Positions 1 to 64,000 of a DNA stretch of 64,000 nucleotides are shown here, piece by piece. The notes under the pieces were generated by a model. That model searched no databases. It was not told where the DNA came from and was given only the letters and a program-made list of their open reading frames with translations. The translations under genes and the position numbers were made by a program. Within the stretch, counting starts at the first letter, position 1, and every line of letters begins with the position of its first letter. Origin of the DNA: Podospora anserina (lineage: Eukaryota); the NCBI GenBank assembly GCA_017654855.1, contig CM030332.1, positions 1,054,001 through 1,118,000 of the forward strand, in the 5' to 3' direction.

Positions 1-3000
1 TTCACACAGCCCTCAACCCCAGCATTGCATTCTCCCGAAATTATGTCTGTTCCTTCGATGCGAAAAAAGGGCACTCGATAGTGCTTAGGAAGTCTAGGCT
101 CGAGGATAGATCAGGGCAATTCCAACATTTGTGCAGGGCATGGCCAACCCTCAATCGCAGGCGACCGTTGACGCCAACAACCCAGCCAAGCCTTCTCAAG
201 ACATTATCATCGTGTGTTCGTCAGGTTCAACGGCCAACAAGCACCAAACTTAAAAATGACGTTGTCGGCTATCCAGCCAGATCATGGACCACATACACGG
301 AGGGCAACATCCTCCCATAGGCCGGTTCTGCCCGCCTCTGTCACAGAGACCACCCGGCAGAACTGTCCCAATCATCACAGGATTTGCCGTCCCGCCAGCA
401 TGGCCCTTCCCCCGTTCCCCACAGGTCGCCCTGAAAGCTCAGAAGTCATGGGACTTGAGCCACGGCGCGTACAATACCAGCCGAACGAAACCACGTTTTC
501 ATTTTTTGAGACTACCTACCTTACCACGACGCCGATTATCACTCTCGTCATCAGTTTCACAACAACTTCTGTTCGTTTCACCCCAAAGCTGATGTCACAC
601 TGTGAAAAGGTTACCGTGGGAGCGTGGCCATCGGCCCGGCAAAGGCTGCTGGATGTTACAAGACGGCATATCTCCAAGACCTTTCTGACATCCAACATAC
701 GTAGTGCAGTCAGGTCCCAACCACTCGGTACCTAATTTGTGGGCTTCGTGAGGCCAAAAATGCCTTGTCCAAATGAAGCAAACACCGCTGTTGGGCGATA
801 CAAATCGGCATGAAAGTCAAAGATGCACTTCATACTTTCGCTAGCAGACCTGGCCGTTTAGGTTGACGGCGAGGACCAACTACCGAGCAGTGAAGACAAG
901 GCGGTGCCTGCATATCATGGTACGAACCACTCGTGATCCTCAGCACCAGAACCACAAGTCTGTGGCGATTGGAAAACGGCAGTTGCGCACCCAACCAAAC
1001 CCCCAAAAACCAGTCACCTTCAACATACGAGGCCATTCCGAACGGGCCAGGGCGGGCCGGACTCATCGACAGGCGGTTTTTAGCCCGCCTCCTGAGTTTG
1101 ACGCCCTCATGCTCTCACGCCCTCCCCGAGCCTCCTTGACCGAGCAATAATTCCCTCTCATTCATACAGCCACCACCAGAGCAGCTGCCTGCATATTGTT
1201 GATTCTTGGTCCCCGAGGCCAAACTCTGGGCAGTCTTCACATTCACCGTCCACAATCTTCTCATCACAACATGTGCTCCCCCAAACCTCGGTCCAAATGT
1301 CAAAATATTGTTTTCCTCCTCGCAAGCCCCTCACAGCTAGCCACACCACGCCTGCGCCCCTGATGTATGGCGACGTACCTTGACGAATCTGGGTGTGGAT
1401 AAGTGCCATCATTTTCTAGGTGAGGTTCTAGAATTCAACTTGTTCAAAGACCAAGAGCCAGGGCTGGACGGCAGCTAACTTGTTCAGAGCAAACCCCGCT
1501 GTCCTCCCCGACCCCAAGAATTTTGATGCGCCTTTGGTGGGTCGCTGACAATGACCGTGGCTCGGTCAACTTTTTGGAGGGGAAAAATGCGATTCTTGTT
1601 GGTGGTGACAGGTGGAGGGGAGGGGCTGGGCCGAGGAGAGTCCGACTCATTGGTTCACCTACCTGATTAGGAAGGTCAGCTAACAGCAGCAGCAAGCCAC
1701 TCGCGACATTCTCTTTTTTAATTATTCTTCACAGGTTCCAAAAAACGCCACTATCATCCGCTCAAGCCATATCTTATCACGATTCCCACTGTTGCATTTT
1801 GCTCAACGGTGGTGAGGTGATGATAGTCCTCCGCGGTGAATGAAGGTGGTGTAATTCCGATCGTCCGGTTTATGTCTTGGGGACAATAAAAGTCAAACAG
1901 ACCGTTGGTGCGCTTGTCATCATGAACCATATGAGGGCACAGAAGTCTTTTTTTTTCTTTTCTGCATGGTTCATACGACACAGTGTTTGGTTACAGTGCG
2001 TGGGGGCTTGGGTTGCGTTGAGACCCCTGAAAACAAAAACACCAACGACAGTGACGGTTACGACGGCATGGGTGATGCATGGCACTTCAACTCAGCACTA
2101 CATACGGTGAGACGATGGGACGGTGGTGGTGGGTTTTTTTTTTCTTCTATTGAAAACTTGCAGTTGGAGCTGATGCAGGAACCGACAGGAACACTCGCAT
2201 TGCAGGTTTGGTAGTTGCATTTGGTAGTGTCTTGACAGTGGAGGCGATTACGGTAAGGGAAAAGAGAGAAAGTTTGGGTGGGTTAATATAGGTCAGACGC
2301 CTGAGAGGGAACTATAGAAATCCGGGTGGGTTTTCCCAAGCGAACTGCTGGTATGTATGGTGTTTAGGTTTGGCTATGGGATGATGGGGACTTGTTGACC
2401 ATGAGGTAGGTTGATCAATCTCAAGTCATCCTACGACCTCTTCGGTCAGTCAACTTAAACAGCGTTAAATCATAATAAACCCCAATACATCACGTTTAAA
2501 TTCCCCTATTTTATTTCAGACTCCTCACACCATCTCATCTATACGACATAGAAACGCTCCCGAAATTCATCATTAACGAGACAACCGCAACTCATTCGCC
2601 GCCAAAGATGAGTATCAACGACAGAAAACTCTCGGAGATATTCTAACTCACCCATGCAAGTGACAACCCCATTCATCACAGTCGTATTCCCAAATGAATA
2701 TAGCCTGAAGAAGAACAATCTTTTGCGCACAGACTGGAACAAACTCCGACACACAGACTGGAAGGGACAGCAGAACAAACACACAGACATCATCATGCCA
2801 GGAGGCTCTTCAAAAGATCTTGGTAATGTATCGCTTCCCGGAATGCCGCGCCTGTTTCCTCCTTCTTGTCCCCGGAGGGGAAGTCTGCAGTTTGATGTTG
2901 ATCATGATACTTAGCCGGGTAGGGTTCTCAAGCTTCACTTTTGTTTCGTGTAGCTTTTTGCGTCTTCTCCCGGGCTCGTTTCTGCTGCAGTTACGATGCA

Positions 3001-3535
3001 TGTCTCCGTCACCGTTGCATCTACTGTATGTATGCTGATGCCCTTCGTTTCCCAGTTTCGGCAGAGGCATTCGCTCGGTATGCATCTACTGCCGGGTAGG
3101 TTTCCACCGTGTTTCGAACCTTTGCTCGAGATAAACACCATCGTCGTCACTTTGCTACAACGTGATGTTCGGTGGCTCGTGGTGGGTGGCTTGGTGTAGT
3201 GTTGCACACCCTCCATCGGTTCTGTTTCGCCCTCTGTAGCAAGTCTGCCCAGGAAGTCTCACCTTCATCCCAACTCTCAAGATGTGTCGTTGCAACCGAC
3301 AACAACATCATCACCACAACCCTCCATTACACAGCCCAGCAGTGATCAACAACCCCAACCCCCTTCCTCCCCATCACCCCGAAAAGAAGAGCCGATCAGC
3401 CGACCATGTATGATATACCTCGCGGTGTTATCGCATATGTATTCTGCAAGGGGTACATCAAACTCCCTCTTCAGTTTAGCAAGTTCAACATGCAATACAA
3501 CATTGGCATTCTTCAGCAACACACTCAACTCCCAA

Positions 3536-3572
3536 CAAAAAAAGCAAAAAAAAAAAAAAAAAAAAAAAAAAA
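3536..3572. repeat. Poly-A tract
   Basis: Near-pure A run in intergenic DNA. Confidence 0.9.
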
Positions 3573-6249
3573 CGGATAAAAGGCAACAACCGTTCCAAAA
3601 AGGCAATTGCTCTCTCAAAACAGACCCCCTGTGATGAATATCACCAAAATGAAAAAAGTCTGAGCGCTGCTGCTCCCAACGATGAGGCTAAAAAAGTGAC
3701 AGATATCAAAGGGGAAAGAAGCAAAACCGAGCGCGACGACACTACGGACGCAAAAAAACACGTGTGGCCCCTGTACCGTCGTCGCGATAATCCAGCGAAA
3801 CCTTGACCCCGAGATTCATCGGTTGGTGAGTCCTGTAGCCGGGAAGGTGAAGCCAGTGAAGTGTGTTCTCGGCGCCTAGATGTCCCATCGGTGGAGTCGC
3901 CCGCTGGTGGACGGACACACGCTACCGGTAGCAGATTCCGTGCCTCTTTTCGATTGATTTATTACGTACTTCGTGTTTGATGAAAACCACCAGAATGTGT
4001 GTGCTGCTTCTTGATAACATTTACTCCGCAGACTTGGCGAGTTTGCTATCGTGCTGTATCATTATCGTCAACTTCGTCTTTTCTAGCATTTTGTCCTGTT
4101 AATGCCCTGCCTCCCAGACCCGACCTCACCTGCCCCATCAGCAGAAAGCTTGTTCCCTCGAGCGCGAAAAAAAAAAAAGCAAAAAGAAACCCTCTCCTAG
4201 CGCCCCGTCGCGATGAAGCACGCCGTCCAACGCCCTTCGCCCCGCAATCTTTCCGGATCCGAGAACGGGCACTGCTGCTGCTCGCTAGCTTAGGGTCAAC
4301 GGCCGATATTGCGGCATGGGGTAGGTAAGCTACCCTAACGATGTTCGGCTCATGGTCCGACGACACTGGCCTTGTGGACGCCGAGAAAAACCCCAAGCAG
4401 GGGGCAGGCACTCCTGTTGAGAAGAGGGGTTCATCATCTGAGACCGACGAAAAGGGCTCCATGTGAAAAGCATGTGAGCCAGGATGTATCTCGCCAGATC
4501 GTAGATTGATCAACGATAAAATTGCGCAAGGCAAGTTCAAAAACCCACCCGGCGAATGTTTCGAATGATCAGCAAGAGACTCCAGTTCTCACGATCCTGT
4601 CCGTGAACATGGAGCCCATATGGCGTGGTGTTGTATTACAAAGGGGTGCGCCCGCGCTTTGACAGGTGGGGAGGGAGGCAAACGTGTGGAGGGTTGGGCC
4701 GAGAACACTACTCGTCGCGGACATTTGTTGCTGCTGCCTCGTGAGGCTACCTGTCGCCATCTAGGACTGGAAAGACTGTCCGGTTCGCGTGGTATCCTGG
4801 GGCTTATTGTTGCAGGACAAATTGGGTGTGTCGTGTATTACTTTCGGTCCGGTTCCGCAGCCCCGGGAAAGGGAGTGAGCCAGCCGGCTTCTGTCCGTCA
4901 GTGACAAGAGAACCAACCTGTCTCCGAACATGGCTGCGGTAGCATTATAGGTGACCACCGTATTCTGCGAGTCTGTGGTGAAGAGCAGTCCTTTCGTGCG
5001 AGAATGGCCCGCAGTGATCCAAGGCATTGCGACGTTGAAGAATTGCGGATGCCACATCCGAACAATGGGAAAATCTCTCCCCAAATGAGACCACTTACCT
5101 GGCAAGGGCCTCCTGATTCGATCTCGCGATGGACCAAAACAGATGGTGAACGGTCGATCATGGGCGGCTCCAGATCCGGTTTGGTACCTATCTTGTTAGT
5201 GAACGGCATGATAACGACATGCCGCCTTGTGCCTCAAATCAACCGGTATCAAGGCTGAACGAAGCCTCAGTAAGGGATGACAAGCAGGACGATGGGTCTT
5301 GAATACTCCTGAGTGGTACCATGGTTCTCACTTTTCGGGTTTCTGCGTCCCCTGGCTCCGCCAAGGGGCTCTCAATCCGAACGGTTGGGTCCCCCGGCAG
5401 CGGATGTCTTTCCATGTTGATGCTGTCCCGACGGTCAGCAAATCCTCTCCCCAGTACGGGTTCGTAGAAAAGCGGGGTGAAGCCAACTGGCAAGAAAACT
5501 CTGAGGCGCGAAGGATTTAGATTGGACGGCTTCTTTAATGACAGGATGGCTGGTCTGTCCTTGATGGCAGCGAGGGTGAGAAGAAGATTGAAATCAAGGT
5601 TGGTCAAGGGCGCTGGAGAATTAAAAGCAAAACCAAGGAAAGTACGGTAGGTATCTAGGCGTGTTACTAATGGTGGATTTCTTGAGTTGAGGGAAGGAAT
5701 GACTTGACCAAGGACACCATGGACGACTAATACACAACAACGTAAACTTCCTAACCCTTAGCTACGTTATAGACTATGTTCCTCATGAAGTGTGAAATAA
5801 ACTGTGCCACCAGCAGGAAGGAAAAGGCTGACGCAGTGACCCAGAGGCGGCTCAGGGGCAACCACACATCACACAAGACACACGAGTTCTGAATGTTCAT
5901 GATTTGCATTTCCCAGGAGTTGATCCCAAACCAGAAATAACAAAACAAAAATGTCCCCCACACTGAATGAATGGCCGGGGTAGAGCCCATGTGCCAGAAT
6001 CAAAATGCCAAAAGCGCCTCCCTCCTTTCCTTCCTTTGTTTCCACCAGGTATCATTGTCTACTGTTGATCGACCAAGGAAAAATGATTAGAGCCTACACT
6101 CACCAATCTCCACTTTGACATTGACCTGGTAGAACCATTTCCAATCCTCCTTTTGTTATGATGTATGCTTATGCCCACCAGACCATGATGCTATAGACTT
6201 GAAAGAAAAAAACTACAGTTTAAAAACGCCCATGATGATGCCGAGTGTT

Positions 6250-8449
6250 TTACCCCTGGGCGTCAACAAAGACGTCATCTTGTGAGTCTTCTGTGTCGGC
6301 TCGCTTGGGATTCGCAGGCAAGGCCTTCTTCATGTCGTCGTGGAAGTCAATTAGCGGCCCGGCCTTAGCCTTGTCGCCTGTTGCAGCCAACATTGTCTGA
6401 ATCTCTGCTGTACTGCGATGGTTGGGGTCCAAGGGAGGCTTCTCCCCTTGAATTTGTTCCAATGAAACACTGCTTGCTTTCGTGGACATAGAATCTTCCG
6501 AAATCTTGGTTGGTAGGGTCGGGGTCAGGGCCGGTGCTCTGCTGTCATCGGCTGATGGTCCGTCATTGTTGAGATTGATGAGATTGCTGTCATTGCTGTG
6601 GGCTGTCTGAGGGCGTGACTCAGAAAATGATGCTCTTGGTGGTATCACGATCCTTTTCTCACATTTTTGGCCTGGGATGATTGGATAGATGGCCATGATC
6701 TGGGCCGCCTGCTTCTCTGGTGTCTTTCCGTCTCTGTACACAGTTGTTAGCTTGTGCCCTCAAATTGACCGACGATGGCGTCAAACATTTGAGCATTGAT
6801 AATCCACTCGAGATCTTCCTCGCCTTCCTCGGATCCGCCAGGACCGCCTCTAACTCTCCTAAACAGTCTGGGGTGCCATTCGACACCCTCATTTGCTCTC
6901 AAAGCAGCCTCTTCGCGCTGGGTCTCCTCGATTTTCGTCTTTTCGTCGGTTGCCAGCTCATGGTTACGTTCTTTGACTGCTTGGGCAGTCTTAGCCCACA
7001 GCCTTTGAGATTCTCGTTCTTCTTGTTCCTCAAGCGGTCGGCTCAGAGGGGGACTATGCTTTGACTTCGTGGCGTTGAAGAACATCTCCTTGTGGCCAGT
7101 CTGTAGGGTTTTAGCATTGTGCATCATAGCGGCGCTCAAAATCACGTACCTTGACGTTTCTGAGAAACATCTCTTCGCTCCACAGTCCTGAAAGCTCATA
7201 GAGCACCTCGCCCGTTTCCTCATTTTTCACCGTTCCACCAATGGCATTATACGTGCCGCTGACCCAGCCCTTGGTCTTGAACTCAATGTCGGCAACAAGG
7301 CCGGTCTCTGGACATCTCACATAACTGTGATCTCCCAGCTCATATTTCATTTTACCAAAGAGAATACCTCTTGCGTACATGTTCGGCTGGGTGAGGATGC
7401 TAAATAGTCGAATTGTGTAAGTGCATTGTGCGAAGCTGCAGCAGTGCCGGAACATAGGGTGCATATGCTTACTATCTTTCTCCCTTGGTAGGATCCTTGC
7501 CGCGATTTTGGAGGGTCAAGATGGCAATGCCTTCCATCATGCTAGCGGCGGAGTTACCCAGGAATTTGCTCCTGGGTTTTAGCGTCCCATCCACCCGAAT
7601 GTGGTGACCAGGTACCATATAAAAGTAGCTCGACTTTGGAGGATGGTGAGAGGTTTGCTCAGAAATGTAGTACGCTCTGGTGTTGTCGGGGAAGTCCCAG
7701 TAGCACGAGAAAATCTCGCCCAGAATGGGATTCAAAGGCTTCTTGACACCACTAAACAGGCGGGTTAGTAAACAGGCATGACTGGTTAGATATCAAAGGG
7801 ACTCACGGAGGGCGAATGTGCCAGCCGCTCAGGTAGAATTTGACAACGCCTAAAAATCTTTCGACCGGATCTTCAATCTGAGGAATCGGCAGCAGCATTT
7901 CGGGATGGCACATAAAGCTATAGCGGTTGTCAGCTTCAGTCCTCCTCTCTGTTCCTTTGAGTAGCGGAGGCAGGCGTACTTTGTGATCCTTTCCAGCATG
8001 GAACGGGGCTCCAAGATGAAGGTAGGCAGAACGACTCTACTCAGATCGGCACCAGGTCTCAACTGGGATATGATGTGGGAAAGGACTGGATACCGGTGTC
8101 AGTAGGCGTATATGACCGGATAGCCCTGGAGTGGGTGACAGACCGTTGCCCTGATCGGGCTCGACTACGAGGGTATCATCTTCGATAGGGTCTGATCCGT
8201 CGACAGAGGATCCTCGGCTGCCTACGAAGAAGCGGCATGTTAGCAACAAATATGGTCATATATGATCCCGGATGTCCAGTCTCTTGCCTCCCTTGGTGAT
8301 GCTGTCGGTGCGCCGGTGATGAACTTCAACTGGCTCGCCGTCTACATGATGCATCTGCTCAAAATAGGCTCTTGACAAAGTGGAATCGCATGCGACTCAC
8401 TAGCATTAGAGGTTGCCCTTCGGCGCCCGGAGACGAGTCCCATGACCAT
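6250..8449 (-). CDS. OSH7: Oxysterol-binding protein, Osh6/Osh7 (ORP5/8-like) subfamily; 8 exons
   Basis: Spliced model from ATG 8449 (or 8443). Introns: 8222-8400, 8086-8143, 7918-7979, 7752-7806, 7400-7472, 7101-7149 and 6734-6786, all GT..AG with frame preserved. Protein motifs: [40 protein letters not shown], the OSBP signature EQTSHHPP, and KTKIEETQR. Osh6 versus Osh7 cannot be resolved. Confidence 0.93.
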
Positions 8450-11102
8450 AGTTTCAGACTTCTGTTTCCTTTCGACTTCACCACTACTCGCGGCCTTTTC
8501 GGCAGAAAAATGTTGAGGAAAATAAAGAAAAGTGGAGATTTGGAGGGTAGGATGCACGATGGAGGGTCGGAAGAGTTGTGAGTATCTTGTACTCGGCACG
8601 GTATTGCTGCGCTATGGTGTTGCGAAGCCAGGAGAAGGTCGAATTCTGGTGCCTAGAGGCTTCGCAAGAGGAAACAGAAAAAATTACGTCGTTGATCTCT
8701 TCACAGGCAACACCAGGCTCCGGATGACGAGCGGGATTCGCAGCTGCCAGAACGGCCGGGGCGGGGCAGGGAGCTGGGTGGAGGGTCTGGACCAGGGGAG
8801 CAATGACGTGGGGTCCTTGTCAACAGGCGCCTTTTACATCATTTGTTGGGCAACAGATTTGATGGACATCAAAGACACTCAGTACATCAAGCGCGGTGAG
8901 AGGCCGGCAACGCCTAGACGACACCTCATGCGCCCCAAGACCACGAGGCCTTTCCAAAGAGGGCAGCTGGAAAGATGATTCCGAATATGTGCCCTCTTTT
9001 ACACCATAAAGCATCTGCAAGTGCTCTTCTAAATGTCTTGGATCGAAGACTTTGGAAGAGATTCTTCTTCCATGCCATGCTACCCACGTGGTGGGGGTGA
9101 GGGACGGAAGAGGGGTTCAGTCCGACCCCGCAGGAAGTCGCTGTTCTTTGTGCCGCCACCGTCATGACAGCTGTAGCGGCGGCATTCGAACACATGCGCC
9201 GGCGTACCCGTCAACGGGAACGATCAAGATCGGTGATGGCGGAGTTGAAGTGGATTCTTATCGGTCTACGGTGCACCCATGATCCGGCAAGGTCGACCCG
9301 GGGACTACAACTAGTTACCGCAGCTCATGGTATCGTGCAACCCTAACCCTCACGATACTGGCCCAGGCTTGAATTCATATCTTTGTGCATGTCTCATCGA
9401 AAGACGAAGATGCATATATATACTGTAACCAGGGTATCTATTCGTGTAGCGCCAGCACTTACATATATAGCAGGCATAACATCTGAGGGTACGTGTTTTT
9501 AGATCATTCTTCCTGCCATGGTCGTCAACTATCTCGATTCCTCGCTCAATCTCACCAGTCACAACAGATGTGTAGGGCTCAGTCTGGAAACCGATGTCAC
9601 TGAGGTTATAGATGGAAGCATCGACTGACATGAATCACAGCACCGGTTGAGGTTGCACAACACATAGGAATTCCAGATACCGCCTTGGTCCAGACTCGCC
9701 CAACTGCCTAGGCGGCCGAATGGTGGTCTGGGGACCTGAAGCCCATGCCTGTGGGCTAGTGCAAAACTTCAGATGGTTCCTCACCATGTTGAAAATGAAG
9801 GGATCATTGATAATTACTGCATCAGCCGAGCAGGTCGAGACATGATTTTCAAGCAGGAGATAAACCAGTTCTTTCTAGACATCAATATCATCACAGGTTA
9901 GGTAGTACAGGTACGCCCTGCCCCTTCCTTACCTTGATTACGGATGATGAACCCTTCTTTTGACGTTGAATTCCTGGAGCCGCAGATCGACATGGATAGA
10001 CGGCCCCCAGTGCCGTTTCAGGCGTGGGCACGCTAAAAGCCATCGATACCGCTGCTTGGCCGTCTTGCAGCATGCCCGGTCCAGGTTCCGGGCAGGGCAG
10101 GGCAGTACGACACCAGCACACAAAACCCCCAAAATATCATCTCGTGAAGATCAAGTTCAGCTGCACGCTTAATGCACCGTTACATCAGGGCCTTAGTATA
10201 CGATTCCACGCTGCCTTCGTATTGATGAAGTCTTTTATCAAGGGAACCCAGCCAACCAGGTGCTTGCTTGGCCGACGAAACAGCCAATGGATGCCCAAGT
10301 CACGAACGTGGAGACTGGAGGGGACTACTGCAGCGGGAAGATGGGCCCGTTCTCGACCCTGAAACATTGAGCCATCTCCAGCCAGCTTCACCTCGAGATC
10401 TTCAGCAGACAGAAATGGGGGTGGACCGGCCAGGACATAACAAGACAAAGACATGGAAAAAAGAGTGTGACGAGAGGGTAAGCTTCCCTCCCTTCTGCAA
10501 TTGCTTGCCTGCTTCGTTGGCCAGCTCGCAAAGGAGTAGTAACACACGAGTCCGGACTTTTGAGGCGCGGGCATTGGATTTCCATTCTCTCAAGACGCAG
10601 TTCAGGTGCATCCACTGCTGAGCGGCTGTCTCCCAGTTTAGGAAGTAATTCCCTTGCATCACTGGCGGTATGGTACCTCGCTGGACAGCCCTGGTGCCCC
10701 GCATTACCCGCTAACATCAACCCTCGCAGCAGCAAGGTTTCCCGCACGTCCAGTTCATCCCAGGCCCGCACCACACACCACGGGTCCACGAACCACCACA
10801 ACTTTGTCTCATTTTTCCCATTGAACATAAAACTTGTCCTCTCTCACACCATTCTCCCCGAACCCGGCTGCCCGATCCGTCACCTCTGGGCTCGATCGAG
10901 CCACATGCCCACCCACGAAGCCCATACGAAAGGGTCCAGTCGGCAGCTCCACAATACATTGTTGGGCTGCCAGAGCATCGACGACGAGCACATGCCCGCC
11001 TTCCGTTCCGGTCGTGGAAGCCAGCTTGCCAGTACGACCGGCAATTTCCTGCCCACACGCAGCAGCAACAACGACTGGACAACGTGAACGAGTACAAGCT
11101 CA

Positions 11103-14100
11103 ATGATGGAGAACGAACCCCCCGCCATTTCTGTGCAGGATGATGGCAAGGGATCAAAAAGGGGTCGAATTATGGGGAAGCTCTTTGGACGCGACCGAGA
11201 TCGAGACCGAAAGGGGTCACAGGGTGCCGCTGATTCTCGTGACCTAAACGACTTCTTCCATGGTCCTGGCGACACATTACAAGTCACCCATGCGGCACCT
11301 CCCATGCTCGCGAAACTCGACACCAAGAGCATTTCGCGATACACCAATGCGCTTCAGGTTCAGGGGACCGGAAGCAACAACTCGCAACAATCCCTTTCCA
11401 TACGATCCCAAAATGGTAGTCCCAAGAAAAGCAAATCTAACAGAAGGGGATTGGTTCTTAGATTTGCAGAAACACCCCCTGAGGTTATGGGCGAGGGTGG
11501 TGACATCTGCGAAGTACCAACCATCGAGATCTCGAAACGTCGCAGAGCAAGGCCGCCACCTTCTCCGATTCCTCCTCGTCATACCGATCTCGGTAACAGT
11601 CCAAGATTGCCGATCCGAGAAGCTCAACCAAGCCCGGGGACGTTTGACCCAGCACCTCTCCGACGCACCCAGACAGGTTTCTCCACGACCTCGGATTCCC
11701 CCGACTCAGATATGTCTGCTTCGAGAAACCCATCCGCTCGGCTCCTGGCAAATCCCATGGTGGATCATGACGAGAGGCGGAGGTCATTCATAGAAATTCA
11801 GCAGGCTGAAATGCGGGAAGCCGAAGGACAGGCGTTTGTCAAGGCGGTTAGAGCTGCTTCTGGTGACAAGTCCAAGTGGGACGAAGCAGAGGCTGCACCA
11901 CCTACACCACCAGAGCCAGAGCCCGGATCGGCCATGACTGCGTCACCAGAGCCCATTCAAACACCCCGATTCCCACCACAGCCGTCGCCAAACCCTCCAA
12001 CCTCAGCACCACCGCCAATTCCAGCCAAAAGACAACGACCTCATCCATCTCCTATTCCGCCACCACCGCCAGAGCATGCCCCACCGCCATACACACCGTC
12101 AATGCCACAAACAAACTCGCCAGAGAGACTAAAACATGCAGCAAGACAACATGCGCATAGTCCTGTGTCCGCAGTCTCGGCAATCTCAGCAGCCTCGAGC
12201 TTCCATCATCCATTTGCAGCGAGGCAAGGAAGCAAATTGGGAGATCACGCGTTGCCAGTCACTCCTCTAATGGGGGGCTCTAGCTTCCAAGATGTTGTGT
12301 CAGCAGCAGCCGACGATGCCATGAACACGTTTGTGGAGCGCACTCGTCACCTCTTTGAACTGTTCCGGTTACACGCAGAAAGTGTACGGCCATTGCTCGC
12401 CTGTACGCCGAATGAACTCGCCAGGGCGTCTCTTTGGTGGTTTTTGACTGGTAGAATGGCCCTTGAGAATGCCATTCGAGACCGACCCTCGACCCCGGAA
12501 TCTCAGATGAAGAATGAAATCTGTAAACAACAGGCTTATACCGACTTGGCGAAGGGATACTGGCTGTTGGAGGAAATCATGCCTGAGATTGTCAACAGCG
12601 GGCGTAGTCCAGTTGACAGGGAAGCGGAGGACGTGCGTGCCACTCTTGCGTCGAGCCTTCGGAAGCTGTCGGTGTCAATGAAGCGAAATGGTTTCCTGCC
12701 GCCAGAAGAGCCCTTTCTACCACAAACCCTCGATCGAACCATTTGGTTGGAATATCCTCAGTTGCCAGGCGATCTCAAGTCCATGCTTTGGGGGTCATCC
12801 AGCTTGGCTCTCTCACAAAATCAGCTGGCCAGCTCTGGCATGAGCATCCTTGAAACGCTACCACTGGGCGACTCTCCCTCTGCATTCTGCTTTGGCCGGT
12901 TCCAAGTCAGTCTCTTCTTGATGGAGAAAGGACGAGAAGCGCAGCGCATTCATCTGCCATGTTTCATATCGATTGTCAGACCCCAATCGCAGCCTGATAT
13001 TCTGTTTGTGGCCGCAAGCCAGAATGGAGCTGTTCAGCTACGGATCTCTGGCAACAAGAGCACCGGACCGGTATGGGAAGATGTTCGTTGGCGTTCAGAC
13101 AGCTGCACTTTGGAAGTCGCCATGCCACGAGGCTTTATTGTTATGATACAGTGCTCTCAACCAGCCTTCCAGACCCTGCGAAGCATGTACGAGTTCAGTA
13201 ACAAAGTACATTCCACCCTGTACCCGAAGCAAGACGAAGCTTGCGTCTTCAGATCAACCCTCCGGTCTTTTCAGTACTTCGATAACGACCCGCAGGCCAG
13301 ACAGTTTCCGAAAGAGCCGGCTCCAAACTGCGAGATTGCCATGTTTGAGAGGTTGCATAAAGAAGGCGCGGCAACCGGTCCTCGCACATATCACAGAGGT
13401 TTCCGGATAGCAGTCATCACAGGTCCAAGGACGAAGACTCTCAGTGGCGTCAACCAGCTGTACAGCCCTGAGGCACCTATTCGGTTTGGATTCTTACGCA
13501 GCGACAACAACGAGCCCTCGCTTTCCCTGCGTTTCGAGAATGGTCGTCTTAAAGGGAGCATGGTCATGTCTTTTGCTGACGAAAAGGAAAGAGTCCGGAT
13601 GCACACACTACTCATTGGGACTGCACTGCATCGGGAGGAGTCGATATTCTGCGAGTCTCCGCTGAAGGGAGCTTGGATCTCGGAGAGGTTTGGCGATTCT
13701 CAAGATGGAGGACTAACGGCACTTTCCAACCTCAACTGGAACAAAGTCAGGGTCATCAACCAGGACACAGACGGTGACCGGGCTGCGCACTGTGTGTTGT
13801 CTGATAAGCTGCGGGTCATCTTTGAGTTCAAGGACGGAACGATGACTGATCGGATTAACGTCGCGCCAGGGGAGCTTAAGATGCGCCTTGACGTACAGAA
13901 TCCGAGCTGTATGATGGTCTTCCGTCAACCGCAGGCGGACATTACGCTCGCCGTGACAGAGGCGAATGTCTCCTCTGAATCGGCCCAACGGCTGGCCAGG
14001 GCTCTGGATACCATCAAGCAAAGGCCAACCATCAGAACCATCATGTTTCCAAAGATGGAAGACCTACACACCTTTGAGATGGCTATCACTGGGTTCAAGG

Positions 14101-14632
14101 TGCTTTTTGATGGGATTGCGGCAACATTTGCCATCTCGCGCAGACGAATGGTGGTGCCTATCCACAAGAAGTGGGAGGCCAGTGCTACTCGGATCCAGGT
14201 GGTGCAGCAAGAAGGAATCACGCAGATTCTTGCCTTCTTTTCGGATTTTTCTCATGGACAATGCATGGGCTTCAGCTTGAAGGGAACAGATGTGTTTGAA
14301 TCTTTTGGAAAGCAGGGGAAGGCCGGGCTCAAGATTGTGGATGCCAAGTTCCCGCTGCCGAAGGTGCTGCAGGCTGGGATGGATGGAGCGCAGGACGCGG
14401 CGGATGCAGCGTTTTTGTGTTTGGACTTACCTGAGCTGCCCGGGGAGCATGATGATATTTCGATCGTGTTTGAGGATGAGGCTGGTAAGTTGATGCTGCC
14501 TGGGATTTGACGAACCTGTTCATCTGCTAATATTGTGGCTTTACAGAACGTGATAAACTTGCTGCATGCTTGCCTGCACCAGTCAAGGGTGGCTCTAGGC
14601 TGATCCCAAAGATGAAGGGGTCGAAGGAGTAA
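11103..14632 (+). CDS. Large uncharacterised fungal protein (about 1155 aa): Pro/Ser-rich disordered N-half, globular C-half
   Basis: 1135-codon ORF plus intron 14485-14546 (GTAAGT..GCTAAT..ACAG). The terminal exon reads ERDKLAACLPAPVKGGSRLIPKMKGSKE* and ends at TAA 14630-14632. No catalytic motif recognised. Confidence 0.85.
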
Positions 14633-15165
14633 GTGGAATTCATGATGGTGGGGCGTTCAAAGATCAAAACAAGACGGGGTTCAAGAGGTTGTTCAGCAGG
14701 TCACACGAGATATATCCTCTAAATTTAATTAGTTAATGTTGCTAGCACGGATGGACCGACAGGACAGGGCAAGATACATGAGTCTCTTGGTTGGAATGAA
14801 AGCAGTATTTTAGGGTGCATTATGGGGGAAACAGAGCAAGACGGTCATCATCATACAGCGCGTTACAGTCATGTGTATGGTAGTATTAAAACATGCAATT
14901 CTTTTTGGAACCTTCTTCAGTCGCTCAGTTCCCTTCATCAGTTGCTCAGTTGCCTTTCGCAAGTAACCGCTGCTTGTATATTACATGAAGTGTATGTGTA
15001 CGCAGGCTTTAACGAGGCCTGCTTGACAAAAAACGAGGGCCCAAGTCAAATACAGTCTAACGCCCCAACTCCGTGAAAAGTTTCATGACTGGTGAGATGA
15101 TTACTTCTACTCGTAGTCTCTCACAGCCTTCTGACATCGACTTCGCCCCCCCTCAGAGAGCCAGT

Positions 15166-15792
15166 CTAGTATCTCCTCCTCGTAGGCTCCGGGCTAGGCG
15201 ATCTGGTCGGGCTCCTGCTTCTCGGCCTCGTCTTCAACCACTTCTTGGTGCTCAACTCCAGCTCCCTCTCCAGCTCCGGGCTGGGATTTTTACGATGAAT
15301 AAAATTGCAAAACCCGCCCCTCACGCACCCCTCCCCCGAGTTCAACCTGCAGCACGCCTCCCTAAAGTCCGTCACAGGGCTCAGCTCGCAGTAGATGGGG
15401 CGGGCGGCGTACCACCGGCTGTTGAGGTCGTCGCAGGCCTTTTGGGCCGAGTCCTCGTACTTGAAGCGGGCGTAGACGTTGCCGATGAGGTGGTCATTAT
15501 TGTTGTCGCAGACAACGAGCTCCTCGATCTCGCCGTACTTGCACATCTCGCACCAGATGTCCTCGTAGAAGGCGTCGAAGTGGTTCTGGAGCTGGGAGGG
15601 GTTCATCCTGTTCTTCGGGTCGAAGGCCGGGTTCTGGTAGAGGTTGGGCATGAGGATTGTCTGCGAGTAGGAGGGCTTGACGTGCTTGCGGGAGCAGCGG
15701 TCGCCGTGGCGGCAGGCGCCGATTTTGTAGTAGAAGGAGCAGTTGACTTTGTCTTGTTCGGTGCCGAAGATGGAGGCGAGGAAGTTGGCCAT
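15166..15792 (-). CDS. U2AF1: Splicing factor U2AF small subunit (U2AF35/U2AF23), intronless
   Basis: MANFLASIFGTEQDKVNCSFYYKIGACRHGDRCSRKH (CCCH zinc finger 1), a UHM/RRM domain, SPVTDFREACCR..C..GGFCNFIH (zinc finger 2) and a short RS tail. Confidence 0.98.
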   Translation of the reverse strand: MANFLASIFGTEQDKVNCSFYYKIGACRHGDRCSRKHVKPSYSQTILMPNLYQNPAFDPKNRMNPSQLQNHFDAFYEDIWCEMCKYGEIEELVVCDNNNDHLIGNVYARFKYEDSAQKACDDLNSRWYAARPIYCELSPVTDFREACCRLNSGEGCVRGGFCNFIHRKNPSPELERELELSTKKWLKTRPRSRSPTRSPSPEPTRRRY

Positions 15793-18116
15793 TTTGGCGG
15801 GTTGGTTATTTTTCTTGTCGTGATTGTGGTTTGGTAATGGTGGTGAGATCGTTCGAGTGTTTGGTTATAGATTCGCGGGGATGGATGGGCGAGAACCGAA
15901 TGGGAGGCTGAAAAAGTGTATTGCGATTCGCGACGACACGAAAGTTTGGTGTTTGGCGTTGCAGTCCGGCAGGAAACACAAGGCAGTGGAAAATATCCAC
16001 TTGTTCAGCCTGGCGCTGCCACATGTGGCGTTAGGTCCCTAATTGGTTTGACTAAGATTCTGGGGGAAACAAGGCTGAAAGTTGTGTGACACGTGTGTGG
16101 CTGAAGCTTCTGGAAGCTCTGGCCAAGCTCGGTCAACAGACAGGGTTCCACTCCGATCGATCCCAATCTCCAATCTGGAACTGATTTGGACCCTTGATCC
16201 AACCTCTGACAGAGCAATTGTTACAATTCTCTGGCAAGACCATGAGGCATCCGTTCAACCATTTTGTTTGTCTGACGAAAAACCTCAGCTTTTGCGCGAC
16301 AATTGACTCTCTTTCCGGGCTACACAGGTTGTCCCATGTTCATCGGGCTTGGTCAGTTATGAATTATGGATTCCTCGGCATTCACCACACTCACAGCCAC
16401 CGAGATCGTGCAGCCATCGTGGGGGGAGCTAGCGGTGGCTAGATATGAAAATTGCCTCGTTTTTAGCCAACCTCCTGTCACCAAACTTCCCCTCAGATGA
16501 ATCGGCAGCCATGATCAGCAACAGCCAATGATGAGGGCCAATGGCTCCGCAGTCGAGGTAAGACATGCCGCCATCACCGACTATCTTCTGCGAGAGGCAG
16601 CACGCACACACAGCACATTCGGCCTATGGCGACCACGAGTTACCCGAATGGCGGTGTCTGAGGGAGCTTCTTGATACACAGCACACAGCACCCCAGACCT
16701 TTTTGAACAACTGTATTACCATTGACAACAACAAACCCCTTTTTGGAGTCTCTGTGCTGGCTTCCGAGATGCAGAAAGGGGCTTCGCTTGCGCAGTGTTG
16801 GTCCACATGTTTACCACCTGGCACGTGTGTCGGTTGATAAATTGCGATGGGGAGGCAGGGGAGCCGACATTGCGCTGCGACGGTCAAGGAATGACGAGTT
16901 ATTTCACGGCGCACGAGCCAGCTGGAATCACAAGTGACAGCATCATCGTTGTGGCTGTTCGAGACATTCTCCAACCGCTTCGTCTGCCGACAGGTTCAAC
17001 GGACTGGGTTCCGGGTATTCGGATCTTGATAGGGAAGAAAAAAAAACATAAAGACGGGAACAGCGGAAGCACGGGCTCGCCGGTGGGATGGCGGCCGGTG
17101 TTCTTCCCGCCGGCTCCTGCGTGTGGGTTCGTAGTCGAGAGATTTTCGGCAGGGATCTATACTTTTAGCGCCTACCCGAAGTGACGGGGCGGCCTCAGGG
17201 CCAAGGTCGACTTATGATGCAATGTGGTATCAATTATCAAGCTGCAGATTCCAAGAAGACCTGTTGTCGTGCGACACAGCAGCTACGGCGACGTACACTG
17301 TAGCAGTCCAGAGCACACCGGAACAAGGCACAAGCAAGAAACATTGCCATGACTGTGCCAAGGTGACGCGATAGCAGCTTCGCACTCTCTAGCGCAAGGG
17401 CCGACCGATGAACAAGCCACCTCTGCACCCCTCAGCTGGGCTGGGAATCTGGGAAAACCCTCTCAGTGCAGGATTCGTAATTCGGAATTGCGCCAGCCAA
17501 TTCGCGCTCTCCAAAGCCCACGATAGCTTGCCTTTTGGGACCAGCCAAGACCCAAATTGCACCACCAATCCTCGCCCGGCGTAAGGTCCCTACTGACGTA
17601 GCACCCGATCTGTTGCTGATCTCCCCGTCCCAGCTGGCCCATCCTTGCCAAGGCCCCACGCAGCTTTTGGACAGCTCCTCCACTTCCAGTTTGAGAGACC
17701 TCCACGCCAGGTTGTGGCTTCGCTGTGCTGCTGTTGCTCAATTTCATTTTCCCCTTCCTGTTTCCCCCCCCCCTCCTCTCCTTGAGCAACTCTCTAAAGC
17801 CTCTTATCCGGTGGTTCGTAGACCCAACTTCTGCGATTCCAGCCACATCTTTTTTCTTTTCTTCGAGTCTTGTTCTTGGATATCCATTACCTTAGTAGCC
17901 TTCTTCCACACACTAGCATTTGCGAGCTTCCAGGTCGCTTGTGCCGCAATCCGCCGCCCACTGACGGAGCTCCCCCGGTTCTGTCTCTGGCAGCCAACCC
18001 GACAACAGACACTCGGAATATCGGCCTAGGCCAACCGACATTGCCTCTTCCCCGCCATTGAACCAATTGACCAACGCAAGCGTGGCTGCTGAAGCAGCGT
18101 GTACACAGAGACGACC

Positions 18117-21100
18117 ATGGCGACTGCGGTTGCTGCCGCGGAGCTTAAGCAGCAGGGAGCTATCGAGGCTGCTCAGGATCCAGACAGCAAGGTCACCGCT
18201 GATGACGCCCAACAAAAGATTGTCGAGGAAAGTCGACGAGCTGGCGTGACGGCCTTCACATTCAACCCTGACGCCAGCCCGGAGGAGAAGAAGGCGCAAG
18301 CTCAAGCTGTACGTGTTATTCTTGGCAACGAGTGTATCCCCCCAAAGCTAACCACAAAGTTATACAACAGGCTATACCAGAAGGTTTCCACCGAAACCCA
18401 GGTGGTGTCGCCATCGCATCGGATCTTGATACTGATAGCAAGTCTGTCATCGACCTTCCCACACCGTCCAAGGCTGGCGCACTCGAGGTGGTCAAGGCCG
18501 AAAATGGCAAGGTCATTGTCGGTGGTCATGTTGAGGAGGACGAAGACAACTGGTGGGAGAAGACCGGTTGGGAACCCAGGTTTGGGTGGCCGGCTGAGTC
18601 GAGTCTCGAGGGTGAGAGCATGCTCGACCATCAGACATTACTAGAGACTCAGATTCCCGAGAAGTTCTTCGGAGGTATGGAACCCCCTTTACTGCCCTAT
18701 GCCGGGCCAAATTTGCTGACACTTGTGTGGTATAGACTGGTATCACAACGCCGCTGTCATTGCTTTTGCCTGCTTGTCCTCGTGGCTGGTGGCTGTTCTT
18801 GGTGGTGGTCTCGCCTGGGTATTCATCATTGGCGCAGCTTGCTCAACTTATTACCGCACCTCTCTGCGCCGCGTGCGCCGGAATTTCAGGGACGACATCA
18901 CTCGTGAACTTGCGCTCAAGAAGCTCGAAACCGATAACGAATCTGTCGAATGGATTAACTCTTTCTTGGTCAAGTTCTGGCCCATCTACCAGCCAGTCCT
19001 TGCGCAGACCGTTATCAGTTCTGTCGATCAAGTTCTCAGCAATGCGACCCCTGCCTTTTTGGACAGCTTGAAGCTCAAGACTTTTACCTTGGGTTCGAAG
19101 CCGCCGAGAATGGAACATGTGAAGACGTACCCCAAGGCCGAGGATGATATTATCATTATGGACTGGATGTTCAGCTTCACCCCCAACGATACCGCCGATA
19201 TGACTTCCCGCCAGCTCAAGAACAAGGTGAACCCCAAGGTTGTGCTTGAGATCAGAATCGGAAAGGCCATGGTCAGCAAGGGTTTGGATGTTATTGTCGA
19301 GGACATGGCTTTCAGCGGTTTGATGCGTCTCAAGATCAAGCTGCAGATCCCTTTTCCCCACGTCGAGAAGATTGAGATGTCTTTCCTGGAGAGGCCGACC
19401 ATCGATTACGTCTGCAAGCCTCTTGGTGGTGAGACGTTTGGTTTCGACATCAACTTCATTCCCGGTTTGGAGACCTTCATTATGGAGCAGATCCACGGCA
19501 CTCTCGCCCCGATGATGTATGCGCCCAATGTTTTCCCCATCGAAGTCGCCAAGATGCTCGCCGGTACTCCTGTCGATCAGGCCATCGGTGTTCTCGCTGT
19601 TACTCTTCACGGTGCTCAAGGCCTCAAGAACACCGACAAGTTTGCCGGTACCCCTGATCCCTATGTTCAGCTCTCTTTGAACAGGAGACAGGTGCTCGCC
19701 CAGACCAAGGTTATCAAGGAGAACGCCAGCCCCCGCTGGAACGAGACTCACTACATCATTATCACTTCTTTTAATGACTCGCTCGATTTTGACATCTTTG
19801 ATTTCAACGATTTCCGCAAGGACAAGAGGATTGCCCAGGTTTCTTTCCCTCTCGAGAACGTCGAGGAGGTTTGGGAGCACGAGAACGAAAGATTGGAACT
19901 CACCAACGATGGCAAGGCAAGAGGGGTTTTGTTTTCCGATATCCGGTTCTTCCCTGTCTTGGAGCCTAAGAAGCTCGAGGACGGTAGCCTGGAGCCGGCT
20001 CCCGAGTCTAACCAGGGTATCTTGCGCTTCACGGTTGAGCAGGCCAAGGAACTTGATGGTGGCAAGAGCATGATCGGCCAACTCAACCCCTACGCGACTC
20101 TCACATTGAATGGAAAGGCGGTCCACTCTACCAAGAAGCTGAAGCGCACCAACAACCCTGTTTGGGGCGAAAATGGCTCCAAGGAATTCCTCATCACCGA
20201 CAAAGCGCATGCCAAGCTTGGTGTTGTTATCAAGGATGACCGTGACATTGCCGGAGATCAGACTGTTGGAAACTACCAGATCAAGCTGGAAGACATGCTC
20301 GAACTGATGGCAAAGGGACAGGATTGGTACAATCTTGCTGGTACAAAGACTGGCCGTGTCAAGATGCAGGCTCAATGGAGGCCGGTGGCCATCTCGGGTA
20401 TTGCGACTGGCAGTGGCGGCTACGTAACACCCATTGGTGTTTTGCGCCTTCACTTCAAGCATGCCAGGAACCTTCGTAATGTCGAGGCTCTTGGCAAGTC
20501 TGACCCGTACGTGCGCGTCGTCATGTCGGGCATTGAGAAGGCCCGTACTGTCACGTTCAAGAACAACCTCAATCCCGACTTCGACGAGGTTCTCTACATC
20601 CCCGTACACTCGGCGAGAGAGCGCCTCCAGCTTGAGGTCATGGACTCTGAGAACGTGGGCAAAGACCGCAGCCTTGGTCTGACGGAGATCTCCTCCGGTG
20701 ACTACATGGTTCAGGGTGAGCTTGGCGAGTGGCTTGTTCACGACGAGAAGAAGGAGCACGAGGATGGCCTGCGTATCCACAACAAGGGCACACCCAAGGG
20801 CACCCTCACTTACACTGTCGCCTTCTATCCTACTCTCAACATTGCCGATCCCGAGGAAGAGGCCGAGAAGGAGAAGAAGAGGCTTGAGGAGGAAAAGGAA
20901 GCAGCAGATGAGGAGAAGGAAGAAGGAAAGGAATCCGATGCCTCGTCTGGCTTGGATGTTCCTCGCTCTACCGAGGCCGGCAAGTTCTCGGCTGACCTTA
21001 AGGAGCCAGCGACGCCTCTCACGCCCAAGACCCCCGGTACTCCCCTCTCGGCGACATTCTCCTCCCGGAGATCGCATGAGAACAGAGAGCCGCCCAAGGT

Positions 21101-22829
21101 CTACCTTACACCCCAGGAGCTGCTCAAGAAGGAGTCTGGTCTTATCATATTCAAGCTCATGGAGGCCGATTTGCCCAAGAGTCAGACCCGCATCGAGGTC
21201 TTTGTAGACGACATGGCCTTCCCTTCGTATACCTCTTCGGTTGCCAAGAAGTCAAAGACGACTTTTGACGAGATTGGCGACTGCTTCATTCGTGAACTGG
21301 AGTTCTCCAAGTTGACCATCAAGGTGTCGGAGAAGACGGACAGCAAGGAGGGCAAAAAGGAACGAGTCCTGGCCCGTCTTACCGGAAATACTCTTGATAC
21401 GCTCAAGCAATGCTTGGTAAGTGCTTTTGCTACAGTCAGTCGTGATTAGACTTTCAGCTAACAGCCTCAGAACAACCCAACGGTGCTCAAGCTGAAGGAT
21501 GATGATGGAAACGTGTATTCCATCCAGGTCAGCCTCAAGTATGTGCCAGTGCAGATGACACTCGACCCCAGCGAGAGCATCAATAACATGGGTAATCTCC
21601 GGGTCGATGTGTTGGACGCCCAGAACCTGCCATCTGCCGACTCGAACGGCAAGAGCGACCCTTATTGCAAGTTTGAGCTCAACGGCGTGGAAGTGTTCAA
21701 GACCAAGACGGTCAAGAAGACGCTCAATCCCGAGTGGAAGGAGTTCTTCACGATTCCAATCCCCTCGAGAACGGCGGCCAAGTTCAAGGCGACTGTTTGG
21801 GATTGGGATTTCGCTGACAAGCCTGACTTCCTCGGCGCTGCTGACATTAACCTTGAGCAGCTCGAGCCATTCAGGGGCCAGCAGTTCACTTACACTCTGG
21901 ACGGAAAGTCGGGCACCCTGCGGCTCCGTCTGCTCTTCACGCCAGACTACGTCACCAGGACAAGACAGGGCACTTCCACCCTCACTGGTACCTTCTCGGT
22001 GCCAGGCAGAATCGTTACTGGTGTGGCTGGCGTGCCTCTCAAGGGTGGTGCCGCTGTGGGCCATGGTGTTGCCAAGGGTGCCTCTTTCTTGAAGCGCGGG
22101 TTCCGCAGTGCTACGGGCAGAAGGGATGATGATGATGAAGAGTCTGTCAGCTCGGCCGACATTCCCATCATCACTACCAATGGCCCCGACTCAGGGCCCG
22201 GCGGCGGACTGAAGAGATCAGGCGGTCTTTCATTCCCCGAGGCTATCCCAGAGGCACCACCAAGCCCTCCTGGTGACAAGACTGCCGGGCTTGCCAACGG
22301 CGCGGGCGGTCTCACCCTTCATCACACAAGAACCAGGAGTGTGGGTGCCTCTTCGGTGCACAGTGCCATTTACCCTGGAGCGTCTTCTGGCACTGCCACC
22401 TTCAATGTCGTTTCCGCCACCGGCTTCCCTCCGTCGGCAGATGTATACGTCATCATCACGCAGACCAAGGACGGCAAGACCAAGCAGGTCGGCAAAACCA
22501 AGCATCGCAAGTCGTCTAGTGGCACGATCAAGTTCGATGAGACGTTCAAGATCCAGTGCACTCCAGACGCTCAGTTCAAGGTAGAGGCCAAGGAGCACCA
22601 CACCTTCGGTAGCGACGACCCGCTTGGCGAGACTCTCTACTTTGTGGATGAGACCAACTCTGGTCAGGAGAAGCAGCTGTCGATTGGTTCTGGGTCTGTC
22701 TGGATCAGGAGCTCATTCGTTCCGACTGAGGAGAAGGGTCTGCCAGACAGCCCCAAGTCTACGTCGGGGATCAGGAGGAGTTTTCTGAGCAAAAAGGACC
22801 TGAAGGTGCCGGGCTCTTCGGGGTCATGA
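18117..22829 (+). CDS. TCB: Tricalbin / extended synaptotagmin (TM hairpin, SMP domain, multiple C2 domains); ER-plasma membrane tether
   Basis: Exons 18117-18308, 18371-18674, 18736-21416 and 21471-22829; GT..AG introns with CTAAC/CTGAC branch sites. Hydrophobic hairpin after DWYHNAAVI, SMP start ESVEWINSFLVKFWPIYQP, and C2 motifs GTPDPYV, GKSDPYV and ADSNGKSDPYCKF..WDWDFADKPDFLG. Confidence 0.96.
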
Positions 22830-22907
22830 CTAGATGGCAGTCGCAGTGTTCGTCGCAAGTTTTCATGGGGAAGGAGTAAGAAGGACAAGGGCAAGGGCAA
22901 AGGGTAA
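22827..22907 (+). other. Putative stop-codon readthrough extension of tricalbin (UGA CUA G context; 25 codons to TAA 22905-22907)
   Basis: Sequence ...GGG TCA TGA CTA GAT GGC...AAA GGG TAA, translating as X-LDGSRSVRRKFSWGRSKKDKGKGKG*. Confidence 0.6.
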
Positions 22908-23706
22908 TTGATTAGGTTTTTTTTTTGGGGATGGAAATGGCATTCACATGGAGTCTGAGGCGAGAAGGGAGGAGGGTTGGGGTTAATAACTGGTAGTCCT
23001 GGATTGAGGGTTTATTTTTGTTTCTACTGTTTATTGTTTGTGTCATGGTCGTGGCAATGTTGCTATTAATTGCGTGATTGATGGTGGTAGTGGTGGTTTT
23101 TATGATACCTGTTTTTGCTACTGGTAGTTTTATCGGTGCTGTTGAAATGAAAAGTACTTTTATGAATATTGGAGGATATGTGATATTAAATAGATGGAGA
23201 CCTGCCCCCTTTTTCTTTTGTGATGTTCTGGAAGAATGTCTTGGCAGGGGTAGTTCTTTTTTTGCGCTGCCGGCCGGGGAATTAATGGGGTGAACCCGAC
23301 TAAGATTTGACAGGTGTTGAATTGGCCAATTCCGTTTCTTGGAGTGGGTGGGGTCTGTGCGTCAGTGGTTCAGGCAGGTCACGGAAGCTGGGGTGCGCGC
23401 GCCAGACATTCGTGGGGAACAATACAACTCGACAATTTGCTCTTGTTCACTCTTTTTTGTTTTTTCCTTTCGTCAATTTAGCGAACGACAAACTGTTCAG
23501 ATTGAAGTGACGAGTAGAACAAACAAACAAACAAACCAGCGATGTCTTGACACGACGACGAGGAACAAGATACCACTACGTACAAACTGTCCGCAGGCAG
23601 TAACGAAAGCAACGACCTGATCAAGAGCGAGCGAGACGAAGTCGGTATTAGTCGACACTACAACCACCACCGCGACGACGACGACCACGACAACGACGAC
23701 AATTCT

Positions 23707-23708
23707 GG

Positions 23709-23740
<32 letters not shown>

Positions 23741-23742
23741 CC
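23707..23742. repeat. Self-complementary GG-T14-A18-CC tract
   Basis: Read directly from the sequence, about 60 nt upstream of the ELMO ATG. Confidence 0.85.
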
Positions 23743-23804
23743 TCCGAGCCCCATAAATTACATCCATCACGATACTAAAGAAGAAGGGGAATCCACCGCC
23801 CATC

Positions 23805-26111
23805 ATGGACCAAGCCGACATCCCCGCGCTCCTCTCCCGCCTCGCCTCGGACGAGGACGCCGCCCGCAAAATGGCCGTCTTCAAGCTCCAATCCAGCATC
23901 AACGACCCGGCCTTTGCCGACGTGTTTATATCCTCTGGTGGTCTGGTCATCCTCCGCCGACTGATCATGACAACGGGGGGCAACACCCTCGCTTACTCCC
24001 TCCAGTCTCTCTCCCGCCTGTTGGAGGTAGACATGGGCTGGGATATATTCGAGGGTGCCGGGGCGGGGGAGCTGGTGGAGAGGGTTGTGGAATTGGTGGT
24101 GACGAACCCGTTGGTGAATATCCTGCGAGGGGCGATGAGTATACTGGTAGGAGTGGTGGGGCATCAACCTGGACAGGGGCAAAAAGGGGGGGTTGTGCCG
24201 GGGACGTTTGGGTTCCGGGCGTTGAAGCCGGCCGTGGCGGTTTATCCACAGTTTTTCGAGCTGGTGATTCAGCAGTTGCACAGTGCGGATCACGCGCTTT
24301 GTGCGAATGCTTTGGGGTTGATTAATGCGCTTGTTAGGGATGCGGTGGTTAATGATGTTGCTAGTGGGACGGTGGCTACCGGGGGGGCAAAAGGGGGAAC
24401 GGCGGCGGGAGGAGGGGGAGGGGGGGAGGATTGGAGTAAATTTATCAAGAGGTTGCAGGATTTGGGGTTGATCAAGGCGGTGTATAATTTGTTGCAGAGC
24501 TCGAGTTTGCAAGATTTGGCGCACCCGCTGTTGGAGTTTCAGGGGCTGACAAAGGTTTTGCTGAGGAAGTGGAGGGAGGTGAGGGTTGATCTTGAGAGGC
24601 CGGAGCACAGGCGGGCGTTGAAGGGGTTGCATTTGGCGAGTGCGCCGGATCGGAGGCATGTTAATGGGGTTGCGGGGGGTGTGGTGGTGCCGATTCCGCC
24701 GCAGCAGGAGGAGGGGACGGCGACTACCACTACCACTACGAGAAAGACGAGCAGGAAGCATAACCCGGAGAAGTGGAGGAGGTTGGGGTTTGAGACGGAG
24801 AGCCCGGCGGCCGAGTTCGAGACGGCGGGGTTTTTGGGCATGATGGATCTGACGGATTATGTGAGGAAGAACGAGGATGGGTTTCAAAAGTTGTTGCTGG
24901 AGCAGTCGACGCACCCGCTGAATGAACGGTGTCCGGTTGCGAGGGCGAGTTTGGCCGTGACGATGATCTTGTATGATCACTTTGAGGTGGACAAGTCTGA
25001 CTTGGAGGATATCAGGGGTTATCTGGCTCTGAATGATGGGAAGAACAACGACAGGCTGTTCAAGCCGCTGCTGCTTCAGTGGTCGAGGCTTCACACAGCG
25101 GGGCTGCATGCTTTCTTTCGTATGTGGAAGGCTACGGGGGCGCAGAGGGAGGACTTTGACAAGGTGGCCGAGCTAGTGAGGATTCTCATTGAGCAAGTTG
25201 TTGGCCAGGCTAGCAGAACCAAGGACGTGCTGGAGGTGGAGGATGAATTGCAAGAGTACGATGCTGGTCGGTTGAGGGAGTTGCAGATGGAGCTGTTGGA
25301 GCTATCGTTTGAAGACCAATGGGGCACGCATCTCTTCCAGGTCCGCGAGGAGCTCAAACACGAGGCGCTGTCGTTTGTCAAGGAGCAGCGTATCCGGTGT
25401 CTGCTGCAGGGCTCGTGGTTTACCAAGCCCATGTCCCGCAACAACAACGCCCACTCGAGAGAAAACAGCTACCAGAAGAGAAGGCTTTATCAACCCTGGC
25501 GGTATGCCAAGCTCTCTCACAACCGGCGCTACCTTCACTATGCCGACTTTCCTGAGCGTCTTGCATACGATCCTGGCCTCGAGGCTCTGACGGAAAAGAT
25601 TGATCTGAGCACCATCAGCTCTGTCGTGTCGAATGTTTCCGCTCCGAACGAAACAGAGCCGGTGGCAGATCCTGATGCTGCAGATAGCCCGGCTGCCAAC
25701 TCGACTGCCTCCCGTCATGGCGCGCAAGTCCACAAACCCACGACCAAGATTACGATTTACAGCTTCGTGGAGGACATACCCGGCGGCAGCAAGCCAGAGA
25801 GCGTCGCGGGGAACAGCACAAGCGCCGTCGCCGCCACCTCGAACGGGGAACCAAAAGAGCAGCCGATCCTGACGCTGTTCCCGCTGAACCACAGTTTGGC
25901 GTCGGAGTGGCTGGACGGGTTGCTCATGTTGTTGAATCAGACGCCGATCACGGCCGAGACGAACAAGCTGGTGACGTTGGTGAGCGAGTACGGGTTGAAG
26001 ATTAGGCTGTTGAATGTGAGGTTGGAGCAGATGTATGCCGGGCCGGTTCCTGGGGCGGGGGTGGTGCCTAGTCGGGAGGGGTTGGATGAGGATTATTTTT
26101 ATGAGATTTGA
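23805..26111 (+). CDS. ELMO: ELMO/CED-12 family protein (ARM-like N-terminus, ELMO domain, PH domain), intronless
   Basis: 768-aa ORF with the ELMO-domain motif KWRRLGFETESPAAEF..GFLGMMDL and CPVARASLAVT, followed by the PH-domain start EQRIRCLLQGSWF..WRYAKLSHNRRYLHY. Confidence 0.93.
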   Translation: MDQADIPALLSRLASDEDAARKMAVFKLQSSINDPAFADVFISSGGLVILRRLIMTTGGNTLAYSLQSLSRLLEVDMGWDIFEGAGAGELVERVVELVVTNPLVNILRGAMSILVGVVGHQPGQGQKGGVVPGTFGFRALKPAVAVYPQFFELVIQQLHSADHALCANALGLINALVRDAVVNDVASGTVATGGAKGGTAAGGGGGGEDWSKFIKRLQDLGLIKAVYNLLQSSSLQDLAHPLLEFQGLTKVLLRKWREVRVDLERPEHRRALKGLHLASAPDRRHVNGVAGGVVVPIPPQQEEGTATTTTTTRKTSRKHNPEKWRRLGFETESPAAEFETAGFLGMMDLTDYVRKNEDGFQKLLLEQSTHPLNERCPVARASLAVTMILYDHFEVDKSDLEDIRGYLALNDGKNNDRLFKPLLLQWSRLHTAGLHAFFRMWKATGAQREDFDKVAELVRILIEQVVGQASRTKDVLEVEDELQEYDAGRLRELQMELLELSFEDQWGTHLFQVREELKHEALSFVKEQRIRCLLQGSWFTKPMSRNNNAHSRENSYQKRRLYQPWRYAKLSHNRRYLHYADFPERLAYDPGLEALTEKIDLSTISSVVSNVSAPNETEPVADPDAADSPAANSTASRHGAQVHKPTTKITIYSFVEDIPGGSKPESVAGNSTSAVAATSNGEPKEQPILTLFPLNHSLASEWLDGLLMLLNQTPITAETNKLVTLVSEYGLKIRLLNVRLEQMYAGPVPGAGVVPSREGLDEDYFYEI

Positions 26112-28024
26112 GTCTTGGGATTGATTGTGGGGAGGGAGGGAGGTGGTTTGTTGTGTTTTCGTTGGTTTTATATACCCCGGGTTTGTAACAATAACCCCTT
26201 TTGTTCTAGTTTTCTAGTTTTTGTTTGATGCTGGGGGGGAGGGGTGGGTATATCGTTTGGTGTGAGATGGTGTATTTGTTTGTCGTAGAGGTGTCATAGC
26301 AGGAGGTCTTTGAATCAATGTTTATGTTGTTTGGTGAGGCTTTGTGTGAAGTTTGGCCATGCTGTGTGATGGGTCTGAAAGGTGCCTCTTGTAAAAAAGT
26401 GAGTCAAATTCTGTCATGACACCACACTATTCCAAGTATATATCTAGTATTTTTTTTCTTCCCAGGCGACCTGCAACATTGGTCCTCTCATACACTATTC
26501 TTCTTCTCCAAGTGTCAAAGTTGTCGGCCTCTAGAAATCAGATCTGACACTTGAATATATATGCTATCTTTCACAAGACAACCGCGTTTTCTGAAAGGTT
26601 ACATCTACACCCTTCTATGGACTGCTTTTGATCAATCCGGACTAACACCGTTGCGTTTCATGGTTCCAAAACATACTCACGCCATCCCTCTCTCCTTACC
26701 AGCAGGCTTGGTGATTGCTGGATTCATTTCTTCCAAGTGTAGCACCCCGGGCTCAACAAAAACACACCAGATTACCACCTAGACCTACCCGGAGCGTATG
26801 ATTTACCAAGGAGGACACAATCGGGGACCTGGAGAAACTGGGGGGGTTATGGGCGAGACATATGGTGATGTTGTTGTTGAGGAGTTCTGGTCAGAGGATT
26901 TCACTGGGGCTGTTGAGGACACGCGATGTTAAATTAACGAGAGACGAGCAGCTCACTCATGAAGGAACTACCACAGTTACCAGTAGTAGGTAGGCGTTAC
27001 TTCAGTCAGGGCAAGATTGCTGATCCTCACCGTGGCGATGTGGGGTTTTCTCCCAACGGGCAGAGATTTCGACTTTGAAACATGTGAGAATTTTGAACTG
27101 CTCTTTGGAGGCGGCCCTGGAGGTCCTACGTAAGTGACGCCACTGGGTAGGCTTCAGCCCAAACGCTTTAGGACCTTCTCACCAGGATCGCGTATGAGAA
27201 GTCACCGCTCTACCGCCGTGGCTTTTGAGAGCAAAGGTCGATTCTAATAGGACGCTGAAGATGTCCGCTCCTGTCTGTCGTTAACTTGGTAGTTCCTTGC
27301 CATTATCTCGTGCCGAATGCTTGTAAGAATCACAGCCCAAAAATTTCAGCTGTTGCGTTTATACAAAATCTCACTTGCTCGGTCTGTAACCCGCAAACCT
27401 GACCTTCCCCTTATCCTTCGATAGCCAACCAGACAGACCGGTACAACCGTGCCACGGCAGTAGTCTTCCGAGGCCAAAACCCAGAGTACCTTTACACCTA
27501 CTCACGAGGCTAATCGCAGACATCCACGGCACGCTGCCCAGGCAGGCAGAAGACTCGCAGGCTGGTGACAACGAGGTACTGGTCATGGTGAGAACGTGGA
27601 TCTTGTGACGAAAGCACCCGGGGCGCGACGTATCATGCTCTCGATTTCTTGATATCGGTTCTCCAGATTGATGGAGGATGGAAGCAATGCAGCCGGGGCT
27701 ATGTGATAAATCATGAGAACAGTTACGCAAATCTAGATTAGCAAGAAACAGTCAAGTCGTGCTCTGCTGTGAATAGGTAGGTGTTGGCCTTTATTGGGTC
27801 TACTACTCCTAGCTCTTTTGGTGTAAGCTCATGCTCGCGTGTATGTCTTTCTTCCAATCTTTTCCGATGTACTCATTGACTCAGTCAGCGCCCAGCCTGA
27901 AAGAGTTCTCCTACCCAGTCCCGTGGCAGCAAGATGGTGGCCGGTGCCATGATCGTACAGTCAACCAACGTTAAAACACCCGATTCCCAGCATTATACAC
28001 ACCCACCACCCTCCGCCATCATGA

Positions 28025-29283
28025 TCACTCCCACCCCCAAACTTTATAAACGACCCCCAACACCTCCTCCGCCCAAGTCATAGGAAAATCATGCCCCCCT
28101 TTCACCACCTCCCAAACCACATTCCCCCCTTCCAACAACGGCTTCAAATCCTCCTCATACTCCCCCGGATTGACCAGCTCGTCCTCCTCCCCCAGTATGA
28201 TCGCCGTCGTCTTCCCCTCATCCCCCCCCCTCAAAGCCAATCTCTTATAAGCCCCCTCCTGCCCCATCAACGGCCCATCCTTCAAACAACCCATAAAAGC
28301 ATCCACAAACCCCTCGTGAACCACCAACTGCTGCTGCACCTGCCTCAACACCCTCCTCTCCAACCCCGTCCTCGGCTCCCCATCAGCCCCAACATCATCC
28401 GCCGTCTCCGCCTTCACCATCCTCGACGCAGGATCCTGCCGCTCCTGCAACCTGGCCGTCACCTTCCCCCGTTTCGTGCTCGACCGAATCGGCCTCCGCA
28501 ACCTCCTCCTCGTAGCCAAATGCAGCAACCCCCTCGGCACAACGCCACTAGTGAAAACCTTTCTCGTCAACGTCCCAAACGATGCGGGCCGAATCATCCC
28601 CGCCGGGGCAAGCAGCACCAGATCCCTCACCAAATCAGGGAACGAAACCGCAAAGTGGGTGGCGATGCCCCCGCCGAGGGAGTACCCCACCAGCTTGAAG
28701 GCGTTTTCGCTTCCGGTCCAGGATATGGGAGAAGAGGCCAGGGCGATAAGGATTTGGGAGATGTACAGTCTCGCGTCGTGGGGGAGGTCGGCCGGGTTGT
28801 CGGAGAAGCCCCTGCCGAAGAGGTCAAAGAGCATTACCCGGCATGGGTGGGAGGGGTGGTTGGAGAGGGAGAGGGCGAGTTTCGAGAGGGTTGTGCAGGG
28901 GGTTGAGATGCCGTGGATGAAGAGAACTTTGGGGCCGGTGACGGGGCCGAATTCGTAGATGCGGATGGAGCCATACTGGGAAGGGGTGGAAGGGGGGTTG
29001 GTTAGTATTTTTGGTCAGGGAAGGTGGGGAGGAAGGGGGAGCTTACGGGAGTCTCGACATCACGGGCGCCGGGGAAGGTGTCGGGTTTGTATTCCAGGTT
29101 TTTGAGTTCGTCTTTGGTGAGGGTTGGGAGGACGGTTTTGAGAGGGGAGCGAAGGAGTTTAGGTAGGGGAGGATATAAGATCTTGTCGAGGATGACGAGA
29201 GTGATGGTGGTGATGGAGGCTGTGAGAGCTACTATGAGTGGTGTGTTGTTCCGGTCTGGTATGAAATACTGAAAGAGGCTCAT
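28025..29283 (-). CDS. Alpha/beta-fold hydrolase with N-terminal membrane anchor; 2 exons
   Basis: ATG 29283; intron 28976-29046 (GTAAGC..ACTAAC..CAG). Motifs: KVLFIHGIS, FDLFGRGFSD, nucleophile elbow GYSLGG, acid region GEEDELV and catalytic His GGHDF. Hydrophobic segment LIVALTASITTITLVIL. Confidence 0.92.
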
Positions 29284-30396
29284 ATTTGGCAAGGTGGTGT
29301 GGTGATGTATGCAATGTGAGATATTATCGTAAGATGTGAGGGCTTATGAAAATTGAAGGGTCTCACAGCAGCAGCAGCAACGCGGTGCCTGGTTAAGATG
29401 TGGGTGGTGTCATTGAGGTGGTGTTGAGGCTGTGAGTGAGGGGTGACAGGGGTTGATCAAGTCCAACTGCGCCTTATTGCCGAATGTGCCATGTCTGCAC
29501 GTGTTGTCCACAATTTGAAACATTGTTGACCTCAAAACCAACCAACGATTATGTCTCATACTATATCTGTTTATCCCATGTCACAAAACTATGTTTGTTG
29601 GCCATCCTCGCCTCGTCGGCACTGGCAGTACTGTGCAGGGCGGCGAACCACTGTCATGAACCCCTCCAACAGCTGGTTCAGATTCCTCCAACTCTCAAAC
29701 CCACATCTTTAGTCTCAGATCTCCCCAACATCGACAATCTCCGAAATCTCATTCCCCTTTCCCATCCACGCCAAAACAGGGACCTTGTCTTTCTTTTCTG
29801 ATCAATTTTAGAACCCACGATGACGCCAACCTTGGCATTACGTACCGTATCCCCCCAGCCGGGAACTGAAATGTTTCCTTTCTCTTCTCCACCAGGCGCG
29901 CGCCCCCCATACCCGCTTTCCCGTCCTTGGCGGCGGTATTGTTGTACGTAATTTCAGCCCCACCAAACGGTTTCTTAATCTCACTTACACCAACCCTCGA
30001 CTTCCATCTCCTCTTTTGAAAATCAAAATAAAGTAAAGGTATAAGGTTTCAAAGATTTTTGTTCTGGAGTAGAATAAACGATTTCAAGTGTAATGGCCAG
30101 CCTGGCTTTGACAAAAACAGCATACCACCGCTGTGCTCCTCTATCAATGCTCTCACCTATGCCAGACCAAATCCGCCATCACTGCCCACCAAAACCTTCT
30201 AGAAGGAATGGAACAACTCTCCCCTCCATCCATCCTCCCCAGCCATCACAGCACCTGTCTGTTTTCAACAACATTGGTCGATGCCCAGCACCCACCCACC
30301 CCTCCTTCCCCGGCTGCACCGCAGAAGCTCCCAATCACATGATATTCTCCATTCCCTCTTCTCTCACCTAGTCCCAGCCAGTTTTCTTAGCCCTTT

Positions 30397-30452
30397 CATC
30401 CCATCCCATCCCATCCCATCCCATCCCATCCCATCCCAACCCGACCCGACCC
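30397..30452. repeat. (CATCC)n pentanucleotide microsatellite grading into CCCGA units
   Basis: About 8 CATCC units followed by CAACC/CGACC variants. Confidence 0.9.
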
Positions 30453-31521
30453 GGCCACGCCACAGAGATAAGAACCCGCACCCCCTCTTCCCGCACCTGG
30501 CATCCCGTCCCATTGTTGGTTGGTTGACTTAAAACCACAACTACCGAATCCAGCCTTGCGGTGACTTCTTGGTAGAGAGATAAGCCTCCCTCCCAAGACT
30601 TCCTAATGCAACCACTACAAGTTGAGGATCCTGACCGGCTTTCCACCTCTTATCGTGATCGGTTGTAGGCCCCCCCCCTTCCCCAGTCCGGCGGCATACA
30701 GTACACCACCCTCCCGGCCTCCCCAGATGACATCGCTTGACTCGGCGTCCCCGACCGTGTGGTCCTTAGTTCCGATCTCACGCCAGAGCCGGCATCAAGG
30801 CACATACCAAGGAAAAGCTTGACAAGACAAGACAGCATTGCATATGTCTGATCTGGGTTCCATCCTACTGTAGCGTCCAAGATCAGACGGAAGGTGATGG
30901 TGTTCTAGACCCCATCCCCCCGCCTGTTCTTCCCTCAGGATATAATTGTTAGTCTCACAGTTCCGATTTCGCTGCTTCACATGCTTGCCTGCAGAAGACA
31001 CGACATAGCAACCGACCTGTCTGAAAGATTTTGACATGATCTTGCCTCATCCATGTCTGAAATCGGTCTCGTCTCAACACTTGATTTCTCAGCAGCAGCT
31101 CAATGGTAAAAAAATAAAATAAAATAAAAATACCGGCATCACAAGTGATCAAGAAGTAAATGTTATATCTTTAGATTAAACACCATATCCATCATCCATC
31201 TCACACATAAATATCGCTAAGCTAGCTTTCAGGGGTATTTTTACAACAACGTCATGCCCGCAAACCTTTTCCTCAAAAGGGTCAAAACAAGGGACAATGT
31301 AAATGAAAAAAAAAAGATCCAAAACGACACGGCAGAAAAAATATACTTCTTTGGAAGCAAAGCCGTTATGCTTCCCAGGGGTTGCCGCTTCTAGGCCTGC
31401 CTGCCTTTTCCACATTGCCTCCCTTCCGTTCCTGCACACCCCCTATCCAGATATCAATAGAAAAAAAGAAAAAAAGGAAACAACGCTTTCAAACAATGTT
31501 CAAATGACTGGTCGTGACACC

Positions 31522-33198
31522 CTAATCAGTCGCAGACCCGGACACCTTCTCCTCCTTCCCGACAGCAGTAGCGGGCTCCGAGGGGGGTGTGGGAGGGGCG
31601 CTGGAGCGAGTGGCCATCTCTTGATGCCCGGTGATGCCGTGCTGAGGGACGACAACATCGCCATCAGCTCTCTGCTCCTTCTCCGCAGGAGTCCAGGCAA
31701 GGTAGTCACGGCGGACCTCGACGTAGTCGTAGGCGAACTCTCCGTGCTGGTCGTCATCCATGCCGAGAAGCTCAGCCTCGGTGGAAGCACGGAGGTGAAG
31801 GCCGGGAACGAGGTCGATGGCCTTGGCGATGAGAGCCGAGACGACAAAGGTATAGCCGCAGCCGGCAAGGATGTAGACAATCTGCTTGTAGAGCTGAGCC
31901 CAGTTGCCGTTGAGGAAGCCACCCTGAACGCCCAAGTTGATGCCATCCAGGCCGATGATGTAGTCGGCGGCGAAGAAGGCGTTGAAAATAAGACCGACGA
32001 TACCACCGATGGCGTGTTCGGCGAACACATCGAGAGCATCATCAATGCGGAGGTAGAACTTGATCTTGGTGCCAAAGTTGCAGGCAACGCCAGTAACGAC
32101 ACCAAGCAAAACACTGGCCCAGGGAGTGATGACACCGGAAGCGGGAGTGGCGGCGACGAGGCCAGAGATGGTGCCGGAGCACCAGCCGACGAGCGACCAC
32201 TTCTTGGCAAGGCGGAAATCGAGAAGGCACCAAGTCATGGCGGCGAACATGGCAGTCAAGCAGGTGTTCCAGCAGGCCATGGCAGCGCGGAGGTTGGCGC
32301 CGAAAGCAGAGCCGCCGTTGAAACCGAGCCATCCGAACCAGAGAAGGATAGTGCCGAGAGTAATGAGCGAGATGTTGTGGGGACGGAAGTTGAGCATCAT
32401 CTTCTCGTTGCGGCGCCCGAGCACCCAAGAGTAGGCCAAAGCGGAAACACCCGAACCAATCTCGACGGGACCGCCACCAGCGTAGTCGAAAACACCCCAC
32501 TTGAAAGCCCAGCCTTCGGCGCCCCAGGCCCAGTACGCAAGAGGGCAGTAGACGAGAGTAGCCCAGAAGAAAGTAAAGACCATGCCGGGAATGACGCGAC
32601 CACGCTCAGCAGTAGCACCGATCACGAGGGCAGCAGTAACAGCAGCGAATTGCATCTTCCAACTGTTAGCATCAAGCCATGTGCGCAAGTCGAAATCAGC
32701 CAAGTACTTGCCTGGTAAAACGAGTACAGCAGCTCGGGAATGAAGGGGGAGCCCGGAGACTCATCACCCAAAGCGTTGCGGAGGCCAAATCTGTCGAGGT
32801 TGCCAATGAAGCCGTTGGTGGCGGTCGGGCTGAGGGCCAGTGAATAACCCCAGAAATACCATTGGAAGACAATGACACTGAAAGACATCATGACGACCCA
32901 TATTTGCGACAAGGCCGACTTTCTGCGAGCGAGGCCGGAGTAGAGGAAGGCGATGCCGGGAATCATCAGCAGGACCATGCCAGACGACACGAGGATATAA
33001 GCTTGGTCACCGGCATTGAAGGGTTCGTTGAGGTTATCCCTCGCTGTTGGCACCCCCTGGTTAGCTTGTCGAATGTCATTGAGAGGCGCAATCAGGGCCC
33101 GATTGAATGGATAGTGAGATCATTGGATGGTTGTGGCTCTACGTACCGGAATGGAGCGGCGTCGAGGCCGGAGCCGCCTCGGAAGTTGAGTCGGACAT
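31522..33198 (-). CDS. MEP1: Ammonium transporter (Amt/Mep family), Mep1/MeaA type; 3 exons
   Basis: Exons 33198-33147, 33043-32712 and 32655-31522; introns 33044-33146 (GT-AG) and 32656-32711 (GC-AG). Motifs: LMIPGIAFLYSGLARRKS, FYQMQFAAVT, DYAGGGPVE, FRPHN, LWFGWLGFNGGS and DDALDVFAEH. Confidence 0.96.
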
Positions 33199-36100
33199 GG
33201 CGCGGTGTCGAGTCCTTTGCGGACGTGCGTGAACAGAATGCTTGCTAGAGCCGGAGCAGGGCGGGCGCCCGGATGGATAGGGTAGGTAATCAGGGCAGTG
33301 GACGGGCGTGAGGGTCGTTTCGTGTCGTCGTAATGGATAGGCAATCTAAAGAATGGATACCTAGAAAGACAGAAGAAGGAGGAGTAGTAGTAGGAGGAGA
33401 AGGAGGAGGAGGCCGAGAGCAGCCGTTGGGGAAAGGCTGTCGGAAGGTGTATAATTTTCGACACAAGTCTGGTCTGAGACGGGGGAAGGAACGAGAAACA
33501 ATGGACGAGGGTGGGACAAAGCCTGAGTATATAAACCACCCTACTACGTACGGCATCGGATCCATCGACCGTCCCCCATCCCACCCGCAACGCCTATCTA
33601 GGAGAGTGGGGAGCAGCGAGAAACCTCTGACGCACGACGCCAGTTCAGCGCCAGGGCCCGGGGCCGGCAGCGGCAGGCGCTTTCCACTCAGACTGCCCCT
33701 GGTGGGTGAGGCCGGATATGCCTAGCGCAGTCCATCTTTCTGCAGTGTTTCCCGAATCAGTTTCAGTTCCCTCCCAGATTAAGTGGGTTCCAGACGCGGG
33801 AAAATATCTTGCCTGGTGATGGGGAGCTGTCCTCTGTTCCGCCTGCTCACCACCATGCTCGGCGACGGCCATCTTCGACGATAGGCCCAGCCCCAGTCGT
33901 CTGGGGTCATCCCGGGGACACGCACAGGGCTTCCGCAAGCAGCTAGGCAGTCCTGCGGTACCGGGGTACGGTGGCGCCCAGGTGTGGGACGACCCCCGCT
34001 CTGCTCCCACTCTGCGCACGAGCCAGGTACAAGCTGAGAGGTACCACCGTACCTCCAGAATGGATCCATCACAGCTGCTGTTCGACTGACTGCCCTGACT
34101 TGTGGTCGACGTCGATACCGCTGTCTGAAAAGGTTCTTGAATAGTTTCTACTGCGTAGACTCCAGTCTGTTTTCTTCTACACCTAAGTAAAGACCTCATG
34201 CGTACACTCCATGGATGGCCTGTTCTGTTTCGTACCCCCAATCTTCCTCCCTCTCGAGCTTCAGCAGCACTGAGCTGGCAGGTCAGGTCAAGTCAAACCA
34301 TTGCTTATTCAGATAATCCCTCGTGGTCATTATCAGGGCCTCTCTTGGGACTGCATCAGCCAAACAGAATAGGCCATATGCAACCTGGATATGGCCTGAG
34401 CTCTGGTCAGCTGGTGAAATGTGCAATGTGTAAAATGATGGACATCAGCAATTGCACACAGCCTCAGCTCCAGAGCTCTTGGTTCCTGGGGTGTGGTGGT
34501 GCATCATGTCTGCTAAGTGGGGGTTCGCCGCACCTGCACACGACCATCTGCTGACGGGTGTGGGTGGAAAGAAACCCCTCCCCTCCCTCCATCACGCTTG
34601 TCTACCCGTAGGAACGGTAGGATTGGTTCACTAGGGCGGTAATCGGAAATGGGTGCGCAATTTTTTTTTGTAGTTTCATTCATTAATCTTTTCGAAGGAG
34701 CAGTCTCGAGATTACAGAACATGCATCCCTTCTTTTTCTTGTCATCGGACCACCACACCTCAGGTTAGAGACACACCGATACCGAGGCAGCGGTTTCGTG
34801 ATGATCTCGGGTTCCCATCAATGGGGTCTTGTCATACACTCTTCACTCTTCCCTACAGCTGACTCCGCCCTACGGAAACGAAGCATGTCGTCAACGGAGA
34901 CACAAACTTGTTCTGGGTGAGACCTTGAACACCGAGAATAGCTTGTGCAACAAAAGCGAAGCTCCAGTCGTTGTATAAGAAACCCCCATCCTGGAGCCTC
35001 CCCCCCCCCCTTTCCAGGTCGGATTGTGTTCCTGATCCCCAAGAGCTGCGGTCTTGGATTGCGCCCTTTTCGGTTTCTGTCTGTCTTGATTCGTCTTGAC
35101 TCGAACTTGGCAAAAGCTTCAGCTGCAGCGTCTTCGCTCCAGGAGGAGTGCACTGCAGCAATCCCGCACCGAGTTGCATGACGGGGCCCAGAGGCCAAGG
35201 TAATTAGGGATTGCGAGGCTCTCCTGTGCTCACCGAGCTTTCCGGATTGGCCGTTTGTCTGTGCGACTGAAGCATACTTTGTTGATGATCCCCGATGTCT
35301 TTGGTGTAGTCATCGCAGCCGTTGAATTGTCTCCAATGCTAGCGTGCGGATCTGATATTGGAGAACATGGGATTTCAATGAGGCTGGGAACGGAGACTTT
35401 TGGGCCGACGTGGGCCCTGGAATCTGTTACCAAATGGTTTGTGTTTTTTGGGTTCAAGACGTTGAAAAAGAGCCAGTCACAGCGACCCGTTGTCCGGCAA
35501 TCGGTTGGGCTCTGCCGAATCACAGGCGGCGATCTTTCTTATCTCAGGGCCCCGCTTTCTTCCGCCGATCTTCCACGCACCTTTTCAACTGCATAGCGAA
35601 ACGTGTGGAGTTGAACCCTCTGAATACCAACACTGGCTAACTGACAACTGCATCACGGGTAGGGAGTAATCAGCAATGAGCCTTTTTGTTATATAAAGCT
35701 CGGGGGTAACGAGTGCTGGGCAGACAGACTTGGCGAGCACGGCGAGCACTTCCCCGGTCAACAGCCACAACATCATGTCGACGACACCACTGCTGATGAA
35801 CGTTAGCCCCAGGACGCCGACGGACATGTCCAGCCTCGCGGACCTCTCGCCGCTGCATGACCGTACGATTCCAGACCTCAGCGCCAACGCCCAGACCGAA
35901 CATCTAATCTATCTACCAGCGTGCCAACACAAACATCATGTGGTTTTGCTCAATGAAGTGGCTCGACACCAAAAGCTTGAGGGCCTCTGATGGTGGTGGT
36001 GATGGCGGTGGTGGACGGACGTGGTCTCAAAAGTCCCGCTTTCGGGGTGGACGGAGACGGACGAACCATTGGACTGCTCGTTCTTCTTTTCCTGATGTTG

Positions 36101-37809
36101 CTCTGCACCCCGGAATCGCGAAATTGGAAGCGTCACCAGTCTGCTCGAGTCGTCGGAACCCCTGCCCAAAAGGAAACATGCGACCTGCGGGTTGCTCTCC
36201 ACCCTGGACCAAACCCCCCTGTCAGCAGTGGCGTCCCAAGAAGCTGAGAAAGCGGGTGCCGAGCCCGCCAAGAGATAGGCTTCTTATCTTGAATTCGGGA
36301 TCCAATCAGAGAGCGCGGGATTTCACAAGGGAAACAGTCAAAGACAACATCACCTCGAAAGCACCCAGATACACACCCCAATCGCCAACAGCAGCAGAGG
36401 GAAGCGAATGCCCGTATTGATTTCATTAATTAACGAGTCCTTCATGCAGGCCAGGCCTCCAACGAGAAATTTCTCATTGTTTGAGATGAGTTCATCTTTC
36501 TCAAAAGCGCCTTCATCAGTCTAGCCTTTCCTCTCCCCACCAGTTTCGCCAGCCTTACAAATAGAGAGAAACCAGAAACCGCCCCCCATCAGATACGACT
36601 TTTTCCGATCTCCACTACAATAGCGGAGCCAAAAACCACATGTTTGACCGCATCAAAGACGAGACGACACTCCATACCACGATCCCAGAAAGACACACCG
36701 ATCCAACAGAACCGTCCCATTCCGCCCAGCAGATGGGATGACATGTCACCGGAAGGAAGCCTCAATGCAAGCCAAGGTAAAGACCGGTCACCTAGTGTTT
36801 TAGTGTCCGTCTTTTCCAGTCTGCGGGAGATTACCGGCTGCAAGAGCCGCAAATATCAACTGTATATGCGCGCGGATATATGTGCTGATGTCACCGCAAC
36901 ACCGAGGCTATGAAGCAGCTCCGAAGTCGGGTGAGTCCCACGGATGGCAAAAACTGAGAGTTAAGGATGCGGAACGGGGTGAGGGAGATCATCCTAGGGT
37001 TTCTCTCTTGATTAACATTGATTTCCAATCCGTAGAATGCGGCCCACGACGGCGATATTGTATAGTGTATGCGCATCCTCATATAGTGAGATGGAGTGAT
37101 GGGCCCAACAGACAACCATCATCCAAGCTGCGTTGAGCCTAGACAACGGTTCTTGGACTCCACATTCAAGCGTGATCCACCCTCAGACAGAGCCTCACGA
37201 GTAGCCACACCATGGACAGGTCGAGAGCCTAGTTCAACTCTATATCTGTGGAATGAGAGGCAAATTGGAGCTGCTGTAGTATATTCCGCGGTTTTCCGTG
37301 GCAGCGGAAACAAGCTCGACGGTCATCAACCTAGACTTTGCTTCGTCCTCAATGGGAACAGATGCGGCAGCTGAAAGAGGACCAATGGGTGTGGCTTCTC
37401 ATTCCCCAGAGTCAAACTGAAAAACGTTCTACACTATTTCCTGAGATACCAAGTTCAACAGGGGCATTTATTTCATATTAAACCAATAAGCTCCAACAAC
37501 TGCATCCTACACAAGACTAAAAGCAAACAACCGCGAGAGCAGCTTTTAAAAGGCTATGTTAATTGGTTGGCGTATCATATCTATCCCTTGACAAACGGGG
37601 CCATCTGCGTTGATGTTTGCCTCAAACATACCTGTGATCGAGTCCACCAAGCCTGCACAATGTCTTGTTTTTGCTTTCAGAATTATATGCTCATCAGTTT
37701 TACAAGCATTCTGGTGACTACATTGCTTCCTACCTCTGTCTCCAGTCTCGAAGTGTTTCTTCCCATTCTCCATGACATTTACATTTTCTGGAACACTAGT
37801 TCCAACTCA

Positions 37810-38178
37810 AAAAAACCGCCAGAGTCTTTAAGCAAACAACCCGAGACATGACTTAGTCAAGATAATTGAACCAAAGACGCCCTGTCCACGCACCTGTGAG
37901 AATCCCGGTGATCGCCCGGTATAGAATCCGTCTGGTTTTGGCGTCTAGAGAAGAAGAAGAGGATACCTTCCCTAGAAAGGACAATACAGCTGTTGGAGGA
38001 GAAGCCGAGCAAAACGAGAGAGCGACAGCTGTCCGTCGCTTGCTCCCCGTCGAAGACTTTCCATCTCGATGTCAACAATGCAGTCTTGTGTGTCCATCCC
38101 GCCCTCGGACGGTGGCTATGGTAGTCCTCCCGAAAAACACAGTCGACAAGCTGACAACCACCACATCACACCACCACC

Positions 38179-38260
<82 letters not shown>

Positions 38261-38690
38261 CCTTCCTTTACCCCCTCCTCCCTCCCAACAAACACCTCCA
38301 CCACCGCCAACCTCCACGAGCGCCTCCGCCGCCTTGAATCCCACCGCCACCGTCTCCAAACCCCCCTCCTCCTCCACCAACACCCCGCAACTTCATACCC
38401 CCCCCCCCTTTCCCCTGGCTGTTCCCCAATACAAGCGAAGAACCTCATCACCCAACCACTTACTTCAACACCCCACCACCCGTTCAATCTCAACCAGCCC
38501 CCTACTCCCCTCAGGATACAACATCAACCCATCAACCTGCAACCACTGGTCCCAACACTACCCCAACCCCAACACTCACACCCCAAACCTCGACAGGCCA
38601 TGGGAGCCATTTGATGACCACGAGCTCACCACCACCGGTCACCCCACGGAGTCGGTATCACGAAAAAAAAAAAAAAAAACCGGCGTTTAG
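37810..38690 (+). pseudogene. Possible decayed bZIP-like / poly-Q transcription-factor gene
   Basis: Fragments in different frames: LNQRR (37866-37880), RLEKKKRIPSLERTIQLLEEK (37942-38004; basic region plus I/L heptads), RRRLSISMSTMQSCVSIPPSDGGYGSPPEKH, then a poly-H/poly-Q and Pro-rich tract. No intact spliced ORF joins them. Confidence 0.3.
38168..38260. repeat. Compound (CAC)n(CAA)n microsatellite
   Basis: About 8 CAC units followed by more than 20 CAA units. Confidence 0.95.
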
Positions 38691-38991
38691 CGCCGTGATG
38701 GACTGTTAGCCATGCTCCATAAAAAGCAGTCCTTCCAAAACACACCTATAGACGACCAATATATAAATAAAATCCCTATACCCCCCCTCCTTAAAAATCT
38801 CCCCATTTCTGTTGTGATCCCATCTGTCTTTCTGCCCACCTTTATCAAAGCCACAGTCAAAAAAAAAATAACCTCACAAAACACCATTCACAGCAAAACA
38901 TCAAAATATGACGGACAACCTCAAAACGAAACCAATATCTCACACTAATCACTACTTCCTGCGGGTATAATCTATGGAAAAATAACAACGC

Positions 38992-41730
38992 CTAATGATG
39001 CTCCTCCAACCCCTCATACCTCCCCTCAACATTGGCAACCGCGCTCTGCAGCGCGCTCGTCAGGTCAACATGAAACAGCGGCCGATTGATCCCATGCACC
39101 GGCGCCACCACCGTCCGCCCACTGTGCAGCTCCGGCCCCAGCGACATCCTCTTCTGGTGCAAAGAAAGAACCGCATCCTCAAACGTAACCGTCGATTTTC
39201 TCGGAACACTCTCACTCCCGCCCGTCCCAACCTTCTTAGGATCATTTGGCCCACGGTGATGATGCTGCTGCTGCTGCTGCTGCTTATTCCCAACCTCCAC
39301 ATCAGCAGCAGTCTGCCTCCTGCTCCTCGCAATCTCCTTCTCGTTCACCTCCACCTCGGCCGCCGCAGCCGCGCTGTGCGACCCCCCAATCTCCGCCACA
39401 GAAAAGATGCTCCTCCACCTCCTGTGCGGCCCGTCCGGCACAACAGTCGGGTACCCAAACCCCGCCGCCGCCAGCGCCCTCTTCGCCCACCGGTTGTTGA
39501 TGCAGGCAATGTGCCAGTCGACAATATCCGGGCTGGCATACCGGTCCAGCTGATTCCTCACGTCAATCAGCTGCTGCACCGAAGTAATGTCGACGTGGTT
39601 CACCGAGCTGAAATCCAGAATCACCGCCTTGAGCGTCGGCAAGCTCACGTCCACCACCATGATCCCCGCGTCCACCCCGGCCGCAGCCGCCGCCTTCATG
39701 TCCTTCCTTGACGGGCCGGGCTCGTTCCAAGGCCGATCGCCAGGCCGGTCGAAATGCGCCAGATTCGTCCGCCGAGTGTGCGCAAAAATGTGTTCCACCA
39801 AGTGCTCCAGGCTGTTCCCCGCGTTCGGGTAGCTGAACCCCTCGGCGAACCGGTAGATGAAGATGCCAGGATACGGATTGTCCAGCTCAATCTCGGGGTT
39901 GGACCCATCCGCGTGCGTGATAGGCAAGAAGATGTTGCGTGTCGGCGCCTCCTGTGAGCCGGTAAACGTGCCATACCCGGGTACCGGCTGCTGCCTGTCG
40001 TTGCCAATAACGCGATTTCCAAGCATGGATTGAACCTTGACACGCCCCAAGAACCGGCCGTTCGATCTCAAAATCCGAAAGAGAAGCATCGCTGCCGAGA
40101 GCAGCACCGTGGTGTAGATGCCATTCTCAATGCTCGAAAAGATGGTGACAAACACACCGACAAAAAAGATCAAGACCTCAAATGGTGATACGAGCCAGAA
40201 CTGATAGACGGTATTGGGAGGGGTGATGAGGTCGCCGACGGCATGGATAATCACCGCAGAGAGTGACGCGTTGGGAATGTAATAAAACACGGCCGGCAAG
40301 GCGTAGATGGCGAGGAGAACCACAAAGGCTGTGATGACGCCGGCAAACGGAGTCCTCACGCCGGCCTTCGACTTAATGGCAGTGCGACTGAAAGAGCCCG
40401 TTGCAGCGTACCCGCCGAGGAAGGGCCCCATCATGTTGGTGATGCCAATGGCTACCATTTCTTGAGAAGGGTTGATTCTGTAGTTGTTGACCCGACCGAA
40501 CGACTTCGAGATAGCAATGTGTTCGATGAGCAGCACCACTACAGTAGCGGGCAAGTATCCCATCAGGTTGCTGACAATAGAGGTATTGATGACCGGGACA
40601 GCCGCGTTTTGAAACCCTGGCAATACATCAGTCACCAATCTATTCCAGACTTTTGGCTGGTACATACCTCTAGGAACGTCAAACAAAATTTTGAATCTGG
40701 CTGTACCCCTCGGCAAGCTCCTGTTGACCAGGTAGCTGATCAGAGTGTAGAGAACAATGACGAACACCACCCTCAACGTCGAAATGAAGAAGGCGAGCTT
40801 CTGATGTTTCGGGTAGTGTGTCCCAATCCACATGCAGACTCCCCTGATAAGGTAAAGCATAGCAAGTGCTGACAACCCCATGGCGGCATCCATACTCGCT
40901 GTGTTCAGGTGTTTGAGTATGTTGACGAACACAAGATACGTCGGATCGCGAGTTGAAAAGCCGCTGAGGCCCATCAGCGATGGAACTTGCCCGACAGCAA
41001 TGCAGATGGCTGAGCCGGTCATGAATGCCGAGAGAGAGGTAAGCGAGATGATATCGACAATCCATCCGCAGCGGATGAGCCCGATGGACACCACAACGGC
41101 ACCGGCCAAGAGTGCAAGAGCAGATGCAATGACATGGCCTGGAACGTCAGGAAGGACAGCAGCCATATCAGTCACGACAGCGCCGGTAAGTTGAGACATG
41201 ACAGCAACAGGCTGTCAGAGTGTCAGTAATCTGGCACCAAGACGAGCTTTGGATGCACTTACACCGATGGTGATGTCCTTGGAGGTTGCGAAGAACCAGT
41301 AAACAAGAACACCCATAAAGCTCGAATACAGACCAAACTGAACATCCAGGTTGGCCAGTCTGGCATAAGCCATACCTTGAGGTACGACAACAGCGCCGAT
41401 GGTGATGCCTGTTCTCTGGTTAGTAACAGGGTTCAATAAGCCGGCATTGAGTTCCTTACCAGCAACCAGATCTCCAGCGAGCCATTGAAGGTTGTAGTAT
41501 CCGATCCAGGAGAGAAACGGAAACAGAGACACCAGATATCGCCATACTTGCGGGCCAGAGGGTACTAATTTCAAAAAAAAGTCATCCACCCTCGGTGACT
41601 CCTCCACAAATGTCTGGTCTGTGTTGAAATGGGCTGTTTCTCTTGGGTCATTGACATGGTGATATGGGTCTTTCGGTTGTAGCTGGATTCCCAGCAGCCG
41701 GGCCACCTTGTGGCCAACTCCAGATGTCAT
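38992..41730 (-). CDS. SulP/SLC26 sulfate permease with C-terminal STAS domain; 4 exons
   Basis: ATG 41730; introns 41409-41459, 41212-41262 and 40617-40667. Motifs: GDLVAGITIGAVVVPQGMAYA, FGLYSSF, ITIGPVAVMS, EHIAISKSFGR, ATGSFSRTAIKSKAGVRTP and STAS ILDFSSVNHVD. Resembles the Neurospora cys-13/cys-14 class. Confidence 0.95.
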
Positions 41731-42322
41731 GGCTAGTTTCTGAGGATATGACCACACTGAGAAGAGTCGATGTTGAGTTCTTGAAATGCTGTCACACCAT
41801 GGGCTGGTAAGGAAGAGATCAGATGTTTGAAACAGATACACCGCCTCGGATCTTTTCAATCTTTTTAGATGCTGTAAATGATGCAATTCGAGGGCGTATC
41901 GACCTGAATATGCACCGGATTGCCGAGAAGTCGTCGTCTAAGCTGCGGGATGGGCCAGGATATGCATACCATACCGTAGGTGTAAGGATTATAGGTGATG
42001 CGAGGTTTGGCGGAGATGCTGATTAGGAGATGCTGCAAGATGGAGTGTGCCCCAAATCGTGTAGATGGGCGGCGTGAGTGTTTATCATTAGGTAACAGGT
42101 CCGCTCGAGTGCCGGGTTCTACTTTCCTAGCAAAGGCGACGGGAGGAAAGAATGAGACATCAGGAGACCAGCTCCAGGTCCCAACAACCTGGAAAAGCAA
42201 CAAGGAAGGCTCGATACATATCCTAGAGAGGCAGGGAGATGTTGGACTGTTGACGTCGGGCCCGACAGGCAGTGAAGAGGCGGCGGGGGGTCGGGTGCGG
42301 TGGGCAGGTGGGCATCAAGTGG

Positions 42323-42332
42323 ATGGCGCAAT
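42323..42332. promoter_or_regulatory. Candidate CYS3/MetR (sulfur bZIP) binding site
   Basis: ATGGCGCAAT, one mismatch from the ATGRYRYCAT consensus, about 590 bp upstream of the sulfate permease ATG. Confidence 0.45.
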
Positions 42333-44821
42333 CGATGCCCTTGCCTATCACAGCTAACAAATTACCACTGGCACCGCTGGGTCCAAAGTCTGAGTCCGCG
42401 AGTTGGTGGGATTGGGAAAGGCAAGAAGTGATAGCCAAGGTCTTTGCCGGCCGGGTTGAATGGTGACGATCAACAGATTCAAACCTTTCTAACCCAGCCA
42501 GGACATATCCTCAGTTGCAGTTTCAAACCTCATTGTCAAGCTTCCATTACAGGAGACCGCTAGGCCAATCGATTCGACACCAAAAGCACAGTCATCACTG
42601 AATGTGACACCGGCTCAAGGCTGAAGACCCATGTGAGTAAGATATTCGAGAGCAGTGAGGGCTCACTTGAGCACCAATGTCAGCCGGCCGAGAACACGAG
42701 ACACCCATCGTCGCTGTCTCAGTAAACACCGCAATGTAGGCGTTAGCGGTTGCAAATGCCATGTTTCCAGCATAAATCCAGTGGGTAAACCCCACGTCCC
42801 CCAGCCTATCAAGCTGGATGTGTGGCTGACCTCGAGAGAGTCACCGTGTCTCGTGGAAGATATGTATGGGGGTTGTCTTGATGATGCAATGAGCACCGAA
42901 GTTGAGGTGCTTTGCCAAGGGCCAGTCCAAACCACCCAAACCCCGCGGCGGGCTGCTGAGTCATCCAGCATCACCAGAGACGAGAGTAGAGGATGTTGTT
43001 CTTCCTCTGATATACTTGCAATGTCGATGGGAGCCTTCTGGCGTTTTGGGAGCTTCAACTCCGATATCCTCCATGGCTTGGCAGTGATGATGTGAAGCTG
43101 TATGGTCTGGATTTGGTTCTGGCTGTTGATGGCAGGCAATCGTGCATGATGACCTGCAGATTTTGGCCCTCGTCTTGGCAACGTTGCTCTGGGACAAGAC
43201 ATCAGCTGTCTTATCTAATCGCCCACAGTTGTGATTGTTTCCTTTTCCACCTGAGAGCAACATGCTGTTATCAGGCTAGTGCCATACCACAGTGGATAAT
43301 GGGCATGAGCTGTGGTTTTGCCCTAGGGGATTCATATTTGCAGGGTGAGATGAACAAAGGTTTGAGTGATGCGGCGGAGTGCATCAGATACTGTATATAC
43401 TGCCAGCTTGGTATCTAAACCTCTTACAGCTGTCTCCATCTTGAACGAGGGCACGGAGCATTACCATCTAAGTGGTAGAAAGTGGCTCCGGGTGATCATC
43501 TTGGCAACCGTCAGCCGCTCCGGGCCGCAGCCGAACATCCACTCCGGGGCCGGCGTCAGCTGGGGGGATGCTCCCCTGGCGAGACGGCCGTAACTTTTGG
43601 TCAGGCCGGCATCCTCCGTGAATTGTCTTCGGCCTCGACTCTCAGATCGGCAGGGCGGGGCCCGACTCAGTGACCAATCCCGTCTCGACGGCGATCCATT
43701 TAGGGAAACTGAAACCGTGACCAGGAAGTTGCCAGAGAAAACAGCTTGATCGTCAAAAGTTGGTTCTTCTGGAAGGAAGGGACAGGGGGTTTCGGTCCAC
43801 GTGCATGGCGACCTCCTCGATGGGAAAGTGGTTGCCGAAATTGCAGACCCGAAAGAAGCAGCTCTGCAAAGGTTTCCGTTGTTCTAGGGCCGCCGTTGCC
43901 GGGGAGAAGGTCCGGTTCACGAAAATGGTTGTCTGGGCAAATTAAGTCCAATTACGCTAACTATTTGGATATCGTCGGTACCTTCGGTCGATCTTCGCGG
44001 AACCATTGCGTAAAACTGAGTTGTGAAGAGCTTTTCCGTCAAGAAGACGAGAAAATTTTATTCCTATTTTCAGGTGCTAATTGGACAGACAAGAGGATCT
44101 CGATATCTTGGTATTCGAAACAGAGGCTGGTTGTCACAGGTTTTTGCAACCTGGTGGAAACTGCACCGGGGACCAGGGCTTCGAGGCCGGTAAGTGGAGA
44201 ATGCAACCCGAGGTTGGGGAACCGAGGAAGTTCGTCGTCCCAGCCACGCGTCAAGGATGGGAAACCGTTCTGCCAAGAGGTCAAGGGTGGCCTGCTAGAC
44301 GGTCACTCGTGAGCAATCGATCATTCATCCATGAGCAGATCCAGAAAGCCATCCATCATCAAAGCCTTGTTGAGTAGCCTGATGAGAACTTCAACGAGAA
44401 GTCAATATACAGAAAGGTGAATGATTGAATCAAGCTGGACAATGGATAATGTATGTAGCTTACATAGAACGCGTCTAAATCGGTACACGTGACGTGGGAC
44501 GCGAAATGAACACGCCGAAGCAAGGGGCGTTTGGAAGCACGGGCTTCTGTGCAGACCAACCTCCGACTTCCAGGAATGTTCCCCGCCCTCCAGTCTTGAT
44601 TTGATGCAGGTGTCCCAGAAACCAACCACAACGGCGCCCGATCAAGTTGCGGTCCAGTTTTTGTTGTTGTCGGCGTTACCAGCTCTGCGCCTTGTGGTTC
44701 TTCAACAACGTTAACCACCTGTAAGCCTTCAATTCACATTGCAATGACTCTTCGCGACCTGAAGGCAAACCCCACGGAGGGGTTGCCGAGTTCTACCAAA
44801 GAAACCCGGACCCTGTCGCCG

Positions 44822-46378
44822 ATGGCGAGTCTCCAAGCACCAGTGCAGCTCCACTCGCCTCCATCCCCCGGTTCACACAGGACCTTGAGGAGATTGCAAT
44901 CGGCTCATAGCTTGGGTGCAAAAGTCGCCGGCCAGGGTTCTCTGATTACCCAGCAGAGGCTGCAACAGCAGCAGCAGCAGCAGCAGCAGCATATTCAACA
45001 CCATCCTCCCACCCAGCAGCAGCATGCTCGAATCCTGAACCCCCCCCCTATCCCTCCTCGCAGACATGTAAACACCACCAACCGGTCGCCACAACGAGGA
45101 CGCGCCAACAGCGACGCACCCATTACAGTTCCTTCCCCCCACACATTCGGAGCAGCCATGACAGCCACGCGACGTTCCGCTTTGAATAAGCGGTCCCCCG
45201 CCGCCGATGCCATGTCTCTCGACAAACTCTTGCGAGAAGGGCCTCCAAACGGAGATATCGAGGGTGCTTTGGAGAGCAGCCGGCTGAAGATTCTTGATCA
45301 GGGCATCAAGGCAGACAGCGACGGCATGGTAAGCCATCTACATGCTGACCATAGCATAATACCAGTACACTAACCTTGAACCATAGTCCTCTCTACGCAT
45401 CTACGTATGGCTGATTTTGCTCAATGCGCCTGTTCTCGAGACCGATTCATACCTTGCACTTATCCATCGTGGCGCGTCACCCGCATACTCAAAAATTCGT
45501 AATGATACCTTCCGCACTCTCACAACTGATCCTCTTTTCCGACGGCGTGTGAGCGAGGCGAGCCTGATCCGCCTACTCAACGCCATTGCCTGGAAACTCC
45601 ATGATGCCCGCGCAGAACGCACTCGGGAGCCCAGCATATGCAGCAGTTCCCGCCAGTCTCTTGACCAACCCAACAGTCGGCCGGGAACGGGCTATGGGAG
45701 CGGCTATGATTCCAACCCAACCTCGCCCATGTCGAAACATCGAGCCCGTGCTCTGACGCTTACAACGGAGGGTTCTGAGGCAAGCATGCCTCTTGATCCA
45801 GGAACTTACGTCCAGGGAATGAATGTTCTGGCAGCACCCTTCTTGTACGCCGCTCGCAGTGAGGCCGAGGCTTTCATTGCTTTCCACCAGCTTCTGACCA
45901 AGGAGCTGCCCGGCTACATTCGTGGTGCTATGGATGGTGTGCACAAAGGGCTGGCATTGGTCGACAAAGTGCTCTCCATTGTAGACCCCAAGCTCAGCCT
46001 GTATTTGCTCTCGAAAAACCTGACGGCTGAAATATACGCCTTTCCCTCTGTTTTGACGCTCTGCGCCTGCACCCCCCCGCTCCCCGAAGTCCTTCGTCTC
46101 TGGGACTTTCTTTTTGCATATGGGCCTCACCTCAACATCCTTTGTATCGTTGCACAGTTGGTAATGATCCGAACCAAAATTATGGAATCTCCAAGGTATG
46201 AGACTTTTGCCACCGTGTTTACCGCATGCATTCAACGCTAACCGAACCAACCAGCCCAAATAAGCTTTTGAGGTCCTTCCCAGCTCTTCAAGCTGACCAG
46301 ATCAAACGTACAACCCTCGCCATCATCAAGATGATTCCCGATGATGTCTACTCCGATATCATTGCCCATGCCCGATAA
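44822..46378 (+). CDS. BUB2: Bub2/Cdc16 TBC-domain GTPase-activating protein (septation initiation / mitotic exit network); 3 exons
   Basis: ATG 44822 (an upstream in-frame ATG at 44744 is also possible); introns 45329-45386 and 46196-46254. TBC motifs LRIYVWLIL, KIRNDTFRT (Arg finger), YVQGMNVLAAPF (Gln finger) and AEIYAFPSVLTLCACTPPLPEVLRLWDFLFAYGPHLNIL. Poly-Q stretch in the N-terminus. Confidence 0.95.
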
Positions 46379-47582
46379 TTTGAGTCGAGGAGGGTTGTTG
46401 AGTCATTGGTTCTGAACAGGCCGATGGTTTCAAAATCACCGCTTTCAGCACACGTTGCATTGGAGACAGATTCAGGCACAGGTCGCCAGAAGCTCGTCAA
46501 CAAGTATGCTGTCAGACCATAGCTCGAAGTCCTCAGCCATGCTGAGTGAGCGCTGGACCGCCTTTCACAACGATGCCAAGACGGGCCTTCCCAAGTCGAC
46601 GGCTTGAGTGTCATGCAACAATTTAGCCGCATGAATATTCATGGGGACTCTGTTCAAGTCGCTGGCCGATGGGAAGCAAGAGGGGAGGACGAGAATGACG
46701 CGACTATGTGGAAGAAAACCGACAACACAATGGCTGACAAGGATTGCGCCGACCAACGACGCCCCGATGTTATAAGCCGAGTGTCTATAAGCCACACCTA
46801 CAAAGCTCGCCCGGAAGGGAAGGGATATGCGGCTACATGGGCGGCCTTGTACTAATTCACCATACCTTGGTGCCCTCGGCAACGGCGCTGCGAGGCATGA
46901 CGGACCACAACATTGTGTACTGCACACACCACGCTACCCACACCACGCTACCCACTACAGACAATTGGTGGAGATAAGGCGAGTAACCGGCAAGGTTGGA
47001 ATAACATGTGAGAAGTATACATTAGAAGCGGTATGTACGAGCAGATCTTTTTGGACAGACAAAACAAAACCTATTTTTGGGGACACGAAAAGGGATGTTG
47101 GAGGAATATATAGAGATCGAGAGGGGAGATGAATGTTTCGATTGGCAGAACTTTGGTTTTTATAGGAACATTGGCCGTATATTCATAGAAGGTTTGGGGG
47201 GGAGGGGGGGAGGGGGTGGAGGGATGGCCAGCAAGGACTGCCTTTGTGTTGTTATTATATACATTGCTAGAGTACGAAGAAGGAACAGCAGTCAGTATAT
47301 GCTGTATTATTATCTACGCATTTTACTTGAAGCTTGGTGCCAAAGCTCAACGTGTGTGTATCTGCTGTCGTGAACCAAGATCCGCTGTTTATGCAACACA
47401 GCCACGAGCACTACATGTGTTGTAATCAGTCTGTACCCTTCTCTCTCTGTTACCATCGCCTCTCTTGCATTTGCTTGCCGACGTCCCCGGACATGGCTGC
47501 CACGACAGCTTGCCTTGCACACCTCGTGGCACACGATCTAAACAGGGTTTAGAAGTTGTCCACGAGGTTGTCTGTACACACG

Positions 47583-47671
47583 ACCACAACCACAACCACA
47601 CCACAACCACAACCACAACCACACCACAACCACAACCACAACCACACCACAACCACAACCACAACCACAAC
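47583..47671. repeat. (CCACAA)n hexanucleotide microsatellite with CCACA interruptions
   Basis: Direct reading of the tandem units. Confidence 0.9.
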
Positions 47672-48629
47672 AGATGTTATCTTCTTTGTTTTGTGTGGCA
47701 CGCACTGGAGTGATCACGATGACTTTAGATGGGTTCTACGAGCACACACAACAAAACTCAAAACGTTCCACAAAACTCTGATATCATAAACACATAACAA
47801 CTCTGATATCGTGGTGTTTATGTACTTTATCTATTAACTACCTAGCTACTACCTTCTTTTTCCCAGACCAACACGCTTTTTTGTGTACAAAAGCTCTGAT
47901 CTATATATGCACATGCCATGCCATGTTATGTACTCATGTATATACGTACGTACTTTCTTCTCCCCCTCACTTCATGCAGTATACTTCACCACGTCATGTC
48001 CGCCTTCCGCCCCTTTTTGATACCTAGCCTGTCCTCATCCTCATCACCCCCTTCCTTCCTTCCTTCCTTCCTTCCCCCCAAAGAGCTCTCCCCATTACCC
48101 ATCATCTGCTGTCTTAAAAACCAAAAATTGCCTTTTTAACGCCCAAGTCCCAAATGCAAATATGCAATACCACAAATAAATAAAAATAACCTTTCCCACT
48201 AACCAACTTACCCCAGATGGAACCACCCAAAAAAAAGCTTAAATCCAATATCGTCGGACACCACCACCGCGGCCGAGCAAAAAGAAAAATAGTCGGATAG
48301 TTCCTCAAACACCACACAACAACCAACACCAACAAGTCCAGCAGACCTCTGGAATTTATCTTGGCTGGTCGCCAAGAAAAACCCACACCCACCTCCCTGG
48401 CATCGTCGCCCTCCCCTATCCGCTATCCCTTGTTTCGACAGCAAAAGCTAAGCCAGTGTCTCGGAAAGTATCAAACCGTAGCGTGTCGCTCTGATCACCC
48501 TTCAGCACAGGATAAACTTAAAATATCACTCCCGCCAATTCCTCCATCAGCCTGGTTTTCTCTAGCCCACCCAATCGACAACAACGGAACCCAACAACAA
48601 TAACACCAATCCTGTTATATACAGTCAGT

Positions 48630-49191
48630 ATGCGCCTCCCCTGCATCTTGACCCTTGGCAGCGCCAGCGTTGTTCTAGCAGAAGATCAACCCCGAAACCA
48701 AAAACCGCTATCCCCCCACCCGGGAACAGTGACGACACCCCCCCAAAAATTCATGTCCTGCTCAAAAACCTACGGCCCCGACTGGGAAACCTGCGGCGAC
48801 GAAGCCACAAGCCGCTTCTGCTACAGCCCCGCCCAAGGACAGTCATGCTGCGCTGTCGACAACGGCTACTGCGAAAAGGGCACCTGGTGCGCCCCCGTGG
48901 CTGGGTATTGCTGTTTGGATGTATGTGACAACCACCACCCACGCAGAGAAAAGGTGCTGAACAATTTCCCCCCAGGGCGAAAATCTCGAAAGCTGTGCGC
49001 AGAGTGCCGGGTTTGAGCTGCCCGGGTCGGAGAGTAGTTATCTACCGTCGTTGAAGAGAAGTGTAAGCCTGCTTGAGGACAGGGAGGTTGTTGTCGGAGA
49101 GGTCAAAGTATCCGTGGCAGCGAAGAAAAAGACCTTGGTTGGGTTGGGGTTGGGAATGGGCGTGGTTGGGTTGTTGATGCTTTCTTGCTGA
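48630..49191 (+). CDS. Small secreted cysteine-rich protein, probably GPI-anchored or C-terminally membrane-anchored; 2 exons
   Basis: Signal peptide MRLPCILTLGSASVVLA. Cys-rich core SCSKTYGPDWETCG..FCYSPAQGQSCCAVDNGYCEKGTWCAPVAGYCC. Intron 48921-48975 (GTATGT..CAG). Exon 2 reads GENLESCAQSAGFELP... and ends in hydrophobic LVGLGLGMGVVGLLMLSC*. Confidence 0.85.
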
Positions 49192-49382
49192 GATTTTGGG
49201 ACGTTTGTTTTTTCGGGATAGCGCGGCGTTGTGATATTTTATGGCAGGTAGGCAAACAGGTGCATCTTGGGACCGGTTGTTGACATTGAATTTGTGAAAG
49301 CTATTGATGTAGGTGGTAATTTTCTCTCTCCGCTGAGGAAACGTCTAGTTAGAGAAAGCTGATAATATATACAGTGCCGGTT

Positions 49383-50873
49383 TTAATATACAGCACAACC
49401 GTCCTGGGCGAGGGCGAAGGCGTGCGAGAAAAAAGCCTGCATGGCCTTGTAGTGAAACAGAATGCCTCCCAGCACGGCGATGTGCCACAGGTTGTGGCTG
49501 CCACCGCAGTAGTCAAACATTCCCGGACACCAGCGCTCTGGAACCTTGCTGGCGTAGACGATGGCTCCAAGGAGGTAGACACCAATGGATTTGCCAATGG
49601 GGCCGTAGAACTCCATGGCGGAAGCAAAGCTGCGGGTGAGCGAGATCTGGAGGATGGGCAGGAAGCCAGTGGCGCCGAGGCCGCAGTAAAAGGCAACTCT
49701 GGCCCAAGCCATGTCCGCTCCGTTGAACTTGGGGTGCCATGGGAGAATGACGCCTCCGACGCCAAGGAGGGCGGTGGTGATCATGTAAGCATAACGGCTG
49801 ACGGGATCGCAGTAAAAGGCCGTGTATTCGGTCGTCATGATGGACGAGGCAATCAGGAGCGAGATGCCGGTGTAGTCGACGCAGGCAAACATGGAGATGA
49901 GATCGACATCGGCGACCGAATTCATCGTGTGCCAGATGGTGCTGCAGACCAGGCACTGGCAGGCGGCAAAGAAGAAGACGGCGGCAACAAAAATGTCGGC
50001 TTTGCTGCTCAGGGAGAAGTTGGTGCTGGTGGGATAGAAGTAAAAGGCCACAGCCAAAACAAGGACGAGGCCGATAGCGTGCGACCAGATGTTGACAAGC
50101 TCGTTGGAGAAGCCAAACGCTGACCGCACGCAGGCCAGCTTGGTTTCGGAAAACCGATAGCCCTTCTTGATGTGGGGGTTGATCCTCCATGGGACTGGCA
50201 AGTCATCGTAGTGAAGCAAGCCGTGTTCCCGGGCCCGGGCAATCGCTCGCTGTACATGGTCCTCGAGGGACTCAGCAGCGCGCATTGCTCTTTCGATACC
50301 ACCATCGACAACACGATGGGCCTCGTCCATGAGCACCTCGGCCGCATTGGCCAGGCCTCTTTCCCGAAACTTGGCGGCTTGGTTCTCCATATCCTCTAGC
50401 AGGTCGTCGAGGACCTCGATACCAATCTTTGCCTTTTCGTTGAGCGACTCTGCGGCGGCCATGGCGTCTTGGTATCCTGACTCGAGAGTTTCCACCATAA
50501 CATGGAGTTTCCTCCTTCCAGCCCCCATCATCTCTTCCGACACCTGCGAGCATCTTTCCTGAACCGCCTGCAGTGTGGAGTAGGCGGCCGAGATACCGGA
50601 ATCCAGACTGAGCTCGCCATAGCTCTCCCAATCCTCGAGCTTCTTCTCCAAATTTGTGAGGAACAGATCCAGCTTGAGCAAGAGACCCTCCTCCCCTTCC
50701 ATGAACTGGTTGACCAGAGACTTTCTCCTTTGCTTGAAATGCGAAGGGCGGCGTTGTCGGAGGGCCGGCCGTTCTTGCGCCTGTGCTCCGGACGACTGGC
50801 CGGCTTCGGGGGCGTCTTCGCAAGCGCTGAATGTAAACGGGGAGGGGCACCCGAGACCCGGAGAGACGTCCAT
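49383..50873 (-). CDS. IZH3: PAQR / haemolysin-III family membrane protein, Izh3-like (long N-terminal helical region), intronless
   Basis: PAQR motifs LPVPWRINPHIKKGYRF, NELVNIWSH, STIWHT, DYTGI and PERWCPGMFDYCGGSHNLWH; seven hydrophobic segments. Confidence 0.93.
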   Translation of the reverse strand: MDVSPGLGCPSPFTFSACEDAPEAGQSSGAQAQERPALRQRRPSHFKQRRKSLVNQFMEGEEGLLLKLDLFLTNLEKKLEDWESYGELSLDSGISAAYSTLQAVQERCSQVSEEMMGAGRRKLHVMVETLESGYQDAMAAAESLNEKAKIGIEVLDDLLEDMENQAAKFRERGLANAAEVLMDEAHRVVDGGIERAMRAAESLEDHVQRAIARAREHGLLHYDDLPVPWRINPHIKKGYRFSETKLACVRSAFGFSNELVNIWSHAIGLVLVLAVAFYFYPTSTNFSLSSKADIFVAAVFFFAACQCLVCSTIWHTMNSVADVDLISMFACVDYTGISLLIASSIMTTEYTAFYCDPVSRYAYMITTALLGVGGVILPWHPKFNGADMAWARVAFYCGLGATGFLPILQISLTRSFASAMEFYGPIGKSIGVYLLGAIVYASKVPERWCPGMFDYCGGSHNLWHIAVLGGILFHYKAMQAFFSHAFALAQDGCAVY

Positions 50874-50929
50874 CGTGAGCGGCGTTCAAGATTAAATTCC
50901 TTGGGTAAGACACCGCAGCACGAGGTTCC

Positions 50930-50955
50930 GTGTGTGTGTGTGTGTGTGTGTGTGT
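50930..50955. repeat. (GT)13 microsatellite in the IZH3 5' region
   Basis: Direct reading. Confidence 0.95.
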
Positions 50956-51967
50956 AACTGGAGAGAGGCGGGACGGTCACAACCAAGTCGGCTGTTGCTT
51001 CGGTTGTGGACTACGACGGCGAGTCGTGGACCCGGCGCTTCTTCCGGAAAAATTCTGGGTGGAATAGGAGGTGCGGGAAGAGCGGTCGGCTTGCCACCTG
51101 CGTCGATCGAGACCCTGAAAAAGTTGGAGATTGGGATGCGCTCGTGTCGCACAAGAAAGGGGTAAAATATGCAGGGAACCAGAACGAACAAGATCTAGAA
51201 ATCAAGAAACCCACGATCTTGCAATCGTCTGGGACATGTACATGGAAGAAGGATAGGATGGCTTTAAGAACGCATACAAAACAGGAACAAGTAAAGCAAA
51301 GAGGGGCCCGAGTGGTTTATGTGTGGACTTGCGGGCCGCCATGCTCGCAAAAGGAGGTCCAAGTGGAGATTTACCGTGTTAACCAAGCCCAAACGGGCCC
51401 AAAGTCCGCTGTAAGAGACCGCTAGAGGACTGCCACCTGCAGCGCCCAGCGCCTTCCCTCAGCGCCCCCGGGGCCAATTGAATGCCGTCATCGTACCCAC
51501 GCTCCCCCACTTTTGGTACCAAGACCCTGCGCAAGCCTGTGATTGCGACCTGTGACGCTTCTTTCACCGAGGCAAAACCTTCCAGCAGGGCATCTGGGCT
51601 TCCCAAACCGAAACAAAAGACGACCTTGAGAGGCACCGCTATCTCCACGAATAACGTCATTGGCAGTTGAACAGACATCTTTGGGCCCTTTTTGACACAA
51701 CCTGTAATCTACCCCGCATCGAGCAGCAATCGACGACGCGCATCGACAAGCCGCTTGACTAACTTTTCCGACTGCTTGTGCGACGGCTCTTCAATTTTGG
51801 CTTCCGCTGCCCCGTGGTGATCTCATCGCCAACCATCCATTGTCGCAGCAGCTCTCATCATCTGCCAGCTCACGTGGTCGCACTACACCCGCCAACCGGT
51901 TTCCAACCATTCTTTCAACGAATACCCGCCTCATTGTGATCGCGACCCACGCGGCTGGAAATCCATC

Positions 51968-52823
51968 ATGACGGTCGATTCGCAACCACACGTCATGGGC
52001 GTCACCCATCCTACGCTAGTCCAAGCACTCGAAACCTCCAGAGCAGCTCGTGAACAGGCGCAAGGCATAGTAAAGCTCGTTGCCGAAGCCCAGACCGCAA
52101 TCGCCGACGGCACCGGCACCAAAGCAGACTTCAAGCTCCCTATACAAAAGGCAAAGAAACCTCTCTGGACCAACCTCGCCGTTCTTCGCGGACAACATCG
52201 TCGCGCTCACTTCAAGGCGCGCGAGACAAAGGCCTTGACGGCAGAAGCAAGACAGGAGGTAGATTCTCTTCACCTGTCACTACAGAATCTACATTATGAA
52301 GAGCGTCATTTGGAGCTGGAAATTGCGGCTTGCGAGGGGTTCGAGTAGGTTCTGTTCAGGTCTGGTCGAATTCAAACGGATAACTAATGTTGGACATCAA
52401 ACAGACATACCTACCAACTCCTCCCGCTGATTCCCGTCGAAGAGTTTCTCGCCCTGCACCCTGAACACGCCGAGTCGGATGAGAACACTTTGATGGTCGC
52501 CCGCATCAACCACGAGCGCACCGAGCGCGAAGCCCTCGAGCAGCAACGGCTCGAGTTGCAAAAGCAAAAGACCAAGCTGACGACGGAAAACAAGAAACGT
52601 AGAGAGGATCTTGCGAACCTGGATCAGAAGATGGAGAAATTCATTGATGCAAGTTTTTCTTCTTTTCAGTCTTATTTCTTTGGTCAGGAGGGTGGTGGTT
52701 GTGTCTAAGGGTAAATTAGAGATGGATCGGGAGTAGAGTGTCAGGTGGAAATGCTTGTGCTAACTTGGCTGCAACGGATAGGCCGCGAAACCGATTCAGA
52801 AAATGCTCGAGCAAGATGTCTAG
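51968..52823 (+). CDS. THOC5: THO complex subunit 5 (Fms-interacting protein) N-terminal-domain protein; 3 exons
   Basis: Exons 51968-52344, 52405-52648 and 52782-52823; introns 52345-52404 (GT-AG) and 52649-52781 (GC-AG). Motifs: TAEARQEVDSLHLSLQNLHYEERHL, LPLIPVEEFL, LMVARINHE..ER and EKFIDAAKPIQ. Confidence 0.88.
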
Positions 52824-52893
52824 GGGTGGCAAACTTGACAGTGAGCTATCAGCTGCGCGAAAAACGAGAAGCGAAAGAAAATGGGCTAAATAT

Positions 52894-53002
52894 CTGAAAA
52901 AGAGAGCTGAGAAGAAAGCTGAAAAGAGAGAGCCGAGAAGAGAGCCGAGAAGAGAGCCGAGGAGAGAGCCGAGGAGAGACCTGGGAAGAGAACTGAGGAG
53001 AG
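52894..53002. repeat. 12-bp purine-rich minisatellite (consensus AGAGAGCCGAGR) in the THOC5 3' region
   Basis: About 4 near-perfect copies with degenerate flanking copies. Confidence 0.85.
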
Positions 53003-54620
53003 GGCGAATGATGCCGGGCCTTGAGTCAACGAGAGACGATGTACGCTCTCCGGCAATCTTAGTACTTCTTTCAAGGGGCAATTGGTTTCTTGTTGTCAAA
53101 GGGCGTTCAGGTCAGCATTCTTTTCTTCCTCAATCCCCAAGCACTCACAATGGGACTGTGACGGCTGAAACTTGTGGTTCAGGAGATACATAGGTACCAA
53201 TAGTATTCAGCAAAGGGCTCGATGAATGCGGCCGATGGGAGCAAGGCGTTACCCGTGGGTTCTTGGATGATTTCGCAAACCCCTCTGCAAGCAGAGAGGG
53301 GTTTGCAAATCTAACTAAACCCACGAGTAGACAAACTGTTAATCGAGGGGAAAGGGGGGTGGGATAGTCGACTAATGTATTCAATCACCAATAATAGTAT
53401 TATGCCTCCACAAAGGGGCCTCCTCGACTTTGGGTCCACAGCCAGCCCTACGAGGAAGCAGCACGAACCAAGAAGATCGAGATCTACGAAATGCCGTCGT
53501 ATCCGTACCTTGGGAATCCGGGATACCTCGTCGAAAAATAATTCAACGGCCGACGGCGGATTTTTTGGGGAAGATGGTGGGATAGGGGAGGGGGGAACAA
53601 CAAGGCGGGGACGGTTCATCTCGCCTATCTCTTGTTCATCAGCCTTGTCGGATGGGCCGGATAGGAATGGGGCCTCTATTCACCGCTCTAGGCCAAGACC
53701 CTATGGCACGCAAACACTGGCGAGGAGGGTTACCGGATCGCAAGTTGTTTGAGGGCTTTAGAACAACGCTCTGGGAGTTGAAAAGTCATATGGTCGGAGT
53801 GCAAAGGGAAAGAAAGATGCAACAGGGCAAGGCGCAGCAGGCAAGGCCTCTCTCATCTTTCAGCCTTGCCGATCAGCCGAGTGGGTTAAGCACGCACTGT
53901 CCAACGACAAGGCTGAGCTAGCAATGGGCTACTCCGTAGGAAACACTCAGTTGGTAAATTGCGATGGAGTTTTATCTATCGTCGGATCGTCCCGGTGACC
54001 GTCGCGTGGTAGGTGTTCCGCAATTGATGGTTCTTGTCAGCCAGGGGTCTCTTAAAGGAAAAAGGAGGTTCTCTCACACGCCAGGTCAGGCGTTCTGGAA
54101 AGAATGACAAGCGTGAGGCTTTATATATCGCTGCCCTGTGAAGAGTGTGGTGGCTGCGCCGTGTTGTGGCTGATGCCGTCCCCCCCTTTTTGATCCTCAG
54201 TTCTCCCCGTCGGCATAACAATGGAGACAACTTGCGGACGACCCGTAAGAGAAAAAATGTCGGTTATATGCCTATTTTTGAACCCTTTTTTTGCGGCGCA
54301 GTTTTTGGATCAGTTTAGGATAGTCGTTTCCGAGTAGGGTTGTAGGTGGTGGAATGTGTAAGCACTTGTTCCCGCTGCGCCTTTCTTAGGAGCTTAGCAA
54401 TCTCACTTGTGTGGATATCCATCACCGAGAGAGGAGGACGAGGACTTCTTGTCAAAGCTACCTTGGCAAGTACGAATAAGAAGAGAAAAAAACAACCACA
54501 AGATGGAATTTCATCAGCTCGCTTGTGAGGGCATGCATGAGGTTAATACATCACATTCTCATATGCGACACACACAACATCAAAACGCCACCTCAAAGGC
54601 AGCCTCGTGGCGCGTGCTGT

Positions 54621-54685
54621 GATAATGATTTTGTGATTTTGATAAGGGGTGATTTTTGTAGTTCGATAATGGGGGGATAGATAAA
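54621..54685 (+). promoter_or_regulatory. Cluster of five same-strand GATA motifs
   Basis: GATAA at 54621, GATAAG at 54641, GATAA at 54665, GATAG at 54676 and GATAAA at 54680. Confidence 0.35.
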
Positions 54686-57600
54686 GGCATGATCTGATTT
54701 GCTCCGGTGACTGATCGCTAAGAGAGCACATCTAATCCCCAATCTTACTGGTCCGTGTGATGAAAGGGCTCCGAAGGATTGGGTTTCATGGTTTCATGAC
54801 CCTTTTTGATGAAGTGCTTACTTATTGTACGCGGGTTCTAACCATCCTCGTGGTTCGTCGTCGGATTAAGGGTCCATGGGGATCGGGTTCGCCTACCTAG
54901 GTATAAGCCGAGTATCTTTTTTCGCAAGGTTCGGATATCTTTTTGTGGAGGGAAATACTTCTGTAAGGAGATATTTCTTACAACACCAAGCTGACAAAAT
55001 TGGCAGCTGTCGTCTTGCAATATCAGTCAGCCTGAGACATGCTTGCCATAATCCTGACCCTGAGATAAAGTCAGCACATCTATTTCTCACCAAATGGCTT
55101 CATCCAAGCAAGACTGGCAACTCCACAAGCACCATGTTGGATTTTGGCCCATATCATCATCCCCGTCCATCCCACTATCAAAGTGTACAACGCCGCACGG
55201 CTAAAACAAAGGCGCGTAAGTTGTAAGATGTGCCGCGGGATGGGAGATATTTCAACACATGGACCAGTCTAGATTGAAATGGAAATAGTTCCCAATCCAA
55301 CTGCGAAAAAAAAAAAAGAAAAAAAAGAATCGCGTGGCGGGACGCGGGTTTGGTCTGCTTGACGGCCGCAAATCTTGCGTGATTTTTTCTCTCACCAACC
55401 CCTGGATGTTGTAACCACCAGCACACAGATTGCTACCGTCAGGGGGGTTTGATGGACGGACCGGACATTGCAGCCGCCGGGCGGGAAGGGAAAGGAAGGG
55501 TCCTGACCGGCCTTTTCTGCAACCCTCCCCAATGAACGCCTGGAAGCTTGTTCCTAATCAACACCACTGGTGCTGGCTGTCGTACAAAATTTCGAAGACA
55601 AGGTTATTAGTGATATTAAAGGGTTTCAATTCGAAAACATGCTTCCTTATTGCTTCTCTGCCAGTTCCCAGCAGTTGCAAGACATGTTTCGAAACATTCT
55701 ATTGCATTTTCCCCCTCATCATGCAGATGCGTCCCTAAACCCGGTCGTACAGAAAAGGAAGCGGCTTCGGGGTCTGAAAAGTTAACGCCTCTCCCGTTGG
55801 AACCGGCCCCACGAATCGGTGGGCGGACAGTTTCTGAGGCGACGATGAAAAAGAGGCCCCGTTTCTAGTTCCCCGGACCTGCAGCACTCCTACAGTAGAC
55901 TCTCAACTTTGTTGTTCTGCTGTATCACCGCCTGCAATATACTGCCGGCCTGTGAGCCATGCATCTCGGTTTGAGGTGTGGAAGGCTTCGTTGTCGGATG
56001 TCAAACTCGGGCCAAGCTGCTGTCATGAGCTGCCAGATTGATAACCCAAAAGAAGCTTTTTCTGGTTCTGGGATGGTTGTGATCGGAGTAGAGGATTGTC
56101 CGGGATGCAGCACCCCAGACCCGACCCAACGTCTGGTTGAAGCCGCACAAGCGAAATGAATCTCTTTGACCACATCACGCAAGAGCCGGCCGGTTCCTGC
56201 TGGGACGCCGCCGTGGTGATGCTTGAGTAACAAAAGACACCCTCCCGCCACGCCAGGAACAGCCTCTAGATGCTATTGTCAGCCGCTTTGAGCTCTGCCG
56301 CCTCGACATCTTGTTCAACAACATCATAAAAGATGCGGTGATGTGATCCATGCTCCACCACTGCCGGCGGCCGAAGCCGGTGAAGGGACGGCGATGGGGC
56401 CGTTGTAGCGTAGCCCGTTCCGGTAAGTGTGGGATGGAGATAGAAAAAAAAAGAAAAAAAAGACCTTTTTGGCTCTTGCTAGCCTGCCATTGAATCCATC
56501 GCGCAGCTTAAAATTGGTCCAACGCTACGCTTGGCACGATGCGACATGGGCGAGGTGAGAGCGGATGAATGGGCTTCAACTCTGGTGCCGAGGCCGAGCG
56601 AGAGGCCTCACAAGAAGCACGTTTTTCGACTATTCCGCAGGTACCCATGTACCTAGATATAAAAAGGTCTCAGTTAGCAACGTTCCCAGGCCGGAATTTC
56701 ACCTTTTTTTGTATGGGGATCCGCATCTCCATGTGAGCCGTGCCGAGACACCGGCACGTAGCCTGCTGCTGTGCTCACGCTCTTCTGCAGGCTGCTCGTC
56801 AGCTCAGTGGCTCTCCAGACTATGCAGAACTACAGCGCCACCTTCGCATTTCTGGCCGTTACACTCTCGCTGCTAGTGAGGTGACTTGTGCGAGCATCGC
56901 GGGCCAATAGTAACATCGGAGAAGGGGAAATGCCTGAGCTGCCGTGTCCGCTTGGGAAAGCTCATCATAATTTCCACAAAGTGGCATCGGCCCACCAGCC
57001 AGTGACAGAGCCGAAGGGGGCCCAAGCTCCCCGTGCATGTCAAATGGCGACTGTCCAACGTGGGGATGTGGCTGGTAAGTACAGCGCGTTATCGACATGG
57101 CATGGCGAGGCTAGCTCTTTGCTTTCCTCTTTGATGCTGACCGACTTCCTTTGCCGCGTTGGAGTGAGCGGTGTACTGTTCTCTGTGTTGTGGATGGGGG
57201 ATGCTGGCTTCTTATCTGCTTGGTGGGAGGACCCCGAATAATAATAAACTGTTCTCTGGCGCAAGGAACGGCATGGTATGATGCGGGTCATGCTGTGTGT
57301 GTGCCAACTTCAGACACAGAGCCCCACAGACTTCGATTTGTCCCGAGATCCCCCATCAGGATTGGTGAGATTCTCTGCCACCGGTGCAGTTCCGTCAGGT
57401 GTCGAGCCGTCAAGAACGTGCGGCTGGCGTGGTGGTTCGGAGGGACGGCAGCGCTTGGAGTGCCCTGACGTCGTCCCTCGGCCTAGCAACAGCTGTGAGA
57501 CTTTTTACTTGTCGTTGTCTTGTCGTTGTTGATCGCGACAGGAAGTGGAGTTGGACCTTTTGCGCGTGCTGGAGGCCAAGTGTTTGGTTGGCTTCTGTGA

Positions 57601-58977
57601 CAGGGAATAATGTATGGAGTCAGACGTAAGATTCCTGGCCTGGCCAGGTAGGCAACAAAGCTTTGAACTGCCGCCGCTTGGCAAACGCGGCCTTGGAGCG
57701 AGAAAAAAACAGATTTAATTTTTTTTGCAACCTGGGTACTCCGTCGTGTGAAGTTCGAATAGGCGAATGCCAGACAGCCTTCGCCAACGCGCCAATGCCT
57801 CCCGAGCAGCTTGTTTCAACGGCAGGGACGTTGAGTGTTGGATCGTCGAGAAGAGCTGTCTGGAAGGGGAAGACTGCAGCAGGAGCTAAGTGGACGAAGC
57901 TCTCTTTCGCACACCAACGACACCCCAGATTTCTCCCCCGCGATTTCCATGTGAAAAACAGCGGGATCCAGGTCAGGGTGCCGCGACTCAGACCTATCCC
58001 AAACCGTTCCGAAGGCTGTGAAAGAGGCCTTTTTTGAGTGTGTTTTTCTCATCAACCCGCAAATAACAGACCACTACAGAGGCCTTGCTAGCCTTGCAAC
58101 GGGAAACAGCAAACCTGGGCCGTTGCTGAGCCGTCCCCAGGTGGGAAATTTGTTACCCAAAAGCGACAAGCTTGCTGTGTTATTCGCACCAGGTACTTTC
58201 GTGTCCACCTCACAGTTGAGGGAATCCACAATCTTACGCTGCTGCTGCGGAGGGCCGACCCCAACAGCGATCCAATTGCCTGTAGCTCAGCCCCCAGTCC
58301 CCGTCGTGACCCTGCCGAGCCTGCGCATCCCAGCCCACACCTATCCAAAGGTAGCACCCACGAACACCCCCAGCAGCGTTTTCCCATCGCAGGTGTTGGC
58401 ACCGACCGACAGAGAGAGAACGCGTGGGCTGGGCTTTCAACCTCAGCTGCCCCCTTTTTTCTGTTGCCGGCAGCCTACCCTCAACGAGTTTCATCGACAG
58501 CTACCATACCCAGGTTGAGCTTCCTACCCTCACCTCAGCCAGGTCCACCCCCGGGTCGCACCACATTGACCACATTGACCACTCACCACCTGCACCCCCA
58601 TCTACCTGACTGCGCCCGCCCGGTGGTTATCCATTTTCTCAACCGCACACCTCACCTCATCTCCTTCTCTTCTCTTTTTTCCCTTTTCCCCCTTCCTCCC
58701 GCCAGTCCCTCCTTCCCACCATCTCGAATCGCAGCCCTGTGCCTCTGGACCTTTGGACGTGCTCGGTTGAGGTGCAATCGACTCGCGTCTCTTTGTGCAC
58801 TCGGGCCCACGCCGTCAACTCGTCGTCGACTTCCTCCTCCCATCACCTCAACGCCCTCAAACCGCCATTCGTCGGTTAGCAAACTGGGCGTGTTTCCGTC
58901 CACGACGAGTCAGCAACTTATAAAACACACCACCGCTACCTCCACCTCCACATAATAACTCACACCGAGCAGCAACA

Positions 58978-61223
58978 ATGTCGATATTTGGGTGGTGTAG
59001 CCAGCGCGCTGGCGGTCTGGCCATGATGGCCACCGTTGCGCTCTCCTACTGGGTGATTTCGAGCGAACTCGAGGCTCAACGACATGGCTACAAGTATCAG
59101 TCAAACGACAGTCTTAGCGCACCCAATTACGACCCGCAAAACGGTGCCATTTGGGTCAACATCTTCTCCTACTACTGCCTGCTCATCCACTTCCTTGTCT
59201 TCTGCTTCCCCTTGCGCTCCTGCTACGCCGTCTTCACCATTGGCAGGCAGCTGCGCAAGTCGGCTCGTGCCAGGACCCTCAAAGACATCAAGTTTGGACA
59301 CCGCCGCCGCAGCTCTTCGACCTCCCTTTCCAGCTCCGAGACCTTGACCTCGTCGCGCGACCTGGGCTCCTCCTCGAGCAGCGAAGTTGAGGATGTCGAT
59401 ACGGATTGCTACATTGACGCCGACATTGCCCCCGACCGCGTCATCCATGCCATTGTCATTCCCAACTACAAGGAGGAAAATGACACGCTCAGGGAGACTC
59501 TCGAGGTCTTGGCCTCTCACCCTCAGGCCCGCAACACCTACGATGTAAGTTGGCGCGCTCTACACTTCAGCCGCCGGATGACACACCCCCTCATCAACCG
59601 CTGTCAACAAATGCTTGTTTGTTCTCTGGCAGCAGCTGTGGTGGGGGTGAATGGGTCCGATGAAGGACCTCCCCTGTTTAGTGCGGAGCTGACAGTTCAC
59701 GATCCAGGTCTATCTTGCTATGGAGCAGCGGGAACACAATGCCGAGACCAAGGCTTCCCGGTTCGTCAATGAGTTCTCCAAGAAGTTCCGCTCCATCAAC
59801 TACACGCTTCACCCGTCTGATATCCCCGGCGAGCTTGCTGGCAAGGGCAGCAACATGGCTTGGGCCGCCCGGAAGCTCAGCGAAAGATACTCTCTGGGCC
59901 AGCGAAAGGATGTGATTGTGACCGGAATTGATGGTGAGTTTGCCCCGCAGAAGCTGCCGAACGTTCTGGGCCCCGTTGCAAGAATGCACCGGGTCGCTCG
60001 GTGTGGTTGGTCCCTTTATTTCTGTCCTGTGCGCGCGATTGGATTCGCTAACCAAGTTTGTCACGGATGCAGCTGATAGCCATCTCTCGACCAATTACTT
60101 TGGCCTGGTCACCACCATGCACATGACTTACACCGAGACTGCCACTACCACCCTCTACTCAGCTCCTATCATCTTTGACCGCAATGCTCACAACGTCCCG
60201 GCTATTGTCCGTGTCGCCGATGTACTGTGGTCTGCTGCCGGCATGTCCGGATTGTACAAGGGTTCGACCGTTGCCCCTCCTACTTCGGTCTACTCGGTGC
60301 CGCTCGAATTGGTTGACCGTGTCGGCGGTTGGGATTGCGATGCCGAAGCGATTGGCGAGGATTTGCACATGTACCTCAAGTGCTTCTTTGCGCTCAATGG
60401 TAACTTGACCGTTCGGACCGTCATGAGCCCTGTCAGCCAGACCAATGTTACTGGCGGCGGTCATGGCAAGGGAATCCCCGGTTTGATCGCCGACGTGCAG
60501 GCTCGGTACAAGCAAGCTCTCAGGCACATGTGGGGTGCTTTGGATACTGGGTATGCTCTCAGGAAGGTTGTCGAGGTCTGGAGAGAGAGGAAGCACACCT
60601 CCAGAGCGTTCCGCCCTCTTCATACCGCTCTGAACGACGCCTCGGATGGCTATGTTCCCGAATCGCAAGTCTCGACAGCTGACCCCGAAGCTGCTCCCGA
60701 AAGCGGCATCTTCTCGGACGTCACCACCGACACTCTGAAGGGCGTCAACTACGAGCGCATGATTGTTCTGTTTCACCGTCTTTTCGAGGCGCATTTTCTG
60801 CCTGTCCAGATGACAATCCTGGTTGTCGCATCGACTCTCTACGCCTGGGTTACTGACGGGGCTCCTGATGTTCACGGCGTCAACTGGATGTTCAGCATCT
60901 GCAACATTCTGCGCACAGTTGGTTTCATGGAAGTCGCCCTGTACCTCTTTCTCTACGAGAGCTTCCACAAGGTTTGCCTCGAGATTCGCGAGAAGGAGAT
61001 GAGCGATGCCGGTCTGACCAAGGGCATGCACTTCTCCCGCAGAGAGGCCAAGACCAACTTTATCGACTACATCATGGTACCCCTCGTCGCGCCAATCTTT
61101 GGCTCGATCCCTTGCGCCCAAGCGCAAATATACCACTTCTGGACAGTAGACTTGGTCTACACAGTCAGCAAGAAGGTCACTAGGAGGAGAGCCAAGTCGG
61201 TCAACTTGGATTCGTTGGTATAA
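58978..61223 (+). CDS. Membrane-embedded family 2 glycosyltransferase; 3 exons
   Basis: Exons 58978-59544, 59708-59933 and 60073-61223; introns 59545-59707 and 59934-60072. GT-A motifs HAIVIPNYKE, GKGSN, spliced DxD (GIDADSH), VGGWD..IGEDLH and the QxxRW-like QALRHMWG. Transmembrane segments at both ends. Confidence 0.92.
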
Positions 61224-63329
61224 CACCAGTTACTGCTGCCTCGCAAGCAAATTATCGCATTTTAATAGCGCCGATGCTTTACTTCTATCCATGGGCTCGA
61301 CCCTCTCGGGCTTCGATATCCGTGTGCCGTCGAAACTTGGCATAGAGCTGTCCAGCACACCTCGGAACGCCGACCCCTTCTTCGATTCTTGGGCATTTTT
61401 ACATTTTGTCAACAGACTTTGGCGACCGGCGTACTTCATCGCCCTTTTTGGCCTTTGTTCTTTTATAAACAGCACGGGATTGTGTGAGGCGCACGTGTGT
61501 AAATCAAGAGGACATGATGTTGATATGCATGGCATGGCATCGGCATTTGGCATCTAGATATGGGGCTCGACGGTTTTTTTCTTTTTCTTTTTTGCTTTGC
61601 CATCATTGCTTTTGCTCATTTTTCGGCGGGTTTCATCGGAGTTCAAGGAGCAACAGAGCAAGAATAATATTATACCAGGACGGAACGGGGGACAATCGGT
61701 TTATGGATGATATCCTCCGCCTTGCTGGCGCCATTCGCTTACACACCACACTTACCACCACCACCACCACCAGCCACCAGAAAGAGTTGGGAATACAATA
61801 CGACACGGCGATAATTCAGGGGAACCCCCCCAGTGGCGGCAAGCACAGTTTGGGGAGTCTCACACGACATGGAGACAAGACAAGTGCCGAAAGAAGTCTT
61901 TGGAAACGAAATGAGAACAATCCGGGCAACCAAAAAAGCACCTCGGGAACGAACCGCTTTGCAAATCCATGGGGAGAAAGAAGGAGGGGGGGGGGACACA
62001 TCAACAACACCTTCCTCAAGCGGGATCAATCATCAATTTGGTTTTTTCTCTTCTTTGACGACCACCCAAGGAGAACAGAACGGATTTGAGGCAACTCTTT
62101 CTTCACGATTTGAGGGGACACAGCCGGAGGAAGAGAAAGGGAAATAATTTAATCCATTTTTAGCCCTTAATATTTAATTTTTTTATGTACATAAAGAATG
62201 ATGGGAATAGCTATGGGAAGGAACAAGATGGGGAGGAAGAGGAAGAGGAGGAGGAGGGGGAGGAGGAGGAGTAAGATGGGGGGGGAGAAGACATGAGCAA
62301 GCGAGCGAAGAGGGAAAGACAAATCGGCGTCAATCAATTGGGAGGGATGGGCCTGGGTTTGGGGTTTGGTGGGTGGTGATGATGATGATGACGTTTATTT
62401 GGTGGAGTGGGTAGTTGGGTGGAGATTTGGGGGAGAAGGAGTTCCAAAGTTTTAGTCTCTGAAAGATGGAGACGGCGGGAGGGTGGGGGGAGGTGTGGTG
62501 TAGGGGAGAGAGAGAGAGAGAGAAAGAAATTCAGATCATGACGCTCGCTTGGCATGCATAAAGCTATTTTTTTTTGTTTGGTTTTGTTCTGGTGACTGTG
62601 ACTTGTATGTATGTCTGGATCTTGTGTGGTTTTTGGATGTCGGCCTGATCTTTGAAGGTTCAAGAAGCGCCAAGGGGGAGGTGACGTTGGTGTTGTAGCA
62701 TTGATTGTGGCTGTGCTGTTCTATCTAGCTAGCGAACGTCGGATTGTTGTTTTAAGATGCTAAACGTACTATAGTCTACTCGTACATGCGGAATTTTTAC
62801 ACTAGTTTCATGCGGTTGGGTATGGGATTTGGGAATGGTATGGGGTTGGGGCGTCGTCATCATCGTTCGGAGGCGGGCCGTTCCCAGACAAGTTTGTTGC
62901 ATTTCACGCTCATCCACCTACCCAAGAAACTCTTCGGAATATCGGCATACTCACTCCGGCGTCTGCGGCGCGCGGCTGACTGTTCTCTATGTATCTTGCA
63001 TGTCTTGTCGAATCCGAGTTTGACACAGGTAGGAACGTGGGGCGGTCGGTCTTCTCCATACCCTACCTATCTACCTACCTACCGACCCAAGGGTCTCTGT
63101 AACGAACCTGTATGGACACCCCCAATGCCACGCGGCTTTTGTATTATTGGGTTCGGAATTTGACGTAAACGTGGAGTTTTTGAGTTTTATTTCTCCGTTA
63201 AAACGGGACCCTGTCACGCTGTGTACTTGGGTGAGGTGAGCACCCTGCCCACAAAATAACCGAGACACAAAAGTAAGTCAACCCATATCATATACTATGA
63301 ACTATACCTCAGAAGTTAATAGGATTTTG

Positions 63330-63444
63330 AACGATCTTTCAAAGCCTGTTAACTATTTTTGAAGGCTTATAAACTATCTTCAAAGGCCTATTATAAATTA
63401 TCTTTAAAGGCTTATGGACTATCCGTTAAGGCATGTAAACCTAC
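63330..63444. repeat. Degenerate AT-rich tandem repeat, about 21-bp unit, about 5 copies
   Basis: Units aacgatctttcaaagcctgtt / aactatttttgaaggcttata / aactatcttcaaaggcctattata / aattatctttaaaggcttatg / gactatccgttaaggcatgta. Confidence 0.7.
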
Positions 63445-64000
63445 TTGTAGTATCTCGATTATTCTGTGGTGAGGGTGGTGAGGTGGTGCTTACATATTGA
63501 CATGTACACTGCCACTGTGGGATATCCACTTTTTGGATGGCTGGGAAGGGGGGAGATCGGCGGTTTTACTGGTGGTTGAGTTGGAACCAAGGCCTGATAC
63601 AATGCTTGGTAGGGGTAGGGGATGATTGGTATGTACAGATTGGGGATTTATTTATTGATTTAGTTTTTTTGTTGTCCAGATAGAGCGGGAGGGGGGACCT
63701 GTCTTGGATGGGGCTGGGTGTGGTGAGGGTGAGGGTGAGTAAGCTGGCTGCTTCAGCCTTGCTTTGTTTCGGAGGTCAGCCGTGTCTTGGTTGGGTTTGG
63801 TTGCTTAGGGGAGTGGGTTTGACATGTTTGTAGAGATATAATGGTTATAGGAGCTGTTAAACAGAGATAGAGGCCATCTATCCACTTGGTCAGCTCGGTC
63901 TTCATGATCCGGTGTTTAATTATCTCTGATGATGATGTGTACATGCTCTTCTAGTGGCTTTGCAATGATGAGGAAAGATAAAGCAAGCTATTTCGGTGCA

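Follow-up and report, generated by a model that had tools for sequence, protein, structure and literature searches.

A leaky-looking UGA CUA G stop context in a Podospora anserina tricalbin gene, whose extended protein would probably be a minor by-product

In Podospora anserina, the tricalbin gene PODANS_1_2900 ends in a TGA codon that is directly followed by CTAG and by an in-frame stretch coding for a basic peptide. This raises the question of whether the stop is read through to provide the cell with a selected, extended tricalbin isoform, or whether an ordinary gene happens to end in a weak stop. The locus was analysed within a 64-kb window of P. anserina DNA; all positions given below refer to this window, and all features lie on its forward (+) strand. 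The open reading frame upstream of the TGA is the last exon of the gene, the protein P0002 (1511 aa), named as the tricalbin of P. anserina S, being 100% identical to it. A tblastn search with P0002 placed the coding region at 18117–22829, with the start codon at 18117, residues 1–64 at 18117–18308 and residues 166–1511 at 18735–22826. The last intron (54 nt, GT..AG) occupies 21416–21469, with GTAAGT, GCTAAC and CAG visible in it. The protein carries the precomputed Pfam entries PF24920, PF00168 (C2) and PF25669, and shows the SMP-type lipid-transfer domain, several C2 domains, the N-terminal membrane anchor and the orthology to named tricalbins by which the tricalbin/extended-synaptotagmin family is recognised. 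Homologues of P0002 with E ≤ 0.001 numbered 586 among 7999 candidates, the best 120 of these 586 being listed.

The annotated stop, TGA, lies at 22827–22829 and matches the end of all 11 close protein models. The adjoining CTAG (22830–22833) completes the UGA CUA G context of leaky termination, the effect of which is documented in excerpts of PMC4207609 and PMC12790415. An in-frame extension of 25 codons, LDGSRSVRRKFSWGRSKKDKGKGKG, spans 22830–22904 and is closed by a second in-frame stop, TAA, at 22905–22907. The remainder of the 3′UTR runs from 22908 to 23176, the outermost end of the RNA contigs, such ends being a rough guide only to the poly(A) site. The local reading is ...GGG TCA TGA CTA GAT GGC..., and a T run begins at 22917, past the TAA. 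The original prediction had described these same elements (TGA, CTAG, tail, TAA and a T-rich sequence thereafter) at the same coordinates, and all were recovered. The extension contains four R and six K in its 25 residues, together with one F, one W and five AAG codons. Since its C-terminus is GKG, it bears no PTS1-like tripeptide, just as had been predicted.

To follow the extension in the mature mRNA, RNA contigs from four public runs, each from a different study, were compared over positions 21300–23500. All four contig sets lacked the 54-nt intron and therefore came from spliced RNA, an assignment that rests on the joint 21415→21470. Each contig was unbroken from 21470 to its end, covering the TGA, all of the tail and some 270 bases beyond it; the ends were at 23127 (run X15), 23174 (X16 and X18) and 23176 (X19). 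No splice joint or changed letter was seen between 21470 and the contig ends in any of the four runs, bearing in mind that contigs drop rare variants. The sole differences were one-base length changes at 22916 (X16) and 22926 (X15, X18 and X19), in or next to the T run after the TAA. The stop and the extension are present in the mature mRNA and are bypassed by neither splicing nor editing in the four contig sets, in which rare forms can be missed.

Given that the contigs cross the stop and the tail without a break and end at 23127–23176, neither alternative splicing nor early cleavage is supported; splicing around the stop and cleavage before 22907 had both been named in the original prediction as grounds for abandoning it, and neither was encountered. 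Moreover, the 400 nt upstream of the stop contained no consensus donor (GT[AG]NG[TC]; 0 candidates) that could be paired with an acceptor past it, and alternative splicing to the tail was rejected on these two grounds. Editing of the UGA to UGG during sexual development would be another way to reach the tail. Fungal A-to-I editing prefers U at −1 and hairpin loops (excerpts of PMC11156358). The UGA does fall within a small hairpin loop of the minimum-energy fold, which would suit an edited site, but that fold is no better than those of shuffled sequences (z = +1.38), the base at −1 is G, and the contigs show no G at 22829; editing was thus judged unlikely. Even allowing that the growth stage of the four runs is unstated and that their contigs drop rare variants, it is hardly credible that the tail is reached by splicing or editing. 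The fold analysis also predicted no stimulatory RNA structure downstream of the stop (z = +1.38).

The context itself points to leakiness. In Ustilago maydis, UGA CU(A) placed between two reporters was enough to cause efficient readthrough; UAA and UAG did less well, and a G in the next position was described as favourable. The UGA CU(A)(G) motif also suffices in animal genes (all according to the portions of PMC4207609 used here). In Neurospora crassa, ribosome profiling identified UGA-C as the leakiest four-base stop, with the highest post-stop footprint score (PMC12790415, in excerpt). The view of UGA CUA G as a known readthrough context, put forward in the original prediction, is supported by these two papers, and in the light of the leakiness they report for UGA CU(A)(G) and UGA-C, low-level readthrough of the P. 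anserina tricalbin stop is thought likely. A small share of the ribosomes arriving at the UGA would decode it with a near-cognate tRNA, inserting one residue, and then go on through the 25 codons that lead to the UAA at 22905. The product would be a minor form of tricalbin, whose tail has 26 residues and a net charge of about +8.

It might be argued that termination at this stop is efficient in vivo, that no meaningful extended protein is made, and that motif and open frame came together by chance alone. TGACTAG is not enriched in the window, where it occurs once on the two strands taken together (5.06 occurrences expected from shuffles), no downstream RNA structure is predicted, and the 25-codon open frame is unremarkable: given the local base composition, 25 or more open codons in a row have a probability of about 0.16, and a run this long or longer follows the stop in 19 of the 57 orthologous loci whose frame could be followed to a second stop. 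All this would fit a coincidence. However, the effect of the context is general across fungi and animals (PMC4207609, in excerpt), and the leakiness of UGA-C was recorded by ribosome profiling in a related Sordariomycete (excerpts of PMC12790415), which makes strictly efficient termination improbable.

If the tail were an established part of the protein, it might be expected to look like one; indeed, the original prediction described its codons as typical of the gene. This proved wrong. The codon-adaptation score of the tail, calculated against the gene's own usage, was 0.47, a value below that of every 25-codon window of the coding sequence (mean 0.756, sd 0.076), while windows of the 3′UTR had a mean of 0.41 (sd 0.13), with 35% of them scoring as high as the tail or higher. 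The CTA codon was used 0 times in the 1350 codons counted in the coding sequence, the tail contains the minor codons AGT (three times), TCA, GGA, AAA and GGG, and its GC3 is 0.56 vs 0.68 for the coding sequence. The codon usage of the tail resembles that of the 3′UTR and not that of the gene; the tail does not look coding. Its K+R fraction (0.40) was higher than that of all 61 orthologous in-frame post-stop translations (maximum 0.36). This basicity is the one feature that is unusual against the controls, and it is a matter of composition only, arising from a purine-rich stretch (purine richness 0.68, equalled or exceeded in 12 of the 61 orthologous ends). The tail had also been thought to echo the IRRSFLSKK region that precedes the stop. 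The only repeat linking the two is an imperfect one of 13 nt (22787–22799 vs 22874–22886; 85% identity, 87 nt apart), and two-copy matches as short as this often occur by chance. A tandem duplication of the C-terminal motif was considered as the origin of the tail and set aside, a 13-nt imperfect repeat not being enough to sustain it.

Conservation was assessed at two levels. At that of protein ends, the comparison covered the best 120 of the 586 homologous proteins. An RRSFL-type motif was present within the last 60 residues, with the protein ending 4–24 residues past it, in 118 of these 120 listed homologues. None of the 120 showed a tail-like C-terminus; the best local score was 34, a value reached by 45 of 50 shuffled tails. 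The 11 closest models (from the Podospora species complex, Triangularia, Cercophora samala and Apiosordaria backusii) all end in ...VPGSSGS, so the position of the stop has been kept. The comparison was by protein ends alone for P. comata, P. pseudoanserina, P. bellae-mahoneyi, P. pseudopauciseta and P. pseudocomata, for Triangularia verruculosa, T. setosa, Cercophora samala and Apiosordaria backusii, and for P. australis, P. fimiseda and Cladorrhinum PSN259 and PSN332.

At the level of DNA ends, a metagenome scan provided the best 80 of 199 relatives. The stop was reached in 77 of the 80 loci, the other three running off their contigs, and these 77 ends collapsed to 61 distinct orthologous 3′ ends, of which 26 had TAG, 19 TGA and 16 TAA. 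TGA CTA was present in just one of these 61 metagenome ends (locus L001). The post-stop frames of the orthologous ends bore no relation to one another, and many of them met a stop after a few codons. The conserved TGA CTA and basic extension that the original prediction expected across related fungi were therefore for the most part not observed, 60 of the 61 distinct ends lacking TGA CTA. Nor was an extension found among these 61 ends that is conserved together with its context and shows protein-coding substitution, the single locus sharing the context having an unalignable tail.

Locus L001 is Cladorrhinum-like, with 81% protein identity to P. anserina tricalbin and a C-terminus that resembles those of Cladorrhinum and P. 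fimiseda. It reads TGA CTA AAA, within a 9-mer, TCATGACTA, that is identical to that of P. anserina. Its tail, LKRKRGNKTTTKV, has 13 codons vs 25 in P. anserina, and the two cannot be aligned; both are basic, with K/R making up 6 of 13 residues in L001 and 10 of 25 in P. anserina. Divergence between the two genes is high: dS is 1.25–1.46, four-fold sites are identical in 77 of 189 cases, and 3′UTR identity is 0.54 vs 0.51 (sd 0.016) for shuffles. Neutral sites are saturated between P. anserina and L001, and TGA CTA has nonetheless been kept. From the four-fold identity, the chance of CTA alone being retained neutrally would be near 0.07 (about 0.41^3), and that of retaining the same stop codon as well about 0.02, these values applying to a single post-hoc comparison. 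Apart from the sharing of TGA CTA with L001, which comes from that one post-hoc comparison, nothing gives a real hint of selection.

This hint leads to the main competing reading, in which programmed readthrough has been selected in Podosporaceae to supply a minority isoform, whose polybasic and aromatic tail would bind acidic plasma-membrane lipids in a Ca2+-independent manner. Phosphorylation at R-K-F-S might turn such binding off; this would be the model of the original prediction narrowed to one family. As functional proposals, the plasma-membrane anchor, the PKA switch and the tuning of contact sites are speculation. The mRNA carries the tail, the leaky context survives in L001 in the face of neutral divergence that has reached saturation, both tails are basic, and that of P. 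anserina is the most basic of 62. In Aureobasidium tricalbins, a separate post-stop extension, described below, appears to evolve in the manner of a coding region and contains many R-[RK]-x-S motifs. The topology fits as well, since a tricalbin anchored in the ER points its C-terminus towards the plasma membrane, and an engineered yeast Tcb3 in which the C2 domains were swapped for the Ist2 polybasic patch was still found at the cortical ER (bioRxiv 10.1101/2025.07.11.664157, in excerpt); together, topology and chimera make the selected isoform plausible. Against it, the two tails differ in length (25 vs 13 codons) and cannot be aligned, the codon usage of the tail is like that of the 3′UTR, and 60 of the 61 orthologous ends lack the arrangement. 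In addition, A/G-rich sequence yields K, R and G in any frame, frame 2 of L001 also being Lys-rich when judged by eye. On balance, a selected isoform in this family appears rather unlikely, though it is the strongest of the competing readings.

The reading that best accommodates these observations, to which we would give a probability of roughly 55%, is that of an ordinary tricalbin gene whose stop happens to lie in a weak-termination UGA CUA G context, the extended protein being a tolerated, lineage-specific by-product. The tail would be a young, lineage-specific sequence derived from the 3′UTR. Protein-level selection on it was not detected, and for this reason the extended protein is most likely a by-product that the cell tolerates. 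As almost no related fungus shares both the leaky context and the tail, it probably represents a minor side product and not an isoform built in for regulation; judged from these comparisons, a conserved regulatory isoform of tricalbins seems less likely. What counts against the by-product reading is the retention of TCATGACTA in L001 in spite of saturation, the basic nature of both tails, the excess of basic residues in the P. anserina tail over the 61 controls, and the coverage of the 13 closest named relatives, and so of Podosporaceae, by little more than protein ends.

Readthrough could also act by lowering dosage, the extended protein being unstable and its tail a putative degron instead of a membrane anchor. 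The long form of yeast PDE2 is degraded (excerpts of PMC3777964), the stop-loss (edited) form of Dbf2 in Fusarium is unstable (PMC13123824, in excerpt), and a disordered, Lys-rich tail with no sequence conservation would fit a role that depends on composition. However, readthrough at a few per cent would alter dosage very little, and this possibility is regarded as very improbable.

A different post-stop extension was noticed in three other loci, L059, L062 and L074, which are 87–94% identical to the tricalbins of Aureobasidium pullulans and A. melanogenum. In these, a conserved in-frame TAG stands a few codons past the usual C-terminal motif and is followed by 85–86 open codons. Only one frame is open in the region after the TAG, the other two holding 2–8 stops, and no consensus intron spanning the TAG was found. 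The annotated Aureobasidium tricalbins end at this TAG. Between L059 and L062 the extension has a dN/dS of 0.19, with 2, 4 and 12 differences at codon positions 1, 2 and 3, respectively, one in-frame 3-nt indel, and a dS (0.21) equal to that of the upstream coding region. The extension can still be aligned with that of L074 (43–46% protein identity), for which dS is above 2. L074 is a 5157-nt contig with a single ORF of 1500 codons, mRNA-like in appearance, though unproven as such. Like the P. anserina tail, the extension has an abundance of R-[RK]-x-S motifs. A region-restricted search with it gave no match at E ≤ 0.01 among 141 candidates of 872–2778 aa. One model, P0195 of Friedmanniomyces simplex, continues beyond the motif, and the sequence there shows weak similarity (SVSSLRRDSVDA vs SIGSLRRVSEDA), and the short post-stop stretch of a further locus, L076, showed no similarity to P0195.

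The Aureobasidium sequence has the look of an extension that lies past a stop codon, is translated though unannotated, and is under purifying selection; it represents a stronger and better-supported candidate for recoding than the P. anserina tail. It could be proposed that tricalbins of separate ascomycete lineages bypass their stops to make extended minor isoforms, by UGA CUA in Podosporaceae and by UAG plus 85–86 codons in Aureobasidium, the added basic R-[RK]-x-S motifs providing a putative phospho-switchable, Ca2+-independent grip on the plasma membrane that sets the strength of ER-plasma-membrane contacts. Such a general scheme is speculative and, at present, unlikely.

The mechanism of readthrough is well known, and the P. 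anserina locus would at most add to the UGA CUA(G) group a member with an unusual payload. No paper joining 'tricalbin' and 'readthrough' was found in the literature searched. P. anserina has a classical genetics of translation accuracy and suppressors (PMC3777964, in excerpt). Were the tail functional, it would represent a fungal readthrough extension carrying something other than a peroxisomal signal, and a new way to tune ER-plasma-membrane tethers. On present evidence, the locus is one more gene with a leaky-looking stop, and its chief use is as an inexpensive test case in P. anserina.

The mammalian UGA CUAG readthrough genes AQP4, OPRK1, OPRL1 and MAPK10 were reportedly found through the protein-coding conservation of their extensions. 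Such conservation is missing in P. anserina tricalbin, unlike in those genes. The seven-base context of the four mammalian genes, as cited in excerpts of PMC4207609, is nevertheless identical to that of the P. anserina gene. The U. maydis genes for Tpi1, Rpe1 and Art1 and the human LDHB and MDH1 genes (Stiebler et al. 2014, PMC4207609, in excerpt) have the same core, UGA CUA, which in P. anserina tricalbin is followed by a favourable G. As in the UGA CU(A) genes of that paper, the tricalbin stop is followed by a short in-frame extension to a second stop, with no RNA structure needed. In contrast, the extensions of those genes carry a PTS1 and recur in orthologues of other species, while no targeting signal is known in the tricalbin tail, which 60 of 61 orthologous ends lack.

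Other forms of recoding also yield extended proteins. Stop-loss A-to-I editing in the sexual stages of filamentous ascomycetes, as reported in excerpts of PMC11156358 and PMC13123824, likewise lengthens proteins of Sordariomycetes at the C-terminus. Its main targets are UAG and UAA stops that have U at −1, whereas tricalbin has UGA with G at −1 and no edited letter in the contigs. A closer parallel in outcome comes from P. anserina itself, in which a programmed −1 frameshift in PaYIP3 (PMC3777964, in excerpt) is also a recoding event that produces a minor long form of a membrane-traffic protein. The mechanism is different, and the PaYIP3 site is conserved across Pezizomycotina according to the same excerpts, unlike the tricalbin stop context.

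With regard to what the tail might do, the nearest comparison is the cortical sorting signal of Ist2, one of the polybasic signals that bind PI(4,5)P2/PS. Like the tricalbin tail, it combines a K/R cluster with aromatic residues at the C-terminus of an ER-anchored tether, with serines inside the cluster. Polybasic plasma-membrane tails of this kind are comparable to the MARCKS effector domain. The likeness between the Ist2-type signal and the tricalbin tail is one of position and composition only, and the tail would be borne by a small share of the molecules. Tricalbins, apart from any tail, already bind the plasma membrane via their C2 domains.

Nearly all Pezizomycotina tricalbins (118 of the 120 proteins P0002-P0121, among the matches listed) end with a basic C-terminal motif resembling G-[IL]-R-R-S-F-L-S-K-R, after which comes ...SR[ED]GTP[SNT]; in P. 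anserina this occupies window positions 22770-22826, directly before the TGA. The motif places an R-R-x-S-like site at the extreme C-terminus of the protein. Two models of the P. anserina gene have been deposited, P0245 (1514 aa) and P0002 (1511 aa); they differ by 3 residues, located upstream, and have a common end at the same TGA. An imperfect direct repeat of 13 nt spans this stop codon, its copies (22787-22799 and 22874-22886) lying 87 nt apart and in frame, so that SKKD is encoded once before the stop and once in the tail that ribosomes passing TGA CTA would add. The closest metagenomic relative, the Cladorrhinum-like locus L001, bears TGA CTA AAA with a 13-codon basic tail ending at TAG (L001:1411-1455). 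This tail reads LKRKRGNKTTTKV; TCATGACTA is the same in L001 and in the window, while the sequence to either side has diverged.

Downstream of the P. anserina tail, the window and the RNA contigs differ in length by one base at 22916 and 22926, with an extra T in contig set X16 and an extra G in sets X15, X18 and X19. These differences, inside or adjoining the T run 3′ of the TAA and outside the 25-codon extension, are strain variation or homopolymer error. One run, X15, also has a separate low-depth contig of 181 nt (23200-23380), just past the point where the contigs of the tricalbin mRNA stop.

In three Aureobasidium-like tricalbin loci an in-frame TAG is conserved, followed by AAA or AAG and by an unannotated extension of 85-86 codons (L059:7348-7605, L062:3428-3688 and L074:4675-4935). 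No consensus intron across the TAG was found in any of the three. On sequence comparison, this extension is evolving as coding sequence: its dN/dS is 0.19, it is open in one frame only, and the indel within it is in-frame. SLR[RK].S motifs are abundant in it. In the partial Friedmanniomyces simplex model P0195, the last ∼100 residues depart from the usual C-terminal motif after RRDRS, beyond which the protein model runs on into sequence with weak similarity to the extension seen in Aureobasidium, so that coding sequence past the stop may be more widespread among Dothideomycetes.
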